Assembly (NCBI RefSeq): GCF_030028105.1
Contig: NC_092372.1
Span: 128,883,492-128,947,491 of the forward strand
Length of the DNA stretch: 64,000 nucleotides
Direction of reading: 5' to 3'
Origin: Mobula birostris
Lineage: Eukaryota
Shown piece by piece: positions 1 to 64,000 of the stretch. Numbering within the stretch: the first letter of the stretch is position 1; each line of letters starts with the position of its first letter. The translations under genes and the position numbers were made by a program. Below the pieces are notes generated by a model, which made no database searches, had not been told where the DNA came from, and saw nothing but the letters and a program-made list of their open reading frames with translations.

Positions 1-41
1 ATTCTATACTGAGTTGGAGTTTATAGCTAAGCAGGGAGGAG

Positions 42-180
42 TGTTGTGTTTTTAATATTTCAATAATATTTGAGTAATCTTGCAAATTTACAAATATATT
101 GTTTGTTTAGTTATTCTTTGTCATTAACATAATTCATTAAGGATTCTATGTAAAAGTACATGAATAGCATTTGTCATTAC
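42..180 (+). mobile_element. LTR (probably Gypsy-type 3' LTR), left part; split by nested CR1/Rex1/PLE insertions
   Basis: Starts TGTTGTG directly after the purine-rich PPT-like AAGCAGGGAGGAG; similar to 4170-4216 plus 5390-5590; the remainder resumes at ~3297 and ends CATAACA. Confidence 0.6.
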
Positions 181-778
181 GAAAATCAGTAAAGATCGGG
201 AAAATCAGGCTAGTTCTGGATTTCAGGAGGGGGAGTTTCTATGGTGCTTACAACATGGCTTTTTAGAGCAGCTCATGGTTGAGGCCACTGGAGGATCAGC
301 TATTCGGGATTGGGTGTTGTGTAATGAACCAGTATTGATTAGAGACCTTATAGTTAAAAAAAACCCTTAGGGCCAAGTGATCGTCAGATGAATGAATTCA
401 CCCTGAAACTTGAGAAGGAGAAGCTGAAGTCAGATGGAGTAAAAGGAATTACAGAGGAGGGGCAGGTAAGTTTGAGGAAGTAGAGAGGCTACAGAAGGAC
501 AGGGCAATGAAGTGACAGATGGAGTAGAAGAATGGACAGAGTGGCGGATGGATTACAGTGTTGGGAAGTGTATGGTCATGCACTTTGGTAGAAAAAATGA
601 AAAGATTGAATATTTTCTAAATGGAGAGAAAATGCAAAAAAACTGAGGTCTGTGGTGAGGAAGGGAACTGCAATGTTAGCATTCATTTCAAGAGGACTAG
701 AATATAAAAGCAAGGATGTAAAGTTGAGACTTTATAAAGCATTGATGAAACTTCTCGGAGGACTATGAGCAGGTTTTG
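181..778 (+). mobile_element. CR1 LINE fragment (decayed endonuclease/RT pieces), continued at 2755
   Basis: Similar to the CR1 ORF2 copies at 60500-62060 and 27100-27480 (FLEQ..EPT, LDWVLCN, KC.VMHFG); interrupted by a Rex1 element. Confidence 0.8.
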
Positions 779-2745
779 AATTGAATTGACTTTATTTCTT
801 ACATCCTTCACATGCATAAGGAGTAAAAACCTTTACGTTACATCTCCAAATATGCAATCATAGTAATTTATAATAATTTATAATAAATAGAACAGTCAAT
901 GTAATATAGGGTACACTCAAGTCCGCAATAGTTCATCGGTCTGGTGGAAGAAGCTATTCCGGAGATTGTTGGTTCTGGCTTTTATCCTCTGGTACCGCTT
1001 TCCGGATGGTAGCAGTTGGAATAGGTTGTGGTTGGGATGGCTTGGGTCCCCGCTGATTCTGCAGACCCTTTTTTACACAACTGTCCTTGTAAATGTCCTG
1101 AATCATGGGAAGTTCACAACTACAGATGCACTGGGCTGTCCGCATCACTCTCTGCAGTCCTGCGGTCAAGGGAGGCACAGTTCCCATACCAGGCAGTGAC
1201 GCAGCCAGTCAGGATGCTCTCAATTGTGCCCCTGTAGAAAGTTCTTAGGATTTCAGGGCTGAAACCAAACTTTCTCAACCGTCTGAGGTGAAAGAGGGGC
1301 TATTGTGCCTTTTTCACCACACAGCTGGTGTGTACAGACCATGTGAGGTCCTTGGTGATGTGGATCCCAAGGAACTTAAAGCTGTTTACCCTCTCAACCC
1401 CAGATCCATTGATGTCAATAGGGGTTAGCCCGTCTCCATTCCTCCTGTAATCCACAACCAGCTCCTTTGCTGTTGCAGCATTGGGGGAGAAGTTGTTTTC
1501 TTGACACCACTGTGTCAGAGAGATGACTTCTTCCCTGTAGGCCACCTCATTATTGTTTGAGATAAGGCCAATCAATGTAGTGTCATCGGCAAATTTAATT
1601 AGCAGATTAGAGCTGTGGGTGTCAATACAGTCATGAGTATACAGGGAGTAAAGGAGGGGACTCAGTACACCGCCCTAAGGGGCTCCTGTATTGAGAGTCA
1701 GAGGGTTTGAGGTGAGGGAACACAAAATACTCCTCAGATGCTGGGGTCAAAGCAACAGTCACAACACACTGGAGAAACTCAGCAGGTCGGGCAGCATCCG
1801 TGGAAACGATCAGTCAACATTTCGGGCCGGAACCCTTCTCCAGGACTGCGGTGAGGGAGCCCACTCTTACAACCTGCTGGCGATCTGACAAGAAGTCCGG
1901 GATCCAGCTGCACAAGGCAGGGTGAAGGCCGAAGTCTCTTAGCTTCTTGTTGAGCCTGGATGGAACTATGGTGTTGAAAGCTGAACTGTAGTCCAAGAAG
2001 AGCATTCTCACATAAGCATCCTTCTTCTCCAGGTGTGTAAGGATGGTGTGTACAGCAGTGGCTATTGCGTCATCTGTCGATCGGTTGTGTTGGTAGGTAA
2101 ATTGTAGGGGGTCCAGTTTGGGTGGAAGCAAGCCGCAGATGTAATCCTTGACCAGCCTCTTAAAGCATTTGCTCATTATTGAGGTGAGTGTGACAGGATG
2201 TCAGTCGTTCAGACATGTTACCTTGGTCTTTTTTTGGTACAGGGACAATGGTGGATAATTTGAAGCAGGAGAGCACTCTACACTAGGAGAGGGAGAGATT
2301 AAAAATGTCCGTAAACACACCTGACAGTTGTGCTGCACATGTCCTTAGTACCCACCCTGGGATGCCGTCCGGTCCCGCAGCCTTGCAACTGTCCACTTGT
2401 TGGAAACATCTACGTACCTCAACCTCTTAGAAATGACCAGGTTGCAGGGTCTTTCCTTGGAGGCTCAGAGTTAGTGACATCGAACCGAGTAGAAAAGCGA
2501 TTGAGCTCATCTGGGAGAGAGGCCGTGATGTTGGTGGCACCACAACATTTGGCTTTGAAATCTGCGATGGTATGCAGACCTCGCCACAAGTCAAGTGCGC
2601 TATTCGTTGTGAATCTTGACTCAATCTTCTCCCTATATTGTTGTTTCACAATCTTGATAGCTTTGCGCAGATCATAGCTGGTTATCTTGTGCTCTAGTTG
2701 ATCTCCAACGATGTAAGCTCAATGTCGTGCTATGTGTGCTCACAT
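779..2745 (-). mobile_element. Rex1/Babar non-LTR retrotransposon, 5'-truncated and decayed
   Basis: Minus-strand ORFs give [57 protein letters not shown] and VNSFKFLGIHI; (TCAAT)n tail at the left end. Confidence 0.9.
1720..1849 (-). mobile_element. Penelope pseudo-LTR mini-element with degenerate hammerhead
   Basis: Flanked by TSD GGTGAGGGA (1711-1719 / 1850-1858); minus strand reads CAGTC-CTGGAGA-AGGGTTCCGGCCC-GAAATGTT-GACTG. Confidence 0.8.
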
Positions 2746-2754
2746 GAAATTATT

Positions 2755-3297
2755 GATCCAGGGTTTCTAGTTCTTTATCTTAGAAATGATGTGCTGAAAC
2801 TGGAGAAGGTTCAAAGGAGGGTGACAAAAATGATTCCAGGATTGAATGGCTTGTCACATGAAGAGTGTTTGATGATTCTGGGCCTGTATTCACTAGAATT
2901 CAGAAGATTGAGGAGTGTCCTTATTAAAACCTTTCAAATGGTGAAAGGCCTTGATAGAGTGGATGTGAAGAGGATGTTTCCTATGGTGGGAGAGTCTAAG
3001 ACCAGAGGACTCAGCCTCACATTGAGCGTCGTCCTTTTAGAATGGAGATGACGAGGAATTTCTTTAGCCAGACTGTAGTGAATCTGTGGAATTCTTTGCA
3101 ACAGGCAGATGTGGAGGCTGTCTTTTTGTATACTTAAGGCAGAGATTAATAGATTCTTGATTGTCAGGTCATGAAGGGATACGGGGATAAGGCAGGACAT
3201 TGGGGCTGAGAGGAAAATTGGACTAGCCATGATGAAATGGCAGAGCAGACTCGATGGGCCACATGGCCTAATTCTGCTCCTATATCTTATGGTCTTA
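2755..3297 (+). mobile_element. CR1 LINE 3' end
   Basis: YLRNDVLKLEKVQRRVTKMIPGL..LYSLEFRRLR..TRG; typical 3' UTR ending ATTCTGCTCCTATATCTTATGGTCTTATG. Confidence 0.9.
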
Positions 3298-3417
3298 TGA
3301 TGCCACCCTGTCATATGTAAGTGCCTCACTGAAGAAAAGGGAAGTAAGTACACATGCTATCCCAAGATCCCATGTTTTTTCTCTTTCAAGTAGTTTTTGG
3401 AGTTATAAAACATAACA
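3297..3417 (+). mobile_element. LTR right part (continuation of 42-180)
   Basis: Similar to 5465-5590; ends CATAACA, the inverse of the TGTTGTG start. Confidence 0.55.
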
Positions 3418-4212
3418 ACTTGGACTTTAACTTTTTCACTTTAGGAAATGCAGTGTGAAATCCAACCAGTTAGTAAATGTGAGCTTGAAAAAAAAGTTTC
3501 AGTGTACTCTGAAAGGAAGTAAAACAATCAACAGAATAAGTGTCTGCTGGTCAACAAGTATGAAACAGGATCCATAAGATCAGAGGATGCTGACAGACAT
3601 CCGTCTCCTTGGGGCCTTTTACAGTTACCCTTAGTTTGATTTCTTTGTGCTTCTTATTTATTCTGTCAACCATTCAGCATGCATAGTTCAGACCTAAAAT
3701 TAAACAGGCTTCACTTACCCCAGAGATAGAATTGTCTGTCTGTCCTTTGTGCAGTTGACAGAAGCAGGCCATGCTTTACATCTTTTAACTAAAATGGTTT
3801 TTAACAACAGAATTCATTTCCTAGCTGTGTTTAAATTATGTTTTGTATGTTATCACACTTGAAGTAACTCTAGTGAAATGTTTATGCTCTTGCTGAGTGC
3901 TCATTGCTCATTCAATGGGCAATAAAAAGGGTTATAAGAGAATTTATCAATCATTAGATGATTCTGGATCAAAAGTAAAAGTGGGTCAAATTTGCAACAC
4001 AGTCTGGAGAACTCTTACATGAAGTTACCAATGACCAGCAAGTAGAAAAATAAGCTAACAGCAAGAAATGTTTACTTTTCTGTTTGAAACCAGTTAGTAG
4101 GCAAGGGATGTGGATGGAGCTGAAAGCAATAGGTACTCAACTGAAAAGATGTTGAGGTAAATAAGCTTTTGTTGTGTATGTGATATTTCAGTAATATTTG
4201 AGTAATCTTGTA

Positions 4213-4672
4213 AATAGAACAGAGAACAGTACAGTACAGGAACAGGCCCTTTGCCCCACAGTTGTTCTGAACCAGCTAAACAGTAAATTAAAAAAGTCCT
4301 CAAAACTAATCCCTCCTACCTACATAATGTCCATATCCCTCAATCTTCCTTATATTCTTGTGCCTGTCTAGAAGTGTCTTAGAAGTCTCTAATGTATTTG
4401 CATCTACAACCATACCAGGCATCGCATTCCTGTCATTCACCATTCTTTCAGTAAAAAATTTACCCCTCACATCCCTGGTGAACTTACCCCCTCTCACCTT
4501 CAATTCATGCCCTCTGGTATTAGACACTTCTACCCTGGGAAAAAGATACTCCCTGTTTATTCTATCTTTGCCTCTTATAATCTTAGAAACATCTATCAGA
4601 TCTCCCCTCAACCTCTGCCGTACAGGTTTGTCCAGCCTCTCATGCCCTCTAAACCAGGCCTCTTCTACACCC
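4213..4672 (-). mobile_element. CR1 LINE 3' end
   Basis: ORF 4306-4779(-): RLRGDLIDVSKIIRG.DR..LFP..TRGHELKVRG.KF..DVRGKFFTER; a short continuation lies at ~5365-5390. Confidence 0.85.
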
Positions 4673-5365
4673 TGTAAGGTACCGGTGACCCCTGTTTCCA
4701 TCCAGGGGGTCAGTGTGGACATGGTGGAGGATTTATAAATACCCGGGGATACGAATTGACAATAAACTGGACTGGTCAAAGAACACTGAGGCTGTCTACA
4801 AGAAGGGTCAGAGCCATCTCTATTTCCTGAGGAGACTGAGGTCCTTTAACATCTGCCGGACGATGCTGAGGATGTTCTATGAGTCTGTGGTGGCCAGTGC
4901 GATCATGTTTGCTGTTGTGTGCTGGGGCAGCAGACACCAACAGAGTCAACAAACTCGTTCGTAAGACCAGTGATGTTGTGGGGATGGAACTGGACTCTCT
5001 GACGGTGGTGTCTGAAAAGAGGATGCTGTCCAAGTTTCATGCCATCTTGGACAATGTCTCCCATCCACTACATAATGTACTGGGTGGGCACAGGAGTACA
5101 TTCAGCCAGAGACTCATTCCACCGAGATGCAACACAGAGCGTCATAGGAAGTCATTCCTGCCTGTGGCCATCAAACTTTACAACTCCTCCCTTGGAGGGT
5201 CAGAGACCCTGAGCCAATAGGCTGGTCCTGGACTTATTTCCTGGCATAATTTACATATTACTATTTAACTATTTATGGTTTTATTACTATTTAATTATTT
5301 ATGGTGCAACTGTAACGAAAACCAATTTCCCCCGGGATCAATAAAGTATGACTATGACTATGACT
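4673..5365 (+). mobile_element. Rex1/Babar 3' end
   Basis: YKYPGIRIDNKLDWSKNTEAVYKKGQSHLYFLRRLRSFN..HPLH..RCNTERHRKSFLPVAIKLYN; AATAAA followed by a (CTATGA)n tail. Confidence 0.9.
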
Positions 5366-5956
5366 CCAAAGCCTCAACATCCTTCCCATATATTGTGTCA
5401 TTAAGCATTCTTTGTTGTTTCTATAATTCATTATGGTTTTAAGTAAAAATGCATGATTTATATATGTCATCACGCTGCCATGTGATACGTGCCCCCCGTC
5501 ACTAAAAGTAGACAGAAACTAAGACTTGTATCAATTTGGACTCTCGTATTTCTATTGCAATTAGTTTTTATGTCTTGAAGTTGAAAAACATGCTCACATT
5601 CACAGCTTATCTCAATTCACACGCAATCTGTGTGTGTTGCTCAGTCTGTACCCTTGCTACTTTCAATGCTGTTTCTAAGCAATATTTACCACAGAGCACC
5701 AGAGGCAGGGGGCACTTACAGATGTAAATCAGTTTGCAAGAGTAACCCTGCGCTGCCTTTAAGTGCCATTTTAATTCTCCATCCCGTTCCGACTTTGACC
5801 TATTTATAAGTGGTTTCCTGCATTGTTATTACAAGGACCAAAGCAAGCTTGAATAGTAACACCGTTCTTTTTCTTTTGCAGTTAAAGTACAAATGGATGG
5901 CTTCTGAGGGCATCTGAATTGACATTGTAAGGGTCAACCACGTTACTCTGTGTCCA

Positions 5957-6090
5957 TAAACAAAGGAGATTCTGCAAATGCTGGAAATCCGGAGCAAGGC
6001 ACACAAAATGCTGGAAGAACTCAGCAGGTCAGGCAGCATCGAGAAAACGGAAGATTCGTTGTTTTGGGCCGAGACCTTTCATCAGGACCA
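5957..6090 (-). mobile_element. Penelope pseudo-LTR fragment with mutated hammerhead
   Basis: Minus strand GTC-CTGATGA-AAGGTCTCGGCCC-AAAAC, followed by GATGCTGCCTGACCTGCTGAGTTC. Confidence 0.75.
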
Positions 6091-6650
6091 GAATCCAGAA
6101 TCACGTAGCTAAGACCAGGATACCGTGGCTGACCTCCTCCCATGAAGGACGTGAATGAACCTGCAGATTAGTGGGTCATTGTTAATAATGACTTGTTTGT
6201 TTTTCATCAGCTCTAGCAAAAGAGAAGGCCATTTTACAAGTCTAATTTTAGGCAACGCATCAGGTCATTGATGGGAATAAAATTAGATATCACCTTACAA
6301 CAGCTGCCTGTCCTAGTTTAATTATGAAAGAGTCATTAGTATGCTGAATACCTTGCTAATGCCACTATAGAGTGAATAAGCCTTAAGCACACTGGCTGTC
6401 TTACTGTTTAACTCTCCTTATTGCTGTGAAATGTTCTTTTCTCAAACTGAAGTTGGGTCATGATGCACATCTTCCTCAGTTTAGGAGAAGCTTTGCAACC
6501 AGCCATAATAATTTCCATCCAGAATAAAGGGAGGCTGCTGGCCAGGGGGCCAAAGTTCCCTTTCAGAAATTATTGCCTCATGTCAAATCACAGCTTTACA
6601 CCTACATTGTGTCTGAACAAGTAAGCAAAGCATCAGAAAGCCCTTTCCAA

Positions 6651-6940
6651 GCAGCACGGTGGCATAGTGGTTAGCACAACACTTTATAGTACTGGGGACC
6701 GGGGGTCCGTTCCCATCACTTCCTGGACGGAGTTTGTACGCTCTCTCCATGACTGCGTGGGTTTCCTCAGGGTGCTCTGGTTTCCTCCCACAGTCCAATG
6801 ACACACTGGTTGGTAGGTTCATTGGTCATTGTAAATGGTCCTGTGATTAGGTTAGGGTTTGATCACGGGAATTGCTGGGCAGTTTGGACCAAAGGGCCAG
6901 AAGAACCTTTTCCACGCTGTATCCCAATCAGTCAATAAAT
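6651..6940 (+). mobile_element. tRNA-derived V-SINE (HE1-like)
   Basis: A-box TGGCATAGTGG, degenerate B-box, and V-domain GGGTTTCCTC.GGGTGCTC.GGTTTCCTCCCACAGTCCAA. Confidence 0.8.
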
Positions 6941-7469
6941 GTCCATCAATCTTTTACACACCTCCAAGCATCACTTTGTCTGATAGGATTTCCATCAGGA
7001 GCAAGTAACCTCTTCAGTGACCATGAGCAGAGTTCACCTTTTCCTCTCCTGGACATCTCTCCTAACTACCTGCACATTATTCTGCACCAAAGACTCTGCC
7101 ATATTGCCCATCAAAGGGAACTTGCCCTTCCTGGTTTTGTGTTTCCTGAGATGATCATATCCACCAAATTTGGCAATGGCTTCCTCTCCATTACTGCCCC
7201 CTCTCCATAATTGCTCGAATCCTTCCCCTACTCCTCAAGCTTCCTGTTATTGCTATTTTCAACAGACGTATAAATATGGATGCCTATTTTCAGATTATTC
7301 TGTTACAGAAAACAACTTCCATCTTTTATAAGCCCCATAAAGATATCAAATGTTTCAATGTTATCAACTTTACCCCAAAACCTGATGCAATGTACAATTG
7401 GTTTAATCTGCTTCAGCGCTATCGTGGGAATAGCCTTTTATTTCATCGTCAGTCCAATAAACTTCTGAG

Positions 7470-9060
7470 TTTCTGAGGTGGAACGGTCTGTCCTCAGGCA
7501 AGGGTTTTACCTTTGTCCCCTTTGCATGCACCTCGGTGAGTTCTGTGCACACCATGACACCGAACTCTCCTTCCGTCACATCCGTGTCTAAGCCCTCTTC
7601 TTTCGCAAGTATTCCCCACCCTGTACCGATGGCCCCTTGACCCATCTCCAACCGTCCTACTCTTCTTGGACAGCTCACTCTGGTTCTCTGCCTGCTGTGG
7701 ATTATTTCATCTCTAATTGCTACTGAGACATCAACCGTCTTGACTTCAGTACTCCTGTTGAATCTTATCCCCTAGGAATCCACTGCTCGCCACACTCCCC
7801 ACACCAATCCTAATCCCATCATTAAACCTGCTGAGAAAAGGGGTGCTGTTGTAGTGTGGAAGACTGAGCTGAGGTCAAGTGACAACTCTCAGACACCTCC
7901 TCTTCCTTATCCCTTGAAAAGGATCACACTCCCTACCATTAGGACATTGCCTCTGACACCAACACAAACTTCATCAACTCTGAAGAGCTCCCATCCACTG
8001 CCATAGATCCCACACTGCTTGTTTCTACTTCCTATCCACCATCTACAAACCTGACTGTCCAGGTAGGCCCATTGTCTCTCCTGCTCTTGCCCCACTGAAC
8101 TCATATCTGCATCCCTTGACTCCATTCTATCCCCCTTGTTTCAGGCTCTTCCCTGCTACATCCATGACACTTCACATGCTCTCCATCTCTTCAACACGTT
8201 TCAGTCTGCTGACCCTGATTACTTTATTTTCACCATGAATGTCCAGTACTTATACACTGCTATACCCCATCAAGAAGGGCTTACAGCTCTGCTCTTCTTT
8301 CCTGACAACAGACCTGACCAATTCCCCTCCACCACAACCCTCCTCCATCTGGCAGAACTGGTCCTCACCCTCAACAATTTCTCCCTTGGCTCCACTTTCT
8401 CCAAACTCAAGGTATAGCCATGGGCCCTGGCAACCTCTGCCTTTTCATTGGCTATGTGGAACAATCCCTCTTCTAATCCTACTCTGGTAATGCTCCCTCA
8501 CTCTTCCAGACCCATATTGATGACCGCACTGGTGCTGCTTCATGCATCCATGCTGAGTTCATCAATTTCATCAGCTTTGCCTCCATTTCCACCTTGCCAT
8601 TAAATTTACTTGGTCCATTTCTGACACCTCCCTCCCTTTCTCGATATCTCTGTCTCTATTTCCCTTCCTCCACCACTGATGCTGCCCTCACCTGCATCTC
8701 CTCCATCTCCTGGGCATTCACATTTACCCCATCTTTCTGCCACCTTAACAGGAAAGAAGTTCTTGTTCTCACCTACCACCCCATGAGCCTCCACATACAT
8801 CCAGTACAGCATTCTCAGCAACCTCTACCACTTGCAACGGGACCCTGCCACTAAATACATCTTTACCTACTACCCCCACCACCCCACTCTTCACTTCCCT
8901 CAGGGATTGCTCCCTCTGTGATTTCCATGTCCATTTGTACCTCTCCACTAATCTCCTTCTTGGCACTCATCCTTGCATGTGGAGGACATGCTACACCAGC
9001 CCATTCACCTCCATTCAGGGCCACAAGCAGTCCTTCTGATTTGTTGGGGTCATTTACTAT
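7470..9060 (+). mobile_element. Penelope-like element, decayed RT and start of GIY-YIG
   Basis: Frameshifted motifs GFTFVP, IKPAEK(G)GAVVVW, KPDCPGRPIVSPALAP/SCP, YIHDTSHAL, FTMNVQYLYTAIPHQEGL, GIAMG, HIDD, LVLTYHP. Confidence 0.85.
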
Positions 9061-9069
9061 CAGCTCAGC

Positions 9070-11200
9070 CATTTAATAAGGTCACAACTGATCTGATTAC
9101 AAACACCTCCTGGCTGCGTACAGGCAACGTTTAAAGAGCAAAGCTCCAAAGGTAAAGTCAACAAAGAGGTGATCAGAGGAGCTGCTATGGTGGACTGGGT
9201 GAGGTTCAAGGACTCCGAGGACCTGAATGAATATGCCACTGTTGTCACGGACACTATGAAGACATGAGTACAAGTGTGTACCCACAAAATCATCTAGAGT
9301 CTGCTCCAATCGGAAGCCTCGAAGGAACCAAGAGATTTGAAATCTGTTGATGGGTAGATTGGTGCTGTTCAGGACTGACAATCCAGGGAAGTACAAGAGG
9401 TCCACATATTACCTCTGGAAAGCCATGTCACACACATTCTGGCAATTCTGGACTAAATTTGAATCACACAGGGACGCTCAACAACTGTTGCTGGGCTTGA
9501 ATGCCATCATCTGCTACAAAGCAAAACTAAGCCATATTAATGTCAACAAGGTTTCACTCCCAGATGATCTCAGTGCCTCTTATACTTACTTTGACTGATC
9601 GGACATGGAGCCACCTACCTGAACTCCCAAGCCCCTGATGACCCTATGACCTCAGTCTCTGAGTCTGACACAAGAGCATTCTTTAGGAGGGTCGATCCGT
9701 AGATAGCATCTGGCACAGACTGTATCTGGCCAAGTACTGAAGATCTGTGCAAATCAACTGGATGGAGTGTTTATGGACCTATGGACAGGTTTAACCTCTT
9801 CCTTTGGCAGTCTGAGGTAACCATTTGCTTCAAGAAGGCTTCAATTATACAAGTGCTGAAGAAGAACAAAGTAACCTACCTCAATGACTATCACCCAGGA
9901 GTACTTCTGACCACTGGGACAAAGTGCTTCACGTGGCTGGTCATGAAGCATGTTATCTTCTATGTGAGGAATTACCTGGATCCACTCCAATTTGCCTTCC
10001 ATCATAACATGTCAACAGCATGCACCATTTTATTGGCTCCTCACTCTACTCACTCTGTATATCCTGAACAATGAAGATGCATACTCTTCATTAACTGCAG
10101 CTCAGCATTCAACACTGTCATCCCCTGAGCACTGAGCCTCAATGCCATCCTGTGCACTGGATCCTCGATTATCTCACTTGCAGGACCCAGTTAGTATGGA
10201 TTGACAACAGCATCTCCTTAACACTCATCATCAGCACAAGTGTACCACAAGGCTGTGCACTTAGCCCCCTGCTTTACTCACTTTATACCTATGATTGTGT
10301 GGAAGTACAGTTCCAATGCCATATTTCAATGCCATTTATGAGCTCTTTGACCAACATGACAGGGGGGCACCTAACTGAGCTTTCAAAGCCTGCAACAACC
10401 CTGTGATTTCAGTCTCTAAGGCTGATGTGAGAGCATCTTTCAGTGGGGTGAATCCACAGTAAGCAACTGGATGAATGCCAAGTGATGAAGACCTGTGCTA
10501 ATCTTAACAAAGATGTTTACTTTGTTAACAAAGACTTTAACCTCTCACTTTGGCAGTCTGAGGTAACCACCCACCTGCTTCAATCGGCTTCAATCATACC
10601 AGTGCCCAAGAAGAACATAGTAGCCTGCCTCAATGACTATCGTCCAGTAGAACTTACATCCACTGTGGTGACGAGTTTTGAGAAGAGTTTGGTCATGAAG
10701 CATATCAACTACTACCTGAGAAATGACCTGGATGCATTCCAATTTACCAACCATCACAACAGATCAACAGCAGATCCCATTTCATTGGCTCTTCGCTCAG
10801 CTCTGGAACATTTGGTCAATGAAGATGCAGACATCAGGATGCCCTTTATTGACAACAGTTAGCATTCCATGCTATCATCCCCTCGAGACTAATCACTAAG
10901 TTCCAAGTCCTAGAACTCAACACTTACCTGTGCAACTGGAACCACAATTTCCTCACTTGTAGATCCCAGTCAGTACAGATTGGCAAAGCATCTCCTCCAC
11001 AATCACCATGAGGAGCACAGATACACCACAAAGCTGTGTGCTTACCCCTCTTTTCTACTCACTTTGTGCCTATGATTGTGTGGCTAAGTACAGCTTCAAT
11101 GCTATATTTAAGTTTGTTGATGACACCACTACTGTTGAGCAAATCAAAATGGTGATGCTTCAGCATATAGTTTTCCTGTAAATACTTGCATGAAAATAAA
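9070..11200 (+). mobile_element. Rex1/Babar LINE, decayed, with internally duplicated RT segment
   Basis: NDY.P..LT / LDPLQF / PQGC.LSPLLYSLYT block present twice (9600-10330 and 10350-11150); KF(V)DDTT at ~11110. Confidence 0.8.
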
Positions 11201-11249
11201 TCTCAAGGTAGTATGTACGCACATTGATAGTAAATTTTCTTTGGACTTA

Positions 11250-11515
11250 GAACCGTCTACCTGTGGCACTCTATCAGCCCCTGGATTATCAAGTATTTAT
11301 CTAACTCTGCCTTAAAAATAGTCAAAGATTCTGTATCTAACTTCCTTCAAAGAAGCGAGTTGCAATGACTGACAATCCTTGGAGAAAAATAATCCCTATT
11401 TCTTAAATGTGAGTTGCCTTCGTTTTAAACAGTGACCCCACATTCTATTCTCTCTCACAAGGGAAGTATCTTCTCCATACCCACCCAATTAAGGTCCCTC
11501 AAGATCTTATATGCA
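11250..11515 (-). mobile_element. CR1 3' end remnant
   Basis: Reverse-complement similarity to the CR1 3' ends at 2755-3297 and 27600-28010. Confidence 0.6.
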
Positions 11516-11737
11516 AGACCCCAGGGAATGCTGGTACATTCTTTCTTTGGGTAATATCAAAGCTCTACATATTTCTTTGGGTGAATCTCACTAAAAATTC
11601 AGCAAGAACGCTCGTACAGCCAATTGAAAAAATAATAGAAATAGAAGGAAAGAATGTTGTCTTTAAGTCTGTTCTGCCACCAGTAAGCTCATGACTGAGC
11701 TGATCTTGGCTTCTGCTCCACTTTCTGATCTGTTCTA

Positions 11738-12262
11738 TGAGGGATGATTGATAAGTTTGTGGCCTAAAACAGAAGGAGTCAATTTTAGAAAGCCTAGCAC
11801 TTTTATTTTTCAGCATAGTTCCCTCCTACGTTTACACGTTTAGTCCAGTGGTCGTGGAGCATATGGATCCCTTCTTTGAAGAAGTCAGTGTCTTGGACCT
11901 CCAGAAAGTGGTCCACAGCAGGGGTGATTGATAAGTTCGTGGCCTAAGGTAGAAGGAGATTAGTTATACAACTCTCGTTACATGCACGTGCAGATCAATT
12001 CTTCGAGTGATTATGCAGGAACTTTGAAGTTAATAACTCATCTCCTTCTACCTTAGGCCACAAACTTATCAATCACCCCTGCTGTGGACCACCTTCTGGA
12101 GGTCCAAGACACCGACTTCTACAAAGAAGGGATTCGTATGTTCCACAACTGCTGGACTAAGTGCGTACATGTAGGAGGGAACTATGTTGAAAAATAAATG
12201 TGCTAGGTTTCCTAAAATTGACTCCTTCTATCTTAGGCCACAAACTTATCAATCACCCCTCG
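11738..12262. mobile_element. Palindromic mariner-derived MITE (two inverted 3' ends around an inner TIR pair)
   Basis: TA at 11736-37 and a mutated CA at the right end; TIR (C)GAGGGGTGATTGATAAGTT four times; transposase C-terminus AVDHLLEVQDTDFYKEGIRMFHNCWTKCVHVGGNYVEK* at ~12081-12197(+), with its inverse on the left arm. Confidence 0.9.
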
Positions 12263-12638
12263 CAGAAATCCTCTCTGCATCTGTCTTGACAAACCATCTC
12301 AAGATTTTACATTTCAATAATATTGTCACTATTTTAACTTCCTGCGATTCATATACAACGCTGGCGAAGAGAGTCACCCATTGCTTGTGAATAGAAAGTC
12401 ATCATAATTGCATAACCAGAGCCTTACCAGACCAAAGCCAATGGAGAGGTCTCATGTAACGAACATGTCTGGGCAAATCTTCTCCTTTTAATAGAACACC
12501 GACTTATCATTAGATGGAATACACATACTAAAGCAGAACAGAAAATAATTTGACACAAATAGTTGAGAAAGTAAACTCCGAGTGTGAGTTATCTGACCTT
12601 TCTAGTTCTAAGTACAAAATAAACAGAGAAATAAACCG

Positions 12639-12716
12639 TTTCTTTGAGGCTTTGGTATTGTTCTATATATTTCTAAATTTCTTTGAGGCTTTGGTATTGT
12701 TCTATATATTTCTAAA
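12639..12716. repeat. Perfect 39-bp tandem duplication
   Basis: TTTCTTTGAGGCTTTGGTATTGTTCTATATATTTCTAAA twice. Confidence 0.95.
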
Positions 12717-13584
12717 TATGACCATTGAAAGCATTTGTTTGAAATATTCAAGCTCTCGAGGCTCTGTATGAGTTTGGGATATGAATGGCTTTCTGAATTT
12801 CCCTCATGAATACCCCTTTTTATATTGCACTTTGCACAGAGGTAGAAGCTGACTGAAATATGTCTCAGAGAGCTACAAGGAAGCTCATCTGGCTTCAGCT
12901 GAACAACCTCGGAGATGGAGAAAGGTCAGTCATAAACTGAAACACTTCAAAACTGATAAAGCATTATAACCAGCTGAGGGTGCTAAAATAAAATTAGAAT
13001 AGAAATATTGTGTGCTTTGGGAGAAATTTCTCAAAGTTTAGTGGACCAAAGGAAATGAAAAAACCGTAAGTTAATTCAATGTTTTAAAATAAAGGTCAGA
13101 AGCAAACTCTCAGGAACTGCAGAATTGATATTTGGACATCAATTCTGAAATAATCTTTGAATACATTATATAGACATAGTTAATAAAAAATGCAAGTTTA
13201 AAGCATTCCATAAACACCATCATCTCATGGTGAAACCAGCTCCAACTTTTGTAAATCGCTTATGTAAGCAGCCTAGTTACACTTGCCAATGCTGATGCAG
13301 GGGGTTAACTTATGAACAAAGTCACAAGTGTGGGAAAGTCAGTGTAGCGTAAATCAAACTTCACCTTCTAATGTGATTAGCTTATCTCATGCATTAAAAA
13401 TGAATCTGATCAAATTTCAGAGGAGGGAACACCCATCCCCCTCCCCACTGTCTGCATGGTATATATAACACAGTTACAGTAATTTCTGACGGTAGCATTT
13501 TATTTTATTAGACTTCATAACCTGATACTTACTTTATTAGCCACTGAGTAAAAGCTCACATGGTTCCTTAAAGGTGTTATACCC

Positions 13585-14110
13585 AGGGGTGGTAATGGGG
13601 ATAATCTTCCACCACCTATTAAGTGCTCCCAAACATGTGAAACCCAAATCGTCCTGACAACCAAGATCAGTTCCTGGCCTTCATGTGTGGCTTAGCTGCA
13701 AAGCCCAGCGGAACCGTTTCAACTGAGAGGAGAAGGGGTGAAGGCAGGTTACTGATGCCTTAAAACTACTCACCAGTCAGATTGGGCTTGTCAGCTGTGT
13801 TTGGCAACTCATCTAGGAGAAGGAAAACTCTGATCCCACTCATGAGGTAGACTTCAGGAGTAAACTCTGAGGGAAAAATCTGGAGCTGGAGTCCAGTTCT
13901 ACATTGAGTTCAAGGCTGACTGACAACTCCTGCAATACCGCTGGTGCCAAACTGCCGTTCTCTGCCGTTCTTCTGAGTTCATCAGTTCTGTGGAGATGGG
14001 GAGCTTGCTACATGGGCAATAGCTTACTCTCCATATCATACTGCCCAGGCTTGCGTATCTAGACAGCTAGGACACAACATCCATGGTCAACCCTGACTAA
14101 GGAAGCCTCC
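13585..14110 (+). mobile_element. Probable RTE-related non-autonomous element (5' UTR-like)
   Basis: GGCAACTCATCTAGGAGAAGGAAAACTCTGAT resembles RTE 5' regions; GC-richer than the flanks; no ORF. Confidence 0.4.
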
Positions 14111-14339
14111 TCAGAAGTTCACGTGGAAGACATGAGGCCCCTGTTGGTCAAGTTCGACTATTGACCCTTTCAGCAACTTTCCTTCTGAATTGGGCAAATC
14201 AATTCTAGAACCTGCGGTGGACAAGTAAGAGTGTTTAATCGGGGGGGGGCGTATTGTACTAGGGGTATTTGTACTAGGTGAGGTCTTATTGAAAACAAGA
14301 ACAAGAGGTGTGGGTAGTGGGGCAAGTGCATTTTAAAAT

Positions 14340-14562
14340 AAGACCATAAGGACAGAATTAGGCAATTTGACCCATCGAGTATGCTCCATCATTCAATCAT
14401 GGCTGATATATTTTCTCAACACCATTCTCCTGCCATTTTCTCATAACCTTTGAAGCCCTTCTAATCAAGAGACTATCAATCTCTACTTTAAATACATCTG
14501 ATGACTTGGCCTCCACAATCATCTATAGCAATGAATTCTACAGATTCACCACCATCTGGCTA
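14340..14562 (-). mobile_element. CR1 3' end
   Basis: ATAAGACCATAAG tail and inverse of the 3' UTR seen at 3100-3297. Confidence 0.8.
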
Positions 14563-15059
14563 AGTACTTATTTGAAATTTTAAGTGCTAGGAAACCCTCT
14601 CAGCAGTGTCAGCCTCCTGTTCTTTGAACATCTTTGGTTTGGAGCCAGTCTCCGAAAACTTTACAATTTTCCACAGATTGGTTCTCATCCAATCTTCCCA
14701 AACCAAGCTCTCCTCATTATACTCATTTCTCCACTGACTCTTACGTGATATGTTAATAGCAGAGAGTCATAATGTCATACAGTCCAGACATGGGTTCTTC
14801 TGCCCATTCGTTCCATGCTGACTTATTGTCCATCTACACTAACCCCATTTGCCAGCATTAGGGCATCATCCTTCTTTGCTTTGTTTCTCATTCCTTCACC
14901 TCCTCTGGCAGTTCAGTCTGGAATCAACCTCACTGTGTAGCAAAATCCTTTTCCAAAGGTCCAGTCTAAAAGCTTCTTCACTTCATCATAAACGCTTGCC
15001 CTCTTGCTTTTGTTGCCCGTACCATGGGGTAAAAGGATTTTGATTAGCTACATTATCTG

Positions 15060-15423
15060 GTTCATTATGTGCTGTGCCATATGACATAAGCAATCATGGT
15101 CTTTTCATGACCATGATTGTTCTTGGCAATTTTTTCTCGAGTTGGTTTCCCATTGCCTTCTTCTAGGCAGTGTCTTTACAAGACATGTGACCCCAGCCAT
15201 TATCAATACTTTTTAGAGATTGTCTGCCTGGTGTCAGTGGTTGCATAACCAGGATTTGTGATATGCACCAGCTGCTCATACAACCATCCACCACCTGCTC
15301 CCTTGGCCTCATGGGACCCTGATCGGGGGGCTAAGCAGGAGCTACACCTTGCCCAAGGGTAACCTGCAGGAGGGAAGGTGAACCTTACTTCTTTTTTAGT
15401 GGAGATATATCTCCACCCCACCG
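15060..15423 (-). mobile_element. SINE-like element with RTE-type 3' motif
   Basis: Inverse of 18862-19235; contains AGAAGAAGGCAATGGGAAACCA, as in RTE-mobilised SINEs (Bov-A/Sauria type). Confidence 0.65.
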
Positions 15424-15467
15424 CTTGTTATTATGGGTAGCCATGAGACTGAGTACATTGCAGTTAG

Positions 15468-15692
15468 CACAAGGAAATCTGCAGGTGCTGGAATTTCAAG
15501 CAACACACACAAAAATTGCTGGTGAACACAGCAGACCAGGCAGCACCTATAGGAAGAGGTACAGTCGACCTTTTGGGCCGAGACCCTTCATCAGGACTAA
15601 CTGAAAGAAGAGATAGTAAGATCTCTTACTATGTAACTCTTCCTATAGATGCTGCCTGGCCTGCTGCATTCACCAGTAATTTTTATGTGTGT
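15468..15692. mobile_element. Fold-back Penelope pseudo-LTR mini-element
   Basis: 14-bp TSD TACATTGCAGTTAG (15454-15467 / 15693-15706); inverted pLTR copies; minus-strand hammerhead TAGTC-CTGATGA-AGGGTCTCGGCCC-AAAAGGTC-GACTG at ~15562-15600. Confidence 0.85.
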
Positions 15693-17464
15693 TACATTGC
15701 AGTTAGTGCTTGTTGGTATAGACTGGAATCTTAATTAGAAATGCTGCTTTGGCTTTTGTCGAAATCCCTAGAGTCGAGAGTTAATTAAGAGTCAAGGCTA
15801 TATTGTCTGGAGAAGGCAAGGGATTGTCTGCACCAGGTGTGCCACGCCTCACTGAGAAATGAGAAAGTATTTAACCTGAGATTAGATGTTGATGGAAATG
15901 TATTTATTCTCCATTAATGATGCAGAGGTATTGGCTTGTATTGCTGTTGTTGTTTTGTTGCTGTTGTCCTATTGTTGTTGCTTGTGTGTTCTGCGAGCTT
16001 GGTAGGTATGCTACATTGGCATTGGAGTGTGTGTGGACACTTGTGGGCTCCTCCCAGCACATCCTTAGGCTATGTTACTTGTTACCACAAACAGCATGCT
16101 TCACTGTATGTTTTGATTTACCTGTGATAAATAAATGAATCTGAATATCTGAAATTAAAGTCACTTACTGGGTGAAATTGAGAAATGGTATTACATACCT
16201 TTGGTATAGTAGTTACTCATTTGCTTCCACAAGCGAGAGCAACTTATCTCTATAACTGAAGGTGCAAAATACAGGACAAAAATGACAATTACGCAGATAA
16301 ATAAAATAGTAATGAGATTCAATGCTTTCACATGGATGGGGATCAGTGATGAGATGAGCTGGCATATAGATGATGAAGTTCAATGTTGATAACCACAAGG
16401 CGTGGCATTAAAAACAGGGAAGAGCAAAAGCCTGCACAATGCAATTACTAATAGTGTTTGATGAGGAAAAGGCTGGACATATTTAAAGAGCATCTGGACA
16501 GAGTGAAGCAGTTATTAATCAGACAAATTGAGTACAGATGGACATCTTGTGAATTGAGTCACAAATCAGAACTAGTTATATTAAACATTGTTAAGGCCCA
16601 GAATAGACTATAGCAAGGAATTTCTGTCAGCTAATTTTAGTATATTAATAGAATTGGCAAAATTAAACTAAAAGTCTGAAAGGAAACATGATTTAGATCT
16701 TTACATTACAGCTCAAGAAAACATTTTATTTTCCCCTTGACACTTTTCATAATTTCTCATGTTATGGGAAGCTGTACAGCTCATCTCGGGGAAAAGCCAC
16801 TCAGTCACGGGAAGAACTCTGCAATTCTGCAGCTTAGGGGGTCAGGATCGAACTTGGGTCTCTGGAGTGATGTACCATCCTGTAGTTGACTATGAAACTG
16901 GGGGCCATAAAGGAAAACAAGCACCAATAATTCAGATGGGTCATTCAGGAAGCTCCATTTATTATCTGTAGAGGGTTCAGAATGTTGAGCTGATGATGAA
17001 AAAGTGCAGTTGAGAGCAGCAAAGGTACATTTAATTGGAAACAAATTAAGTATGTGAGAAAGAGATAAAAAGAAAAGTGGAAAAACATGAGAAGAGATTT
17101 GATGTAACATTAATGGCTGCATGGACCTGTTAGAATGAAGAGCCCGTTCCTGTGTTGTAGACATTTTACAAGGTTCACCATGGGGATAACAGTAAATATT
17201 ATCAGCAGAAAATAACAAGATAAAGGACTGGAAAAACAGTATTTGGAGATAGTCACAGACAAGGAAGCTAATTCCAAAGACAATTTCAAATTTATTCTGT
17301 ATCAATCGAAACCTTCACTCATAAAAGAAGAGGAAGGGACAGAAACCTTCAGTCATCACGGTGCAGACATGGACACATTCCATAGTTAACATGATGAGTG
17401 GGGTGAAGAGTTTCACTCCTCAGTTTTACATTACAGGGAGCATCAGTGAAATTACACCCTACAG

Positions 17465-18205
17465 CAGCGGTCTCCAATCACTGGGCCGCAAAGCACGCGC
17501 TACCGGGCCGTGAGGAAACGATATGAGTCAGCGGCACCTTTCCTCATTCCCTGTCACGCACTTTTGAACTTGAACATAGGGTTGCCAACTGTCCCGTATA
17601 TTGGGCCAAATTGGTTTATCCCGTATTTCCCCTGCTAAGGTATAGCATTCCTATGAAACCTTTCGTGCCGAAATGGCGTGAAGCGAAGAAGGAATTACCA
17701 TTAATTTATATGAGAAAAATTTTTGAGCATTCCCAGACCCAAAAAGTAACCTAACAAGTCATACCAAATAACACATATAACCGAAAATAAATAATACTAA
17801 CATATAGTGAAAGCAGGAATGATATGATAAATACACAGCTTATATAAAGTAGAAATAATGTATGTACAGTATAGTCAGGAAGATGAAGGCAAAACCGATT
17901 ACAGTAGTGGGGAAAAACTCAGCACATATGTGTATGCGCACTTCACATGTGCACATCACGCATGCGCACACAGGTGCCCGCGCAAGGCTTCATGGTCATG
18001 ATAGTCTTTCCAGGGGTAAAGTGTCCCGGGATTTGACTGCTACTTTTGTCCCTTAAGAAAGTTGGCAACCCTAACTGTAAAAGACATGTTGAGGTGAGTT
18101 TAACCCTACTTGAACACTAACCCTCCCCCCCACCGGTCAGCCGGTCCGCAAGAATATTGTCAATATTAAACCGGTCCGCGGTGCAAAAAAGGTTGGGGAC
18201 CCCTG
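17465..18205. mobile_element. hAT (Charlie-type) MITE containing a nested hAT element
   Basis: TIRs CAGCGGTCTCCAA / TTGGGGACCCCTG; 8-bp TSD CCCTACAG / CCCTAGAG. Confidence 0.85.
17577..18108. mobile_element. Nested hAT-type non-autonomous element (TAGGGTTGCCA ends)
   Basis: TIR TAGGGTTGCCAAC with its inverse at 18061-18073; 8-bp TSD CTTGAACA at 17569-17576 and 18109-18116. Confidence 0.8.
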
Positions 18206-18861
18206 CCCTAGAGACTGTGCACAGGTTTGCCTCCTTATTGATACAAATGTGTTAATATTCTGAAAGCAATTCAGAATTGGTTGACTAAACTTATACCTGG
18301 AAAGAGTGTGTTGCCTGTTAAAGAAAGGATAGACTGACCAGGCTTGTATTCACTCTAATAAGTTTTGAGTTTTGAGTAATGAGTTTTGTCTTATCACCCA
18401 AATTTTTCTTTACTTGTTACTTACTCCTAATTTGAACCAACACAGAGATGCCATGTCAAAGATTGCTGGTTTAGCCAGTTAAAAGAGCAGTATACATGGG
18501 CTGTTCACATCACATTTACTACTCTGGTGATACATGTGCTGTATGCTGTTGGATGCTACCATATTGTACCTGGGCAACATGTTAATGCATCTGATATATG
18601 AAGACCTGCCGGGAACTCACAATCTTTGAGGAGTGCACTGTTAGTGCTAGATCACAGTAGTGCAATGCAACCAAATCTCTAGACTTTTGGTATGTAAGTA
18701 CCTGCAGATCTGGTAGAAAAAAATAAGGCTGTAAATATTATCATTCAGAACATCTTTGATAATCGTCACAGTGAAGACTCTTTACACGTAAATAGAGAAG
18801 ATAGTTGATGTTGCATCCTAAAGTATTCCTACAGACAGCTTAGACTCTACTACATTGACCA

Positions 18862-19235
18862 AAGGTTGGCAGAGTAGAGACGCATCTCTACCAAAGGAGG
18901 TGTAGAGTGATTTTTCCCTCCACTAGCAACAGGTCACCTTTGGCAAGATGTAGCACCTGCTTAGCTCCCAATTAGGATCTTGTGAAGCCATGGAAGTAAG
19001 TCCTGGGTGGTCATATGAGCAGGTGGTGCAGATCACAAGTCCTGATTATGCGACCACTGACACGAGGCAGACAATCTCTGAAGAGTACTGATAATGGCTG
19101 GGGTCACCCATCTTGTGAAGACACTGTCCAGAAGAAGGGAATAGCAAACCTCTTCTGTAAAAAAAAATTGCTAAGTATAATCATGGTCACGGAAAGACCA
19201 TGTTCACCCATGTCATATGACACGGCACATACCAT
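18862..19235 (+). mobile_element. SINE-like element with RTE-type 3' motif (same family as 15060-15423)
   Basis: Colinear with the reverse complement of 15060-15423; a short fragment also lies at ~50820-50900. Confidence 0.65.
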
Positions 19236-19963
19236 CAAAATGAACATTGATCAAGCACGAGAAAATGGGCAGAAGCTGGGAATCCAAGCAACACACACAA
19301 AATGCTGGGGGGACTCAGCAGGCCAGGCATTAACCAAGAGTCAGTTCACAAAGACAATGAAGCCTTTTATCTGATTTTAAATCCAGGGGTATTGTAACAT
19401 GAATTTGAACAATGGGAGAGAGGAAAGCTGGATATATTGGCAGCTACATGCTGTTCCTTAGGGCAACATCTCATGTAATTTGGCCTAAGATCAAAATAAA
19501 ATGCAAGATATACCCAGCAGGTTATCTGTGGACAGAGACCCAAGCTTCAAACTGTGTCCATGTGGTATGACGGAGACCACCTTGTTAATCACCTGGACTA
19601 TGTACTCTTATGCAAAAGAACATGTCTTCTATGGTTACTGTTCAGCAAGCTGCACAGTCATTCTCACCCCAATCCCAGTACTGAAGCATTCATTCTGTAA
19701 GCAACAATGCTTGCTGGTATCCGGAAGAAAACATTAATGAGTGTACATCTCTGTAAGGGTTGGCTGCCAGGATTATAGCTGCAATTGTAAGGTCTGGTAG
19801 TTGTGATATCTAGCATCAGATCAACACCTGATTTAACTGGCAAGGGATGATCCAATGAAGCCATACCAGGAAATTGACAATGGATGATCTGAATTGTTGT
19901 AAGATTTTCATGCACAGGATTAGGGGCACCGAATGTAAAATGCAGAAAGTTTTTGTATTTTTT

Positions 19964-20080
19964 TGGATCTCAGCAGGTCGGTCTGACTGACCGTTTCCAC
20001 TGATGCTGCCCGACCTGCTGAGTTCCTCCGGCATGTTGTGAGTGTTGCTTTGACCCCAGCATTTGCAGAGTATTTTGTGT
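19964..20080 (+). mobile_element. Penelope pseudo-LTR mini-element with short 5' inversion
   Basis: Inverted CTCAGCAGGTCGG, then GACTGACCGTTTCCAC..GATGCTGCCCGACCTGCTGAG; flanked by TTTTGTATTTTTT repeats. Confidence 0.75.
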
Positions 20081-20309
20081 TTTGTATTTTTTTGAGTGCT
20101 TTGCACAATTAAGCTTGGGGAAAAGCTCCTGTCTCTCTCTCCCTCTATCAAAATTTTCCTACCATTCCAAGAAATGCGTTGCGTTTGCCCTTCCCATAGG
20201 ACTGGACTCATACACAAGGCTCTGCCACTGAGGTTGGAGTTGGCTTTGATCAGCATGGTCTTAATGAGAGGCGAGTGGGTTATCCAGAACTTGTCATTGG
20301 AAGTAGGTC

Positions 20310-20445
20310 TGAAAACACGGGATTCTACAGATGCTGGAAATCCAGAGTAATACACACAAAATGCCTTCATCAGGGTCTCAGCCCTGAACATCAGCTGTTT
20401 ATCCCCTACTATGGATGCTGCCCGACCTGCTGAGTTCCTCCAGCA
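20310..20445. mobile_element. Fold-back Penelope pseudo-LTR fragments
   Basis: Inverted pLTR part (GATGCTGGAAATCCAG..ACACACAAAATG) followed by direct GATGCTGCCCGACCTGCTGAGTTCCTCCAGCA. Confidence 0.7.
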
Positions 20446-21369
20446 AATGTTTCTGGAGATTTGCGCTGGACCAAGTTCTGGACATCAGCTCAGTTTCTCT
20501 CTTCACTGTCCACACTGCTGTTGGTATTCAGCATCTTCTGTATGTTTACAGTCTACCACCCTCTGTAGCATTACACTTCTGTGTTAATATAATCTGAATG
20601 ATACTCTGTGCAAATGACCTTAATAAACATTCAACAGTTTTCACACTACGTTTTGAATTTATTAATAAATTGACACGGCCATACTTTTTGCTTACACACA
20701 GTAACAAAAGGTACTCCTAGACTAAGCACTTCCAGGCAGTCACTTGGTTAATGCAGCCGAACACTTAAATAGGATGGAACTGCATTGTGATTTCATATTT
20801 CTATAGAACCTGAAAAATGTCCTTTTAATAGAAATACCACAATAAACTGCTTGAAATTTCAGCCTCATGTTCTCTGACATCATGTGATCCATTTTGATGA
20901 TATTATATCTTTCTAAGTTGATTACTATTCCACATTAATTTTGCAAGACTTTTGATCCTATTAGCATTACACTATTGAAATAAAAACGTTAGCTGTGGCA
21001 AGTCCTAATCTCACTGCCTTTTTAAGCCAAACTGATTTCTATGCATAAGAATGTTGTATTCACAGCAATCTCAGTATGTTATGGTTTTATGCAGCCTTCA
21101 CACGTTCATCACAATCTTATAAATCCCATTTCCTGAGGTCATCCCTATCTGGTGACCTGTGAAACAAAACAGAAATTAAGCTTCAGTTTGTGATGGCAGC
21201 CCTTCACGAGTCACAAATGTTTTGTTATAAGAAGGAAAACAATGCTATTCAAATGATTCTGAACAGGGAATTACATAAATACATCTTCCCCCAGGTGTAT
21301 TATCTTTTGCAGCTCACAGGCAGATTACACCCTTCAAACTGAACAAGCTAGAGCTCGAATTATCAAAAG

Positions 21370-21930
21370 CAGAACTTCCCGATGGCCAAACACTTTAATT
21401 CCCATTCCCATTCCCTTTCCGACATGTTGGTCCTTGGCCTCCTCTTGTGCCAAGATGAGTTCACCCTCAGAGGTGAACTAAACCTAACTAAGGTGCACCT
21501 TATATTCCATCTGGGTGGCCTCCAACCTGATGGCATTAATATCGATATCTCTTTCCAGTAAGAAAATTTCTCTCCCCTTCCCCTCTTCTGTTCCCCACTC
21601 TGGCCTCTTACTTCTTCTCATCTACCTATCACTTCTCCTTCTGTCCCTCTTCCTCCCTTTCTCCCATGGTCCATTCTCCTCTCCTATCAGATGCCTTCAT
21701 CTCCAGCCCTTTACCCTTCCCATCCAGCTGGCTTCACCTATCACCTTCCAGCTATCCTCCCACCTTCTATTTTGGCATCTTCCCCCTTCCTTTCCAATCC
21801 TGAAGAGAGGTCAGGGCCCAAAATGCAGACGCTTTATTCACTCCATAGATGATGCCTGAACCTGCCGATTTCCTCCAGCATTTTATGTCTGTTGCTCTGG
21901 AATTCCAGCATCTGAAGACGTTCTTGTGTT
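21370..21930 (+). mobile_element. Penelope-like element 3' end (GIY-YIG tail plus pseudo-LTR)
   Basis: HFNSHSHSLSDM.VLGL and LIFHLGGLQPDGINID motifs, pyrimidine-rich UTR, degenerate hammerhead CTGAAGA at ~21800. Confidence 0.8.
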
Positions 21931-22708
21931 TAAGATGGAGCTTCTGTTAAAACATTAAGCAATCACTTAGCCGGGTGGGACAGTGCAGTCTCTCCATTAA
22001 AAGTTTATTATCATATTGACAAGTGTATGTTGAATGATCATTAAAAAAGAATACAAAATCATGAATATATAGAAGTCTTATTCAGATGCTGAAACAATTA
22101 GTGTGATACTCCGCAAAAATGAATATTTCAGCTTTCATCAACAAAGCACAAATAATGCAGGAACACCAAGATGATAACTTTTGCATCATGTTGGCATGAC
22201 AGCAAACATTGCACTTTTCATGCTGTTTCTGAAGTGTGTGGAGAGTAAGGAAAAGGAAGACCTCTAAGGGAAATATAACACATCTACCACCCGGCATTGG
22301 GCATATGTGCAGCCGACGTTTCTCCTGGCTGGAAATCTCTGGAATCAGGAGTCGGCCTCTCAGGATAACACACTGAGATAAATCGATATTCTCATCATGG
22401 TTCAGATGAACGAAATGTTGCTCCAGGGCCAAAGTGGAGTGGTCACACACAGCACAAGGCACACATGGCACATATAAGGTAGCAAGCACAGGTAAGGTGT
22501 CAATAAAATACAGTCACACACAAATAAAATCCTCCAAGATTCTGAGTCCATGAATGTTGCAGAAATCTGCTGTCGACTGCAATGCAGCTTGTCGTCTGCA
22601 GAGCAAACACTGGCGGGGGCGGGGGGCAGCACCGACCCCAGCTTGGACAGCATGCCACACCGCCTCCGGTGGGACGCACCAACTCCATTGGCTCTCTCCT
22701 AAGCTTTA

Positions 22709-23173
22709 AGGCTGATGTATACTTGTGTGTACGGGCTACGCCATAGGCCTGATTTATACTTTTGCGTAGCCCTACGCCGTAGCGAGCCTCCATATTTGTG
22801 TCTGCGTCGCTCTGTAATTCACCGCCAAAATGCTAGTTGGCGGTGGGATTTCTATGCCACTGTGTTGAGTTTCTTCGTGAGAGACATGGACGAGGAAATG
22901 CATTTTGAATACTTTCGGATGTCGGCAGGTAGATTTGACGATTTGGTTCATCGTCTCCAACCATTTATTTCGCGTCAGTGTACAGACATGGCGGAGAAAA
23001 GCAACCCGAAAAGCACAGGAGGAAATGCGATGCTACCAAGTGGACCAATCACAGTTGCTGTGGTCTGCGTCGCCATGATGCGTCACTTACATTTGGGTAG
23101 GTGTACGTCACTCTGCGGTGTAGGGTACATGGTACCTACGGCGTATATTTGACGCAGAAGTATAAATTGGGCT
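22709..23173 (+). mobile_element. PIF/Harbinger non-autonomous element with transposase N-terminal remnant
   Basis: TTA TSD; TIRs AGGCTGATGTATACTT / AAGTATAAATTGGGCT; [36 protein letters not shown] is a Harbinger transposase-type motif. Confidence 0.85.
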
Positions 23174-23559
23174 TTAGTCTTCATGCCCAGCGGAAACTGC
23201 AGCTGGTCCTACAGTATAATCATCTACAAACATTAACAACTTAAAGCACTGGCAATTATCACCTTCTGTACGCGTTACTTCTTTCAACAGCTTCAGAGCT
23301 TCACCTTAATAGGGCCATATTCTGAGCAAGTGAGTCTTCATTACTAATTGTTGTGTGAAATCAGGTTCACAGGTTCAGTGAGTCAGGACAGAAGGCACTC
23401 ACTACCTTTAAATAAGTTAACTATTTATTTGTAGGACAAGGCATTCACTAAACACTAAATAAACCATTCAAGTTACACTCAGTTGCAAGTACTCATCTAA
23501 ACTAAGTACGCGGTGGCAAGACAGAACAGACACTAATCGTGCACACACTGACAAATACC

Positions 23560-26500
23560 CAGTGGAAGTGCGTGCCAGAGGTTATGGTGCACATTGGCAC
23601 TAATGACATGGGTGAAAAGGAGGAAGAGGTCTTGTACAGAGAGGATAGGGAGTTTGGGAAGGGGCTGAAGAGCGGAGCATCCAAGGTAGTAACCTCAGGA
23701 TTACTCCTGGTGCCATATGCTAGTTAGGGCAGGAATAGAATGATAGTAGAGATGAATGAGTAGCTGAGTAGTGCTGCAGCAGGCAGGGTTTCAGATTTCT
23801 GAATCATTAGGATCTCTTCTGGTGAAGGTATGATAGGCGTAAGAAGGACGGGATACACCGGAATCTGAGGGGGACCAATATCCTTGCAGGCCGGCTCGCT
23901 AGAGCTACTGGGGAGGTCTTAAACAAATTTGGGAGGGTGGTAGTAACTAGAATGATAGGATTTAGGATGGAGAAGATGGGGTAGAAGTCGATGCCGTGTG
24001 TAGTGAGACTGTGAGGAAGGACAAGCAGATGATAGGGCAAAATTGCAGTCAGTGGGATGAGTTAAAGTGCAACATGGGCCAAACTCAAAAAGGGTGATGA
24101 ATACAGGACTGAAGGTGTTTTATTTGAATGCTCGCTGTATACGTAGTAAGGTAAATGATCTTGTAGCACAGCTAGTGATTAGTAGGTGTGATATTATTTG
24201 CATCAATAATTATGGCTGAAAGAAGATCATTGTTTGGAGTTTAACATCTAAAATTCAGATTATATCGCAAGGTCAGGAAAGTAGGCAGAGAGGGTGGGTG
24301 ACTGTTGGAAATCAAATCCTTAGAAAGAGGTGACATAACATCAGAAGATGTAGAATTCTTGTGGGTAGAGTTAAAAAACTGGAAGGGTAAAAGAAGTGTA
24401 ATGGGAGTTATATACAGACCTTCAACCAATAGCCAAGATGTGAGATATAAAATTCAATGGGAAAGAAAAAAGGCATGTCATAAGGGCAATGTTACATAGT
24501 CATGGGGGATTTCAATATGCAGGTAGATTGGGAAAATCAGATTGCTGCTGGATCCTAGAGAGGGAACTTACAGAAGGCCTACAAGATGGTGTTTTAGACC
24601 AGTTTGTAGTTGAACCCACTGGAGAAAAGCAATTCTGAATGGGGTGCTGGGTAACGAACCAGATTTGATTAGGGAGCTTAAAGTAAGTCCTTAGAAGACA
24701 GTGATTATAATATGATAGAATTCACCCAACAATTTGAGAGGAAAGGATAACGTCAGATATATCAGTATTACAGTGGAGTAAAGGGAATTGCAGAGGCATG
24801 AGAGGAGAGGTGCCCAAAGGTGATTGGAAGCGAACACTAACAGGGATGATGCCAGAATAACAATAGCTAGTGTTTCTGGGGCAACTCAAAAGGCACAGGT
24901 TAGATAAATCACAAAGATAAAGGGAAGATGAAGCAACAATGGCTATATGGTAAGTCAAAGACAGTACAAAAAGTAAAAGAGAGGACATATAATATAGCAA
25001 AAGTTGGTGGGAAGTTAGAGAACGATGAAGCTTTTAAAAACCAAAAGAAGACATCTAAAAAAAAGCCATAAGGAGAGTAGGGGTGAAATATAAATGCAAG
25101 CTAGTCAATAATATAGTGAGTGTAGTTGATATTACTAAGGAGAAGGTGCTTGGGAAGCTGGAAGGTCTGAAGTTGGACTACAGCCTAGGGTTCTGAAAGA
25201 GGTAATGGATGAGATAGTGGAGGCGTTAGTAAAGATCTTTCAAAAATCACTAAATTCTGGAATGGCTCTGGAGGACTGAAAATTTGCAAATGTCACTGCA
25301 GTCTTTAAGAAGGGGGGGGAGACTGAATTAAGGAAATTATAAGCCAGTTAGCCTGATCTCAGTGGATGGGAAGATGTTGGAGTTCATTATTAAGGATTCG
25401 CCTACTGTTCACCTACCGACACAACCAATTGACAGACGATGCAATAGCCACTGCTCTACATACCGTCCTTACACATCTGGAGAAGACAGATGCTTATGTG
25501 AAAATGTTGTTCTTGGACTACTGTTCAGCATTCAACACCAGAATCCCATCCAGGCTCGACAGGAAGCTCAAAGACCTCGGCCTTGACCGCCTTGTGCAGC
25601 TGGATCCTGGACTTCCTGTTACATCGCTGGCAGGTGGTAAAAGTGGGCTCCCTCACCTCCACCTCTCTGACTCTCATCACAGAAGCCGCTCCAGGCTGTG
25701 TACTATGTTCCCTCTTTACTCATTGAAACATCGAAGCATAGAAAACCTACAGCACAATACAGGCCCTTTGGCACACAATGCTGTGCCGAATATGTACTTA
25801 CTTCAGAAATTACCTAGAGTTACCCATAGCCCTCTATTTTTCTAAGCTCCATTTACCTATCCAGCAGCTCTTATTGTATCTGCCTCCACCAGCGTTGCCA
25901 GCAGCCCATTCTACGCACTCATCACTCTCTGCGTAAAAATCTTACCCCTGACATCTCTTCTGTACCTACTTCGAAGCACCTTAAAACTGTGCCCTCTCGT
26001 GTTAGCCATCCATGGGTATCCTCCCTGTATACCCATGACTGTGTCGCCACCCACAGCTCTAATCTGCTAATTAAATTTGCCAACAGCACTACGTTGATTG
26101 GCCTAATCGCAAACAATAATAAGGCGGCCTACAGGGAAGAAGTCACCTCTCTGACACAGTGGTGTCAAGAAAACAACCTCTCCCTCAATGTCGCAAAAAC
26201 AAAGGAGCTGGTTGTGGATTACAGGAGGAATGGAGATGGGCTAACCCCTATTGACATCAGTGGAACTAGGGTTGAGAGGGTAAACAGCTTTAAGTTCCTC
26301 GGCATCCACATCACCGAGGATTTTTCATGGTATGTACACACCAGCTGTGTGGTGAAAATGGCACAACAGTGCCTCTTTCACCTCAGATGGATGTAGAAGT
26401 TTGGTACAGGACCCCAAATCCTAAGAACTTTCTACAGGGGCACGATTGAGAGCATCCTGACTGACTGCATCACTGCCTGATATGGGAACTGTACCTCACT

Positions 26501-28010
26501 TAATCGCTGATTTGAGTGCATTTCTATGTTACATTGACTGTTCTATTTATTATAAATTACTATGATTGCACATTGCACATTTAGATGGAGACATAATGTA
26601 AAGATTTTTACTCCTTATGTATGTGAAGGATGTAAGAAATAAAGTCAATTAAATTCAATTTAATGTGATTTCAGGGCACTAGGAGGTGCATAATAAATTA
26701 GGCCAAAATCTGCATGGTTTTCTTGCCTAATAAATCTGTTTGAATTCTCTGAGGACATACGAAGCAGAATAGACAAAGGAGAATTGGTGGATGTTGTGTA
26801 TTTGGATTTTCAGAAGGCCTTTGACAAGATTCTGCATGTCGAGGGTGCTCAACAAGTTAAGAGCCATGGTATTACAGGAAAGATCCTCGCATGGATAAAG
26901 CAATGGCTGATCGGCGGGAGGTGAAGAGTGGAAATAAAGGAAGCCTTTGCTGGTTGGCTGCCAGTGACGAGTGGTGTTCCATAGGGGTCTGTATACTCCC
27001 TAGCCCTCGACTACTTCTTTTTCTTTTTATGTTATGTGTCAATGACTTGGATGATGGAATTGATGGCTTTGGTGTCAAGTTTGCAGACAATACAAAGATA
27101 GGTTAAAGGGCAGGGCGTGTTCAGCAGCAGTGACTGCAGATGGTCTTAGACAGATTGGAGGTTAGGCAAAGAAATGGCAGATGAAGTATAGAGTAGGGAA
27201 TTGTATGGCTGTGCACTTTGATAGAAAGAATAAAAGTGTAGTCTATTTTCTGAACAGGGAGAAAATTCAAAAATCAGAGGTTTAAGGAGACTTGGGAGTC
27301 CTTGTGCAAGACTCCCAAAAAGTTAACTTGCAGGTTCATTTGATGGTAAGGAAGGTAAATACAATATTAGCATTCATTTTGAGAAGAACAGAATGCAAAA
27401 GCAAGAGTATGATGGTGAAGCTTGATAAAACATTGGTCAGATTGCACTTGGAGTATTGCTAGCAGTTTGGGTCTCCTTATCTAAGAGAAGAGGTGTTGGC
27501 ATTGGAGGAGGTCCAGAGGATGTTCATGAGAATGATTCCAGGAATAAAAGGGTTAATGTACTGCATGAGGAGTGCTTGATGGCTCAGGGCATGTACTCAT
27601 GGAATTTAGAAGGATGAAGGGAGATATCATTGAAACCTATTGAACGTTGAAATGCCTTGATAGTATGGATGTGGAGAGAATGTTTCCTGTGGTGGGGGAG
27701 TCTAAGACCAGAGGACACAGCCTCAGAATAAAAGGATGTCCATTTAGAACAGAGATGAGGAGGAATTTCTTTAGCCAGAGGGCAGTGAAACAGTATAAGT
27801 CATTTCTACAAATGGCTGTGGAAGCCAAGTCACTGAGTGCATTAAAAGTGGAGTTTGATAGGTTCTTGATTAGTCAGGTCATCAAAGGCTGCAAGAAGAG
27901 GGCAGGAGAATGGGGTTGAGGGGATAATAAATAAGCCATGAGATGGGTTGGCAGAGCAAATTTGATGGACCAAATGACCTAATTCTGCTCTTATGTTTTG
28001 TGGTCTTGTA
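23560..28010 (+). mobile_element. Decayed long CR1 LINE (ORF1 esterase end through ORF2 to 3' UTR) with nested inserts
   Basis: PEVMVHIGTND, YLNAR, LWVELKN, GVIYRP, MGDFN, NYKPVSL, VVYLDFQKAFDK, KFADNTKIG; 3' UTR ends near 28010. Confidence 0.9.
25400..26660 (+). mobile_element. Rex1/Babar 3' half nested in CR1, itself interrupted by a minus-strand CR1 3' end (~25725-26015)
   Basis: [50 protein letters not shown]; (TCAAT)n tail. Confidence 0.9.
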
Positions 28011-28468
28011 GTTTTAAGGAATGAACAAGAGGTGGAAGCTGATGTCTCTGTCATAAATTCGGATCACTCCCATCTATATTTCCAATATCTTTCTATTCTG
28101 ATCTATTTAACTAATCATCTAATTTTAAGGACCGGTCTTCAGAACAGAGTATCACTATAGCTATATTTAATGAATTATTCAAGACTTGCAGTCGTGCTCT
28201 CTCTGTGTCCTCTGCATTTGCTTTCCTGTCTCTTTTGATTCACAGGTCTACTTCAGTCAGGAGGTTGATGACCATTATTAAAATCTCCTGCAGTGAGATT
28301 GTTAGTGGGCTGACTCACTTGGTCTGTCTGTTCCCTTTGGTTGTTGATGGTCAGCAATGGTGAACTCACATTTGAATTTTACCCGACACATTTTGGATTT
28401 CAAACACAGTCTATATTTGCATTCTAGGAGACAGGAGTCATGTGAATCATTGCAAAAAAAAACTAAAA

Positions 28469-28470
<2 letters not shown>

Positions 28471-28525
<55 letters not shown>
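28471..28525. repeat. (CA)n microsatellite
   Basis: About 27 CA units. Confidence 0.98.
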
Positions 28526-28527
<2 letters not shown>

Positions 28528-28529
28528 AT

Positions 28530-28970
28530 ATAAAGAAGGAGAGTTAAGATGTTGCCTAGTGATTGCCATCTGGGAAAAAACAGCTTAATTCCTCTCTTTA
28601 ATGTTTCTTTTTTTTTTATTTTCAAGTTGGTTGGGGTTCTATTGAGGTCCTGATCTGCAAGTGGCACTCACATCTATGTGTTTTTATGGTTAATGAGCTC
28701 CCATTCCTGGAGCTCGTCGGCAGACCTCTTTCCAATATTCTCCAGGCACAGCTTGGGCATGGCGCCTCCAGGCTGTGGCCCTCGCAGCCCTGTGGATGAC
28801 TGATTTCAGGCCGGTGTTGCCGACTGAGGCGCCATGGGAGATGGAACATTAGCAGTTCGCTGTGGCAGATGTATGGAAAAGTGACACAGCAGACCGTAAT
28901 ATCGCAACAACAGCCGTCAGCCTCCCCGTTCACTCTGAAAATGACTGATATCTCTCTGTCCCTTGTCAAT
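28530..28970 (-). mobile_element. Unclassified GC-rich non-autonomous repeat, related to ~39290-39700
   Basis: Shared AAAACAG.TTAATTCC.CTCTT..TTTTCAAG.TGG.TGGGGT block. Confidence 0.5.
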
Positions 28971-28984
28971 GGGTAAACAACAGG

Positions 28985-29540
28985 ACCGCATTTGGAATAT
29001 TATGAGCAGATGTGGGCTCCTTATATAAGAAAATATGTGCCGGCAGTGGAAATGGTCCAGAGGAGGTTCATGAGAATAATTCTGGGAATGAAAGGCCTGT
29101 CATACTGTATGAGGAGCATTTGATGGCTCCGGGCCTGTACTCAGTAGTATTTAGAAGAACGAAGGTCATCTCATTGAAGCCTATCAAAGGCCGAGAGAGT
29201 GGATGTGGAGATGATGCTTCCTATAGTGGGGAGGTCTAGGGCCATAGGGAAGGCCTCGGAACAGAGGTATGTCCATTTAGAACAGAGATGAGGAAGAATT
29301 TTTTTTAGCCACGGGGCAGTGAAGCTGTGTAATTCATTGCCATGGATGGCTGTGGAAGCCAAGTCACCGAGTGTATTTAAAGCGGAGTTTGATAGGGGCT
29401 TGATTAGTCAGGTCATCAAAGGCTAAAAGAAGTCTTGAGAATGGGGTTGAGGGAGATAATAGGCAAACCATGTGATGGAATGGTGAAGCAGACTTGTTGG
29501 GCCAAATGGCTTAATTCTGCTCCAATGGTTTATTATCTTA
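28985..29540 (+). mobile_element. CR1 3' end
   Basis: Colinear with 27440-28010. Confidence 0.85.
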
Positions 29541-30559
29541 TGGAATGAACAAGTGGTGGAAGCTGATGACTCTGTCATAAACTTGAATCCCTCCCATCTA
29601 TATTCTCAATGTCTTTATATTCTATCTATTTAACTAATCATCTACATTCAAAAACCAGCCTTCATTACAGAGTGCCACTAATATTATACTCGATGTGTTA
29701 TTCATGACTTGCTGCCATGCTCTCTCTGTGTCTTTTCATTTGTGTTCCCAATTCTTTTCATTTGCAGGACTTCTTCAATCAGGAGGTTGATGGTCGTAAT
29801 TGAAGTTTCCTGGAATGAGATTGTTAGCGGGCTGACTCACTTGGTTGTCTGCTCGCTCTGGTTCTCTATGGTTAGTAATGGTGAACTCAGATTCAAACTT
29901 CACACATTTGTATTCTAGGATACAGCAATGATCTGAATCCTGGTTAGTTATTCGCAATTTATGAGACACACACTGTGTCTATGTCTCTACATTTCAAAGT
30001 TCTTTCCAAAAGCACTATAACTCAATCAGCGTATTGATATATATTTTACCTTATGAGTATTCTTGTTAAGGAAAACAACATTTTGGTTCTCTCCTCAAGT
30101 GTTCCAATCTTTCTACAAATAAAAATTTCCCAAAATGGGCCAATTTCTTTCTGAAATGTGGGCATTTCACATCCGAAATTGCAATGCACAGATTTCCATA
30201 GATTTCCATCTCACTAACCCAGATTCCATGCGGCCAGTATGGAATCTGGGTTTCTCTCTCTCACTCAAGTAAACTCACTGTGGCGATATCTCACACAATA
30301 TTTTTCAGACTCAAACCATTCACACTTTATGGGGAGGAAGGGTGCAGGTGAAATGACCCCCTTCCTACGGGAGTGGGTGGGAAAGCTCCAACCGCCACCC
30401 GACCCCTGCTGCCGCTGAATGCCCACTAATGCCTTTTGGTTTCCAGAGCAGTATATAAGGAACCCTGAGTGGAATGTGGGGGAGTCCTACAAAGGACAGA
30501 AGGTGCTGTTATTGGGGGAGAGCTTGAAGAATGACCCCTTTCCATTAATGGCTTTCTTG

Positions 30560-31330
30560 CCCCTCTTTCCCTGGCAGTTCTCCCTCCACATGGCATAGAG
30601 GATGAGAGTAGGAACCCTGTTTGCCTACACTTTCTGGACCCCAGTTCCAAACAATGCCAAGAACATGTCCTTATGGGTCACCTGGGGCCCTGCACCGCCA
30701 GGCTGTTTGTCTAACTTGTACACCCAATTACAGGGACCTTCTTCCATGTACTCTAATCACTCTAATGATCTAAATGCAGCATCTATGGTACTTCTAGCAC
30801 TGGTCCCAATAAGGGCAAAACCAATCCCTTTAAATGAGAAGCCTCTGCTTTAACTAAATACCCCACCATAGTCAGGTTACCTATGATCATCTGGTGAGTC
30901 ATAGCTACCATCGAACACACCTGCGAACAACACTCCCTGCTGAAGGACTTTTGTCCCTTCCTCAGCTGTGTTCTACTCCTTGAGGGGCTGCAACTCCCAC
31001 TCAAAGAGTAAAGGATACCTGATGTTAACTGCAACTTTCGCACTGCCCCATAGCAATTCATCACCGCTGTGGGAAGTGGGTGGCACTCTTAGGGCATTGT
31101 TAATTGTCTGGTGGCATGATGACCCCCCCCACCCCTCAAGACACCATCTCCCTGCTGGATTAGCTCACTCCAGTACCTCCTTCATCCCAGGTCCTCAGCA
31201 ACCACATGGGCAGAAGCTCCCCTGGCTTCTGCCTATACCTGTCTCCCAATTTCACTGGTTTCATAGTGGAGAACTCTCTGACAGAGGTCATCTTGGTGAG
31301 GCACCCTGTGTTATACTCCCCAAGTCCCTT
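30560..31330 (-). pseudogene. Class III (ERV-L / Fv1-like) retroviral gag relic
   Basis: Minus-strand translation with stops: REFSTMKPVKLGDRYRQKPGELLPMWLLRTWDEGG..REM..*NTAEEGTKVLQQ..SPDD..VTHKDMFLALFGTGVQKV*ANRVPTLILYAMWRE, matching ERV-L Gag motifs in order. Confidence 0.7.
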
Positions 31331-31399
31331 TCTCTTACACTTGTCCCATTCCCCCAATCTGCTGCACTTCCTCACCGCAATCCCTGAAAGTAGAAATAC

Positions 31400-31965
31400 A
31401 GGTAACTAGGATAGTGAAGAAGGCATGTGCCTTCCTTGCAAGAGAGAGAATATAAAAGATGAAACTTTACAAAACACTGGTTAGACCTCACGGCGCATTG
31501 TGTGTTGTGCAGATATGTGATTGTGCTGGAAAGAGTGCAGAGATTATTCACCAGAATGTAGCCTGGATTGGAGGACATCAGTGATGGATAGGCTGGTTTG
31601 GTTTTCCCGGGAGCAAGGGCGACTGAAGGGAGACTTGATAGAGGTACTAAAATTTGCATGAGGCATAGACAGCATAGGTAATCAAAATCTTTTTCCCCAG
31701 TCTAGCAGGATTAAAGGCTTGGGGGTTAGTTTAATGTGAAATGTGAAGCTTTGCAGGAGATTTGAACATAAAACATTACAGCCCAGTGCTGGCTTTCCCA
31801 CCCACAAAGGTTATTGAGGGGAAGTACTTTTTAAAATGTTACACACAGAAAGTAGTTTGAAATCTGGAATTCACTGCCAGAGGTGGTGGTGGAGTCAGAT
31901 ACATTGATTATGGTGAAGAGACATTTAGACATGCACCTGAAAAGGCATGGTATAGTAGGGCACAG
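31400..31965 (+). mobile_element. Old CR1 3' fragment
   Basis: LYKTLVRPH, VLERVQRLFTRM, RLKGDLIEV. Confidence 0.75.
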
Positions 31966-31984
31966 ATCTAGCGCAGCGGCGAGC

Positions 31985-33270
31985 CTCTTCAAGTTCCTGG
32001 GTGTTACCATCTCAAAGGATCTATCCTGGGTCCAACATATTGATATAATAACGAAGAAGGCACGCCAGTGGGTATACCGTATCAGGAGATGGAGGAGATT
32101 TGGTATGTCACTAAAGATCCTAACAAATTTCTACAGAAGCATAGTGGAGAGCATTCTGATTGATTGCATCACTGCCTGGTGTGGGGCTCCAATGTGCAGA
32201 ATCAAAAGAAGATACAGAGGTATGTAAGCTCAGCCAGCTCTGTCTCAGGCACAACCCTCCCACCACTGAGGACATCGTCAAAAGGCAGTCCTCAAGAAGA
32301 CAGCATCCATCATTAAGGACCCTCACCACATGGTACATGCCTTCTTCTCATGACTACCATCAGGGAAGAGGTATAGGAGTTAGAAGACCCTCACTCACTG
32401 TTTTAGGAGCAGTTTCTTCCCCTCCACCAAGAGATTTCTGAATGGCCGTGAACCCATGGACACTACCTCACTATTCCTCTTTCACATAATTTGTTTATTT
32501 ATTGTAACTACTGATTTTTCTGTCTTGCACTGTACTACTGCCACAAAATAACAACTTTCACAACATATGAAAGGGAGGAGAAGATGGTGACGCGACGCAG
32601 CTCGCAGCGGCCACACTGATGAATGATATCTGTTATCTGTCAAGTAGGGTGCCGTGTACAATCCCGATTTGATGGAGACAGACGTGAGAGCACGGAGAAA
32701 CATCTGGTGAAACTTCTGAAATGCCTGCTTCACTGTGATCCAGAATCTCTGGAGGGGAAGGCCCCGAGTCCTCGACTTTGCTTGTTGCTCGGCGGCCGGG
32801 GCGGGGACGAAGCGCTCGGCAGAGATTGTGCTCGGTGCTCGGTGTCGGAGGGCTGGTCGGAGGCTCGAAGTTTTCGGACAGACTAAGAGTCAGCTGCGGT
32901 CGGGTGCTTCCAAAGCATCGGCAAGTTTGCGGCGCTTGGAGTTCATGGCAGGGAGAGTTTCTCCCTTCTACTGTCTGCGTGAGATGATGGGGCTATCTGG
33001 ACTTGAGACTTTTTTTTACCGTGCCCATGGTCTGCTCTTCACCAAATTACGGTATTGCTTTGCACTGTTGTAACTATATGTTATAATTACGTGGCTTTGT
33101 TAGTTTTAGTCTTAGTTTGTCCTCTGTTTCTGTGATACCTTTCTGGAGGAACGTTGTATCATTTTTTAATGCATGCATTTCTAAATGACAATAAACGAGG
33201 ACTGAGTGTCCTCATAATCTGATCTAATCTAAATATGTCAGTAATAATAAACCTGATTCTGTTTCTGAAA
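31985..33270 (+). mobile_element. Rex1/Babar 3' end with a nested non-autonomous element (~32571-33232)
   Basis: FKFLGVTISKDLSW..KKARQ..FYRSIVESIL; the insert starts GGAGAAGATGG and ends in a (TAATC)n tail; the Rex tail resumes AATAAACCTGATTCTG. Confidence 0.8.
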
Positions 33271-34189
33271 TGGGTTTAGCGTTGGGAGCAAAAACGTTGA
33301 CATTTCCCCAATGGGCCGAGTGGCTTTTTTCTGCGATTTACAACACTGTGACTCTCTGTAAATTACTGTTATATTTGTGGCTAGGAGGGATGGAAACCTT
33401 TGGCACTTTTGACTGCAAGGTATCTCCACTGAAGTTGCCGTTCTGCAAGCCAGATCTAATGCAAGGCGCTTTATGCTTGAGAGCTTTGTCTGGATCCTTT
33501 CATCATTAAAATCACACAGAAACCTGTTTTACTCTCAGCAAGCAACACAAAAATGTATAAAATTATAGGGCACTCAGCACAACAGCACAATCACTTACTG
33601 TTTCTGGCTGCAAGTGCTGAATTTACAGTTTTCTGCCCTCGCAAGTGGCTACAGGTTAAATATTGTTCCAGCTTCTTTACTATTGCTGAAAATAGGCGCT
33701 CCTTAGCTTTGTGGTGCTGCAAGTTTACAGATTGATTTGTTCAGAACTGATGTCTGTGTTTAAAATTGCTTTCTTTCATACTTACACTGCAGTGCTTAGT
33801 ACCTGTATATCTTCAACATAGTCTTCCACCGCAAAGATATGGTTAGCCATGACAAAAATTTCCATCATTTCCACTTCATTCTTTTCTTCCTAGGTAGTCC
33901 TCAGAATACACTCTGTTTTGCTGGGTTAGCCAGCGAAGTGTGTGTGTGTGTGTTTGGTGTATGGGTGCTCCCACTGCCTCTCAGGTCTATTGGCAGCCTG
34001 AGTCAGAATGGGGAGATACAAAGAGTATTTCCACCATCATGGGAGCGGCAAGGTCCAAGGTAATGTCAGGCAACCCTCAAAGACCAATGCTGTGATGAGA
34101 AAAGAACAATGACAAACAATGGCATCTCCAGGGATGTAGTGCTCTCAGTATTGTATTCTGTTGGCCTGGTAGAAATGGCAATGGCCAGG

Positions 34190-34520
34190 AATAGAAATGG
34201 TCTACAGAAAGCAATGGATACCGTCTAGGCAAAACCCTCCCACAACTGAGCACATTTACAAGGAAGCAGCAACCATTATTAAGGATCCCCACCTTGCAGG
34301 CCATGCTCTTTTCTCACTTCTACCATCAGGCTGGAGGTACAGGAGCCTTAGGTTCCACAGCAGGAACAGTTATTACCTACAACCATTGGGCTTCTGTTCC
34401 AGTTTCAACAACTTCATTCACCTGAACTTTGAACTGATCCCACAACCTACAGACTCACTTTCAAGGACTCAACAAGTTCATGTTCTCAGTATTATTTTTT
34501 TTTAATTTTAATTAATCTTC
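34190..34520 (+). mobile_element. Rex1/Babar 3' fragment
   Basis: IIKDPHLAGHALFSLLPSGWRYRSL. Confidence 0.8.
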
Positions 34521-34569
34521 TTTTGCACATTGGCTGTTTTTGAAGAATAGAACTTATAGTTCTTCATAG

Positions 34570-34850
34570 CCTAGTGACTAGCACAATGCTTTACAGACTC
34601 AGGTCCAATTCCCGCCGCTGTCTGTAAGAAGCTTGTACGTTCTTCCTGGACACGCGTGGGTTTCCTCCAATGGCTCTGGTTTCCTCCCACAGTCCAACTC
34701 CCAGTTGGTAGTTTAGTCAATCATTGTAAATTGTCCCATGATTAGGCCAGGGTTAGATCAGGGGATTGCTGGGTAGCGTGGCTTGAAGGTCCAGAAGGGC
34801 CTATTCCACACAGTATCTCAATAAATAAACAAATACATAAATAAATATTC
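34570..34850 (+). mobile_element. V-SINE (HE1-like)
   Basis: GCGTGGGTTTCCTCC..GGTTTCCTCCCACAGTCCAA; (TAAA)n tail; same family as 6651-6940. Confidence 0.75.
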
Positions 34851-35572
34851 CATTTATTAATTTCTCCTAAGTGCCTGCAAGAAAAAAAAATCTCATGATA
34901 GTGTATGATGATACACACCTACTTTGATCACATTACCTCAGACACTAAGCACAGGCTGAAATCAACATAGAACCCTAATAGCTGCAACATTTCATGGAGA
35001 GAGAAAGACATTGTAATTATCCTATTATTCTTTTTCTGAGGCAAAGTGATGCTTTTAGCTGCCTCAATGTCTTTTATTTCAAACAAATTTATTGTCACTT
35101 GATGCACCATGAGCTTCTCTGCTGTGAAATAACGCCACTTAGCCACAAAGATATCATTGCCTCAAGTTGTCATCTGTAGAGAGTATCTGCTCAATTTTAT
35201 CTGCGCTTTTTCTTTTGTTATCCAAATACCTAATTATGTGCCCTTTGGAAAATTGCAAGATCTGATCTGCCAGAGTGGGTTGGAACTTTCCCTGAAGTAA
35301 CCTTTTTACAAAAAGATTTGATTGCATAGAACCATCCTGAAGAGATATGAATGAATTTTACTAGAAAATATCTGTATATCACTGCAAATTGGAAATGGTG
35401 GCATTACTTGTGCACAAATCACTGAAAGCTAGAATTTTCAGGAAAATTGGGAGTTAAGAAGACAAGTAACATGTTGGCCTTTGGCCTTGAAAGTTACCAG
35501 AAAACGGGGTAAAAGTCAGAATCAGAATCAAATCAGGTTCTTGATCACTGACATGCCATATGTCATGAAATT

Positions 35573-35840
35573 TGGGATGGCACGATAGTGTAATGATTAG
35601 CACATTTTATAGTACTAGTGACCCGGGTTCAGTTCTCACCACTGCCTGTCAGGAGCTTGTATGTTCTCCCCGTAACCACATGGGTTTCCTTGCACAATCC
35701 AAAGATGTACTAGTTAGTAGGTTAATTAGTCGTTGTAAATTGTCCTGGGATTGGGCGAGGGATATATCTGTGATAGATGTGTGGCTTGGCTTGAAGGGCC
35801 GGAAGGCCTATTCCACACTCTATCTCAATAAATAAATAAA
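35573..35840 (+). mobile_element. V-SINE (HE1-like), internally deleted
   Basis: GGCACGATAGTGTAATGATTAGCAC head, GGGTTCAGTTC B-box, (TAAA)n tail. Confidence 0.7.
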
Positions 35841-36187
35841 TTTATTTCACAGCTGCGGTTTCAGTGCAGTACATAAAATACATTATAAATTACAATAAGA
35901 AATACAGCTTAAAAAGCTAACTGTTTAGGAATCTGATGGGAAGAAACTATTCCCAAGACACTGAGTGCCTGGCTTTGCGCTCCTCCCTGATTGTAGTAGT
36001 CCTCCCTGATGGCAGTAAATGTTTCATTGCAAGTATAAAATTCTTTTGTAGGACCACATCTGGACACTTGTCTGCTGTGCAAGCGATTGTGGAACGAGTT
36101 GGAGACAGTTCCTTGTGGAACTCTATGCGCCAGTTTTAAAAAGCTAGTGGTGCCTGTTGGGATTTGTTTGTGGAGCGGGATATCATC

Positions 36188-37120
36188 AATCAGAATCAGG
36201 TTTATTATCACCAGCATGTGAGGTGAAATTTGTTAACTTAGCAGCAGCAGTTCAATGCAATATAGTATCTAGCAGAGGGGAGGAAAATAACAATAATATT
36301 AAATAAAATAAAACATAATAATAAATAAACAAGTAAATAAATTGAATAGATTTTTTAAAAGTACAAAAACAGAAATTCCATATATTTTTTAAAAAAGTGA
36401 GCTAGTGTCCAAAGATTCAATGTCCATTTAGAAATTGGATGGCAGAGGGAAAGAAGCTGTTCCTGAATCACTGAGTGTGTGCCTTCAGACTTCTGTACCT
36501 CCTCCCTGATAGTAACAGTGAGAAAAGGGCATGCCCTGGGTGCTGGACATCCTTAATAATGGACGCTGCCTTTCTGAGACACCGCTCTCTAAGGATGTCC
36601 TGGGTACTTTGTAGCTTAGTGCCCAAGATGGAGCTGACTAGATTTACAACCTTCTGCAGCTTCTTTCGGTCCTGTGCAGTAGCCCCTCCATACCAGACAG
36701 TGATGCAGCCTGTTAGAATGCTCTCCACGGTACACCTATAGAAGTTTTTGAGTGTATTTGTTGACATGCCAAGTCTCTTCAAAGTCCCGATGAAGTAGAG
36801 CCCCTGTCTTGCTTTCTTTATGACTAGATCAATATGTTGGGGCCAGGTTAGATCCTCAGAGATCTTGACACCCAGGAACTTGAAACTTCTCACTCTCTTC
36901 ACTTCTGGTCACTCTATGATGATTGGTATGTGCTCCTTCGTCTTACCCTTCCTGAAGTCCACAATCAGCTCTTTCGTCTTACTGACGTTGAGTGCCAGGT
37001 TGTTGCTGTGGCATCACTCCACTAGTTGGCATATCTCACTCCTATACACCCTCTCGTCTCCATCTGAGATTCTACCAACAAGGGTTGTATCGTCAGCAAA
37101 TTTATAGATGGTATTTGAGC
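36188..37120 (-). mobile_element. Rex1/Babar 3' end
   Basis: ORF 36468-36902(-): VRSFKFLGVKISEDLTW..FYRCTVESILTGCITVWYG..HPGHALFSLL; KFADDT at ~37085-37105; (TCTGAT)n tail. Confidence 0.92.
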
Positions 37121-37179
37121 ATGAAGTGAGTTGGCGAGAGTTACATTTGGACTTTACATGTCACTTTTAAAAAGCAAGT

Positions 37180-39240
37180 GAGCTTGTTCAGGATTTGATT
37201 GTGGGCTGGGATTTTGCTTGGATTAATAGTACAAGGGTAAATTAGCAAGGGCAAATAAAAAGAAGCAAGTTTCAAGCAGAGTGGCCATTGTTGGAGTGGT
37301 CAAACTTTAGCAAGAACAGGCGTAGGCTGGAACTTAAGTCTGTGAAGATAGAGGCATAACAAGTGTAGGCAAGATGGTAGTTCAGGCAGTGGAATGCTCC
37401 TTCTGTGAGATGTGGGATTTCAGGGTCTCCCTATCAGTCTCCCTGGTGACTACATCTGCAGGAAGTGCACCCAACTTCAGCTCCTGACAGCCAGGTCAAG
37501 AAACTGGAGCTGGATGCACTCGGAATCATCCAGGGCACTGAAAACTTCACAGGTAGTCACACCTAGAGAGCAGGCTTCATAAGTAGATAGGTGACCATTA
37601 GGAGAAGTAAGGGGAGCACGCAGTGGCCATTCCCATCAGCAACAAGTACTGTATACCTTTTTGAATACTGCTGGGGTATATGACCGACCAGTGCACAGCA
37701 GCAGCATCCATGCCAAAGGCACTGTGTCTGCCTGGGAGGCTCTGCAGGGAAGAATAAAGTCGGGCAGGGTGATAGTTGTAAGAGACTCGATGGTTAGGAG
37801 GATGGACAGCAAATTCTGTGGCCATGAAAAAGACACAAAGACTGTGTGTTGCCTCCCAGGTGCTAGGGTCCAGGATGTCTCAAGTGGCTGCAGAAGACTA
37901 TCAAAAGGGAGGGCGAGCAGCTAGTGGTCACGATGCACATTGGCACTAATGACACAGGTAGAAAGGGGGAAGAGGTCCTGTGAAGTGAGCATAGGGAGTC
38001 AGGGTAGTGACTGAAGATCAGGACCCCCAAGGTAGTAATTTGTGAATTACTCCCAGTGCCAAGTGTTATTCAGAGCAGAAATATAATGACAGTACGGGTG
38101 AATGGGTGACTGAGGAACTGGTGCAGGGCACAGGGTTTCATATCCTTGGATTGTTGGGATTTCTTCTGGAGAAGGGATGACCTGTATAAAAAGAATGGTT
38201 TACAATTGAACCTGAGAGGGACCCATATCCTTGCCAGCAGATTTGCTGGAGTTGTTGGGCAGCTGGATGGGAACCAGAGTGAAATGGCTGCAGATGGGGA
38301 AGTTGATATACTATCTGATTCACTGAGACTATAAGGAAGGACAGGCAGATAATAAGGAAAAAATGCAGTCAATGGGATGAGTTAAAGTGTAACAAGGGCC
38401 AAAATCATTGGGATTTCTTCTGGGGAAGGTATAATCTGTACAAAAAGAATGTTTTTTACAGGAATACAGGACCGGAGGTGTTATGCTTGAATGCACACAA
38501 TATATGGAATAAGGTAGATGATTTTCTAGCGCAGTTAAATATTGGAAGGTATGACATTGTCAGCATCACTGAGTCACGGCTGAAAGAAGATCATGGTTGG
38601 TAGCTTAACATCCAAGGATACGCATTGTAATGAAAGGGTAGGCAGAGGGGATGGGTTGGCTGTCTTGGTAAAAAAATGAAATCAAATCCTTTGAAAGAGA
38701 TGACATAGGATTGGAAGATGTAGCATCTTTGTGGGTAGAGTTAAGGAACTGCAAGGGTAAAAGGATCCTGATGGAGTTATATACAGGCCTCTGAACAGTA
38801 ACCGGGAAGTGGGATATAACTTTCAATGGCAAATAGAAAATGCATGCAATTTGAAAGTCGCAGGATAGAAATATACAAAAGATGAAAAAAGATGCTAAAG
38901 GTAGGATGAGGCAACCATAGTTAACAAGGGAAGTCAAGGAGCATAAAACCAAAAGAGGAGGCATATAATATACCAAAATTAGTGGGTTTAGGGGAATGGG
39001 AAGCTTTTAAAAAAGAAATGGCGGATGAAGTTAAGAAATATTTTGCATCTGTCTTCACTGTGGAAGACACTAGAAATATGTCAGAGATTCAAAAGTGTCA
39101 TGGGGCAGAAGAGTGAGAAGTTGCTATTACAAAGGAGAAGGTGCTTGGGAAGCTGAAGGTATGAAGGTAGATGTAAGCTGGACCAGATGGACTACACCCC
39201 ATGGTTTTGAAAGAGGTAACCAAAAAGATTGTAGAGACAT
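37180..39240 (+). mobile_element. CR1 LINE 5' part (5' UTR, PHD zinc-finger plus esterase ORF1, decayed ORF2 pieces)
   Basis: MVVQAVECSFCEMWDF..DYICRKCTQLQLL at ~37374-37490; VIVVRDSMVR, VCCLPGARV, HIGTND, LNLRGTHILA; LWVELRN. Confidence 0.85.
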
Positions 39241-40959
39241 TATTGTGTCTAATGGTCTATTGTGCACAATCTTCATTTACTTATAGTTGGTATAGATTGT
39301 GGAGTTCAACAAAAAAATTACCAACCTTAGGAGTGGGAGGAGCTAAATATGGTGCCAGCGGTTTTTGCGGACCTGGGTGGCTTCTTCCAGATTGGCCAGA
39401 AAACAGTTTAATTCCCCTCTTCTCGTGTTTCTTCTTTTCATTTTCAAGGTGGGTGGGGTCTTGTTGGAGTCCATGATCCACAGCTGTGCTCAGGTTACCA
39501 TTCCCCACAGGCGGTGGTTCTCACTCTCGGAACTCACCGAACAGCCTGGCGTTTTGATATCTCCAGGTGCAGCCGTGAAGATGTGCAACTTCGGGGTGGA
39601 TGACTCAATTCCGCGCCGCTGTCGCTGACTGAAGAATCACGGGAGATTGAAACATCAGGACAGCAGGCGGTGAGTGCAGTTGTTGGATGCTCCTGTACTT
39701 CAGTGATCTCTCTCTCTCTCACTGGTGAGTGGGAGTCTGTTAATCTTCAAGTCAGTGACTCGGACTTGACCTGAAGCTGCAGACTGTAACATCAAAACAG
39801 CCAGTTGTTGGCTTTCCCGCTCGCTGTAGCAGGAACGATAACTCCCTCTCCCTCCTTCATTAGTGAGAGAGAGAGTCTGTCTGAGATGCTGAAGTGTTGG
39901 GATGTACATTAGTTTTTGATGGGCTGTAGATCATGGTCTCCAGGCACTTTGCTATTGCCTGCATGGTGGGTGGTGGGAAGAGTGGTTAATGCTTTTGCTG
40001 GATTAAGTGGGAGGATGGAGGGGGAGAGTTGATGCTTTTGCTGCTGCGTGTGTTTGGGATGGTTCTAACATTTTCATTCTTTGGGGATTTTTTGCTCTGT
40101 TTCACGGATGTCTGTGAAGAGTAAGGATTTCAGGTTGTACGGTATACTGCATCCATTCCCTGATGTGGAATGGAACCATTGAGCCTCGTTCCCTATGATG
40201 GCACGTCTGTCAAATGAGAAGGTGGGCTTGCAGCTGCATTTCAGATGGTAGAACAATCAGGTGACCAGATGAGACACACAAATTTTTAGCACTCAGGATG
40301 TTGCCCACAGCTGTTGCAAAGGGTTGTGAAGCTTCATTCAAAGCAGAAAGTGAGAGAAATTTTTTGGATATTGCAAGATTATGGGGACGGTGTAAGAAAT
40401 TTGAACTGAAACAGAAGTTCTGTCATGATCTTACTGACTGACAGTTCAGGCTTGATGGGTTAAAATTTTACCTATAGAGTCAGAATTATTAATCAGTGCA
40501 GCATGGTCATTGGCCCTTCAGTCCAATAAGTCACTGCCAGCCAAGATGTCTATCTAAACTACTCCTGCTCCTATTTTGATGTTCTTGAGTTTTCTCCTTT
40601 TTTTTAATGCCCATTTATTTCAAGATTTATTCCAGGATGAATACCATGCAACCAGTTCTAGTGAGCTGATTGATTGCGGGAGTAACAATAAAATTATTTA
40701 GTCTGCATGTTTTGATTGCCTCTGGAGTGCTAAACGGAGCCATGTTTCTAACACACTCATTGCCATTACTTCCTTAATGGAATTCATGAAGGGTCTATTT
40801 GGTCTTCCACAGAAGTATTTTCTGTTTTTATTTCGGATTTCACCATCAACATTATTTTTTATGTTGATTACTTCCTTCTCTAGTTTCTGTATTAGCACCA
40901 AAATAAACATTTGGCATGAAACTGGCGAGTGTAAGTGTTTAGGAGCTCTTTCACATCTT

Positions 40960-41570
40960 AATCCAGACAAATGTGAGGTCATGAATTTTGGTAAGTTAAA
41001 GAGTGACAGGGCATATGCACCAAATGGTAGGACACTAAGGAATGTTGCTGAACAGTAGGGCTTTGGGGTCCAGGTTCATAGCTTGGTGAAAGTGACACCA
41101 CAGATGGATAGAGTAAAGAAGAAAGCATATGGTATTAATGCCTTCATAATTTGGGGCACAGAATATAAGAGATGGAATTTTACGAAACACTAGTTAGGCC
41201 ACACTTGGGGTGTTATATGTAGCTCTGGTCACCACTCGGTGGGAAGGATGTGAATGCACTGGAGAAAGTGAATTCACCAGAATGTTGCCACTTATGTGGA
41301 GAAAGTGATCAAGGTGGGCTTGTTTTCCTATAAATAAGGGAAATAGATGGAAGCACATAAGAGTGAAAGGCATAGATAGTCAAATTCCATTTTCCATGGT
41401 AAAGGTGCCAAAAGCAAGAGAGTGTAATTATACAGTGAAAGGAATGAATTTTAGAAGCAATTTTGAAGTGATTTTTTAAAAACTATATGAAGCAGTTGAT
41501 TTCTAGCATGCACTACCCAAGAAAGTGATAAAATCTGATACAGTCACCTATTTCAAAGGCAATTAGACTG
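40960..41570 (+). mobile_element. Old CR1 3' fragment
   Basis: NPDKCEVMNFG, LVRPHLG..WSP. Confidence 0.7.
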
Positions 41571-41911
41571 ACTCTAAAAAATAGTATTAAAGTAAATGGT
41601 CCTAACTAATGAGATTAGTATAGCTGAGCAAAAAGTCAGCATTAATGTGTTGGGCTATAAGGCTCAGCTCTGTGTTGTACAACCCTTTGACTGTGATAAA
41701 AGAGCTCACGCTATCATGCTGTACATCGTTGATGACGTCCCACTTGTAACCATGGAGTTCAACCAGACTAGGAGGGAAAGAAAACTCATTCCTAAGTGGA
41801 GTATAACAAAAAAAACAGGAATTCTGCGGATGCTGGAAATTCAAGCAACACACATCAAAGTTGCTGGTGAACGCAGCAGGCCAGACAGCATCTCTAGGAA
41901 GAGGTACAGTC

Positions 41912-42464
41912 GCCTCTTGCTCCCACCACGAATCCAAAGTACTCCACTGTCTCTGCACCTGTAAGCTCTATTATGTGGCGTGTGAGATGTTCATACTTTT
42001 CCTCCTTCTCCTTCCACGCCTTTTCTAGGGACAGATGGTTGTCCTCATATCTGATGGTCACGTCGACTATGGCCGCTTTCCCTCTCCTAACAAAGATCAG
42101 GTCCGACTTCTATAGCGATCCGTCCTCTGCTCTTATGTGAGGTTCGACGTACGCATCCCATCCAAGCTTACAGGCTTTGTCTTTCAATCTTTCAGCCACC
42201 TTGTTATGCCTCTTAATCCAGCTCCTTTTCACCTCCATGCATCTCCCGGAGTGTGGGCCAGGGTCTCATTGGCCACACCACATCTCCTACAAGTTTTCAC
42301 TCGATCTTTATCCCCTTTATTCCTTGTACACCGTGTTGGATACTGTCCACATCTTAGCAGCAAAGCATCCACTATCTGGTAGCCCTTCCAGCCTTTGTGG
42401 TTTTTCAGCCACCAATTAGATGGCTCATTATTCCTGAAGTCTCTGATTCCGGATCCCTGTATAG
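41912..42464 (-). pseudogene. R2 retrotransposon fragment (CCHC zinc knuckle plus restriction-like endonuclease)
   Basis: QGSGIRDFRNNEPSNWW..ALLLRCGQYPTR..CRRCGVANETLAH(frameshift)SGRC..IKRHNKV..EPHIR..*KSDLIFV..AIVDVTIRYE..EKEEKYEHL..FGFVVGARG. Confidence 0.9.
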
Positions 42465-43240
42465 TACGTGACTCCCTTGTCCATTCCTCCCCACCATCCC
42501 TGCCCAATGATCTCCCTCCTAGCACTTACCCTTGTAAGCGGAACAAGTGCTACACATGCCCTTACACTTCTTCCCTTACCACCATTCAGGGCCCCAGACG
42601 GTCCTTCCAGGTGAGGCGACAGTCCTTCACCTGTCAGTCAGCTGGGGTGATATACTGCGTCCGGTGCTCCCGATGTGGCCTTCTATATATTGGCGAGACC
42701 CAACGCAGACTGGGAGACCACTTTGCTGAACACCTACGCTCTGTCTGCCAGAGAAAGCAGGATCTACTGGTGACCACACATTTTAATTCCACATCCCATT
42801 CCTATTCTTACATGTCTATCCACGGCCTCCTCTACAGTAAAGGTGAAACCACACTCAGGTTGGAGGAACAACACCTTATATTCTGTCTGGGTAGCCTCCA
42901 ACCTGATGGCATGAATATTGACTTCTCTAACTTCCGCTAATGCCCCACCTCCCCCTCGTACCCCATCCGTTATTTATTTTTATACACACATTCCTTTTCT
43001 CACTTTCCTTTTTCTCCCTCTGTCCCTCTGACTTATACCCCTTGCCCATCCTCTGGGTTCCTCCCCCTTTCCCCTTTTCCTTCTCCCTGGGCCTCCTGTC
43101 CCATGATCCTCTCATATCCCCTTTGCCAATCACCTGTCCAGCTCTTGGCTCCATCCCTCCCCCTCCTGTCTTCTCCTATCATTTTAGATCTCCCCCCTCC
43201 CCCTCCCACTTTCAAACCTCTTACTAACTCTTCCTTCAGT

Positions 43241-43278
43241 TAGTCCTGACGAAGGGTCTCCGCCTGAAACGTCGACTG
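43241..43278 (+). ncRNA. Minimal type I hammerhead ribozyme in the PLE pseudo-LTR, core intact
   Basis: Stem I TAGTC/GACTG, core CTGACGA (43246-52), short stem II, GAAAC-GTC; predicted cleavage after 43273. Confidence 0.85.
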
Positions 43279-46200
43279 TACATCTTCCTGGAGATGCTGC
43301 CAGGCCTGCTGTGTTCACCAGCAACTTTGATGCGTGTTGCTGGAGTATAATAAAACAGCTTCAGCCAGAAGAACCTTCACTCTTCCTCCAGATGTTTGTG
43401 CAGATGATATGGAATAGGATGACTGGACACACTTTCAGCCAAAGAACCCCAAGTGGATACAATGGTCATTGTAGTTAGAACATCAGTCATCCTTCCACCT
43501 TTGACAGCATTCCTTTTGTAGTCTCTTGGGGTCATCTTCAGAAGTCCTTCTGCAGTTCAGATTCTTTTTCATCCAGTAAGAAGCTCCTTTGAACAAATGT
43601 TTACTCACTTATCCTAGTAATTCCTTCTTTGGCTTGCTACAGTCCCTTCTATTCACCCCAGAATACTACATATGGGTGCTCTGTCAAACCATTGTGACAT
43701 ACCCTGCAGGTGAGGCACCAAATTTAGAGACTTCAGGATTCATTTCAATGGAGCCAAGGCAAGGTGACAAGCTAGTTATGGAAAACTGCTGAAATCAGGC
43801 CATTTCTAGCCCAGTGCTCTCCTGTTTGTTTGTTGCTCCAGATTCCATTATCTGTGGTTTCTTGTATCTCCAAAATCAATTTGTATCTTGAAGTGAAAAG
43901 CAAGCTGCTGCAGGAAGTCAGACAGGTCAATGTGGGAATGGGAAGAGGAGTTAAAATGGTGGAAAGTCACAGAGAGTGGTCCCTGCAGAAAGCAGAAGGG
44001 AGTTTGGGAGAGAAGATGGGATCAGCGGTGGGATCCTTTGTACCTGGCAGGAATGAAGGATGATGCACTCACTATATGCTAGTAAGGCAGAAGGTGAAAG
44101 AAACAACTTGTGTTTTCTATTGTGTCTCTATTTGTATCTTCTTGGCAGGAATCCAAGTGCATTAGAATGAATATCACATTATTGCCAAGTTCTGCAGTAC
44201 AGTCCAGAGTTAATAAGCTTTTCTGCAAAAGAGCTCTTTCTACAGCCACATTTTACCAATATCTTCCCAAGTGCATTGCAATGACTTTTCTTTAAGTCCT
44301 TATAATCTACAAATCTTATTTTTATTTACCAATGTTCTTAAAATACCTTTAAAGTTCTCCATTGTAAGTATGAATGCCATTGATTCCATCACTAACTGAA
44401 TTGGCCTGTTTAAAAATGCATGTGAATGCAGCTTTTGAATGACTGGGAATAAATCCAACTGTGGCAGAAAGTGATACCTTGCTTACAGAAAGTTTGATGT
44501 ACAAGCACTGATATTTTGCTCATTGAACAAGCAACTGGAGAGAAATGTGGAAATCTGCTAAATCATATTGATAAGAGAGAGACAAGGAGCAGCCTATTCT
44601 CTACAGCAATTTCTGCGTGAAAATATTATGTCCTGCAGAGAAAAGAAAAGCCATTCCTATTTGCTCGGTACATTCTACATACATTGTCAGAATTAGAAAT
44701 GGAAAATTTAAGATCATATTATATGCCGTTGATTTGAACTAACTCTTTGATTCCCATTCATCAAGTGGCATTACCATTACTTTGGCCACCATTCTTTAAA
44801 ATCTTAATGTCCTCCTACCAAAAATAAAGTACAAAGTCATCCACTTTTGACTGGCAAAAAGAATAGTTCAAATTATTTACAAAATGGTCAAAGTTGAGAG
44901 AGAGAGAGAGGTTTTCCCTTTAACAGACTATGATCTATTTTCTTTGCTTGTTGATATCACAGATACTTACATGTTTCATATTAATCTATCAGTTGTATTG
45001 TATCATACTGCTCTGTTTTGTATTCTACTAGCTCGATTGTACCTGTCCTTATGTTTCATGTTTACACTTATCTAGTCCAAACCTCATGTTTCTATCTTTT
45101 GAAAATAGTTCTACTACTTGAATTATTTGCTCTAGCTTTGCTGATGAGGGACTGTATAATTTCAAATAGCCTCATTATTATTATCATTATTTGTTTTTTA
45201 TTAAGTTGCACAGTTTGTCTTTTATACATTGGTTGTTTGTCAGTCTTCCTGTGTACATTGATTCTATTGTATTTCTTGGTTCTACTCTGAATATCTGCAA
45301 GAAAATGAATCTCGGTAGTATATGGTGACATACACATACTTTAATAAATTTATTTGAACTTGTTCAACCCTGTGTTATCACTGAAACTTTCCTTTACAGC
45401 TAAACATTTTGTGCAATATCCACCAGCAAAAATTTCCTTCTGATAAAGGCAAGTCTGAAAACTTCTCTTCAGCAATGCCACTACAAACTCTGCTCTCAGC
45501 CATACTCTACACATGAAAAGTGACTAAAAGCAAACCAATTTGCTTGCAACCTTGCCATCAGACTTATTTCAACGTTAAGCATCAGACAAGATATCCACAC
45601 CAACGCTACCTCTATAACATCAGCAACACTGCTCCCGCTTCAGTTCAATCGCAGTCCGAAACCTCCATCCATGTCTTTGTCCCACAGACTGTCTCTGGGT
45701 TATAAACACCCAGTTTAGTGGCACCCGCGTATGAACCAGCTCCATTAAATTACTATGAAAATTGAATGTATGACATACAGACACAAAATGCTTCCGATGA
45801 ACTTCAGGATGAGTTTCCTTTCGCCCTCCAATTTAAGTAATGTTCTTTCTTAATATTTCAATTCTTCCTGATGCCATTAATTGCAATACATTGGAGGCAT
45901 GATTAAAATAGATTGATTTTATGTATTTTCCTATTTACGACCAAGGACATCTATAAAAATGGAACATGTGCATTACTCAAGGTCAACATATATTTTGACT
46001 ATTTCAGTGCACTCAAACAGTTTCCTTTGTTCCTCTTTTCCATTTTCCTGCAGCCATCCACTACCTTGCACGAATGCACCTGCTGGTCCAATTTGGCTCC
46101 CAGTTAAGTAATAACAGGACTCTTTGTTTTCACACTCCTTCCTTTCAAACTTCAGTTGTACCTGATCAGATCTGTACTAAGGCCCGATGTGCCAATGTGG

Positions 46201-47160
46201 AGGAAAGACAGAGTCGGTGCCTGATATTGATGCAAGACAGGGCCTGCACTGGGTTAAGAGGCACAGTGATAGTTGGTAGATCATGGAATACCTGATACCA
46301 TCACGTTGATAAATGATCTTCAAAGGGATTTGGGCCGTGGAGTCGGAAGATCACAAGGTCAGGGGAGATGGAGATAAGGCTTTGATGAAGGGGATTGGTA
46401 CATTATTATACATGTAGGGAAGGGGGAGTTGGGTACATTGTAGTTGATGTATTGAATTGAATTGACTTTATTACTTACATCCTTCACATACATGAGGAGT
46501 AAAAGTCTTTATGTTACATCTCTATCTAAATGTGCAATGCGCAATCATAGTAATTTATAATAATTTATAATAAACAGAACAGTCAATGTAACCTAGAAAT
46601 ACACTCAAATCAGCGTGAGTTAATCAGGCTGATGGCCTGGTGGAAGAAGCTGTCCTGGAGCCTGTTGGTCCTGTCTTTTGTGCCGCGGTACCATTTCCCA
46701 GATGGTAGAGGCTGGAATAGATTGTGGTTGGGGTGACTCAGGTCCCCAATGATCCTTTGGACCCTTTTTTCACACCTGTCTTCGTAAATGTCCTGAATCA
46801 TGGGAAGTGCACAACTACAGAGGCGCTGGCCTGTCCCCACCACTCTCTGCAGGGTCCTGCGATTAAAGGAGGTACAGTTCCCATATCAGGCAGTGATGCT
46901 CTCAATTGTACCCCTATAGAAATTTCTTAGGATTTGGGGACCTATATCAAACTTCTTCAACCGTCTGAGATGAAAGAGGCACTGTTGTGCTTTTTCTCTA
47001 CACAGCTGGTAGGTACAAACCACGTGAGATCCTTGGTGATGTTTATGCCGAGGAACTTAAAGCTGTTTACCCTCTCAACCCCAGATCCATTGATGTCAAT
47101 AGGTGCTAGCCTGTCTCCATTCCTCCTGTAGTCCACAACCAGCTCCTTTATTTTATTTTA

Positions 47161-47248
47161 AGGTTAGGGTTAACCCTAACCCTAGCCCTAGCCCTAAACC
47201 TAACCCTAACCCTAGCCCTAACCCTGACCCTAACCCTAGCCCTAATCC
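47161..47248. repeat. Interstitial telomere-like repeat with head-to-head junction
   Basis: GGTTAGGGTT|AACCCTAACC followed by about 12 CCCTAA/CCCTAG/CCCTGA units. Confidence 0.85.
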
Positions 47249-47351
47249 TCAATTTTTGCAACATTGAGGGAGAAGTTGTTTTCTTAACATCACTGCGTCA
47301 GGGTGATGACTTCTTCTCTGTAGGCTGCCTTGTTATTATTTGAGATTAGGT

Positions 47352-47858
47352 CATACTATCTGGTATGGGGGGACTATTGTACAGGACCAATAGAAGCTGC
47401 AGAGGGTTGCAAATCTAGTCAGCTCCATCTTGGGTACTAGCCTACAAAGTAGCCAGAACATCTTCAGGAAGCGGTATCTCAGAAAGGTAGCGTCCATTAT
47501 TAAAGAACTCCAACACCCAGGGCATGCCCTTTTCTCACTGTTACCATCAGGTAGGAGGTACAGAAGCCTGAAGGCACACACTCAGTGATTCAGGAACAGC
47601 TTCTTCCCCTCTGCCGTCCGATTCCTAAATGGACATTGAACCCTTGGACACCACCTCATTTTTTTTAATATACAGTATTTCTGTTTTTGCACAATTTTTA
47701 ATCTATTCAATATACATGTACTGTAATTGATTGATATATTTATTTATTAGTATTTTTATTTTATTTCTTCTATATTATGTATTGCATTGAACTGCTGCTA
47801 CTAAGTTAACAAATTTCACGTCACATGCCAACGATAATAAACCTGATTCTGATTCTGA
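47352..47858 (+). mobile_element. Rex1/Babar 3' end (same subfamily as 36188-37120)
   Basis: HPGHALFSLLPSGRRYRSLKAHT; (GATTCT)n tail. Confidence 0.9.
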
Positions 47859-48339
47859 ATCAGTGTAGTGTCATCAGCAATATTAATTAGCAGATTGGAG
47901 TTGAGGGTTGTGACCCAGCCATGGGTATACAGAGAATAAAGGAGGGGGCTTAGTACACAGCCCTAAAGGGCACCTGTGTTGAGGGTCAGAGGGGAAGAGG
48001 TGAGGTAGCCCACTCTTACCACCTGCCGGGAATGATCTGACAGGAAGTCCAGGATCGAGCTGCACAAGGCAGGGTGAAGTCTGAGGTCTCTGAGCTTCCT
48101 GTCGAGCCTGAGGGGAATTATGGTGTTGAATGCCGAACTGTAGTCCAAGAACAGCATTCTCACATAAGCATCCTTCTTCTCCAGATGTGTCAGAATGGTG
48201 TCCAGTTTGGCTGTACTCTGGAAAGGACGGGCTTCCCAGAAGAACTTAACTATAGCTACTTCCAGGAGAGTGCAGCCTGAATCCCAAGCAATCCATCAAA
48301 AGGAATGCCCATCAAATTTCCCAGTGATACTAAATGAAC

Positions 48340-49062
48340 CGGATATGAGAGGGGAAAGGGGATGGGGAATGGGGATGGGGGCACTACCAGAAGTTCGAGA
48401 GATCAATACTCATATACCGTATCCTTGCTCCTGGTGTGGCCTCCTGTATATCGCTGAGACCCGAAATAGATCGAGGGACTCCTTCACTGAGCACCTATGG
48501 TCCGTCTTCCAGAAAAAGCAGAATATCTCAGTGGCCACCCATTTTAGTTCCACTTCCCATTCCCATTCTAATATGTCCATCCATGGCCTTTTCTGTCATG
48601 ATGAGGCCACAGGTTGGAGGAACAACACCTTATATTTTGTCTGTGTAGCCTCCAACCTGATGGTATGAACATCAATTTCTCAAACGTCTGTAATCTGCTA
48701 CCCCTACACCATTCCCCACCCCCTTTACCCTCACTTACTTTATCACCTTGCCTGCCCATCACCTTCCTCTAATGTTCCTGTCCCTTTTCTTTCTTCCATG
48801 GCGTTCTGTCCTCTTCTTCAGACTCCCTCTCTCCAGCCCTGTATCTCTTTCACAAATCAACTTCCCAGCTCTTTACTTCATCCCTTACCCTTCAGGTTTC
48901 ACCAAACAACTTGTCTTTCTCTCTCCCCTCCCCCACCTTTAAAGTCTACTCCTCTTCTTTTTCTCTCCAGTCCTGCTGAAGGGTCTTGGCCTGAAACATT
49001 GACAGTACTCTTTTCCATGGGTGCTGCCTGGCCTGCTGAGTTCCTCCGGCATTTTGTGTGTG
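48340..49062 (+). mobile_element. Penelope-like 3' end with 5' inversion and mutated hammerhead
   Basis: CSWCGLLYIAET..EHL..VATHF; inverted GIY-YIG tail at ~48340-48410; CAGTC-CTGCTGA..GAAACATT at ~48968-49000. Confidence 0.85.
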
Positions 49063-51879
49063 TTACTCTCCTTTTAAATTCTTCATTGAAGTGAAAATTT
49101 TAACACACCTTACATTGCTTCGTCACTCAAATTTTTCATCATTTTGGAAACTCACAAGTGAAAAAAAACACCACTTTCTTCACAGTGTGTCAGTTGGGTC
49201 TCAGAATATTTTAATGTGTTTCCATAGAAACCTTCAGGAGAAATATTGCACTCAATTATTTTCAACACCAGCAATTGCAGTCTCTTTCCAGAGACAGGAA
49301 ATGTCGTATATTAACTGGAAGGTGGCGCCAGGAGTGCTAATGCAGATCCTAATAAATCTGATGTCCAGGTAATAGTCAGGAATAGATAGTAGATAAACTC
49401 AAGTAAAATCTGAAAAATACTATTTAAGTTTGGTGAAGGTCTTTTATCTTGGTATGTCAACATTGTCTCTCTTTCCACAGATGCGGCTTGACCTAATGAA
49501 TCCTTCCAGTATTTTCTGTTCTTATGTTATAGCTGCCAGGAGAAGTGGAGGAGGCAGATAGAATTACATTGTCTGAAAGGTTAGGAAAGGCTTATAAGAA
49601 TTTGGGCCTTATGTGTGTAATGGGAATAGTTATGTCAATTGCCTGACGAGATGGTGAAACAGCCTGCTCTGTGCTGCATGATTATGTAATAACCTTTTCT
49701 GTGCTTAAACAAGGATTGCCTTTTAACTTGGTTGCTAGTAGCATAGCTTGGTGTGTTCAGGGAGAGGAAGAAGCTCTGGTGAAGGGACTTGTCATGCCCA
49801 TTCTGGGGCAGCTCTCTCACCTTTTGTCCCCACCGGATGCTCAGCTCCAAGCCGCAGTCTGCATTCGACAGCAGCCATACCCCAATACACTGCTTCGGCA
49901 GGTAGGCTAAACCAGGTGAAGGGTAGCTGGCAGCCTCACACCACAGTGAGATAGGTACATGCAAAGTCAACTCCAGTGCACTGAGCAGACAAGATCTACA
50001 GAGAGATCCAACAGCTAGAACAGCAGTACTGTAACACTCCATGGAGAATGAAAGGCATGACAAGGCTCAATGGATGTCATAGTCATCCACTGCAACACAG
50101 GAAGATCCTAACTTTGTGATGCTTGTTTGTGCGGCTGGACCCAGACTTCTGAAGTTGAGAGAGTGGAACTGCCCCAGTGCAATACCGTCTCCACTTTAAA
50201 AACTCTCCTGCATAGGTTTCTTGTCATCATTGGACACAGTTGGATTTTGGAAATCCTTTGTGTTTTCAAAATCGTTTTTTAATTTGAAGGTGTTTTAGAA
50301 AACCTCTGAGTTTTGAAAGTGTTTTAAGAAATTTGTTTTATTCAAGAGGGTGGAGAAACAGGAGACTAGCAGGGGAGTGTTGGAGAAATTGGGGAAAGTG
50401 TATAAGGGGAGATTGGGTAGGCTTGGTTTATTTTCACTGGAGTAAAGGAGGCCGAGAGGTGACGTGATAGAGGTGTGCCTAACGAGCCTGACAGCTCCCT
50501 TACAGTCATACAGCTTTTGCCACTTAGTGACATCACATACATGTGATATTTTTACAGATGCCTTGCTGATGGAATACACAAATCTTGCACTGTTCATAGA
50601 TCAGCTATTTGATGTACTAAGTGGTAATAGCAATCGGGTCTGCAAACCTCCTTGAACTAAATAACTTAGCCAGTGTTGGCTAGTTTGATACAGGCCAATT
50701 AACATAACCCCATTGCCTTACTTTGTGGTGAGCCAGAAATATGTGTTCTATAGACAGTGCTGTTTGTTTGCTAATCTATCCTTTTAGTTTCAGACTGACT
50801 ATTGCGGTTACATTAAGGACTTTGCCCAAGGGTGACCTGCAGGCTAGCAGAGGAATGGAACGGCTCATACATATTTTGGTAGTGACATATCTACACCCCA
50901 CTACCCATGGGATTGGTGTGGATTAGTAAAAGGGTTGGCATGTGTGCTCTAGAGCTGTATGTCAAATCATCCCGATGTCTTAAAAATGGGTGTGTGATTG
51001 ATCAATGCGTATTGCTGTCATGCTCACAGCATTGAAATAGAGGGAGTGCAGCTTGCACCAATCAAATTGTTCGTTAGTTTAGCACATTGGAAAGGGGTGC
51101 AATTTCAAGGGTGGCTAACATAATTTAAAATGAAACTGTGCTTCTTAAACTATGACTCCGGCTGGTCCTGCCGGGCATTCTGGAGCACAGCCTGACCCAG
51201 CAGACCTCCAGGCATGATGTAGCTCATGACCCAGTGTATTCATTGTTTTCCTAAGCTTCTTTGGAGGCTTTAAGAGGAAGCTTTGCAATATAGGAAAGGT
51301 CTGCAAGGTAGGAAAGCGTGTATCAAACCTGGAGTCTCTGGTGTGTTGTCTTCATGTTGAGGCTTCCACACAAAGTTCTTTGCTACATAAAACATCATCT
51401 CTATATTCTTTACCAATATTGTAAAATTCCAGCTTGCAACCTGTAATCATTGAATCATAGAAAAATCCAGCAGAAGATAATCAGCAAATAAGCTGGAATG
51501 TTGCCTTCAAGTATCGATGGTGATGAAAGCATGGTGGACTGTGCAAAGTTTACAGACTGCTTCACCTGAAACATTGAACTCCAGTTTGCAAGTGTTGTCA
51601 TTTAACCAGCATTGCATGCTGACTATTGGTATTTCCCCTCTACCCACTCATCATCAGCAGCTCTGCCATTAGAATTGTTTCAATATTCAGGTTCCTGGTC
51701 ATCATTTTCCACAGGACCTCATGTGGGAGAACCATGTCTCCTTCATCGACAAAAAGGCTCTGCAGAGGATCTACTTCTTGCAGCAATTAGTAATATTCCA
51801 TCTTCACCAGAACATACTGGTGTAGTTCTACACTGCCATCTTTCAAAGCTTCCTCACATCAACACCACTGTTTGTTGTG

Positions 51880-52512
51880 CTCCTGGTGAGACCCAACGTA
51901 GATTATGAGATCCCTTCTCTGAACACCTATGTTCCGTCTGCCAGAAAAGGCAGGATCTCCCAGTGCCTACCCATTTTAATTCCACTTCCCATTCCCATTC
52001 CAACATATCAGTCCATGGCCTCCTCTACTGCTGAGATGAGGCCACAGTCAGGCTGGAGGAGCAGCACCTTATATTCCATCCAGCTAGCCTCCAACCCAAT
52101 GGCATGAGCACCAATTTCTTGAAGATCTAGTAATGCCCCCCCATCACCATTCTCCATTCCCTTCTCCCTCTCTCACCTTATCTCCTTACCTTCCCATCAC
52201 CTCCCTCTGGTGCTTCACTCCCTTCTCTTTCTTCCATGACCATTTGTCTTCTCCCATCAGATTCCCCCTTTCTCCAGCCCTGTTTCTCTTTTACCAATTA
52301 ACTTCCCAGCTGTTTACTTCTCCCCTCCTCCTGTCTCGATGACACCTATCACCTTGTATTTCTTCCTCTCCTCCTCCTCCCTCCCCCACCTTCTTATCCT
52401 GACTCCTCATCTTTTTTTTTCTCCAGTTCTGATGAAGAGCTCAAGACATCAACTGTATTCTTTTTCATAGATGCTGCCTGGCCTGCTGAGTTGTTCCAGC
52501 ATTTTGTGTGTG
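51880..52512 (+). mobile_element. Penelope-like 3' end nested in an old Rex1-type fragment (~51620-53070)
   Basis: GETQRRL..EHL..HFNS..QPNGM; CTGATGA relic at ~52428; flanks give KKALQRIYFLQQL and ITVWFG. Confidence 0.8.
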
Positions 52513-54274
52513 CCAGCCATTACTGTCTGGTTTGGTGCAGCATCTTCTCACAGTACACGATACTTACGGCAAACTGTGAGAACAGTGCAAACGATCATTG
52601 GCTGCGGTCTACCATCACTGCAGGCCTTGCATGTGTCTTGGAAGAATCAGCGTGGATGCTACCCTCTCAGCAAACTAACTTTTCCAAAAGCTCCCTTCGG
52701 TAAAGCACTATAGAACTGTTAAAACAAAAACTGAAATGTTTCTTTACCCAGTCAGTTAATCTGATCAACCATTTTAGTTAGCTCATCACCACTCCCCTCT
52801 ATGTATTACCTCAGCCACTGCACTGCACTGTAAATATTCTAAAACACTTTTTATAATGCTACTTATATTGGAAATGCATGCTGGTATTTAAGTATTTGGG
52901 CTTATTTTATTCCATTTCCATACCTTAACCTCTAACTTTATTTTTATACAGTATAATCCTTTATTGTTTGTAATTGTTGAAAGCCATTTATTTTTGTTAC
53001 ATATTACATCAACACACCACAGAAAATCCTAATACATGTAAATATATATAGTGAATAAAGTTAAAGTTAATTTCTGGACTATTGTTTGGTATATTTCTGG
53101 CAAAGATTGGTATGTTCACACTTAATGCTGTAACCATTGCGACGAATGTCCTAGCTCACACCACAATGTGCATGTGTGCCTTGGTTGCTGCAGCAAACAG
53201 CAAGTATTACAGAGCCAAATTAATAATTAAGAGATTTCATTAGGATGCAGATATGGTATGCTACAATGTTCGAGGCAACTGAGCTTGATAGAAAGGACAT
53301 GGGAGTTGTCGTAATGAGCTCTTCGGGCTGTGTGGGGCACCAGAGAGCACTGAACGCCATGGTTTCTAGAGCACCTGATTTGGTTAATTGTTGATTAATG
53401 AGAGTCGTTAATCATTTAGAGTTCGTTGTGTTTTTCTCAGCGACTCGCTCTTTGTAATGTGGTCTCGTAGTGCCTTCTGTTTAAACTTGTTAAGTTTAGT
53501 TTGATTGCCTCAGGGATTCCATCTAACTTGTGTTATTTCAGCAGATGTCTCATTAGTGCCAATGACTGGGCCCGAGTATTGTGCATGTTACTTCTCGCAG
53601 TGTCACTCGGCCGAGCCACCAATGTTTTGTTGGAGTTCTGAAGAACAAACTCTGATCACCATCTCTACGTTGGAGTCCATCTTTCAAAGAATTGGGTTCT
53701 GACTTTGCCAGCGTACATCGTGGCAGTAGTGTGGTCAAACTAATTTCTGGATGAGCTCAACCTTGAATTTCTGAGCTTTGGCTCCAGCCCCAGGGTCTGC
53801 TTGAGAACCCTGTGAAATCTTTTCAAGATTTCAGGTCACATTACTTCATCTTCAGATGATTCCAATGTACCAATTCATCTAAAACCAAATCCAGCTTTAA
53901 TTTTCTAGAACTTGCTGTTCATGAATCTTTTTGTTTTGCCTCCAAATATATTTAAAGATAATATTTTCATTTCAGAGATAAAATCTTAGTGTTCAATCTA
54001 TTATCTCCAGAATTCTCTTCCTAAATCCCACTGCTTTGCTCTGTTAGAAGTCACTTCCAAATGTTTCAAACGCAAATCCTCAATCTTCTGTCCAACACGG
54101 CTAGCTTTCACCTTGATCTTAAGGCATTGAGTACCTGTGAGAACCGGGTGGACGACAGTGGTCACAGACATTTAAGATTAGATGTAGAAGGCTACAGCCC
54201 ATAAGCCGAAAGGTTTGATACAGGTTAGTGTGGGTGTCGTGGGACTCTGAAGAATAATCTGCTGTGTCCAGTTC

Positions 54275-54800
54275 TGATAATTGTGTGCAGTTTTGGTCAC
54301 CTGCCTAGAGGAAAGATATCAGTAAGATTGAAAAAGTACAGAGAAAATTTACAAGTATGTTGCCAGGACTTGAGGACCTAAGTTATGGGGAATGGTTGAA
54401 TAGGTTAGGACTTCATTCCCTGGAGCATAGGAGAATGAAGAGAGATTTGATAAAGGTGTAAAAAATCATGAGGGTATAGATAGAGTAAATGCAAGCAGTC
54501 TTTTTCCATGAGGTTGGGTGACACTAGAATGAGAGGTCATGGGTTAAGGATGAAGTGTGAAATATTTCAGGGGAACCTGAGGGGGAACTTCTTTATTCAC
54601 TGGGTGATGAGAGTGTGGAATGAACTGCTCATGGGAGTGGGTGATATGGGTTTGATTCCAACATTTAAGAGATGTTAAGCTAAGTACATGGATGGGAGGG
54701 GTATGGAGGGGTATGGTACAGATAAGCAGAATAACAGTTTGGCATGGACTAGATGGGCCAAAAATCCTGTTTCTGTGATGCAGTGCTCTTTAACTCTACA
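54275..54800 (+). mobile_element. CR1 3' end
   Basis: CVQFWSP..KDISKIEKVQRKFTSMLPGLEDLSY..RRMKRDLIK. Confidence 0.85.
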
Positions 54801-57194
54801 ACTTCTGCAATATGAAACTGTCACTTTAAAACAGCATCCCCTATTGCTGCCTCAATAAATTGAGATTGGCCACGATGGCTGAACTTTTATACCATTTAAG
54901 GCTCCTGCAGGCAATGTTACTTTGAGCAATAGAGAGTCCTCCCCCTGTAGTGGCTGAGTTTAGTCAATCTGAAATTCTATTTATGTACCATTCTATTAAT
55001 GTATGTCACCATTGATGACTTGCTTAAAATGTTATTCAGGATTTTGTTTGGGTCTTCTGAACAACTGCAATACATTTGCTGGTTGTGTTTTAAGTTTATG
55101 GAGGAGGCTGCCCTGTGGAATCAATCTTCAATCATAAGCTTTCCTCAAAACAAAACTCCAACTTAAGTAATAATAGTCATTAAAACTTTCCTTCCATCGG
55201 TTCTGAGGTGGCATATGTTACCAAATTACCTGGGAAAGTGCTCCCCATTTCAAAATACACTGGATTGCATTCATCCATGCTTGACAATCTACATTTGCTG
55301 AAAGGCAAGCAATTGCTCGAATTTTAATTTCACACTTTCTTGTTCCAACTCCTCTTCCCAATGCTGGATTTCTTGTGTTTCTAATTTCCTCTTGTTCAAC
55401 CCCTTCCCTTCTTTATACTCACGACTGGCAAATGTATCTTCTACTGTCTGGATCCCCGCTCCGGAATTTCTCACCTAAAACTCTCTATCTCCTTACCACA
55501 ACGGAATCTGCCACTGTCCCACATCAGACTTCATTCTCAACATCTGTCTCCTTAAATGATTACATTCTCTAAGAATTCCAAGAGATCTTGCAAAACTAAT
55601 GATGTTACATATGGAAGGGGCTGGCTGCCAAAACTATTAAGCAGTACCCTAGAATGCTGCAGTGCTTCAAACCAGTTTTCTTCCCAACAGTAAAATATTG
55701 GTTCTGAGAGCAGTTGCTGGAGGTCAAAGTTCACCCAGCACCCTGTATCATGAAGAGTGAAAGCAGTATCCATGGTCACAGAAATTGGCTGATCCAGGTC
55801 TGGAACACTGGTCCAAAAAGAAGAATGTTACGTTGAGAATCAACACAGAACCTGATTCAAGCTGACTCCAAATTAAGAGTTCTTCCAAGTAAGAGGTCTT
55901 CATGACCTTCAGTCTACAATTCATCAGTCACAATCTTTGCTTCTACCATTTACCTCAAAACATTGACAATAGTGAAATCAGGCAGGATCCTTTCACAGGG
56001 ACACTGCAAGATATAGGAGCAGGAGTAGGCCATTCAGCCCATTGAGTCTGCTCCGCTATTTCCTCGTGGTTGATCTATTTCCCTCTCAGTTCCAACTCCT
56101 GCCTTCTCCCCATATCCTTTCATGCCCTATCTGGCCCTATGTGGCCTCTTTCTGTGAGGCCAGGTGCCTGTGCTCACTGTTCTGTATCCATACAATTAGT
56201 GAGCGCTAGATCCCTACAGCCAATATTCTATGCGTGTTGAAATTAAATAAACAATGGGAAGTTCCTTTCAGGTACTGTAACATTTGGTATGAGACTCCAC
56301 AATTGAATAATAAATCCAGAAATTTTATAATTTTGGTGACAATGAACAAAGGAATAAGCTTATTTTTTTCCTTAATATTACCTACCATCCCAGTTTTCAG
56401 ATGCAAGGAAGATTTATTTTTAAATGACCTATCAGATAGCATTCATACAAAGCTAATCACTATATGTTACTAATTTCAGTATTGCTTTAACAGTCCATTA
56501 AGCTCTACCTTCAGGCTTGTCAGCTGCCAAGAGTCTCAAAGCATTTGATGGACTGCAGTATTCACAAACACTTATAATTTTTAATAGTTTTTGAATAATT
56601 TTCAATCACTTCAAAAGTAGAATTTAAATACAAGATAAAAAGAGACCAGGAATGATTTGAAGTAATTATATTTAAGTTTACAATTAATTACACACAAGTA
56701 ACTCGATTGCATAAAAGAACAGGGTAAAGTTCTCAAATAATCCTAATCCACTTCTTCTCTGCTGAACTGAACAAAGCCTCTGGGCCAGTGGCAGTTCAGA
56801 CCTGGCATGGATTCAGTGGGCAGATTTCCCAGCATTAGAGCCGGCAGCTTGCACCCTGTTGCTGCATCCGAGGTACGCAGTTAGGTGCACGGCTGGAACG
56901 ATAATCGCAGGAAATCCAGCACTTCAAGCAAGTGGCCTTTGGAAACGATTCAGTTTGTTAATCTGGATTCCCAAGCCTCACTCACCCTACAGGAACAAGA
57001 TATATTCTTTATTTTGGTGGTAGGACTAAGACTTGCAGTGGCATGCAAGAGGAGTTCATTCTGTTTACTACATCCACAGCATTTCCTAGGAGAACAGCCC
57101 CATTAGTCCCATTTCCCTCTCCTTATTTCCCTGTACCCTTGTAACTTTCTCTCTGTCTCACACAGGTCTGAGGGCTACTCTTTTCCCAATTATC

Positions 57195-59100
57195 TGTTGA
57201 GTTGTGTTCACTTGGGCTATGTAAGTATTTGGTAGATATGCGTACTTTTCCTGTTACAGGCATGCATGTGAGGGGGGAACGAGAGATTGTGGGGATAATC
57301 GGCGACGGCCCTCATCTATTGAACAGAGGCATTGAAAGTAAAGTTGCTTAAACAAAAGAAAATCTTGTCTTTGTTGTCTGAATGTTAACAGTTGTAGCAG
57401 ATTATGGCTTCCAATTATAGGATCCCGCCAGCATTTGACAAGAGCAAGCCTTACAAAAAAGCCAGAAAAATCAAACTGGAATATGAATTCATGTTATGGA
57501 GCTTGAAAAGAACAAGCAGGCCCATGCAGTTGTGCTGTTGCTTTCATGAAGTGCGAGAGATATCGTGATGGGAATTTCGGTAGAAGACTTGAACAAAGAT
57601 GACGTTATGAATACGCTAATAAATACACTTGACTATGTTTTTTTGAAGGAGAAAAGGGATTGGATTTATGAGGCATATTCAGACTTTGACAGAATTCCCA
57701 GGGACAGCTCTAGAAATTTGGCCGATGTTCTAGCTCCCGCTATACTTCAGTACGCTACAGGGCTGCACAGGCCCCAATTGCCCGACTTCAGGCCGAATCG
57801 GGACATACCAAGATGCAACCGATTGGCAAGCTCCAAGAATGGGAGCACGGCGTCATACAGAAGTGCAGTTTCTGAGTGTCCCTGTGGATCAAAGATCCTG
57901 ATAAGACCCTGGAAAGGAAAACAGAGACATTAGGATAGGAAGGATTTAACTGTTTCACAGATGAGAAGTTGCCCACTGGTGCCATCATTAGCTCTGCCCA
58001 TCGAAAGGGGGCTTTGCTGTTGCTGACAATGGTGGATGGTGAGAATGCTGATGCTTTATGCTAGAATAAGTGGGGGAGGGGGAAGAGGAGGGTTGATGCT
58101 GCTTTTGTGTGGGAGGACTTCTTCTATTTCGAGGATGTCTATGGAGAGTTTCCGGTTATACATTGTATGCATTCTCCAACATTAAATGGAACAGTTGAAC
58201 TATTGAACTATTGATTACGTTATAGATTTTGAACAAAAGTACAGTCGGATACGTAAAATACAAAATGGAACTTCCTGATGCAGTATTAGCTTTTAAATTG
58301 TTGGATACTGCATGTATAGACATAAAGGACAGACAGCTTACATTAACTGCATGAACAGAACTTACAATTGCATCTATGAAATCAGCACTGAGGAGGATGT
58401 TTTGGAGAAAAGGCCAAAGACAACAATTGGAATAAGTTTTAGTCAGGAAACGGCATACTTGACTGAGCAGAAACAACAGTATAGCACGCATAGATCCCAG
58501 GGGGACCAGGTAAGGGTACCATTATCTGGCACAAGTCCAATACACAAGTACGACAGGAGATTGAAATGTGTGGTGTGTCAAAGTATTTACCGCTGGCAAG
58601 AAACTGTCCTCACCAAACTGAGGACAGTAAGGTTAACTGAAGAAAATAACAAAATCTGAAGATGTAGAAGAGTGCAATATCACATTGTTTGCAAAGGAGT
58701 CACTTACTAGTGCGGAGACATCTGAGGCAGAGTTTTTGATGATAGAATCTCTAGGATCTGTTGTTCTTGATATAGCATGCACATACACAGTGTGTGCAGA
58801 AAAATGGCTTGAAAGCTATGCAAGTGCAGAAACTGGTGAACTCAGATACACCCAGTAGCAAAGCATTTAAACTTGGAGATGGAAAAATTGTACATTCCAC
58901 CTAAGGAGTGAAAATTCCCACAAAAATAGGGCAGACAAAATGTTGCATCGAAACGGAGGTGGTACAAGTGAACATTCTGTTACTCTGGAGTAAAACCTCC
59001 CTAAAGAAAGCAGGATTAGTACTGGATATGGAGGTGACCAAGGCAGTGTCTCATGAGCTCCTCAGCTCTAGACACTACTGTGTGAACATTCTTCTGCCTA
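57195..59100 (+). mobile_element. LTR retrotransposon 5' relic (LTR, PBS, gag, protease), probably Copia GalEa-like
   Basis: 196-bp LTR TGTT..AACA (57195-57390); PBS TTGTAGCAGA resembling TGGTAGCAGA (tRNAi-Met); ATG at 57404 MASNYRIPPAFDKSKPY; ISVEDLNKDD..YEAYSDFD; YKMELPDAVLAFKLLD; CVVCQSIY knuckle; protease VVLDIACTYTVC..FKLGDG. Confidence 0.8.
57711..58206 (+). mobile_element. Non-autonomous element inserted in the gag ORF
   Basis: Interrupts gag between FDRIPRDS and DYVIDFEQKY; 3' part resembles ~39930-40180; tail TTGAACTATTGAAC. Confidence 0.65.
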
Positions 59101-59104
59101 TTAC

Positions 59105-62063
59105 GGAAGGTGAGCAGGAGGTAGATAGGAGCTAAAAGGAGTTAGTCACCCCAAGGCTGCAGGAGTTAGATAAGTGGGTGATTGTCAGGGAAGGGATGGG
59201 AAGAGCTCAGATAGTAGAGAACACCCCTGTGACCATCCCCCTCAGGAATCGTTACCTTGTTTTGGATGCTGTTGAGAGGGTGATCTGAGAGGGGACGACC
59301 ACTGCGATCAGGTCTCTGGCACAGAGCCTGGTTCCATGGTGCAGAAGGGAGAGAAGAAGATGAGAAATGTGGTAGTCATAGGGGATTCCACTATGAGAGG
59401 AACAGACAGGAGATTCTGTCAGCCTGATAGAGATACTGCATGGTGTGTTGCCTCCCAGGTGCCAGGGTATGGGATGTCTCGGATTGGGTGCAGAGTATTC
59501 TGAAGGGAGAGGGTCAACAGCCAGAGTTTTGGTACACGTTGGTACTAATGACATAGGGAGAAAAAGGGAGGAGGTCCTGAAGAGAGAATTCAGGGAGTTG
59601 GGTAGGAAGCTGAAAAGCAGGACCTCCAGGGTAATAATCTCAGGATTGTTGCCTGTGCCACATGCTAATGAACACAAGAATAGCATTATCAGGCATATTA
59701 ATGCGTGGCTGAGAGACTGATGTAGGGGACAGGGCTTTGAGTTCCTGGATCACTGGGGTCTCTTCTGGCAGAGGTATGACCTATACGAGAAGGGCGGTTT
59801 ACATCTGAACCCAAAGGGGTCCAATATCCGAGCAGGCAGCTTTAATAGAGCTCTTAGGGAGGGATTAAACTAATTTGGCAGTGGGATGGGAACCGGAATG
59901 ATAGGGTTGATGAAGGGGAAAACAGAAGTAAATCAAAGATAATGTGCAACAGAGATGATAGAAAGGACAGGCAGGAGATGAGGCATAATCAGAACTGGTG
60001 GGATGAGTTACAGGGCAATAGAGGCGTGGTGCAGTTAAAACAGAAAGCAACAAATACTGGACAGAAAGTCCTGACGAAGGGTCTCGGCCTGAAACGTTGA
60101 CTGCACCTCTTCCTAGAGATGCTGCCTGGCCTGCTGCGTTCACCAGCAACTTTTATGTGTGTTGCTGGACAGAAAGCGTTGCATTTGAAATTCAGTTACA
60201 GATTGGCAAGTATGATTTTGTGGCCATCTCTGAAACTTGGCTGAAGGATGGCTGCCATTGGGAGTTGAATGTCCAAGGATATACAGTGTATCAGAAAGAT
60301 GGGTTAGGAGGCAGAGGAGGTGGTGTGGCCCTGTGTATAAAAAATAATATTAAATCATTAGGAAGGAATGACATAGGATTGGAAGGTGTAGAGTCTCTAT
60401 GGATTGAGTTAAGAAATGGAAAGGGTAAAAGGACCCGAATGGCAGTTGTATGCAGGCCGCCAAACAGCAGCCGGGATGAAGATTACAATTACAGCAAGAG
60501 ATAGAAAAGGCATGTCAGAAAGGTAATGACATGATAATTGTTGGGGATTTTAACATGAAAGTGGATTGGGAAAACCAGGCCAGTACTGGACCTCAAGAGA
60601 GAGAATTTGTAGAATGTCCAAGGGATGGCTTTTTAGAACAGCTTTTTGTTGAGCCCACTAGGGGATCGGCTGTGCTGGATTGGGTGTTGTGCAATGATCT
60701 GGAGGTGATAAAAGAGCTTAACGTTAAGGAACCCTTAGGGAACAGTGGTCACAATATGATCAAATTCACTTTGAAATTTGAGAAGGAGAAACTAAATTCC
60801 AATGTGTCAGTATTCCAATGGAATAAAGGAAATTACAATGACATGAGAGGGGAACTGACCAAGGTTGAATGGAAAGGGACACTAGCAGGAAGGTCAGCAG
60901 AATGGCAATGGCTGGAGTTTCTGCGAAAATGAGGGAAGTGCAAGGCAGATATATTCCAAATAAGAAAAAAATTTCGAATGGAAGATGAACACTACTGTGG
61001 CTGACAAGTGGAATCAGAGTCAAAGTAAAAGCAAAAGAGGGGGCATACAAGGAAGCCAAAGCTTGTGGGAAGATAGAGGATTGGGGAGATATTAAAAACT
61101 TGCAGATGGAAACTAAAAAGGTCATTAGGAAGGAAAAGATGAATGATAAAAGGAAGCTGGTGACTAATATCAAAGAACATACTAAAAGCTTTTTTTAAGT
61201 ATATAAAGAGTAAAAGAGAGTTGAGGGTAGATATAGGACCAATAGAAAATAATGCTGGAGGTATTGTAATGAAAGACACAGAGGTGGCAGAGGAGCTGAA
61301 TGTATTTTGCATCAGTCTTCATGGTGGAAGACATCTGTAGTATACCAGACATTCAAGAGTGTCAGGGAAGTAAATTATGTGCAGTGAAAACTACAATTGA
61401 GAAGGTGCTCAGGAAGCTTAATGGTCTGAGGGTGGATAAATCTCCTGGACCTGATGGAATGCACCCTTTGGTTCTGAAGGAGGTAGCTGGAGAGATTGCA
61501 GAGACATTAACAATGATCTTTCAAGAATTGATAGATTCTGGCATTGTACCGGATGATTGAAAAATTGCAACTGTTACTCTGCTATTTAAGAAGGGTGGGA
61601 GGCAGCAGAAAGGAAACTATAGACCTGTTACCCCGACATCAGTGGTTGGGAAGTTGTTGGAATCGATTATTACGGATGAGATAATGGAATACCTGCAGGC
61701 ACATGACAAGATAGGCCAAAGCCAGCATGGTTTCTTGAAAGAAAAATTCTGCCTGACTAACATACTGCAATTTTTTGAGGAGATTACAAACAGGGTAGAC
61801 AAAGGAAATGCAGTAGATGTGGTGTACTTGGACATAGAGAAGGCTTTTGATAAGATGCCACACATGAGGCTGTTTAGCAAGATAAGAGCCCATGGAATTA
61901 CAGGGGAGTTACTAGCATGGGTGGACCATTGGCTGACCAGCAGAAAACAGAGAGTGGGAATAAAGGGATCCTATTCTGACTGGCCACCGGTTACCAGTGG
62001 AGTTCCTCAGGGGTCGGTGTTGGGACCGCTGCTTTTTACAATGTATGTCAATGATTTGGACTA
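59105..62063 (+). mobile_element. CR1 LINE (ORF1 esterase, APE, RT), decayed
   Basis: [80 protein letters not shown]. Confidence 0.93.
60067..60164 (+). mobile_element. ~96-bp hammerhead-bearing PLE mini-insert in the CR1 endonuclease region
   Basis: 12-bp TSD CTGGACAGAAAG (60057-68 / 60165-76); AGTC-CTGACGA-AGGGTCTCGGCCT-GAAAC-GTT-GACT. Confidence 0.88.
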
Positions 62064-64000
62064 TGAAGGGTAGGGAAAGGAAGAGGAGGGCAGTTGTAAT
62101 AGGGGACTCAATAGTACGGGGGTCAGATAGGCGATTCTGTGGACACAGTCCAGAGACCCGGATGGTAGTTTGCCTCCTTGGTGCCAGGGTCCGGGATATT
62201 CCTGATCGTGTCCAAGATATCCTGAAGTGGGAGGGTGAGGAGCCAGAGGTCGTGGTACATATAGGTACCAATGACATAGGTAGGAAAGGGGAAGAGGTCC
62301 TGAAAGGAGAATATAGGGAGCTAAGAAGGGAGTTGAGAAAAAGGACTGCAAAAGTAGTAATCTTGGGATTACTGCCTGTGCCACGCGACAGTGAGAGTAG
62401 GAATGCGATGAGGTGGGGGATAAATGCGTGGCTGAGGGATTGCAGCAGGGGGCAGGGATTCAAGTTTTTGGATCATTGGGACCTCTTTTGGCGCAGGCGT
62501 GACCTGTACAAAAAGGACAGGTTACACTTGAATCCGAGGGGGACCAATATCCTGGCAGGGAGATTAGCGAAGGCTACTGAGGTGACTTTAAACTAGAATG
62601 GTTGGGGGGTGGGAATCAAATTAAAGAGGCTAGGCGAGAGGAGGTTAGTTCACAACAGGGGGATGGGAACCAGTGCAGAGAGACAGAGGGGTGTAAAATG
62701 AGGGTAGAAGCAAAAAGTAGTAAGGTGAAAAGTAAAAGTGGCAGGCTGACAAATCCAGGGCAAGCATCAAAAAGGGCCACTTTTCAACATAATTGTATAA
62801 GGGCTAAGAGAGTTGTAAAAGCACGCCTGAAGGCTTTGTGTGTCAATGCAAGGAGCATTCGTAACAAGGTGGATGAATTGAAAGTGCAGATTGTTATTAA
62901 TGAATATGATATAGTTGGGATCACAGGGACATGGCTCCAGGGTGACCAAGGATGGGAGCTCAACATTCAGGGATATTCAATATACAGGAGGGATAGACAT
63001 GAAAGAAAAGGAGGTGGGGTGGCGCTGCTGGTTAGAGAGGAGATTAACACAATAGAAAGGAAGGACATAATCCGGGAGGATGTGGAATCGATATGGGTAG
63101 AGCTGCATAACACTAAGGGGCAGAAAACGCTGGTGGGAGTTGTATACAGGCCACCTAAAAGTAGTAGTGAGGTTGGGGATGGTATTAAACAGGAAATTAG
63201 AAATGTGTGCAATAAAGGAACAGCAGTTATAATGGGTGACTTCAATCTACATGTAGATTAGGTGAACCAAATTGTAAGGGTGCTGAGGAAGAGGATTTCT
63301 TGGAATGTATGCGGGATGGTTTTTTGAACCAACATGTCGAGGAACCAACTAGACAGCAGCCTATTCTAGACTGGGTATTGAGCAATGAGGAAGGGTTAAT
63401 TAGCAATCTTGTCGTGAGAGGCCCCTTGGGTAAGAGTGACCATAATACGGTGGAATTCTTCATTAAGATGGAGAGTGACATAGTTAATTCAGAAACAAAG
63501 GTTCTGAACTTAAAGAAGGGTAACTTTGAAGGTATGAGACGTGAATTAGCTAAGAAAGACTGGCAAATGACACTTAAAGGATTGACGGTGGATACGCAAT
63601 GGCAAGCATTTAAAGATCGCATGGATGAACTACAACAATTGTTCATCCCAGTTTGGCAAAAGAATACATCAAGGAAGGTAGTACACCCATGGCTGACAAG
63701 GGAAATTAGGGATAGTATCAATTCCAAAGAAGAAGCATACAAATTAGCCAGAAAAAGTTGCTCACCTGAGGACTGGGAGAAATTCAGAGTTCAGCAGAGG
63801 AGGACAAAGGGCTTAATTAGGAAGGGGAGAAAAGATTATGAGAGAAAACTGGCAGGGAACATAAAAACTGACTGTAAAAGCTTTTATAGATATATGAAAA
63901 CAAAAAGATTGGTTAAGACAAATGTAGGTCCCCTACAGACAGAAACAGGTGAATTGATTATGGGGAGCAAGGACATTGCAGACCAATTGAATAATTACTT
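62064..64000 (+). mobile_element. Younger 5'-truncated CR1 LINE (ORF1 esterase, stop at 62596; ORF2 APE from ~62830), runs off the window
   Basis: AVVIGDSIVRG..PEVVVHIGTNDIG..LHLNPRGTNILA; VNARSIRNKVDEL, GGGVALLV, VVYRPP, MGDFN, LDWVLSN, KSDH; premature stop at 63259. Confidence 0.95.

What the first reader, a model, noticed from the sequence alone, without database searches (positions are those of the whole stretch)
41797..43350. Penelope insertion that captured an R2 endonuclease fragment exactly at its hammerhead cleavage site
Seen: one 10-bp TSD (TGGAGTATAA) encloses inverted pLTR + 553 bp of R2 coding sequence + GIY-YIG end + direct pLTR with an intact hammerhead. On the minus strand the R2 frame ends ...GCA AGA GGC (GARG) and continues directly into GACTGTACC. 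In the intact ribozyme at 43266-43281 (GAAAC-GTC^GACTGTAC) this is the first nucleotide of the predicted 3' cleavage product, with 1 nt (C) of ambiguity. Known: PLE pLTRs carry minimal hammerheads that leave a 5'-OH, and R2 normally sits only in 28S rDNA. Inference: the PLE RT ran off the ribozyme-cut 5' end and jumped onto R2 RNA, or the 5'-OH RNA was ligated (RtcB-type) to an R2 RNA fragment. Either would be a ribozyme-defined route for capturing foreign RNA into the genome. The insert holds two unrelated endonuclease domains back to back.
Basis: partly seen in the sequence, partly recalled or inferred. Interest (0 to 1): 0.92.

Follow-up and report, generated by a model that had tools for sequence, protein, structure and literature searches.

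The report
Penelope insertion carrying an R2 fragment
One old jumping-gene (Penelope-like) insertion picked up a 553-base piece of another jumping gene (R2), and the join lies within one base of where the Penelope RNA's hammerhead ribozyme should cut itself, which hints, but does not prove, that the ribozyme works in living cells.

Summary
A 10-bp target duplication (41797-41806 / 43341-43350) encloses four parts:
- an inverted pLTR end (41807-41912, minus sense, with the long "tail");
- 553 bp of R2 coding sequence (41913-42465, minus sense);
- a 5'-truncated Penelope-like element (about 42467-43340: GIY-YIG end, UTR);
- within that element, a pLTR with a minimal hammerhead motif (43246-43273).

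The inverted arm stops matching other pLTR copies at the predicted scissile bond (43273|43274), with 1 nt of ambiguity.

Apart from the R2 cargo, this is the textbook complex PLE insertion: an inverted truncated copy, and the tail at one end only. The R2 piece is colinear with solved R2 proteins. It lacks the last ~52-54 codons and has no target duplication of its own. In a related organism its locus-specific variant sits at single-copy depth.

Best reading: one PLE event primed on both target strands, with a template switch from pLTR RNA onto R2 RNA (about 0.8).

That the switch point was set by ribozyme cleavage is only about 0.4. A second arm in the window also breaks at the site. However, both breaks may lie at -1, and the sample is only 11 broken arms. 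RT stalling or chance are not excluded.

First-stage notes on other pieces of this genome report similar junctions and another Penelope-R2 chimera. I could not check them.

It is a new variant of known template-switch chimeras.

The parts
41797..41806 (.). left copy of the target-site duplication (TGGAGTATAA)
   Evidence: (D3)
41807..41912 (-). Inverted (minus-sense) pLTR end. It runs from the distal, 'long tail' end at 41807 to the base that pairs with C17 of the hammerhead at 41912, and carries no ribozyme core.
   Evidence: (I1). The extra ~35 nt beyond the point where the right arm ends matches the long tails of the copies at 15470, 5950, 1719 and 19980.
41913..42465 (-). R2 coding fragment: the CCHC knuckle and most of the restriction-like endonuclease. 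It ends at ..GARG, 52-54 codons before the ORF end, and has one frameshift near 42251 and one stop.
   Evidence: Limits come from laid contigs: X9 record 25 starts at 41913, X20 record 9 ends at 42465.
42466..42469 (.). Head-to-head join of the two cDNA-derived halves. The 4 nt ACGT are palindromic and could belong to either side; CGT may already be the PLE Arg codon.
42467..42940 (+). 5'-truncated PLE ORF end: Cys-rich linker plus GIY-YIG endonuclease, including the stop codon. No RT part is present.
42941..43245 (+). C/T-rich 3' UTR, the upstream part of the pLTR
   Evidence: (matches copies at 48842-49067 and 52380-52512)
43246..43273 (+). Minimal type-I hammerhead motif (CUGACGA, helix II, GAAAC, GUC). 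The predicted scissile bond lies between 43273 and 43274. The 5' strand of helix I is AGUC at 43242-43245; its partner GACU is at 43274-43277.
   Evidence: The motif is as described in PMC4209133. It is not found by Rfam.
43274..43340 (+). pLTR downstream of the predicted cut, ending at the proximal (short) end GTGTTGC
   Evidence: The short end is shared with the copies at 60165 and 49064.
43341..43350 (.). right copy of the target-site duplication

Best explanation
One retrotransposition event by a Penelope-like element (PLE), primed on both strands of an AT-rich target, made the whole 1.5-kb insert.

1. The bottom-strand nick primed cDNA synthesis at the proximal start site of a PLE RNA. 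Synthesis ran through an uncut pLTR, the UTR and the GIY-YIG codons, and stopped at about 42467.
2. The top-strand nick primed at the distal start site (the long tail) of a second pLTR RNA and copied 105-106 nt.
3. That template ended at the hammerhead scissile bond because the ribozyme had cut it. The reverse transcriptase ran off the 5'-OH end and continued on an R2 messenger RNA for 553 nt.
4. The 3' ends of the two cDNAs then met head to head at 42465-42469 and were filled in, leaving one target duplication.

Shown: the anatomy, the TSD, the identity and sense of all parts, and the position of the break. Inferred: priming on both strands, the template switch (about 0.8 together), and that the RNA end was made by the ribozyme. 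With that last step the full statement stands at about 0.4.
For: - Single TSD: 10/10, or 14/15 when extended.
- The arm structure and the tail at one end only match published PLE anatomy (PMC8557442, passages).
- They also match the in-vitro finding that a PLE protein cuts and extends both strands and starts reverse transcription at two adjacent internal sites that delimit the tail (PMC11167929, Main text).
- The R2 piece is sense-colinear with the arm, is internal to the R2 ORF, and has no TSD of its own.
- An R2-family contig of run X9 stops aligning exactly at 41913 with 21 further unlike letters. That R2 variant therefore has no microhomology of 2 nt or more that could have drawn the switch to this point.
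- Break at offset 0.
- A second arm, 19966-20079, with its own 15-bp TSD, breaks at -1/0. It is followed by 2-3 filler bases and a 13-nt snap-back copy, as expected when an RT runs off an RNA end.
- A third join (15629) can be read as a break at +3/+4.
- The locus-specific R2 variant has depth 11.4-12.5 in X1 against flank depth 11-14, so this is a single copy and not an amplified composite.
Against: - Only 2 of 11 broken arms in the window sit at the site, or 3 counting +3/+4. Leaving the index case out, P is 0.17 for one case and 0.05 for two, and the windows were chosen post hoc.
- In both site cases the base at -1 equals H17 of the family (C here, T at 19966-20079). The X9 R2 contig does not match at 41912. 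The template may therefore have included C17, which a cut RNA would not.
- No loose-end cluster at 43273/43274 is among the 24 of 4003 rows shown. Recurrent head-to-head joints elsewhere have the minus arm ending at -3, not 0.
- Published work found low in-vitro activity for such minimal hammerheads (PMC4209133). For the anole element it found no RNA-seq reads ending at the site, and insertion in vitro did not need cleavage (PMC11167929).
- Rfam does not recognise the motif.
Confidence: 0.4

Rival explanations
1. The same single PLE event and the same template switch onto R2 RNA, but the ribozyme did not make the switch point. The RT paused or fell off at the folded, possibly dimeric and protein-bound, hammerhead core of an uncut RNA, or the position is chance.
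For: - The base at -1 matches H17 in both site cases. This is what a stop at the foot of the trans helix III would leave.
- Other copies show recurrent ends at -3 (41912 plus 'AC' joined to 43239, 43243 and 43256).
- Breaks also cluster at the 5' foot of helix I: offsets -31 to -37 (about -30 to -35 once target-duplication bases are set aside), in 3 of 11 arms.
- The statistics are weak.
- The scan read over 1,000 windows of a genome in which this repeat has very high depth, so a striking coincidence was likely to be found somewhere.
Against: - A 4-bp helix is a weak block for an RT.
- Both site cases continue with a new template, which is typical of run-off at an end.
- The break is at the same place in two different subfamilies.
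Confidence: 0.35
2. The chimera already existed as RNA before reverse transcription. Either a 5'-OH hammerhead product was ligated (RtcB-type) to an R2 RNA fragment that ended in a cyclic phosphate, or a read-through transcript came from an R2 copy that had earlier been hit by a PLE mini-insertion. Ordinary priming on the tail then copied it.
For: - The join is clean, with at most 1 nt of ambiguity and no filler.
- The R2 part ends inside the ORF, as an RNA breakage product would.
- A first-stage note reports another Penelope-R2 chimera on another piece of this genome (s1-894708, unchecked).
Against: - Nothing here tells ligation from jumping.
- No second copy of this junction was seen: the window-specific R2 letters are at single-copy depth in X1.
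- The read-through version still needs an earlier break at the same site.
Confidence: 0.15
3. Nested, independent insertions: an R2 fragment that was already there or came later, with separate PLE pieces on either side.
For: PLE copies are extremely dense in this genome: 15 arms in 64 kb.
Against: - One TSD encloses the whole unit.
- No direct repeat of 5 nt or more flanks the R2 piece.
- R2 copies made by R2 itself keep their 3' end and sit in 28S rDNA (recalled; abstracts). This piece lacks the last 52-54 codons and the 3' UTR, and no rRNA match lies in 41000-44200.
- The left arm alone has no second TSD.
Confidence: 0.04
4. Assembly artefact: a false join between a very high-copy pLTR and a moderately repeated R2 sequence.
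For: - No contig bridging 41912/41913 was among the rows shown.
- Published work warns that complex PLE structures trouble assemblies (PMC8557442).
Against: - The unit is bounded by a matching TSD in unique flanks.
- A window-like R2 contig at single-copy depth exists in X1 (record 4, 3 of 190 letters differ).
- A 190-nt contig identical to the window exists in X9 (record 26).
- The right junction with its flank is present in X5 (record 24, 1 of 137 letters differs).
Confidence: 0.03

Closest known systems
Complex PLE insertions with an adjacent inverted 5'-truncated copy and a 30-40 bp 'tail' at one end (Craig et al. 2021, PMC8557442; Frangieh et al. 2024, PMC11167929)
   Same: - Outward-facing arms inside one TSD.
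- The long tail on one arm only.
- An AT-rich target.
- A 5'-truncated ORF ending in GIY-YIG.
- A minimal hammerhead in the pLTR.
   Different: Foreign RNA-derived sequence (R2) lies between the arms. The inverted arm stops at the ribozyme's predicted scissile bond.
Template-switch chimeric retrocopies made by LINE reverse transcriptases, such as U6/L1 chimeras and the Magnaporthe bi- and tripartite chimeras (PMC2104539; bioRxiv 10.1101/2025.02.02.635956; listings and abstract starts only)
   Same: - A bipartite insert in one sense orientation within a single TSD.
- The 3' part is the RT's own template.
- The 5' part is another cellular or TE RNA fused directly to it.
   Different: - The enzyme here would be a PLE RT (telomerase-like, GIY-YIG), not a LINE RT.
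- The chimera forms the inverted arm of a two-ended insertion.
- The donor part is only about 105 nt long.
Ribozyme-defined 5' ends of retrotransposon RNAs: the HDV-like ribozyme of R2 (PMC3774820, PMC3414825) and twister variants in Schistosoma non-LTR elements (PMC8501958); abstract starts only
   Same: [quoted passage not shown]
   Different: - In those cases the ribozyme sits at the element's 5' end and trims a co-transcript.
- Here the ribozyme lies near the 3' end, so cleavage would leave a roughly 100-nt tail RNA.
- That short RNA would be a template which invites jumps to foreign RNA.
L1 twin priming inversions (recalled, not looked up)
   Same: Both target strands prime cDNA synthesis, and the two cDNAs are joined head to head inside one TSD.
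   Different: In twin priming both halves come from one L1 RNA. Here the second half switches to an unrelated RNA.

Membership tests
Penelope-like element (EN+ PLE) insertion | C-terminal GIY-YIG endonuclease preceded by a Cys-rich linker | tested here: met
   Pfam PF01541 at E 0.0075, 17 bits, below the 22.6 cutoff. 31 homologues at E<=1e-10, one of them carrying PF01541. Alignment.
Penelope-like element (EN+ PLE) insertion | telomerase-like reverse transcriptase domain | tested here: not met
   This copy is 5'-truncated at about 42467. Only the last ~157 codons are present, so it is a truncated copy and not an autonomous element.
Penelope-like element (EN+ PLE) insertion | pLTR with a hammerhead motif; inverted truncated copy; tail at one end; TSD | tested here: met
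   Features as listed in PMC8557442.
R2 (restriction-like-endonuclease non-LTR element) | colinear homology to the R2 protein CCHC knuckle and RLE domain | tested here: met
   The three pieces hit 9nl2_A at 885-956, 956-996 and 1002-1067, and also 9nl3 and 9dou (R2Tg). The PDB holds no other RLE clades, so finer clade placement was not tested.
R2 (restriction-like-endonuclease non-LTR element) | site-specific insertion in 28S rDNA with an intact 3' end | tested here: not met
   The flanks are PLE sequence. No rRNA match lies in 41000-44200. The piece ends 52-54 codons before the ORF end. It is R2-derived sequence, not an R2 insertion.
Hammerhead ribozyme (minimal type I, PLE type) | conserved core CUGANGA ... 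GAAA ... N-U-H, with helices I and II | tested here: met
   Motif match at 43246-43273: 3 matches in the window against 0.07 expected. Helix I (AGUC/GACU) and a 4-bp helix II were read. The form without helix III is described in PMC4209133.
Hammerhead ribozyme (minimal type I, PLE type) | match to curated covariance models, or a predicted fold | tested here: not met
   No Rfam hammerhead family at E<=10. The free-energy fold of the monomer and of the dimer is a different structure.
Hammerhead ribozyme (minimal type I, PLE type) | self-cleavage after H17 | not testable with these tools
   Needs an in-vitro or in-vivo assay. Published minimal PLE hammerheads cleave weakly, as dimers or with protein.
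Template-switch chimeric retrocopy | two RNA-derived parts of the same sense, fused directly inside one TSD, with the RT's own template at the 3' side | tested here: met

The most novel reading that the evidence does not exclude
PLE minimal hammerheads do cut in vivo. The ~100-nt 5'-OH tail RNA they release is a competent template for target-primed reverse transcription. Because it is so short, the RT regularly runs off it and jumps (or the RNA is ligated) onto other RNAs. The ribozyme would then define a general route by which PLE-rich genomes capture foreign RNA, such as R2, and build the snap-back or palindromic mini-insertions seen here.
Probability: 0.3. Interest if true: 0.75.

Novelty: new variant of a known kind. 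Interest (0 to 1): 0.45.

Why it matters
The role of the hammerheads conserved in PLE pLTRs has stayed open since they were described. [quoted passage not shown] The 2024 in-vitro study found that cleavage was not needed for insertion and saw no RNA ends at the site (PMC11167929).

DNA junctions that sit at the scissile bond would be a fossil record of cut templates. Any PLE-rich assembly could be mined for them.

This locus alone proves little. It does show that a PLE event can carry RNA from another retrotransposon to a new place, which explains R2 coding sequence outside rDNA. It also gives a concrete, cheap genome-wide test.

Tried and rejected
**Searches that led nowhere**
- Rfam at a permissive threshold found no hammerhead.
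- Free-energy folding of the monomer and the dimer did not give the hammerhead fold. It is uninformative for a ribozyme that needs a dimer or protein.
- To enlarge the sample of pLTR junctions I scanned metagenome contigs with a pLTR motif. The 119 loci were all chance matches: none had a hammerhead or a tail nearby.
- A scan of viral contigs gave 0 hits.
- A scan of bacterial and archaeal genome contigs gave 18 loci, all chance matches.
- The protein search with the GIY-YIG end returned only 31 gene models from one source, without contigs, so no further PLE loci could be fetched.
- The search of earlier findings by sequence was blank.

**Readings I rejected**
- *The 43242 loose ends as a truncation hot spot.* The hot spot is large (445, 408 and 363 contigs in X1, X5 and X20). 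But the loose-letter consensus equals the UTR of another subfamily, the copy at 21759. It is mainly a homology boundary.
- *An amplified chimeric family.* The window-specific R2 letters are at single-copy depth in X1.
- *Nested insertion and misassembly.* See the rivals.

**Limits of what I saw**
- I did not test R2 clade placement beyond the PDB hits.
- I could not see the empty site. One search shows flank depth in X20 but no listed joint across the insert among the 15 of 855 joints shown.
- Supplements were closed. Those of PMC4209133 (alignments of minimal hammerheads) and PMC11167929 (Fig. S2, genomic and RNA ends) may bear on the exact cut site and on known end distributions.
- Searches found no paper describing a PLE-R2 chimera or PLE junctions at the hammerhead site. 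The library lacks most subscription journals.
Full report
**What is there**

- The decamer TGGAGTATAA stands at 41797-41806 and 43341-43350. It extends to 15 nt with one mismatch. A gapped reading up to about 18 nt is possible.
- Inside it, 41841-41912 and 43273-43344 are inverted repeats of 72 nt, 90% complementary.
- The left arm is minus-sense. It runs about 35 nt further out (41807-41840) than the right arm. This extra part matches the long ends of other copies in the window.
- The right arm is continuous leftwards with a C/T-rich UTR and the end of an ORF (42395-42940).
- That ORF end aligns from the DSLVHSS codons (42470, perhaps from 42467) with PLE-type GIY-YIG proteins. The Pfam GIY-YIG hit is weak: E 0.0075, below the cutoff.

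**The R2 piece**

On the minus strand, 41913-42465 reads as three pieces separated by one frameshift (near 42251) and one stop.
- Searched apart, they hit the same solved R2 proteins colinearly. In 9nl2_A they cover 885-956 (E 6e-10), 956-996 (E 9e-5) and 1002-1067 of 1121 (E 4e-13). They also hit 9nl3 and R2Tg 9dou, up to residue 1338 of 1390.
- The piece is therefore the CCHC knuckle plus most of the restriction-like endonuclease. It ends 52-54 codons before the ORF end.
- It is not an R2 3' end. No rRNA lies nearby, and no direct repeat of 5 nt or more flanks it.

**Evidence from public runs (all Logan contigs, likeness 80 or more)**
- *Depth.* Flank depth in X1 is 11-14. The PLE parts reach 10^5 to 5x10^6 in all four organisms laid. 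The R2 part reaches about 150-235 in X1.
- *Main R2 family.* The main R2-family contig (record 1, depth 101) differs from the window at 29 of 361 letters.
- *Copy number.* Where every other copy differs from the window (41975, 41992, 42070, 42087, 42106), the window's letter has depth 11.4-12.5 in X1. Record 4 (42023-42212, 3 differences) has depth 11.5. That is one copy, not an amplified chimera.
- *Limits of the piece.* R2-family contigs stop aligning at 41913 (X9 record 25, with 21 further unlike letters) and at 42460-42465 (X1 record 5, X20 record 9). PLE contigs align from 42470/42471 (X5 record 19, X9 record 27).
- *Other organisms.* X5, another organism, has a 1577-nt contig covering 43314-43450 with one difference, so the right junction is shared. 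X9 has a 190-nt contig identical to the window (42117-42306).
- *The frameshift.* X1 has an extra A behind 42251 in all its contigs. The frameshift therefore arose after capture in the window's lineage.
- *Gaps.* No listed contig bridges 41912/41913. X5 shows none of the window-specific R2 letters.

**The hammerhead**
- Rfam finds nothing at E<=10, and the free-energy fold is not a hammerhead.
- The sequence at 43246-43273 fits the minimal PLE hammerhead of Cervera and De la Pena: the conserved core with no helix III, thought to act as a dimer (PMC4209133; part 1 of the text and passages).
- The descriptor CTGANGA-N11-15-GAAANRTH matches 3 times in the window against 0.07 expected.
- Local alignment of the left arm to the closest other copy starts at offset 0 from that bond. 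The C at -1 is shared between the R2 Gly codon and C17.

**What is ordinary**

Published PLE anatomy includes an inverted 5'-truncated copy next to the main copy, and a 30-40 bp tail at one end only (PMC8557442, passages).

In vitro, an anole PLE protein cuts and extends both strands. It starts reverse transcription at two adjacent internal sites that delimit the tail (PMC11167929, Main text).

The two arms here, one with the long end and one with the short end, inside one TSD at an AT-rich site, are exactly that. Only the R2 cargo and the position of the break are unusual.

**How it most likely arose**

The top-strand cDNA carries antisense tail followed directly by antisense R2. This is the signature of continuous synthesis across two RNA templates. 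Its 3' end meets the 3' end of the bottom-strand cDNA (the truncated PLE) at 42465-42469, around a palindromic ACGT. I put about 0.8 on this single-event, two-primer, template-switch model. Nested insertions and misassembly are unlikely, for the reasons given under the rivals.

**Is the switch point made by the ribozyme?**

I censused all pLTR arms in the window.
- There are 15 arms. Four run on into ORF remnants and 11 are broken.
- Break points relative to the bond are: -55; +3/+4 (or -55); -35; -31; about -31; -21; about -17; -1/0; 0/-1 (the index case); +17; and +47.
- The second site case, 19966-20079, has its own 15-bp TSD. It continues with 2-3 filler bases and a 13-nt snap-back copy of its own sequence. 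That is again a template switch.

This is suggestive, but the numbers are weak. With the index case left out, P is 0.17 for one arm within 3 nt and 0.05 for two within 6 nt, and the windows were chosen post hoc.

Several results count against the ribozyme reading.
- In both site cases the base at -1 equals the family's H17, and the X9 R2 contig does not match at 41912. The template may therefore have included H17, which fits a stall at the foot of helix III.
- Among the rows shown there is no loose-end cluster at 43273/43274. Only 24 of 4003 loose-end rows were shown.
- The recurrent head-to-head joints shown there have the minus arm ending at -3.
- The large 43242 cluster is mostly subfamily divergence of the UTR. 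Its loose consensus equals the copy at 21759.
- The literature reports weak or protein-assisted cleavage and no RNA ends at the site.

I therefore give the full ribozyme-run-off reading about 0.4, stalling or chance about 0.35, and a pre-formed chimeric RNA (ligation or read-through) about 0.15.

**Earlier notes of this scan (unchecked AI notes)**

Other pieces of this genome are said to hold PLE mini-insertions whose junctions cluster at stem I and at the cleavage site. They are also said to hold two single cases at the site and another Penelope-R2 chimera with ribozyme-bearing arms. My in-window census shows the same two clusters. I could not test the rest.

**Comparison and novelty**
- Template-switch chimeras are well known for LINE enzymes (listings and abstract starts only).
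- Ribozyme-defined 5' ends are known for R2 and for some Schistosoma elements (abstract starts only).
- Searches found no report of a PLE-made chimera with R2, or of PLE junctions at the hammerhead site.

I rate this a new variant of a known kind, of moderate interest. The locus is a single old event, with arms 10% diverged and shared by at least two organisms. Its value is as a pointer to a cheap genome-wide test of whether PLE hammerheads cut in vivo.

Noticed in passing
window 19951-20094: A PLE mini-insertion of 114 bp (19966-20079) inside a 15-bp TSD. Its pLTR part starts at -1/0 of the predicted hammerhead cut. It is preceded by 2-3 filler bases and a 13-nt inverted copy of its own downstream sequence (a snap-back).
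   Followed up: yes
window 15455-15717: A head-to-head pair of pLTR arms inside a 13-14 bp TSD. The minus arm keeps a hammerhead with a mutated GAAA box. The arms meet at a 9-nt inverted repeat about 55 nt upstream of the cut. The plus arm lacks the whole ribozyme, either by deletion or by a break at +3/+4.
   Followed up: partly
window 60055-60177: A solo pLTR end of about 96 bp with a strict hammerhead core and a 12-bp TSD (CTGGACAGAAAG). It sits inside what looks like the 5' part of a CR1/L2-type LINE, with an esterase-like ORF1 upstream and an AP-endonuclease start downstream. The LINE reading is recalled from motifs and was not tested.
   Followed up: partly
window 20312-20451: Head-to-head arms in which the plus arm starts inside the hammerhead. 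It is preceded by a 9-nt inversion of the CTGATGAAG box.
   Followed up: no
window 42251 and 42220, 42292: All contigs of run X1 have an extra A behind 42251 and G at 42220 and 42292, whereas a contig of run X9 is identical to the window. The frameshift is thus specific to the window's lineage, and X9's organism is probably the window's species.
   Followed up: partly
window 39629-39656: A third match to the minimal hammerhead descriptor, outside any recognised pLTR copy. It is probably chance.
   Followed up: no
window 43242: Hundreds of contigs in three organisms diverge from this copy just upstream of the hammerhead. Their loose consensus equals the UTR of another PLE subfamily (the copy at 21759). 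The ribozyme and tail are thus shared by subfamilies with different UTRs.
   Followed up: partly
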